The translations under genes and the position numbers were made by a program. Of a stretch of DNA of 15,015 bases, positions 1 to 15,015 are shown in pieces. This DNA is from an uncultured archaeon (GTDB lineage: Archaea; Asgardarchaeota; Lokiarchaeia; Sigyniarchaeales; SOKP01). Each line of letters starts with the position of its first letter. Positions within the stretch are counted from its first letter, which is position 1. The notes under the pieces were generated by a model that was given only the letters and a program-made list of their open reading frames with translations, searched no databases and had not been told where the DNA came from. The stretch covers positions 1 to 15,015 of the forward strand of contig CAYUTF010000067.1 of the NCBI GenBank assembly GCA_964447495.1, read 5' to 3'.

Positions 1-311
1 TCTTCAACATAATCATCCATATTCATAAAAAGAATTTCTATCTTTGCTGTACCTGTTAGTTCCTCTATATCTTTATCTAAATGCTTTTCTACTTGATTTA
101 ATAAACCTAATTTCAACTTTGGATCTAATTCATATTTTGAAATTAAACGATTCATCTCTTCTATGATAATATTTAAACTTAAATTCCAATCCTTATTTTC
201 TTTATATCTTGGAATAAGAATATCACTGATTATTACCTCAAAAAGTGTTTCTGGTGCTTTTTCGTCAAACTCCAATTCAAATTTTGTACTTAATTTAATA
301 GTTTCAACCAA
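1..311 (-). CDS. Hypothetical protein, N-terminal part (runs off the window edge)
   Basis: Not in the ORF track. TTG start at 311 with a GAGGT RBS at 317-321. The frame stays open to position 1: MVETIKLSTKFELEFDEKAPETLFEVIISDILIPRYKENKDWNLSLNIIIEEMNRLISKYELDPKLKLGLLNQVEKHLDKDIEELTGTAKIEILFMNMDDYVE... Confidence 0.8.
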   Translation of the reverse strand, partial: MVETIKLSTKFELEFDEKAPETLFEVIISDILIPRYKENKDWNLSLNIIIEEMNRLISKYELDPKLKLGLLNQVEKHLDKDIEELTGTAKIEILFMNMDDYVE

Positions 312-562
312 TTTAAACCTCAACTCAAAAATAAAATAAAATTATATTCTTATTAAATAATAGACTATTTTTTTTTAACTTTTTGCACTTCTATAGCAAT
401 TCATTCAATAAAAAAAAAATCTGAATCGTTTCACAATAATTTTTTCTCAAGTTATCATTAAATAAAATTAAATTAACAATCCTTCCAAAATGTATAATAG
501 TGACAACATCCATTTTAAACCCATATCTAATTAATAATTTATTTTTAATAATAGTGAGAATC

Positions 563-934
563 ATGTCAAAAACTGTTTCAGATAACCAATATCGTCAACC
601 CCTTATAAAAAAGGGCTATATTAAGATCCTTTTATCAGCATTTTTTATGTTAATTTGTGGGTTAATAATTACGTCAATAATATCTTTCGTTCCTAGAGTT
701 TTCATTGGCAACCCTGGTTACCAAGATTATCAGAACTTTGCACGAATTAGTTCAGGTATTGCAAAATTATTTATTGAAATCGGATTAGTACTTTTTTCAA
801 TTTCCTCTTTTTTAGGAGCAATATCCGATGCAAACCTTGGAGATAATGTTAAGCGAGGAATGATGATTGCTTCGGGAATATCGATATTCGGTTTAATCAT
901 TGTTTTCCTTTTCCCATTAATGTATATATATTAA
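563..934 (+). CDS. Hypothetical membrane protein (about 3 TM helices)
   Basis: Three hydrophobic stretches. The ATG at 563 (MSKTVS, preceded by GTGAG) is a likelier start than the GTG at 500. Confidence 0.75.
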   Translation: MSKTVSDNQYRQPLIKKGYIKILLSAFFMLICGLIITSIISFVPRVFIGNPGYQDYQNFARISSGIAKLFIEIGLVLFSISSFLGAISDANLGDNVKRGMMIASGISIFGLIIVFLFPLMYIY

Positions 935-1578
935 AATATTATGATTTTTAATTATTGAGCCGCATAAAGGAGTAAAATTGGATTTTGAGTATTTATAGAT
1001 TAGCAAAATATACTAGGTGACTAATAGAATTTAAATTGAAATAAAAGAGAAAGAATAACATCCTAATATAGAAATCCAATATGGAATGGGTATAGACAGA
1101 GTACAATAATTACTTTTTATTCTTCACCGAAATTACTCAAATAATAAAATCTTTTTTCTCTAAAACTCAATGATTAAAAGGAAGTAGTAAAATCGGAAAC
1201 CACGAGTAGATCAAAACTTTAAAAAGAGGAGACGTATTTATCTAATAACAGGGTTAAGGGTTGAGGTATTTAACCGATCTTCCATCGGCTTTAGGTATAA
1301 GAATATATTTTGCTATCATGGCTCCGATTTTTTTGTTATAAGTATATATTAATTGAAGTTATTTAAATATCTATCTTTTCATAGGATAAAAGGGAAAATC
1401 GATTTTGATAAGCGAAAGGGTTCTAAAAGTCAAACAATTAGCTATAATTATTAAACCAACATTTTTCTATTTTCATAAGGGTTATATGTAAATTCTAATA
1501 ATCTTAAACCTATAAAGAAATCATACTGAAAATATTGGCATAACAGTGAGATATTATTTGTATCTACATTTATATATA

Positions 1579-2406
1579 TTAATCAATTATTTTCTTCTTT
1601 ATTTTTTTGAAAATATTATAACCTAAATTTATTTTCTGTTCATTAACTAAATCAATTAGAATATTATAGATCATAAATTCTCCATACTTTTCATTAAAAC
1701 GTTTTATAATTGATTTCAGATGTTTTTTTTTGGTGATAGAATTTTTCCTACGAGTAACTATAAATGCTTCCATTTTTTTCTTTAGCGTTAATTTGATATT
1801 TTTATCATAAAATCGAGCAATTTTAAATCCAGAGAATTTTGTACAAAACATATTCCAGTTCGGAATCAGCCTAAAATTAATATCTCGATAAAAGTATGTA
1901 TTATAACCTGATTTAAAGATTCCTCTTTTCTTTTTTTTAATAACTTTGGAAAAATGCAAAGCAAACGGTTTATTAAGTCCTATCTTATTTTCCTGAACAT
2001 TCAAATTGACATAATAAACCCTCCCTCCATACATTTTATGGAGGAATTTTTCTGAAGGGCTTATTTTCTGTTCTTTAGAATGGCGTGGATATTTTTTAGA
2101 TGCAACACAATTTCCTTCTCCGTGGATAAGCCATAATACATAAATTCCCAAGTGATTATAATCGTTACTTCTTTGAATAATTTCATTTACAGAAATTTTT
2201 GAATTTTGAATTTCAACGACAATCTCCTCTCCAGACTTTAGTTTAAAATAGACATCAGCAAACCTATTCCCAAAATATTTCTCTATAGCTCTTATCGATA
2301 TTGTATTAGTATTCTCATAGATATAATCATAAATTAATTGTTTTATCGCTTTATGGTAATATGATTCAGATGAGGTACTTACTAAAGCAGTGTCTTTCAT
2401 ATTCAT
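1579..2406 (-). CDS. CoiA-like PD-(D/E)xK nuclease family protein
   Basis: ESYYH..K, then FADVY and VVEIQNS (D...E-x-Q), R+SNDY and YVLWL, which is the CoiA-like nuclease pattern. The C-terminus is basic. Confidence 0.7.
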   Translation of the reverse strand: MNMKDTALVSTSSESYYHKAIKQLIYDYIYENTNTISIRAIEKYFGNRFADVYFKLKSGEEIVVEIQNSKISVNEIIQRSNDYNHLGIYVLWLIHGEGNCVASKKYPRHSKEQKISPSEKFLHKMYGGRVYYVNLNVQENKIGLNKPFALHFSKVIKKKKRGIFKSGYNTYFYRDINFRLIPNWNMFCTKFSGFKIARFYDKNIKLTLKKKMEAFIVTRRKNSITKKKHLKSIIKRFNEKYGEFMIYNILIDLVNEQKINLGYNIFKKIKKKIID

Positions 2407-2584
2407 TCTTCAACGAGGATTTTCATATTTAAATGAATTTATGACATGTTCATAAAAAAAAGAAGACTCTTTTCGAATTTTATGAATTTTTGTATGATTT
2501 TTCTTTTATATAGATCTAAAATTATAATAATTCACTTATCTGTAGGCAATTATAAATAATTAAAAATAACTAAAGGTGAGACAT

Positions 2585-3304
2585 ATGGTTGATAAACATA
2601 GTCAAAGTTTTTTTGGGCAATCGTCTGGGATTACTCTCGTTAGTACCTCAAAAAGTAATGACTATATCTTTTTTAAATGTATAAAGAAAAAAGAGAATGG
2701 TATTTGGGAAAAACCATCGCTAAAAGAAGGAAAAACAATTAAATGCAATTTAGATGAGATTGTGATGATATTAGAGGTCCTAAGAGGAAAAAGAAAAGTA
2801 TGGAGTAGTTACCATAACTTTAATGAGAATAAGACTTCGATCTCGTTCAAGTGGGATGAGAACAGTAATGATAAGCTTTATATTAATATCGCCAATTACT
2901 CTAAAATGCTTTCATTTTCTCAAATTGAGATCTTACGAATGCTTTTACAACACCTACTTAAAGAAAAGATAATTCACGCGACAATTCCAAAGAAAAGGAG
3001 TTTTAAATCAGAAAGAGGTGCGCAGGGTAAATTAAAAGAATTTAGTGATAATGAAAATGATGATTTGCCCGTAATTATTGAAGAGAAAATTAATATGGAT
3101 GGTGAAAAAATAACAGAAGTCAATGGCTCAATTAAGGGGGAGTCAGAAAAAGCATTACTCCTAAATCTTACGAATGGAAAAGAAATGTGGTTTCCGAAAT
3201 CGGTTATCCATTCAAACTATATACCAGAGAAAGAAGTAAATCAATCTTTTAAGATTGATAGCTGGATCTTAAAGAAGAATAATATTATTGTTAAAACTAT
3301 GTAA
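2585..3304 (+). CDS. Hypothetical two-domain protein, possibly nucleic-acid binding (PC4/Whirly-like N-terminal domain, small beta-barrel C-terminal domain)
   Basis: ATG at 2585 follows an AGGTGA RBS. The N-terminal domain has a beta-beta-beta-helix repeat (KKKENGIWEKPS..KTIKCNLDEIVMILEVL and YSKMLSFSQIEILRMLL). A charged linker precedes the C-terminal ESEKALLL...EMWFPKSVI motif. The fold is an inference. Confidence 0.5.
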   Translation: MVDKHSQSFFGQSSGITLVSTSKSNDYIFFKCIKKKENGIWEKPSLKEGKTIKCNLDEIVMILEVLRGKRKVWSSYHNFNENKTSISFKWDENSNDKLYINIANYSKMLSFSQIEILRMLLQHLLKEKIIHATIPKKRSFKSERGAQGKLKEFSDNENDDLPVIIEEKINMDGEKITEVNGSIKGESEKALLLNLTNGKEMWFPKSVIHSNYIPEKEVNQSFKIDSWILKKNNIIVKTM

Positions 3305-3319
3305 ATTAAATTAAATATT

Positions 3320-4516
3320 CTATTCGAGATTTTTAATACTGGGAATGTACTTTTCATCACAAAGAATTTTAAGTTCTTTATTGTAATCAATCATTTTCTT
3401 AGCAATTTCTGGATGAGAAAGAAGTTGCAGTTCAGCTTTATCATTTCGATCCCATAAAAGATATGGAGTATCCTCATAGGGTAATAATTTTTTAACTTCA
3501 TTAATCCAACTCTCAGGTAATTCATTCTCTAGGTTTACATCAAGCATTTTTCCTAAAAATATTGTCCAAGCTCTTGGAACAACCGTCATTAAATAACCAC
3601 CTCCTCCTACTGCAATCCATTTGTTCTGACAATAATCACGAACACTGGTTCTAATTGTTTGAGCGATGTCTTTATATACTGATAAAGAGAGCCCCATTTG
3701 GGTTAAAGGGTCATCATAGTGCATGTCCACACCTAATTGGGTAAATAAGACGTCGGGAGAAAAGGTTTCTAAAATTCTTGGAACACAATATCGAAATAAC
3801 TTTAAAAACATTTTATTGCTTGTACCCGGAAGTAATGGGAAATTAATAGAAGAACCCTTTCCAGCGCCTTCTCCTGTCTCATTTGTGCTTCCACTTCCTG
3901 GAAATAAAAACTTTCCACTTTGGTGAAAAGATATGGTCAGAACCCTTGGATCATCATAAAAAATCCATTGTACACCATCCCCATGATGACAATCTATATC
4001 TAAATAAGCGATTCTGATATTTTTTTGTAGCGTCTTGAGATATTTTATTGCAACAGCAATGTCGTTAAAAATACAAAATCCAGATGCTCTATCTTTCAAT
4101 GCATGGTGAAGACCTCCAGCAGGATTAAATGCTATTGCGATATTATTATCATTCCAGACCATATCTGCTGCCATTATACTTGCTCCACAAACTAACGCTG
4201 ATGCTTCATACATACCCTTAAAGATGGGATTATCTCCTGGTCCTAAACCGTATACAAATGGAGAAATATTTGGTTCCCTTGGATTGATGCTTAGCTTTTC
4301 TACGGCATTTACATATTCGAGAGAATGAACGCGTAATATTTCTTCTTTGGACGCTGGTTTAGGCGTTCTAATTTCAAGCGATTTATTTCTTAGTAATCCT
4401 AATTTTTCCATTAAGCTATATGTCAGTTGTAATCTTAGGGGTCTAAGTGGATGGTCTTGACCAAAATTATAATCTTGATATTTATCTGTATAAATTAATC
4501 CAACTTTGTCCACCAT
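3320..4516 (-). CDS. acuC: Zn-dependent deacetylase, HDAC class I / AcuC family
   Basis: HPLRPLRL, GGLHHA...ASGFC, YLDIDCHHGDGVQ, SFHQSG..LFPGSG, QLGVDMHYDDPL and GGGGY motifs. Confidence 0.92.
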   Translation of the reverse strand: MVDKVGLIYTDKYQDYNFGQDHPLRPLRLQLTYSLMEKLGLLRNKSLEIRTPKPASKEEILRVHSLEYVNAVEKLSINPREPNISPFVYGLGPGDNPIFKGMYEASALVCGASIMAADMVWNDNNIAIAFNPAGGLHHALKDRASGFCIFNDIAVAIKYLKTLQKNIRIAYLDIDCHHGDGVQWIFYDDPRVLTISFHQSGKFLFPGSGSTNETGEGAGKGSSINFPLLPGTSNKMFLKLFRYCVPRILETFSPDVLFTQLGVDMHYDDPLTQMGLSLSVYKDIAQTIRTSVRDYCQNKWIAVGGGGYLMTVVPRAWTIFLGKMLDVNLENELPESWINEVKKLLPYEDTPYLLWDRNDKAELQLLSHPEIAKKMIDYNKELKILCDEKYIPSIKNLE

Positions 4517-4721
4517 AATAATATTAAGAATACTAAATCCTATTAATTTTTTTTAAGTTGTTCTAATAAGTGATTTAAGCTAAAAACCTATATTTTCTTA
4601 TTTCTTTATCATGAGTTTAGACTATTGCTAAAATACAAACAATTATATTATTTCAATATCATATAAAAAAATAAAGAAATACATTAATAGATTATCGTAA
4701 ACTACTTTTCGGAATGAGATA

Positions 4722-5276
4722 ATGAGTCAACGATTTAAAAATTTTGCAGCAAGAGTTGCGAAAGATAACGAATTCAAGCCACTTAAAAACCAGCTGTTAA
4801 ATTATCTAAAAAAAGAAAGTCAGAACAAGTATAAAAATTATCCAAGGCTCATAGAGTTGATGAAGAAATATTGGCCAAAATATAAAGAGGGTTCACGGAT
4901 ATCATATCTTTTAAAAGATCATTACGAAGAGATTTTTTATTTCTATCTTAATACTATTTTCCCCTTTCGGAAAAGAGGTCTCTCTTTTTTAAATCCAGAA
5001 GCACCTACTCCTGTTGATTTTAAGCTGGAATATCGCTATAGATATAATTCATACGAGATTCAAACAATCCAGAAATTAATGGGAGAAATGAATCTTGAAG
5101 GAAAAATTGAAGCGATTTTAAAAAGATTATTGATATTTGCGGTAAGTTCATTTAGCCCCATGATAGAAGAGATTTTTAAAAGACCATTTGCATTTCAATT
5201 TTCAAGTATTGATGCCCATCGATTAGATAATGGAGAATGGGATGTAATTGCGATAATCTCTGCGCGTGAACAATAA
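4722..5276 (+). CDS. Hypothetical protein
   Basis: 184-aa ORF filling the gap between neighbours. No recognisable motif. Confidence 0.7.
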   Translation: MSQRFKNFAARVAKDNEFKPLKNQLLNYLKKESQNKYKNYPRLIELMKKYWPKYKEGSRISYLLKDHYEEIFYFYLNTIFPFRKRGLSFLNPEAPTPVDFKLEYRYRYNSYEIQTIQKLMGEMNLEGKIEAILKRLLIFAVSSFSPMIEEIFKRPFAFQFSSIDAHRLDNGEWDVIAIISAREQ

Positions 5277-5294
5277 AAATTAGAGAAAATAGGG

Positions 5295-5723
5295 TTATTT
5301 AGTTAAATATGATCCTAAATCCATCATCTCACCATCCCCAATCTTCACCTGGATCTTTCCTTTAACTCCTTTAATTTTACGTTCCAGATAGATGATAACA
5401 TCTAATGGAATTCTTCTAGGAATTCCTCCTTGTCGTCTAATTATAGAAATTAACAGGTCTATATTTTGGATTACATCAGGACTGATTAATTCATTATAAA
5501 TTCCTTGAAAAACACCTGGTTCTTCAGTTCGCAATTTGTTTAAATAATTATAGGCATCAGGGAATAATACAATTTGTAATACATAATTGATTTTTTCTGC
5601 AATACTTATTTGCTTTTGTTGAGAATTTTCCTTAAGTTTTTGAGCATCCATGATAGCTCTCATCTTTCGTAATTTAATCTTCTCTAATTCATGTTCATCA
5701 TATTTCTCTTCTTTATCATTCAT
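5295..5723 (-). CDS. PDCD5/TFAR19-like DNA-binding protein (divergent)
   Basis: DEHELEKIKLRKMRAI...QQ...VLQIVLFPDAYNYLNKLRTEEP resembles the PDCD5 pattern (ELxxIRxxRxxEL...LxxILxxEARxRLxxIxxxxP). Confidence 0.65.
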   Translation of the reverse strand: MNDKEEKYDEHELEKIKLRKMRAIMDAQKLKENSQQKQISIAEKINYVLQIVLFPDAYNYLNKLRTEEPGVFQGIYNELISPDVIQNIDLLISIIRRQGGIPRRIPLDVIIYLERKIKGVKGKIQVKIGDGEMMDLGSYLTK

Positions 5724-5754
5724 ATTTTATCCCTTAATTCAGGTTTTTAACAAT

Positions 5755-6681
5755 TTAACAATTTACAATTTTTAAAGCAATTCCTAATGCCCTTATTCCA
5801 TCATCTAAACTAACATTAAGCTCCTTATCATAAAGAAAATGTAATATTTCTCTTTTTAATGGCTCATCTTGTCGAAGGGGTGTATAAATAATATCTTTTG
5901 TTATCGGCCACTCACCTTGTAGATCAATTCCCTTACGGATAGTAATGGTCTGACCGATAAAGTCGATTGATAGCCCGCCATTTTCCCCATTAATATACAT
6001 TCCTCTAAATTTAGAAGGAGTTAACCAGTTGGATTCGATTTCTCCAATTGCTGTTCCAAAATCTAATATAATAAAGGCAGCGTCAGCATGAGCCGTATCT
6101 TTATAACACTTTTTAACCCCAAACGCATTCACTATTTTATTTTTTCCCATAACTCTCTCTTGTAGATAAATATCATGAATTGATAAATCAAGGATAACAC
6201 CCATGTCCCAATTTCGTTTTGGATACAAGCCAATTCGTTTAGAAGCAATTGAAATGATTTCTCCTATTTCGGGGAGATAAGTTAATAATTTTTCAAAAGC
6301 TGGATTAAATAATTCGATAAAACCGGGCATAATTCTAACATTTTCATATTTTTTCAGTTCAATTAACTCCTCAATATTTAAGGCCATAGGCTTTTCCATT
6401 AACGTATCTATTCCCGCCTCAACACACTTCTTTGCGATGAGAGGAATCTGTTTTGGGGGAGTTACTACACTTACAGCCTCAATATCCTCATTTTTAATTA
6501 AATCATCAACACTAGTATAAGTATTGACATTTTCATATTCTTCAGCAGATAAATTTACACGTTCTTCATTTGTATCGCAGATTGCTATAAGTTTAGAGAG
6601 ATTATGAAAATTTCTTATGTGTGCTCTGCCAAACCAGCCAGCTCCAATAACAGCAGTCTTCTTCTTTTTCATTAATCTCAT
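5755..6681 (-). CDS. Gfo/Idh/MocA family NAD(P)-dependent oxidoreductase
   Basis: AVIGAGWFG..H Rossmann motif, VVTPP, MEKPMA, GFIELFNP, GVILDLSIHD and SNWLTP. The start may be at the second Met. Confidence 0.92.
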   Translation of the reverse strand: MRLMKKKKTAVIGAGWFGRAHIRNFHNLSKLIAICDTNEERVNLSAEEYENVNTYTSVDDLIKNEDIEAVSVVTPPKQIPLIAKKCVEAGIDTLMEKPMALNIEELIELKKYENVRIMPGFIELFNPAFEKLLTYLPEIGEIISIASKRIGLYPKRNWDMGVILDLSIHDIYLQERVMGKNKIVNAFGVKKCYKDTAHADAAFIILDFGTAIGEIESNWLTPSKFRGMYINGENGGLSIDFIGQTITIRKGIDLQGEWPITKDIIYTPLRQDEPLKREILHFLYDKELNVSLDDGIRALGIALKIVNC

Positions 6682-7012
6682 TCTAACCTATAATATTTAT
6701 TAATAATAGAGCCTACAATAAGAATTTTATTAACTTCATATAAGGAGTTAAACTTTATTGGTAAGCATTGTCTAAATGAAAAATAAAATGTATCATGAAA
6801 ATTATTATGAAAATGTTAACTTTTTTGTTTCTCTTTTTAATCTCTACTATAACTTTTTCTTATAGGTTGTTTTACAATAAGCGAAATAGCACTATTAAGA
6901 AGGAAAAAGAAAAAATACTATCACTTTTTTTTTCTTTTGTCTGATTTTCAATACTCACAAATTAAAGAGAAAGTAAAAAAAAAATCTGAATAAATACTTT
7001 AGAAAATTCAAA

Positions 7013-7321
7013 TTACTCCTGATTCTTTTTACGGTAAGAGATTAACTTGAATACAGCGAAAATTATGACAACTGATAGACTAATTCCTATAATAGCAGCT
7101 ATATAATTATTTTCAATCCAACTTAGGAATGGAATCCATGGTGAGGCAAGATTTTCTAGCCATGATTCTCCGTTACTATCAATAATAACCCTCTCTAATC
7201 CATCAGGATCCTCAGAAAGAATACCCAAAGGATAACCAATGGCAATCATTACTAATAGGATAACCAAAACGAGTAATAAAGAGGCAAATATTTTCCTATG
7301 ACTTCTAAAGTTTAATTTCAA
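7013..7321 (-). CDS. Ni/Co ECF transporter component NikN/CbiN-like (PDGLE domain)
   Basis: SEDPDGLE motif between two TM helices. Directly abuts the cbiM/nikM gene. Confidence 0.85.
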   Translation of the reverse strand: MKLNFRSHRKIFASLLLVLVILLVMIAIGYPLGILSEDPDGLERVIIDSNGESWLENLASPWIPFLSWIENNYIAAIIGISLSVVIIFAVFKLISYRKKNQE

Positions 7322-7993
7322 TTAGCTCACCCCTAAATAAGATTCAGTCAATATCATATTTGGTTTCACTTTGTAAATGTAGAATATTATTAATCCAGAA
7401 ATTAACGCTTCTCCTATACCAATGAAAATGTGCCAAAATACCATTGCAGAGATAGAAATTTCCATAGGGATAGCTCCAGCTAATCCAATTTCAACTCCAC
7501 AAACGAAAGCAGCGAATAAGATTGCAATATAAGACCCTATTGCTGTTGAAATCGTCACTTTTAATTCTTTTTTCATCGAAGTTTTATTTAAAATTCTAAT
7601 TAAAGCTAGTACTATGTAGAATCCTATTATTCCTCCAATTATTCCCATATTAAATGCATTAGCTCCAAGAGCTGTAATCCCGCCATCTCCAAAAAAGCTC
7701 TGAACAACTAATATGAGAAATAAAACAATTACTGAAGCCCATGGACCAAGAATAACTGCTACTAATGTCCCACCGACTAAATGACCTGAAGTACCTCCGG
7801 GTATGGGATAATTAACAAATTGAAATGCAAATATCACCGCAGCTAAAACTCCAATATATGGGATAATCTTGTCAGATTCTTCGTTCTGAAATACTTTTTT
7901 CAATCGAAAATATGCTAAAATTAATACTGCAACAATTATCACCCAAAGGGAAATTGTAGTTATAGGATCAAGTAACCCATCTGGTAAATGCAT
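7322..7993 (-). CDS. cbiM: Ni/Co ECF transporter substrate-binding component CbiM/NikM
   Basis: N-terminal metal-binding MHLPDG, PGGTSGH, GDGGITALGAN and HIFIGIGEA. Confidence 0.92.
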   Translation of the reverse strand: MHLPDGLLDPITTISLWVIIVAVLILAYFRLKKVFQNEESDKIIPYIGVLAAVIFAFQFVNYPIPGGTSGHLVGGTLVAVILGPWASVIVLFLILVVQSFFGDGGITALGANAFNMGIIGGIIGFYIVLALIRILNKTSMKKELKVTISTAIGSYIAILFAAFVCGVEIGLAGAIPMEISISAMVFWHIFIGIGEALISGLIIFYIYKVKPNMILTESYLGVS

Positions 7994-8188
7994 ATTTTTT
8001 CCTCTATTTTATAATCGTTTAATTTTATTACAATCAAATATTATTTCTTTATAATTTAGTATTACTTTTAAAGAATATGAATAATCTGGAAGATAGTATG
8101 AAGTCAGAATCACTGAACTCTCTATTATATATAATTTATAATTGAAACCCAAAATATAATATCATAACTATTACAGGAGAAACATTTA

Positions 8189-8995
8189 ATGAAAACAGAT
8201 TTGCCTTTCAAACATGAAAATCAAAAAAACTTTTTCAATAAAATTCATCCGCTAACTCGTTTTATTTTCCCATTCATACTAATTATCCCTACATTATTTC
8301 AAAATGATATTTTTTTAATTCTTACAGTATTAATTATTGTACTCATACTAAGTCTAGTTTTACGACTACAATTGATTGAAGTCCTTTCACGCATTAAATT
8401 CATTGTTGGATTTTTACTTTTGATATTAATCTTTATACCTTTTTATGTAGGAGAAAATATAGTGTTCAATGTCAACATTGGTATACAAATAATTATTTAT
8501 CAAGAAGGTATAGAATTGATGATTCTTATTTTTCTTCGAGTGTTCACAGCAGCACTAACATTTGTAGTTTTTTTCACGTCCCTAACGTATTCTGAATTTA
8601 TCGAAGCACTTATCACTATCCGAATTATTCCTTCAATATTAGTTGGTAGCATAATTATCATGTTACACTATATTCCTATTTTAGCTTCTTCAAATAAGAA
8701 AGTGCTTGAAGCTCAAGAACTAAGAGGGAAAAATATGTCGAAATATTCAACAAAATTGAAAACACATGCCTTTATCATGGGGAAAAATCTCATAAATAAT
8801 ATGGAACGAAGTGAAAGGTTATATGAAAGCCTAAAAATGCGCGGTTTTACTGGAAAAATTACATTTATCCCTCCCAGATTCAGGATTATCGATTATTTAA
8901 TCATAATCGGGACAATATTATTTATGATAATTATCGCCTATGTAATTAATCTACAATTACTTTTTCAAGAGGTTATTTTCTTATTTTTGCCGTAG
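8189..8995 (+). CDS. cbiQ: ECF transporter transmembrane component CbiQ/EcfT
   Basis: IHPLTR start, several TM helices, and the AQELRG and SLKMRGF coupling motifs. Confidence 0.9.
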   Translation: MKTDLPFKHENQKNFFNKIHPLTRFIFPFILIIPTLFQNDIFLILTVLIIVLILSLVLRLQLIEVLSRIKFIVGFLLLILIFIPFYVGENIVFNVNIGIQIIIYQEGIELMILIFLRVFTAALTFVVFFTSLTYSEFIEALITIRIIPSILVGSIIIMLHYIPILASSNKKVLEAQELRGKNMSKYSTKLKTHAFIMGKNLINNMERSERLYESLKMRGFTGKITFIPPRFRIIDYLIIIGTILFMIIIAYVINLQLLFQEVIFLFLP

Positions 8996-9729
8996 AAGTA
9001 GAAGATTTAGAATTCGCATATGATTCCGGATTTAAACTCAATAAATTATCTTTTAAAGTAGAAAAGAATTCAATCTATGCTCTAATTGGTAATAATGGAT
9101 CTGGTAAAACCACTATTTTGAGGTTGTTAGTTGGTCTTTTAAAAGCAGAAGTCGGAACAATCAAACTATTCAATGAAGAACTACAGTTGAACAAAAAAAA
9201 ATTATGGGAAATGCGACAATCAATCGGATTCTTATTCCAAAATCCAGATGATCAATTATTTGCTCCAACCGTTAGGGAGGACATAAGTTTTGGGGCACGG
9301 AACTTAAAATTGGAAGAAAAAGAAGTGAATCAGAGAGTTAAATGGGCATTAGAAGCTGTTAAACTCTCTGAATATGAAAATTTCTCACCATTTAACCTAT
9401 CTTGGGGACAGAGAAAAAGAGCTGCTTTGGCAGGTTTACTAGTTCTAAAACCAAAACTGCTTATCTTAGATGAACCTTTTGCTAACCTTGACTTTAAATC
9501 CATTTATAATCATTTAGAGATTCTGGAAAATTTACGGAAAGAAATTGATCTCACCATCATGTTTACAACACATAATCTTTTCTTTGTCGAACATTGGGCA
9601 AAAAAAATGCTATTTATTAATGATGGAAAGGCTATTTTCGAAGGAGACCCTCATGAAGGTTTAAATAATCCCAATGTAAAAACCCTATTAAGCTCTTATG
9701 ATGAAATTCTTAAGCTCATTCAAGAATAA
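8983..9729 (+). CDS. cbiO: ECF transporter ATPase CbiO/EcfA (true start lies upstream of the track's 9118 and appears non-canonical)
   Basis: The frame is open from 8950 and encodes IFAVEVEDLEFAY...ALIGNNGSGKTT (Walker A) upstream of 9118, then FQNPDDQ, LSWGQRKR, LILDEP and TTH. A GAGGT RBS sits at 8969-8973 and an ATT codon at 8983. Confidence 0.85.
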   Translation: MFAVEVEDLEFAYDSGFKLNKLSFKVEKNSIYALIGNNGSGKTTILRLLVGLLKAEVGTIKLFNEELQLNKKKLWEMRQSIGFLFQNPDDQLFAPTVREDISFGARNLKLEEKEVNQRVKWALEAVKLSEYENFSPFNLSWGQRKRAALAGLLVLKPKLLILDEPFANLDFKSIYNHLEILENLRKEIDLTIMFTTHNLFFVEHWAKKMLFINDGKAIFEGDPHEGLNNPNVKTLLSSYDEILKLIQE

Positions 9730-9772
9730 GGTTTGTAGGTTTCTAAGTAATTGAAGATCAAAAAGGTAGTAT

Positions 9773-9782
9773 AAAAAGAAAA
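9773..9782 (-). terminator. Oligo-U terminator candidate after the second tRNA-Tyr copy
   Basis: Minus strand reads TTTTCTTTTT just downstream of the acceptor-stem copy. Confidence 0.45.
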
Positions 9783-9785
9783 TAG

Positions 9786-9909
9786 TCCCCTCCGCCGGCT
9801 AGTCCATCATAACTCAAGCATTATGATTTTTGATCCAGAGACATCTCGGTTTCGGCTGACGTATTGTCATCGGCATCATGCCTTAATACGCGATTATATC
9901 TACAGTTGA
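9786..9909 (-). pseudogene. Degenerate 3' copy of tRNA-Tyr(GUA), from the anticodon arm to the discriminator, with an anticodon-intron homolog and a 29-nt T-loop insertion
   Basis: Aligns to 10741-10843: tcccctccgccggct, ttgatccag.gacatctcggt, ttcggctgacg and ctacag are shared. It has no recognisable 5' acceptor strand or D-arm and no CCA. It carries an 8-nt deletion at the 3' splice site, G49>U, and anticodon-stem GG>AA. Weak similarity may extend to about 9933. Confidence 0.85.
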
Positions 9910-9937
9910 ATTATATATATTGCAAGTGGTCTCAAAT

Positions 9938-10651
9938 TTAATTCATAAATATTAGCAATTTACCATATTTACCTATTCCTTTATTCCTTTTATCAGTAAA
10001 GATATTTATCAGGCTTAGGTTAATTTGCTTAAGGTCTCTCCTAATTTTTTGCATATTAAAAATCCATTTCATTGGTTTGACTATATAAATAAATTTGGCA
10101 ACCTCCTCTCTAGAACCAATAGATAATCTATATGAACTTTGTTTGCTCTTATCATTAATTCTTAATTTCGAAGTTTTTATTTTTAATCCATCGCAAATTT
10201 CTTTGAAATTCATTACTAATGGGACTGAGCTACTTTTAAAATTTATATTTATTGATTTATTTGACTTATTAACAAAAATCGAACCATCAGTATCAATTAA
10301 TCCTCTTAAACAGGAAACTGAATAATCTTTATTATTTTTTATCCATAAAGGAATCCCAACTTGATTTTTGACTTTATTTCCCGCATGCAATCCTTTAGTT
10401 TGCAAAAATTTTACAATTTCCTTATTAAAGTATCTCAATTCTAAGTTTTTGCTATCATTTTTGATATTTACCTTTGGTTTTATTTTGAAAATTCTAAATA
10501 GAAGATTCTCAACATAATCAACATATCTGGGACTGTCTATTCTATTAATAGAAATATCTAATATATAATGCCTACCAGAATCATAAATATTGCCATCACC
10601 TAAAATAATTCCTATAAGTTCAGCAAAGTAGATACCTTCTCTGACTTCCAT
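9938..10651 (-). CDS. Free-standing two-motif LAGLIDADG (DOD-type) homing endonuclease
   Basis: Motif 1 is FAELIGIILGDG and motif 2 is CLRGLIDTDG, both with the acidic catalytic residue. The GNKVK...IPLWI linker is typical. No intein splicing residues are visible. Confidence 0.9.
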   Translation of the reverse strand: MEVREGIYFAELIGIILGDGNIYDSGRHYILDISINRIDSPRYVDYVENLLFRIFKIKPKVNIKNDSKNLELRYFNKEIVKFLQTKGLHAGNKVKNQVGIPLWIKNNKDYSVSCLRGLIDTDGSIFVNKSNKSININFKSSSVPLVMNFKEICDGLKIKTSKLRINDKSKQSSYRLSIGSREEVAKFIYIVKPMKWIFNMQKIRRDLKQINLSLINIFTDKRNKGIGKYGKLLIFMN

Positions 10652-10776
10652 AATAATTGAAATTTCAAACGAGTTAAAAATTAATACTCTCTAAAAGTTA
10701 ATAGATTTATCAATTATCGAATAGTATAATAAGGTAGTGGTCCCCTCCGCCGGCTTTGATCCAGCGACATCTCGGT

Positions 10777-10833
10777 ACCTGCGTTTCGGCTGACGCAAAG
10801 TCATCGACAGAGTGTCTCAATGCGCGAAAAACT
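10777..10833 (-). other. 57-nt canonical (37/38) tRNA intron with a BHB motif
   Basis: TCGG[CTGT]AG|A-GTTT...AAAC[GCAG]GT|A-CCGA gives a 4-bp central helix, two 3-nt bulges and flanking helices. Confidence 0.92.
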
Positions 10834-10843
10834 CTACAGCCGA

Positions 10844-10873
10844 TTGAGTCATTTAAAAACAAATTTTAAAAGT
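10844..10873 (-). other. 30-nt non-canonical (27/28) tRNA intron with a relaxed BHB
   Basis: [GAGC]AC|A...TTTAAAA-loop-TTTTAAA...[ACTC]AA|T has 3 of 4 central pairs. Removing it restores the CTCGG/CCGAG anticodon stem. Confidence 0.85.
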
Positions 10874-10922
10874 GTGCTCTTCCAGGCTGAGCTAGGAGGG
10901 GATGATAACTTTTATTGTTATA

Positions 10923-10930
10923 TTTTTAAA
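10923..10930 (-). promoter_or_regulatory. TATA box candidate for tRNA-Tyr
   Basis: Minus-strand TTTAAAAA about 22-29 nt upstream of the tRNA 5' end. The AT-rich background limits certainty. Confidence 0.5.
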
Positions 10931-11189
10931 TTTACGAATTAATATAATTTTTACGATTTTTGGACCTCTCTTCCTTTCTATATAGAATTTTAACCTATAA
11001 AACCCACATTTTTCAATAATACAATCTTCTCACTTTTATTAATATGTTCTAATACATATGTGAAAAACTCAAATTATCACAATATTTTTTAAAGAAAACT
11101 CAAACTAGTTATGTAATAAAAAATTTTAATACACATTATTTTTATTAAGATTACATTCTCAATATCAAAACAATGGAGTAGAATTTGTA

Positions 11190-11699
11190 ATGAGAGAAGA
11201 AACTGATTATACTGAGGCAATTGAAGCGTATAAGGACGATGAATACGTAATTATCGAGCCGTGGGGCAGAAGTATTGACCATTTACGGCTTACTATCATA
11301 GGAAAAGAGGGTACTCCTTACGGAAAAGGAAGATTTGTGTTTGAAATCAAATTCCCAGAAAACTATCCGTTCCAACCGCCCTATGCTTACGCAGTAACCC
11401 TCATGTGGCATCCAAACATTGATTCTTCCATCCCACCCGGCAAGTTAAATATTTGTCTTGATTTAATTAATCCTGACTTAGTCGGTAAAGTAGATGCCTC
11501 CACTGGCGCTTCTGGTTGGACACCATCAAAAACACTTACAAATATTATTGAAGCCTTGAAAGGGATGATGCATGTCGAGCCTCCCTTCTTTAATCCGGGA
11601 GATCCATTAAATCACGAAGCGGGAGAACAATATTTCAGAGCTCTAAAGAAGTTTGAAGCCAAGGCAGAATCTTGGACTAAGAAATATGCCTGTGATTAA
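11190..11699 (+). CDS. Ubiquitin-conjugating enzyme E2 (UBC fold)
   Basis: GTPYGKG.F, FPENYPFQPP, WHPNI, catalytic Cys in NICLD, GWTP, DPLNHEA and WTKKYA. GGAG RBS upstream. Confidence 0.95.
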   Translation: MREETDYTEAIEAYKDDEYVIIEPWGRSIDHLRLTIIGKEGTPYGKGRFVFEIKFPENYPFQPPYAYAVTLMWHPNIDSSIPPGKLNICLDLINPDLVGKVDASTGASGWTPSKTLTNIIEALKGMMHVEPPFFNPGDPLNHEAGEQYFRALKKFEAKAESWTKKYACD

Positions 11700-11918
11700 G
11701 GGAGATTAAAGAGTTTTTTATTTACTTCTTTTTATTTTAATATAATTAATATATATTGGTATCTTTAACTCTATTTGCTGAAAAAGTCTATAGATGTTAC
11801 TGATTAATTTGATCTGGAATGTTAAAAATTCCAATTTCACAAAAAGAATTATAACTAAAACTTAATTTTAATTTAAAATTATGAAATATGATCATAATTG
11901 AGAACTAATTGAAATAAC

Positions 11919-12530
11919 ATGAGTAAAGAATTTAAGTTCTTAAAAAAAAAAAAAGTTATTATCTTTGACTTAGATGGCACTGTTGTGAATTTAACTGCAG
12001 ATTGGCCCACCTTGAAGAATATATTAAGAGAACGGTATAATCAATTATATGATGATTCTTGTGAGTTTCGAAGTATGTCCGCATGTTTGAGTGAAATCTT
12101 AGAAAAAGAGGATGAAGAAGTCCTCCAAAATTTTTTTGATATAATCCGGACATTTGAGATGAAAAATATCCATGAAACGACTCCAATTGACGAAATTGTC
12201 TACTTTATTAAACATAAAGAGCATTTTGGTATAAAGAGGGAGATTAAACTTGCAATCTTATCCCTCAATACCCGAGTGACTATAAAAAAGTCCTTAAAAT
12301 TAGCAGAACTTGAGGACCGATTTGATCTAATTATTGGGAGAGAAGATGTAAGGCGATGGAAACCGGAACCTGAAGGCTTAATTAAAATTAAAGAATATTT
12401 CGGCGTTAAAGAACGGGATATGATTTTTTTTGGAGATTTAGAGAATGATATAAAAGCAGGGAGAAGTGCTGGAATCGATGCATATTACATTGATGTGCTT
12501 ATAAATCTTGTAAAGAACTATATAAATTAG
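11919..12530 (+). CDS. HAD superfamily hydrolase (phosphoglycolate phosphatase-like)
   Basis: IFDLDGT, LSLN, KPEP, FFGD..ND and AG motifs. Confidence 0.9.
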   Translation: MSKEFKFLKKKKVIIFDLDGTVVNLTADWPTLKNILRERYNQLYDDSCEFRSMSACLSEILEKEDEEVLQNFFDIIRTFEMKNIHETTPIDEIVYFIKHKEHFGIKREIKLAILSLNTRVTIKKSLKLAELEDRFDLIIGREDVRRWKPEPEGLIKIKEYFGVKERDMIFFGDLENDIKAGRSAGIDAYYIDVLINLVKNYIN

Positions 12531-12577
12531 TATATTAATTCTAAATAAAATAGTCATATACTCCTTTTGATATTACT

Positions 12578-13333
12578 ATGATACGTTTTTGGGAATGGTT
12601 AAGGAAAGTTTTTCCGTGGTTTGTTAGATATTATAATCGTTTTGAACTGCAGGGCTTAAAAAATTTGCCAAAGAAGGGAAGTGCGATTATAGCCCCAAAT
12701 CACTCTGGAGGTTTAGATTATGATAATTTCACGTTAATGAGCGCTTTAGACCAATTCAAGTCATCCAATCCACAACGAAAAAGAATCTGGTTGTGTTATT
12801 GGGATTATTGGTCCATTGGAGATAATCCATGGTCTAAATGGGTTCAAAAATTCTCACCAATCCCAATTAGTCTCGAAGGAAAGGGGATTCCTTATAAATT
12901 AGTGGATAAACTTGTGGAGAAAGGAGAGCTATTAGCAATTATGCCAGAAGGCCATTCTGCAGCGATATATGAAGGATATCGGCTCTGGAAGTTTTATCCG
13001 GGTGTAATTCAACTCCACTTGCGATATAAAATCCCAATTATTCCAACTGCAAGTATTGGTTTTGTCACGACATCTCCTATGATAACCAATCGCTACAAAC
13101 CTAAAAAAGTGCCTCCATGGGATAAAGAACTTATGGTACCCTTAATATTACCGAAAAAACTCATCTTTCATTTTGGAAAACCTCTCATGTTTGAGGAATA
13201 TTTTGATAAGGAAGTTTCTAAAAATGAAATGTATGAATTAGCAAGCAAAGTTAGAATTGAAGTAAAAAAGCTGATTTCAAACTATTATAAAGATGTAAGT
13301 TGGACTCATCCTTATGGAATAAAGAGAAAATAG
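12578..13333 (+). CDS. Lysophospholipid/glycerolipid acyltransferase (PlsC/LPLAT superfamily, MGAT-like)
   Basis: IIAPNHSGGLDYD, IMPEG, IPIIP and FHFGKP motifs. Confidence 0.85.
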   Translation: MIRFWEWLRKVFPWFVRYYNRFELQGLKNLPKKGSAIIAPNHSGGLDYDNFTLMSALDQFKSSNPQRKRIWLCYWDYWSIGDNPWSKWVQKFSPIPISLEGKGIPYKLVDKLVEKGELLAIMPEGHSAAIYEGYRLWKFYPGVIQLHLRYKIPIIPTASIGFVTTSPMITNRYKPKKVPPWDKELMVPLILPKKLIFHFGKPLMFEEYFDKEVSKNEMYELASKVRIEVKKLISNYYKDVSWTHPYGIKRK

Positions 13334-13335
13334 AC

Positions 13336-14919
13336 TTACATATATGTTATAACAACATTATATTTCTTTATTTCAGACTCCAATTTTGCTTTACCTAAAG
13401 GTGTAAGAATAATGATATCGTTATTCTTTATCTTTAAAGTATTTAACTTGACATTTGGATCTTTCATTGAAGGCATATATGGATTCCAATACAATTCTTT
13501 TGTAACAGGATTAGTGATCATCCATAGTATTGGTTCAATATCATGACCAATAATTCGCATAGCTTTAAAGATATATCCAATATCTGCATCAAACGGAACA
13601 GCCAGTTGTATATTCTCCTCGCCTTCAATATTTCCACAAGCTAAGCAATCTTCTCTTTTTACAATAACTAAATGATCAAATTGACCATAGACTCCATTAT
13701 AATTTACATAGGGAGGATCCATTGGTGGACCTATATTTCTTCCGTGTAACCTAAATAATAATTTTAATGCTTCTTGAGACTGAATGCTTGAAATAATAGA
13801 ACTTACCGATTGAATGGCAGCAATCTTATTTCCCAAGATATTCTCCATTTCTTCAAATTTAAAATCCTCACCGAATGTTTCTTTGATATTATCTTTCCAT
13901 TCTAAAATTTCATCTTGAGTTAGCGTCTCTAATTTCTCGGGAGGGACATTTTCATTAAACACTCTTATTCGTAATTCTTCGAGTTCCTTCTGTGCGAGAT
14001 TCTTCAATTTGAACACATCTTCATCCACACTCATATCCGGCTTAAATCCATATTCTTTCTCAAAAGTCACTTCTGCTTTGATAACGCAATGATTTCTATT
14101 CCGTGGAAGACCTTTTAGAGTACATGCTGCCACCAATTTATCATCAGCAGGAGGAATTGGTACCAAACATCGATAACAGGGAGTTAAATCTAAGACTTTT
14201 TTAGCATACTTATTTTCAAATTCAGTTTCGATTTGTTTTCTTATTTGGTTTTTAACAGGATCAATATGGTTAATTTTTATTCTCTCAATCTGATCCTCTA
14301 ACCTATCAATTTCATTTAACGCTTCAAAATAGGTAGGATAATCATTTTCTGTAATGTTCCAAAGTTTCTGTTCCACTAAATTTTCAATTTCATTTTCTTT
14401 ACTTTTATATGCTAAACCCGAACCCTCGGGTATAATTATTTGAACATGACCTTCAAAACCAACGGTATCTCCTTCCACCATTGGCTTTTTTAACCGTAAA
14501 CAGATTTTGTTTAGATCTAAGCGAGCATTAAAATTATCAAGAGCAGCAATTATCACGTCTGCCTCTTCAAATACCGACATAGGTAATTTCTGTAATTTTT
14601 CAAAATGGAAATCAATTTGTACAAAGGGATTCATCTCTTTTAATCGTTCTGCGGCTACCTCTGCTTTTGGTCGTCCCTCATCACCAGGTTTGAAAAGCAT
14701 CTGTCGAGATAGATTTGAGGTTTCCACCGTATCTAAATCAACTAAGACCAGTTTCTTAATTCCCATTAAGGCGAAATCTTTAGCTATTTCACATCCAAGC
14801 GCTCCAACACCCACTATCATGATGCAGCCCTTATCCATGATTTCTTGATCCCATCCATCAATCAATTGTTGACGGGCAAACATTCTTGCTTTAAAGATGT
14901 GCTCATTATTTTCAGTCAT
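13336..14919 (-). CDS. Ubiquitin/UBL-activating enzyme E1 (ThiF family, UBA3/UBA2-like)
   Basis: VGVGALG, D.D.VETSNLSRQ.LF, KAEVA, ALDN..AR, Zn-binding CYRC and CLAC, catalytic segment CTLKGLPRNRNHC, and a probable C-terminal ubiquitin-fold domain. Confidence 0.92.
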   Translation of the reverse strand: MTENNEHIFKARMFARQQLIDGWDQEIMDKGCIMIVGVGALGCEIAKDFALMGIKKLVLVDLDTVETSNLSRQMLFKPGDEGRPKAEVAAERLKEMNPFVQIDFHFEKLQKLPMSVFEEADVIIAALDNFNARLDLNKICLRLKKPMVEGDTVGFEGHVQIIIPEGSGLAYKSKENEIENLVEQKLWNITENDYPTYFEALNEIDRLEDQIERIKINHIDPVKNQIRKQIETEFENKYAKKVLDLTPCYRCLVPIPPADDKLVAACTLKGLPRNRNHCVIKAEVTFEKEYGFKPDMSVDEDVFKLKNLAQKELEELRIRVFNENVPPEKLETLTQDEILEWKDNIKETFGEDFKFEEMENILGNKIAAIQSVSSIISSIQSQEALKLLFRLHGRNIGPPMDPPYVNYNGVYGQFDHLVIVKREDCLACGNIEGEENIQLAVPFDADIGYIFKAMRIIGHDIEPILWMITNPVTKELYWNPYMPSMKDPNVKLNTLKIKNNDIIILTPLGKAKLESEIKKYNVVITYM

Positions 14920-15015
14920 TTAAATCAAATACCGGTTTTTTATTGTAATATAATATATACTATCATTTTATCCAAATTTAAATTCTTTCAGTGCCAACCA
15001 CTAAAGAATTCTAAA

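What the first reader, a model, noticed from the sequence alone, without database searches (positions are those of the whole stretch)
10777..10843. Anticodon intron folds into a cis-acting, K-turn-containing H/ACA-like pocket aimed at the tRNA's own U35
Seen (minus-strand RNA): intron CAGCCGA (10792-10786) is perfectly complementary to exon UCGGCUG (nt 28-34), ending just before U35 (10836). U35-A36 stay unpaired and GAG-uuu-UUC closes the other side. Above this lie the stem GCGCA/UGCGU and a K-turn (GA-GACA-cuc-UGUC-GAU-GA). The second copy covaries at each helix: GACA/UGUC becomes GGCA/UGCC, GCGCA/UGCGU becomes GCGUAUU/AAUACGU, and GAG/UUC becomes GAU/AUC, while the guide is invariant. Known: pseudouridine-35 is characteristic of tRNA-Tyr(GUA) and intron-dependent in eukaryotes, and archaeal H/ACA guides bind L7Ae at K-turns. 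From memory, a similar cis motif was proposed for Sulfolobales pre-tRNA-Tyr. Inference: this fold excludes the BHB fold, suggesting a modify-then-splice switch in an Asgard lineage. Caveat: 14 nt past the pocket the triplet is GUA, not ACA.
Basis: partly seen in the sequence, partly recalled or inferred. Interest (0 to 1): 0.75.

Follow-up and report, generated by a model that had tools for sequence, protein, structure and literature searches.

The report
K-turn guide-like module in tRNA-Tyr intron
The anticodon intron of this archaeon's tyrosine tRNA gene holds a conserved kinked hairpin that folds against the tRNA's own anticodon exactly as a pseudouridine guide RNA holds its target, a layout not found described in the papers searched.

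Summary
Window 10901-10738 (minus strand) is a tRNA-Tyr(GUA) gene with two introns. Its 57-nt intron at 37/38 holds a K-turn hairpin flanked by UUC and CAGCCGA, which pair with G37-A-G and U28-G34 and leave U35-A36 unpaired.

A covariance model finds one such element per genome in 121 of 151 genomes of the class. Eight more K-turn or K-loop versions were found in other families of the phylum. Covariation is strong: 89.8% of cells paired against 27-44% in slid controls.

The 3' strand runs a fixed 10 layers from the GA pairs to the junction in 84 of 88 sequences. This matches the published 10-layer rule for productive archaeal H/ACA guides.

- Only CAG(C) of the "guide" is conserved.
- The K-turn hairpin itself fits the canonical bulge-helix-bulge (BHB) splicing fold; only the two short guide helices exclude it.
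- The Sulfolobales precedent acts in trans.
- The "second copy" is a 5'-truncated fragment behind a LAGLIDADG homing-endonuclease gene.
- Pus7 is present and looks intact in 153 of 161 genomes.
- There is no lower stem and no ACA box.

Best reading (about 0.45): a cis-acting, atypical H/ACA-like module for pseudouridine-35. This is untested.

The parts
10738..10901 (-). tRNA-Tyr(GUA) gene, copy 1, with encoded CCA. Exons are 10901-10874, 10843-10834 and 10776-10738.
   Evidence: Hand fold of the sequence. aragorn -i gives the same ends. Alignment to intron-poorer relatives.
10844..10873 (-). Intron 1, 30 nt, between nt 27 and 28. The exact cut may slide by a base or two.
   Evidence: Present in G000 and G025 and absent from G032, where GAGCAC is followed directly by TCGG.
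10777..10833 (-). Intron 2, 57 nt, at the canonical 37/38 position. It holds the K-turn module.
   Evidence: Hand fold gives a canonical hBHBh' motif: 5' bulge AG|A, helix CUGU/GCAG, 3' bulge GU|A, and helix GUUUU/GAAAC. Its energy is -15.2 kcal/mol.
10826..10834 (-). Mini-helix B. G37-A-G pairs with U-U-C over a UUU loop. This is the '5' guide' paired to the exon-intron junction, and the 5' splice site lies inside it.
   Evidence: Covariation: the +1/-2 pair is AU 75, UA 6, GC 1, UG 1, other 3; the +2/-3 pair is UA 54, AU 8, GU 3, UG 3, GC 2, CG 1, other 15, of 87 distinct sequences. Variants include GGG/CCC, GUCA/UGAC and GUUU/AAAC.
10835..10836 (-). U35 (10836) and A36 (10835). These are the only unpaired nucleotides at the three-way junction.
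   Evidence: No nucleotide lies between CGU and CAG in 87 of 88 aligned sequences.
10793..10825 (-). K-turn hairpin. In order: non-canonical (NC) stem GCGCAUU, then GA, C stem GACA-cuc-UGUC, bulge GAU, GA, and NC strand CUUUGCGU.
   Evidence: Parsed with 7-nt and 8-nt NC strands in 82 of 84 introns, and L3 is U in 84 of 84. All 4 C-stem pairs and 5 of 7 NC pairs show changes on both sides.
10786..10792 (-). CAGCCGA, the '3' guide'. CAG pairs with C32-U33-G34 and CCGA pairs with U28-G31, in competition with the true 3' strand of the anticodon stem.
10777..10787 (-). 3' strand of the BHB fold: GAAAC (the h' helix), GCAG (the central helix) and GU of the 3' bulge.
   Evidence: Hand fold. Energy. 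Absent from copy 2 and from 57 of 84 relatives that have only a 6-nt linker.
9938..10651 (-). LAGLIDADG homing-endonuclease gene (237 aa) between the two copies.
   Evidence: Pfam PF14528, E 2.4e-12. A homologue with 48% identity sits in the same position in G101.
9786..9905 (-). Copy 2, a 5'-truncated tRNA-Tyr fragment running from nt 32 to nt 73. It has its own K-turn intron (hairpin 9891-9859, CAGCCGA 9858-9852), an insert in the T loop and no CCA.
   Evidence: The covariance model scores it 74.7 bits.

Best explanation
The 37/38 intron of pre-tRNA-Tyr carries a minimal H/ACA-like guide that acts on its own transcript.

Proposed steps:
1. L7Ae binds the K-turn.
2. The nucleotides directly 5' of the hairpin (N-U-C) pair with G37 and the first two intron bases.
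3. The nucleotides directly 3' of the hairpin (CAG, mostly CAGCCG) pair with C32-G34, and often with C29-G34.
4. This leaves U35-A36 unpaired at the foot of a stem of fixed length, where Cbf5-Nop10-Gar1 could convert U35 to pseudouridine.
5. The fold buries the 5' splice site and often takes the anticodon-stem strand. The RNA must therefore refold into the bulge-helix-bulge form before the splicing endonuclease can cut. The order would be modify first, splice second.

Shown here: the fold, its conservation and covariation, the fixed stem length, the mutual exclusion with the BHB fold, and the presence of all four H/ACA protein genes.

Inferred only: L7Ae binding, Cbf5 action, pseudouridine at position 35, and the order of events.
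For: 1. Conservation. Covariance model R1 hits 121 of 151 genomes of the class: f1 107/126, f2 8/13, f4 2/3, f5 1/2, f6 1/3, f7 1/2. There is one hit per genome except in G000, G064 and G101. Of 15 hits outside the class, 8 are tRNA-Tyr introns with a K-turn or K-loop.

2. Covariation.
- In A1 (MAFFT, 80 sequences), 92.2% of cells pair against 25-43% when the partner is slid. Ten of 17 pairs change on both sides. The covariation score is 0.245 against 0.125, reached by 0 of 500 shuffles.
- In A3 (88 sequences, including ones not picked by my pattern), 89.8% pair against 27-44%. The score is 0.375 against 0.161, reached by 0 of 500 shuffles.
- The 5' guide covaries with intron bases +1 and +2, so its partner is the pre-tRNA itself.

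3. Geometry.
- The 3' strand has 3+2+8 nt (L1-L3, GA, NC strand) in 84 of 88 sequences. That is 10 layers from the closing pair to the GA pairs.
- The 5' strand gives 9 layers in 74 and 10 in 10 of 88.
- Published rule: productive archaeal H/ACA folds have 10 stacked layers, sometimes reached by stacking a bulged base (PMC4652768, passages).
- The guide arms abut the stem, and exactly U plus one nucleotide is unpaired, as described for H/ACA substrates (PMC11077068, passages).

4. Precedents (passages read).
- H/ACA RNAs without a lower stem or ACA work in vivo and in vitro, also with Pyrococcus proteins.
- Cbf5 modifies uridines in their own 5' arms.
- sR115/Sso1 guides pseudouridine-35 of pre-tRNA-Tyr by pairing across the intron (PMC11077068, PMC2651775).

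5. Cbf5, Nop10, Gar1 and two L7Ae-family genes are present in the genome.

6. The minimum-free-energy fold of the GC-rich homologue L161 is exactly this junction. In copy 1 the junction fold and the BHB fold compute to -15.7 and -15.2 kcal/mol.
Against: - Pus7/TruD is present in 153 of 161 genomes of the class. In all 45 sequences aligned, the catalytic Asp and the N-terminal basic residue are kept. This is unlike the Sulfolobales enzymes, whose defect goes together with the guide RNA (PMC2651775). An RNA guide would therefore be redundant, unless Pus7 does not reach U35 here.
- There is no lower stem.
- No ACA lies 14-16 nt from the stem (0 of 84). An ANA triplet occurs at those offsets in only 3, 5 and 3 of 84.
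- The guide helices are short: 3 bp and 3-7 bp. Mini-helix B fails at +1/-2 in 3 and at +2/-3 in 15 of 87 sequences.
- CAG and its partner never co-vary, because C32-U33-G34 is fixed. That helix rests on conservation alone.
- The 5' strand of the stem counts 9 layers, not 10, in most sequences.
- Four of four genomes of family f8 have a tRNA-Tyr intron without a K-turn.
- The nearest-neighbour minimum-free-energy fold of copy 1 (-21.1 kcal/mol) is a third fold.
- No RNA data could be had.
Confidence: 0.45

Rival explanations
1. A folding or splicing scaffold. L7Ae bound to the K-turn stiffens the intron and helps an AU-rich pre-tRNA with a poor splice motif reach, or be held off from, the form the endonuclease cuts. 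No base is modified.
For: - Only 16 of 84 introns have a fully paired central helix in the canonical register.
- 57 of 84 have just a 6-nt linker, whose best BHB has a U33 mismatch and no h' helix. Help with folding is therefore plausible.
- The hairpin is compatible with the BHB of copy 1.
- Asgard archaea are reported to have the broad-specificity (alpha-beta)2 endonuclease (PMC5829648, passages).
Against: - It does not explain why the stem length is fixed, why the arms abut the stem, or why exactly U35-A36 is left free.
- It does not explain why mini-helix B buries the 5' splice site.
- I know of no case where L7Ae serves tRNA splicing (recall; searches gave none).
- Whether other tRNA introns of the genome carry such hairpins was not tested.
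Confidence: 0.22
2. Presentation to the stand-alone enzyme. The junction displays U35-A36 for Pus7, as in eukaryotes, where pseudouridine-35 needs the intron. The K-turn is architecture only.
For: - Pus7 is ubiquitous and looks intact.
- The exon sequence G-C-U-G-U-A-G fits the Pus7 consensus quoted in PMC2651775 (passages).
- Intron dependence in yeast and plants is cited there.
Against: - Pyrococcus Pus7 needs no intron (PMC2651775, passages).
- Pus7 is not known to use K-turns (recall).
- The fixed distance from the K-turn would have no role.
Confidence: 0.12
3. The excised intron works afterwards, probably as a circle. It would be a stable K-turn small RNA acting in trans, either on other pre-tRNA-Tyr molecules or as an L7Ae-binding RNA. 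The junction seen in cis would be only its target pairing.
For: - Stable or functional RNAs are encoded in archaeal tRNA introns (N. equitans tRNA-Met intron, PMC3491384, passages).
- Joining the intron ends would close the two arms into a loop.
- Copy 2 keeps the hairpin although it cannot make a tRNA.
Against: - The 5' arm covaries with intron bases +1 and +2. The target is therefore the unspliced pre-tRNA-Tyr in any case.
- There is no expression data.
- Copy 2 occurs in only 2 genomes.
Confidence: 0.08

Closest known systems
Sso1 / sR115 family of H/ACA sRNAs of Sulfolobales and Aeropyrum pernix, which guide pseudouridine-35 in pre-tRNA-Tyr (PMC2651775, PMC11077068; passages read)
   Same: The target is the same: U35 of the intron-containing pre-tRNA-Tyr. 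The guide pairs with both the anticodon stem-loop and the intron. U35 and A36 are left unpaired. A K-turn sits in the upper stem.
   Different: Those are separate genes that act in trans. [quoted passage not shown] Here the module lies inside the intron of its own target, has no lower stem and no ACA, and Pus7 looks intact.
Atypical H/ACA-like sRNAs of Pyrobaculum and Sulfolobus islandicus (PMC4652768, PMC11077068; passages read)
   Same: A single K-turn hairpin with about 10 layers to the GA pairs. It is flanked by two free guide arms, with no lower stem and often no ANA box. Cbf5 can also modify uridines in their own 5' arm.
   Different: Those are stand-alone small RNAs aimed at rRNA or tRNA in trans, with longer arms. 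Here the arms are 3 nt and 3-7 nt, and the substrate is tied to the 5' arm by a 2-7 nt loop.
Box C/D guide in the intron of euryarchaeal pre-tRNA-Trp (recalled, not read here). A C/D sRNA in the N. equitans tRNA-Met intron (PMC3491384, abstract and passages).
   Same: An L7Ae-binding guide RNA housed in a tRNA intron and directed at the tRNA's own anticodon region. The guide pairing competes with the splice motif.
   Different: Those are box C/D RNAs for 2'-O-methylation, with two box pairs and 10-12 nt unpaired guides. Here there is a single K-turn whose flanking strands pair with each other, which is not a C/D layout.
Intron-dependent pseudouridine-35 formation by Pus7 in eukaryotic pre-tRNA-Tyr (as cited in PMC2651775)
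   Same: A tRNA-Tyr intron at 37/38 whose presence is tied to modification of U35.
   Different: The eukaryotic reaction is done by a protein-only enzyme. No K-turn is involved.
Canonical archaeal bulge-helix-bulge tRNA intron
   Same: Copy 1 forms a textbook hBHBh' at 37/38.
   Different: Most relatives (68 of 84) lack a fully paired central helix. All carry an extra conserved fold that hides the 5' splice site.

Membership tests
Archaeal H/ACA guide RNA (classic) | K-turn or K-loop in the upper stem | tested here: met
   - The bulged strand reads NNU-GA in 84 of 84 introns.
- The non-bulged strand reads GA in 25, AA in 57 and other in 2 of 84.
- K-loop forms occur in family f10.
- The motif is defined from recall. 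L7Ae binding was not tested.
Archaeal H/ACA guide RNA (classic) | 10 stacked layers from the pocket-closing pair to the GA pairs (PMC4652768) | tested here: met
   The 3' strand has 8+2 nt in 84 of 88 sequences. The 5' strand has 7+2 in 74 and 8+2 in 10 of 88. So 10 layers are reached on one strand, with one extra base, in most sequences.
Archaeal H/ACA guide RNA (classic) | Bipartite guide next to the upper stem that pairs with the sequences flanking the target U plus one unpaired nucleotide | tested here: met
   N-U-C pairs with G37,+1,+2, and CAG(CCG) pairs with (C29-)C32-G34. U35-A36 is free. The pairing is in cis and the helices are short.
Archaeal H/ACA guide RNA (classic) | Lower stem closing the pocket | tested here: not met
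   No helix joins the regions outside the two arms. The 5' arm is joined to the substrate by a 2-7 nt loop.
Archaeal H/ACA guide RNA (classic) | ACA (ANA) box 14-16 nt 3' of the upper stem | tested here: not met
   ACA occurs in 0 of 84 at offsets 14-16. ANA occurs in 3, 5 and 3 of 84 at those offsets. Copy 1 has GUA there.
Archaeal H/ACA guide RNA (classic) | Pseudouridine at the predicted target, dependent on Cbf5 | not testable with these tools
   No RNA run holds the locus. Cbf5, Nop10, Gar1 and L7Ae genes are present.
Atypical H/ACA-like sRNA (Pyrobaculum, S. islandicus) | A single K-turn hairpin with free 5' and 3' guide arms, no lower stem and no obligatory ACA | tested here: met
   It differs in being part of an intron and in acting on its own transcript.
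Box C/D sRNA | C (RUGAUGA) and D (CUGA) boxes, plus C'/D', with unpaired 10-12 nt guides | tested here: not met
   There is one K-turn only. The strands next to it pair with each other. Rfam gives no C/D hit above chance: the best is 12.8 bits, E 6.9.
Canonical BHB tRNA intron at 37/38 | Two 3-nt bulges around a 4-bp helix, flanked by helices | tested here: met
   - Copy 1 fits: AG|A, CUGU/GCAG, GU|A, the anticodon stem and GUUUU/GAAAC.
- Copy 2 and 68 of 84 relatives do not have a fully paired central helix.
Any Rfam family | Match at gathering score | tested here: not met
   There are 0 matches in the window. Only two chance-level matches appear at E up to 10 in 9700-11000.

The most novel reading that the evidence does not exclude
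In this archaeal class and several sister families, pre-tRNA-Tyr guides its own pseudouridylation. A minimal H/ACA module without lower stem or ACA, built into the 37/38 intron, recruits L7Ae-Cbf5-Nop10-Gar1 to U35. Only then does the RNA switch to the splice-competent fold.

The lineage is probably Asgard, but I could not confirm the taxonomy. If it is, this RNA-guided, intron-borne step could be the ancestral reason why pseudouridine-35 depends on the intron, and why the tRNA-Tyr intron is kept, in eukaryotes.
Probability: 0.25. Interest if true: 0.9.

Novelty: new variant of a known kind. Interest (0 to 1): 0.72.

Why it matters
RNA-guided pseudouridylation is known only with guides that act in trans. 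The one known guide housed in a tRNA intron and aimed at its own tRNA is a box C/D methylation guide (recalled, not read here).

A conserved, intron-borne, self-directed H/ACA-like module would be:
- the first cis-acting pseudouridine guide;
- the smallest natural H/ACA-type unit;
- a built-in order of events, with modification before splicing.

It would also link the archaeal RNA-guided route to pseudouridine-35 with the long-known but unexplained intron dependence of that modification in eukaryotic tRNA-Tyr.

Even if Cbf5 plays no part, this is an undescribed structured RNA element. It is present once per genome in most genomes of a whole class, and standard tRNA and Rfam annotation does not report it.

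Tried and rejected
- **Expression.** The look-up of sequencing runs listed no RNA holder. Transcription, splice junctions, circular intron and pseudouridine could not be examined. The runs laid are DNA contigs. They only show that other assemblies bridge copy 2 to the endonuclease gene (X2, 9600-10666) and the endonuclease gene to copy 1 (X3, 10597-11100).
- **De novo scan for K-turn hairpins.** I scanned the genome to find bona fide H/ACA RNAs or K-turns in other tRNA introns. The scan gave 1620 hits against 1283 in the reversed-sequence control. The 98 best were mostly inside coding sequence. My strict descriptor did not even recover the tRNA-Tyr hairpins, so I dropped it. Whether other introns carry K-turns remains untested.
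- **BLAST of the gene against relatives.** It found only 11 of 61 genomes and was replaced by a pattern search and a covariance model.
- **Split-tRNA reading of copy 2.** Rejected, because no second 5' half exists in the genome.
- **Box C/D reading.** Rejected (see the membership test).
- **Compensation for a defective Pus7, as in Sulfolobales.** Not supported.
- **A splice-competent fold for the 6-nt-linker introns.** I found only a BHB with a U33 mismatch and no h' helix. How these are spliced remains unresolved.
- **Earlier findings.** The search of earlier findings gave nothing.

Full report
**What is in the window**

On the minus strand, 10901-10738 is a tRNA-Tyr(GUA) gene. It has the acceptor stem CCCCUCC/GGAGGGG, a D arm, the anticodon stem C-UCGG/CCGAG, the loop CUGUAGA, a T arm and an encoded CCA. 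Two introns interrupt it.

- A 30-nt insert lies between nt 27 and 28 (10873-10844). It is defined by comparison with G032, which lacks it.
- A 57-nt intron lies at 37/38 (10833-10777).

Default ARAGORN and Rfam at gathering score report nothing. aragorn -i finds the same ends but calls the gene Phe. The genome has 31.3% G+C, and many of its tRNA genes carry introns.

**Two folds of intron 2**

By hand, copy 1 forms a textbook hBHBh' splice motif. Its parts are the anticodon stem, the 3' bulge GU|A, the central helix C32-U35/GCAG, the 5' bulge AG|A and the helix GUUUU/GAAAC. The K-turn hairpin sits inside this motif and is compatible with it.

They use the same nucleotides as the BHB. The two folds compute to -15.2 (BHB) and -15.7 kcal/mol (junction). 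The unconstrained minimum (-21.1) is a third fold with no comparative support.

**Conservation**

A pattern taken from the two copies matched 102 of 161 genomes of the class. I fetched the places and obtained 84 distinct genuine introns plus one spurious match, which I dropped (L028). By eye, all 84 lie in tRNA-Tyr genes.

A covariance model built from 80 of them hit 121 of 151 genomes of the class. There was one hit per genome except in G000, G064 and G101. Among genomes at least 90% complete and at most 5% contaminated, 35 of 40 had a hit.

The model also recovered variants that my pattern had excluded:
- stem base GCA/UGU, ACG/CGU or GC/GC instead of GCG/CGU;
- CAA or CGG instead of CAG, in one sequence each.

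A draw of 151 genomes of the phylum gave 40 with a hit. Of the 15 hits outside the class that I inspected:
- 8 are tRNA-Tyr introns with a K-turn or K-loop (families f9, f10 four times, f19 twice, f32);
- 4 (family f8) are tRNA-Tyr introns without a K-turn;
- 3 (family f12) are not tRNA genes.

**Covariation**

On the MAFFT alignment A1, 92.2% of cells pair, against 25-43% when the partner column is slid. Ten of 17 pairs change on both sides. No shuffle of 500 reaches the covariation score.

On A3, 89.8% pair against 27-44%, and the score is 0.375 against 0.161. A3 has 88 sequences including the pattern-free ones. It is fitted to the model, so it leans toward the structure.

The mini-helix next to the 5' splice site covaries. 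Observed forms are GAU/AUC, GAG/UUC, GAA/UUC, GU/AC, GUA/UAC, GUUU/AAAC, GUCA/UGAC and GGG/CCC. The partner of the 5' arm is therefore the exon-intron junction of the same pre-tRNA.

The CUG/CAG helix cannot covary, because the anticodon loop is fixed.

**Geometry**

The hairpin is strikingly constant.
- The 5' NC strand has 7 nt and the 3' NC strand 8 nt in 82 of 84 introns.
- In the wider set, the strand lengths are 9 and 13 (3 bulge + GA + 8) in 74 of 88, and 10 and 13 in 8 of 88.
- No base lies between the stem and CAG in 87 of 88.
- The non-bulged strand reads GA in 25 and AA in 57 of 84, and L3 is always U.

Published analysis of archaeal H/ACA RNAs found that productive guides have 10 stacked layers between the pocket-closing pair and the GA pairs, sometimes by stacking a bulged base. 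It also found that the H/ACA-like RNAs of Pyrobaculum lack the lower stem and in part the ANA box (PMC4652768, passages).

The S. islandicus study showed the following (PMC11077068, passages):
- such atypical RNAs guide pseudouridylation in vivo and in vitro;
- Cbf5 modifies uridines in their own 5' arms;
- guide duplexes of 3-10 bp flank the target U and one unpaired nucleotide;
- the classic sR115 guides pseudouridine-35 of pre-tRNA-Tyr by pairing across the intron.

The junction found here leaves exactly U35-A36 unpaired between a 5' arm and a 3' arm that abut a 10-layer K-turn stem. This is that geometry, realised within one molecule.

**What does not fit**

- There is no lower stem and no ACA.
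After CAG come CCG (59), CUG (11) and UCG (1), which can all pair with C29-G31. In 13 of 84 the triplet cannot pair.
- Pus7/TruD is present and intact in G000 and matched in 153 of 161 genomes of the class.
- In 45 sequences aligned, the catalytic Asp and the N-terminal basic residue are kept in all. I equate that residue with the motif IIIa lysine of PMC2651775 by alignment and recall, not from the paper's figure. The pair after the Asp varies, for example KR, KC, KV, HR and NH.
- The Sulfolobales logic of a dead Pus7 rescued by a guide therefore does not apply.

**Splicing**

Only 16 of 84 introns have a fully paired central helix in the canonical register. In 57 of 84 the linker is just 6 nt, mostly CCGAAA. 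The best BHB for these has a U33 mismatch and no h' helix.

Family f8 has GCGG at the same place, which pairs fully. This supports that register.

Asgard archaea are reported to carry the broad-specificity (alpha-beta)2 endonuclease (PMC5829648, passages). How the majority form is cut remains open.

**The second copy**

Copy 2 (9905-9786) starts at nt 32 and has no CCA. It has a T-loop insert like many genes of the genus, and its 6-nt-linker intron is typical of the genus. No second 5' half exists in the genome.

Between the copies lies a LAGLIDADG homing-endonuclease gene at 9938-10651 (PF14528, E 2.4e-12). G101, of another genus, has the same layout: tRNA-Tyr, a homologue with 48% identity, then a 3' fragment starting near nt 32 whose anticodon loop has decayed to UUUUAGA.

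Homologues of the endonuclease occur in 47 of 161 genomes. By contig number, they lie next to tRNA-Tyr only in G000 and G101. G025 has the copy-1 allele (96% identity) without the endonuclease.

My reading is inference. An endonuclease-linked allele replaced the resident gene from about nt 32 onward and pushed the resident 3' part downstream. The compensatory differences between the copies then reflect two functional lineages, not selection on copy 2 in place.

**Verdict**

The element is real, conserved and structured. It is absent from Rfam. It was not found in the literature searched:
-;
- the Asgard tRNA-intron preprint 10.64898/2026.10.13.758758 has none of the terms Tyr, K-turn, kink, L7Ae, pseudouridine or ACA;
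- bioRxiv supplements could not be seen.

It works like an atypical H/ACA guide turned on its own transcript. It fails two defining features of classic H/ACA RNAs, so I do not file it as a member of that family. Function is untested.

I could not verify the taxonomy.

Noticed in passing
window 9938-10651 (-), with 9786-9905 (-) and 10738-10901 (-); L172 (G101:C18:57300-59300): A free-standing LAGLIDADG homing-endonuclease gene sits between a complete tRNA-Tyr gene and a 3' fragment of tRNA-Tyr that starts near nt 32. The same layout, with an endonuclease 48% identical, occurs in a genome of another genus. It looks like an endonuclease-linked tRNA allele that displaced the resident 3' part.
   Followed up: partly
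window 11190-11699 (+): A 169-aa open reading frame matches the ubiquitin-conjugating enzyme family (PF00179, E 3.7e-25). This is a eukaryote-like gene, and it lies right next to the tRNA-Tyr locus.
   Followed up: no
L006, L026, L032, L035, L036, L039, L048-L053 and others (relatives' tRNA-Tyr genes): tRNA-Tyr genes of relatives carry further inserts at varying places: the T loop, the variable region, the D arm and the acceptor stem. One gene can have up to three or four intervening sequences. The set differs between close relatives, while the 37/38 K-turn intron is constant.
   Followed up: no
window 10754-10760 (-), the T loop of copy 1: The T loop reads AUCAAAG, with A instead of U at position 54. 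Several relatives share A54 or C54. This is unusual for a position that is normally U and is modified.
   Followed up: no
G000 contig C80, about 10-13035: aragorn -i lists 16 intron-free tRNA genes packed on the minus strand of one contig. This is unlike the rest of the genome and may be a mobile element, a virus or contamination.
   Followed up: no
L231, L233, L234, L235 (family f8, genomes of 1.3-1.4 Mb): These small-genome relatives keep a tRNA-Tyr intron ending CAGC(G/A)GAAA|CCGAG but have a plain hairpin instead of the K-turn. They are a natural control lineage for any functional test.
   Followed up: partly
G000:C15:28156-28898: The Cbf5 gene (TruB_N match at C15:28557-28898) starts about 300 nt downstream of an intron-containing tRNA-Lys gene called by aragorn (28156-28256).
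   Followed up: no
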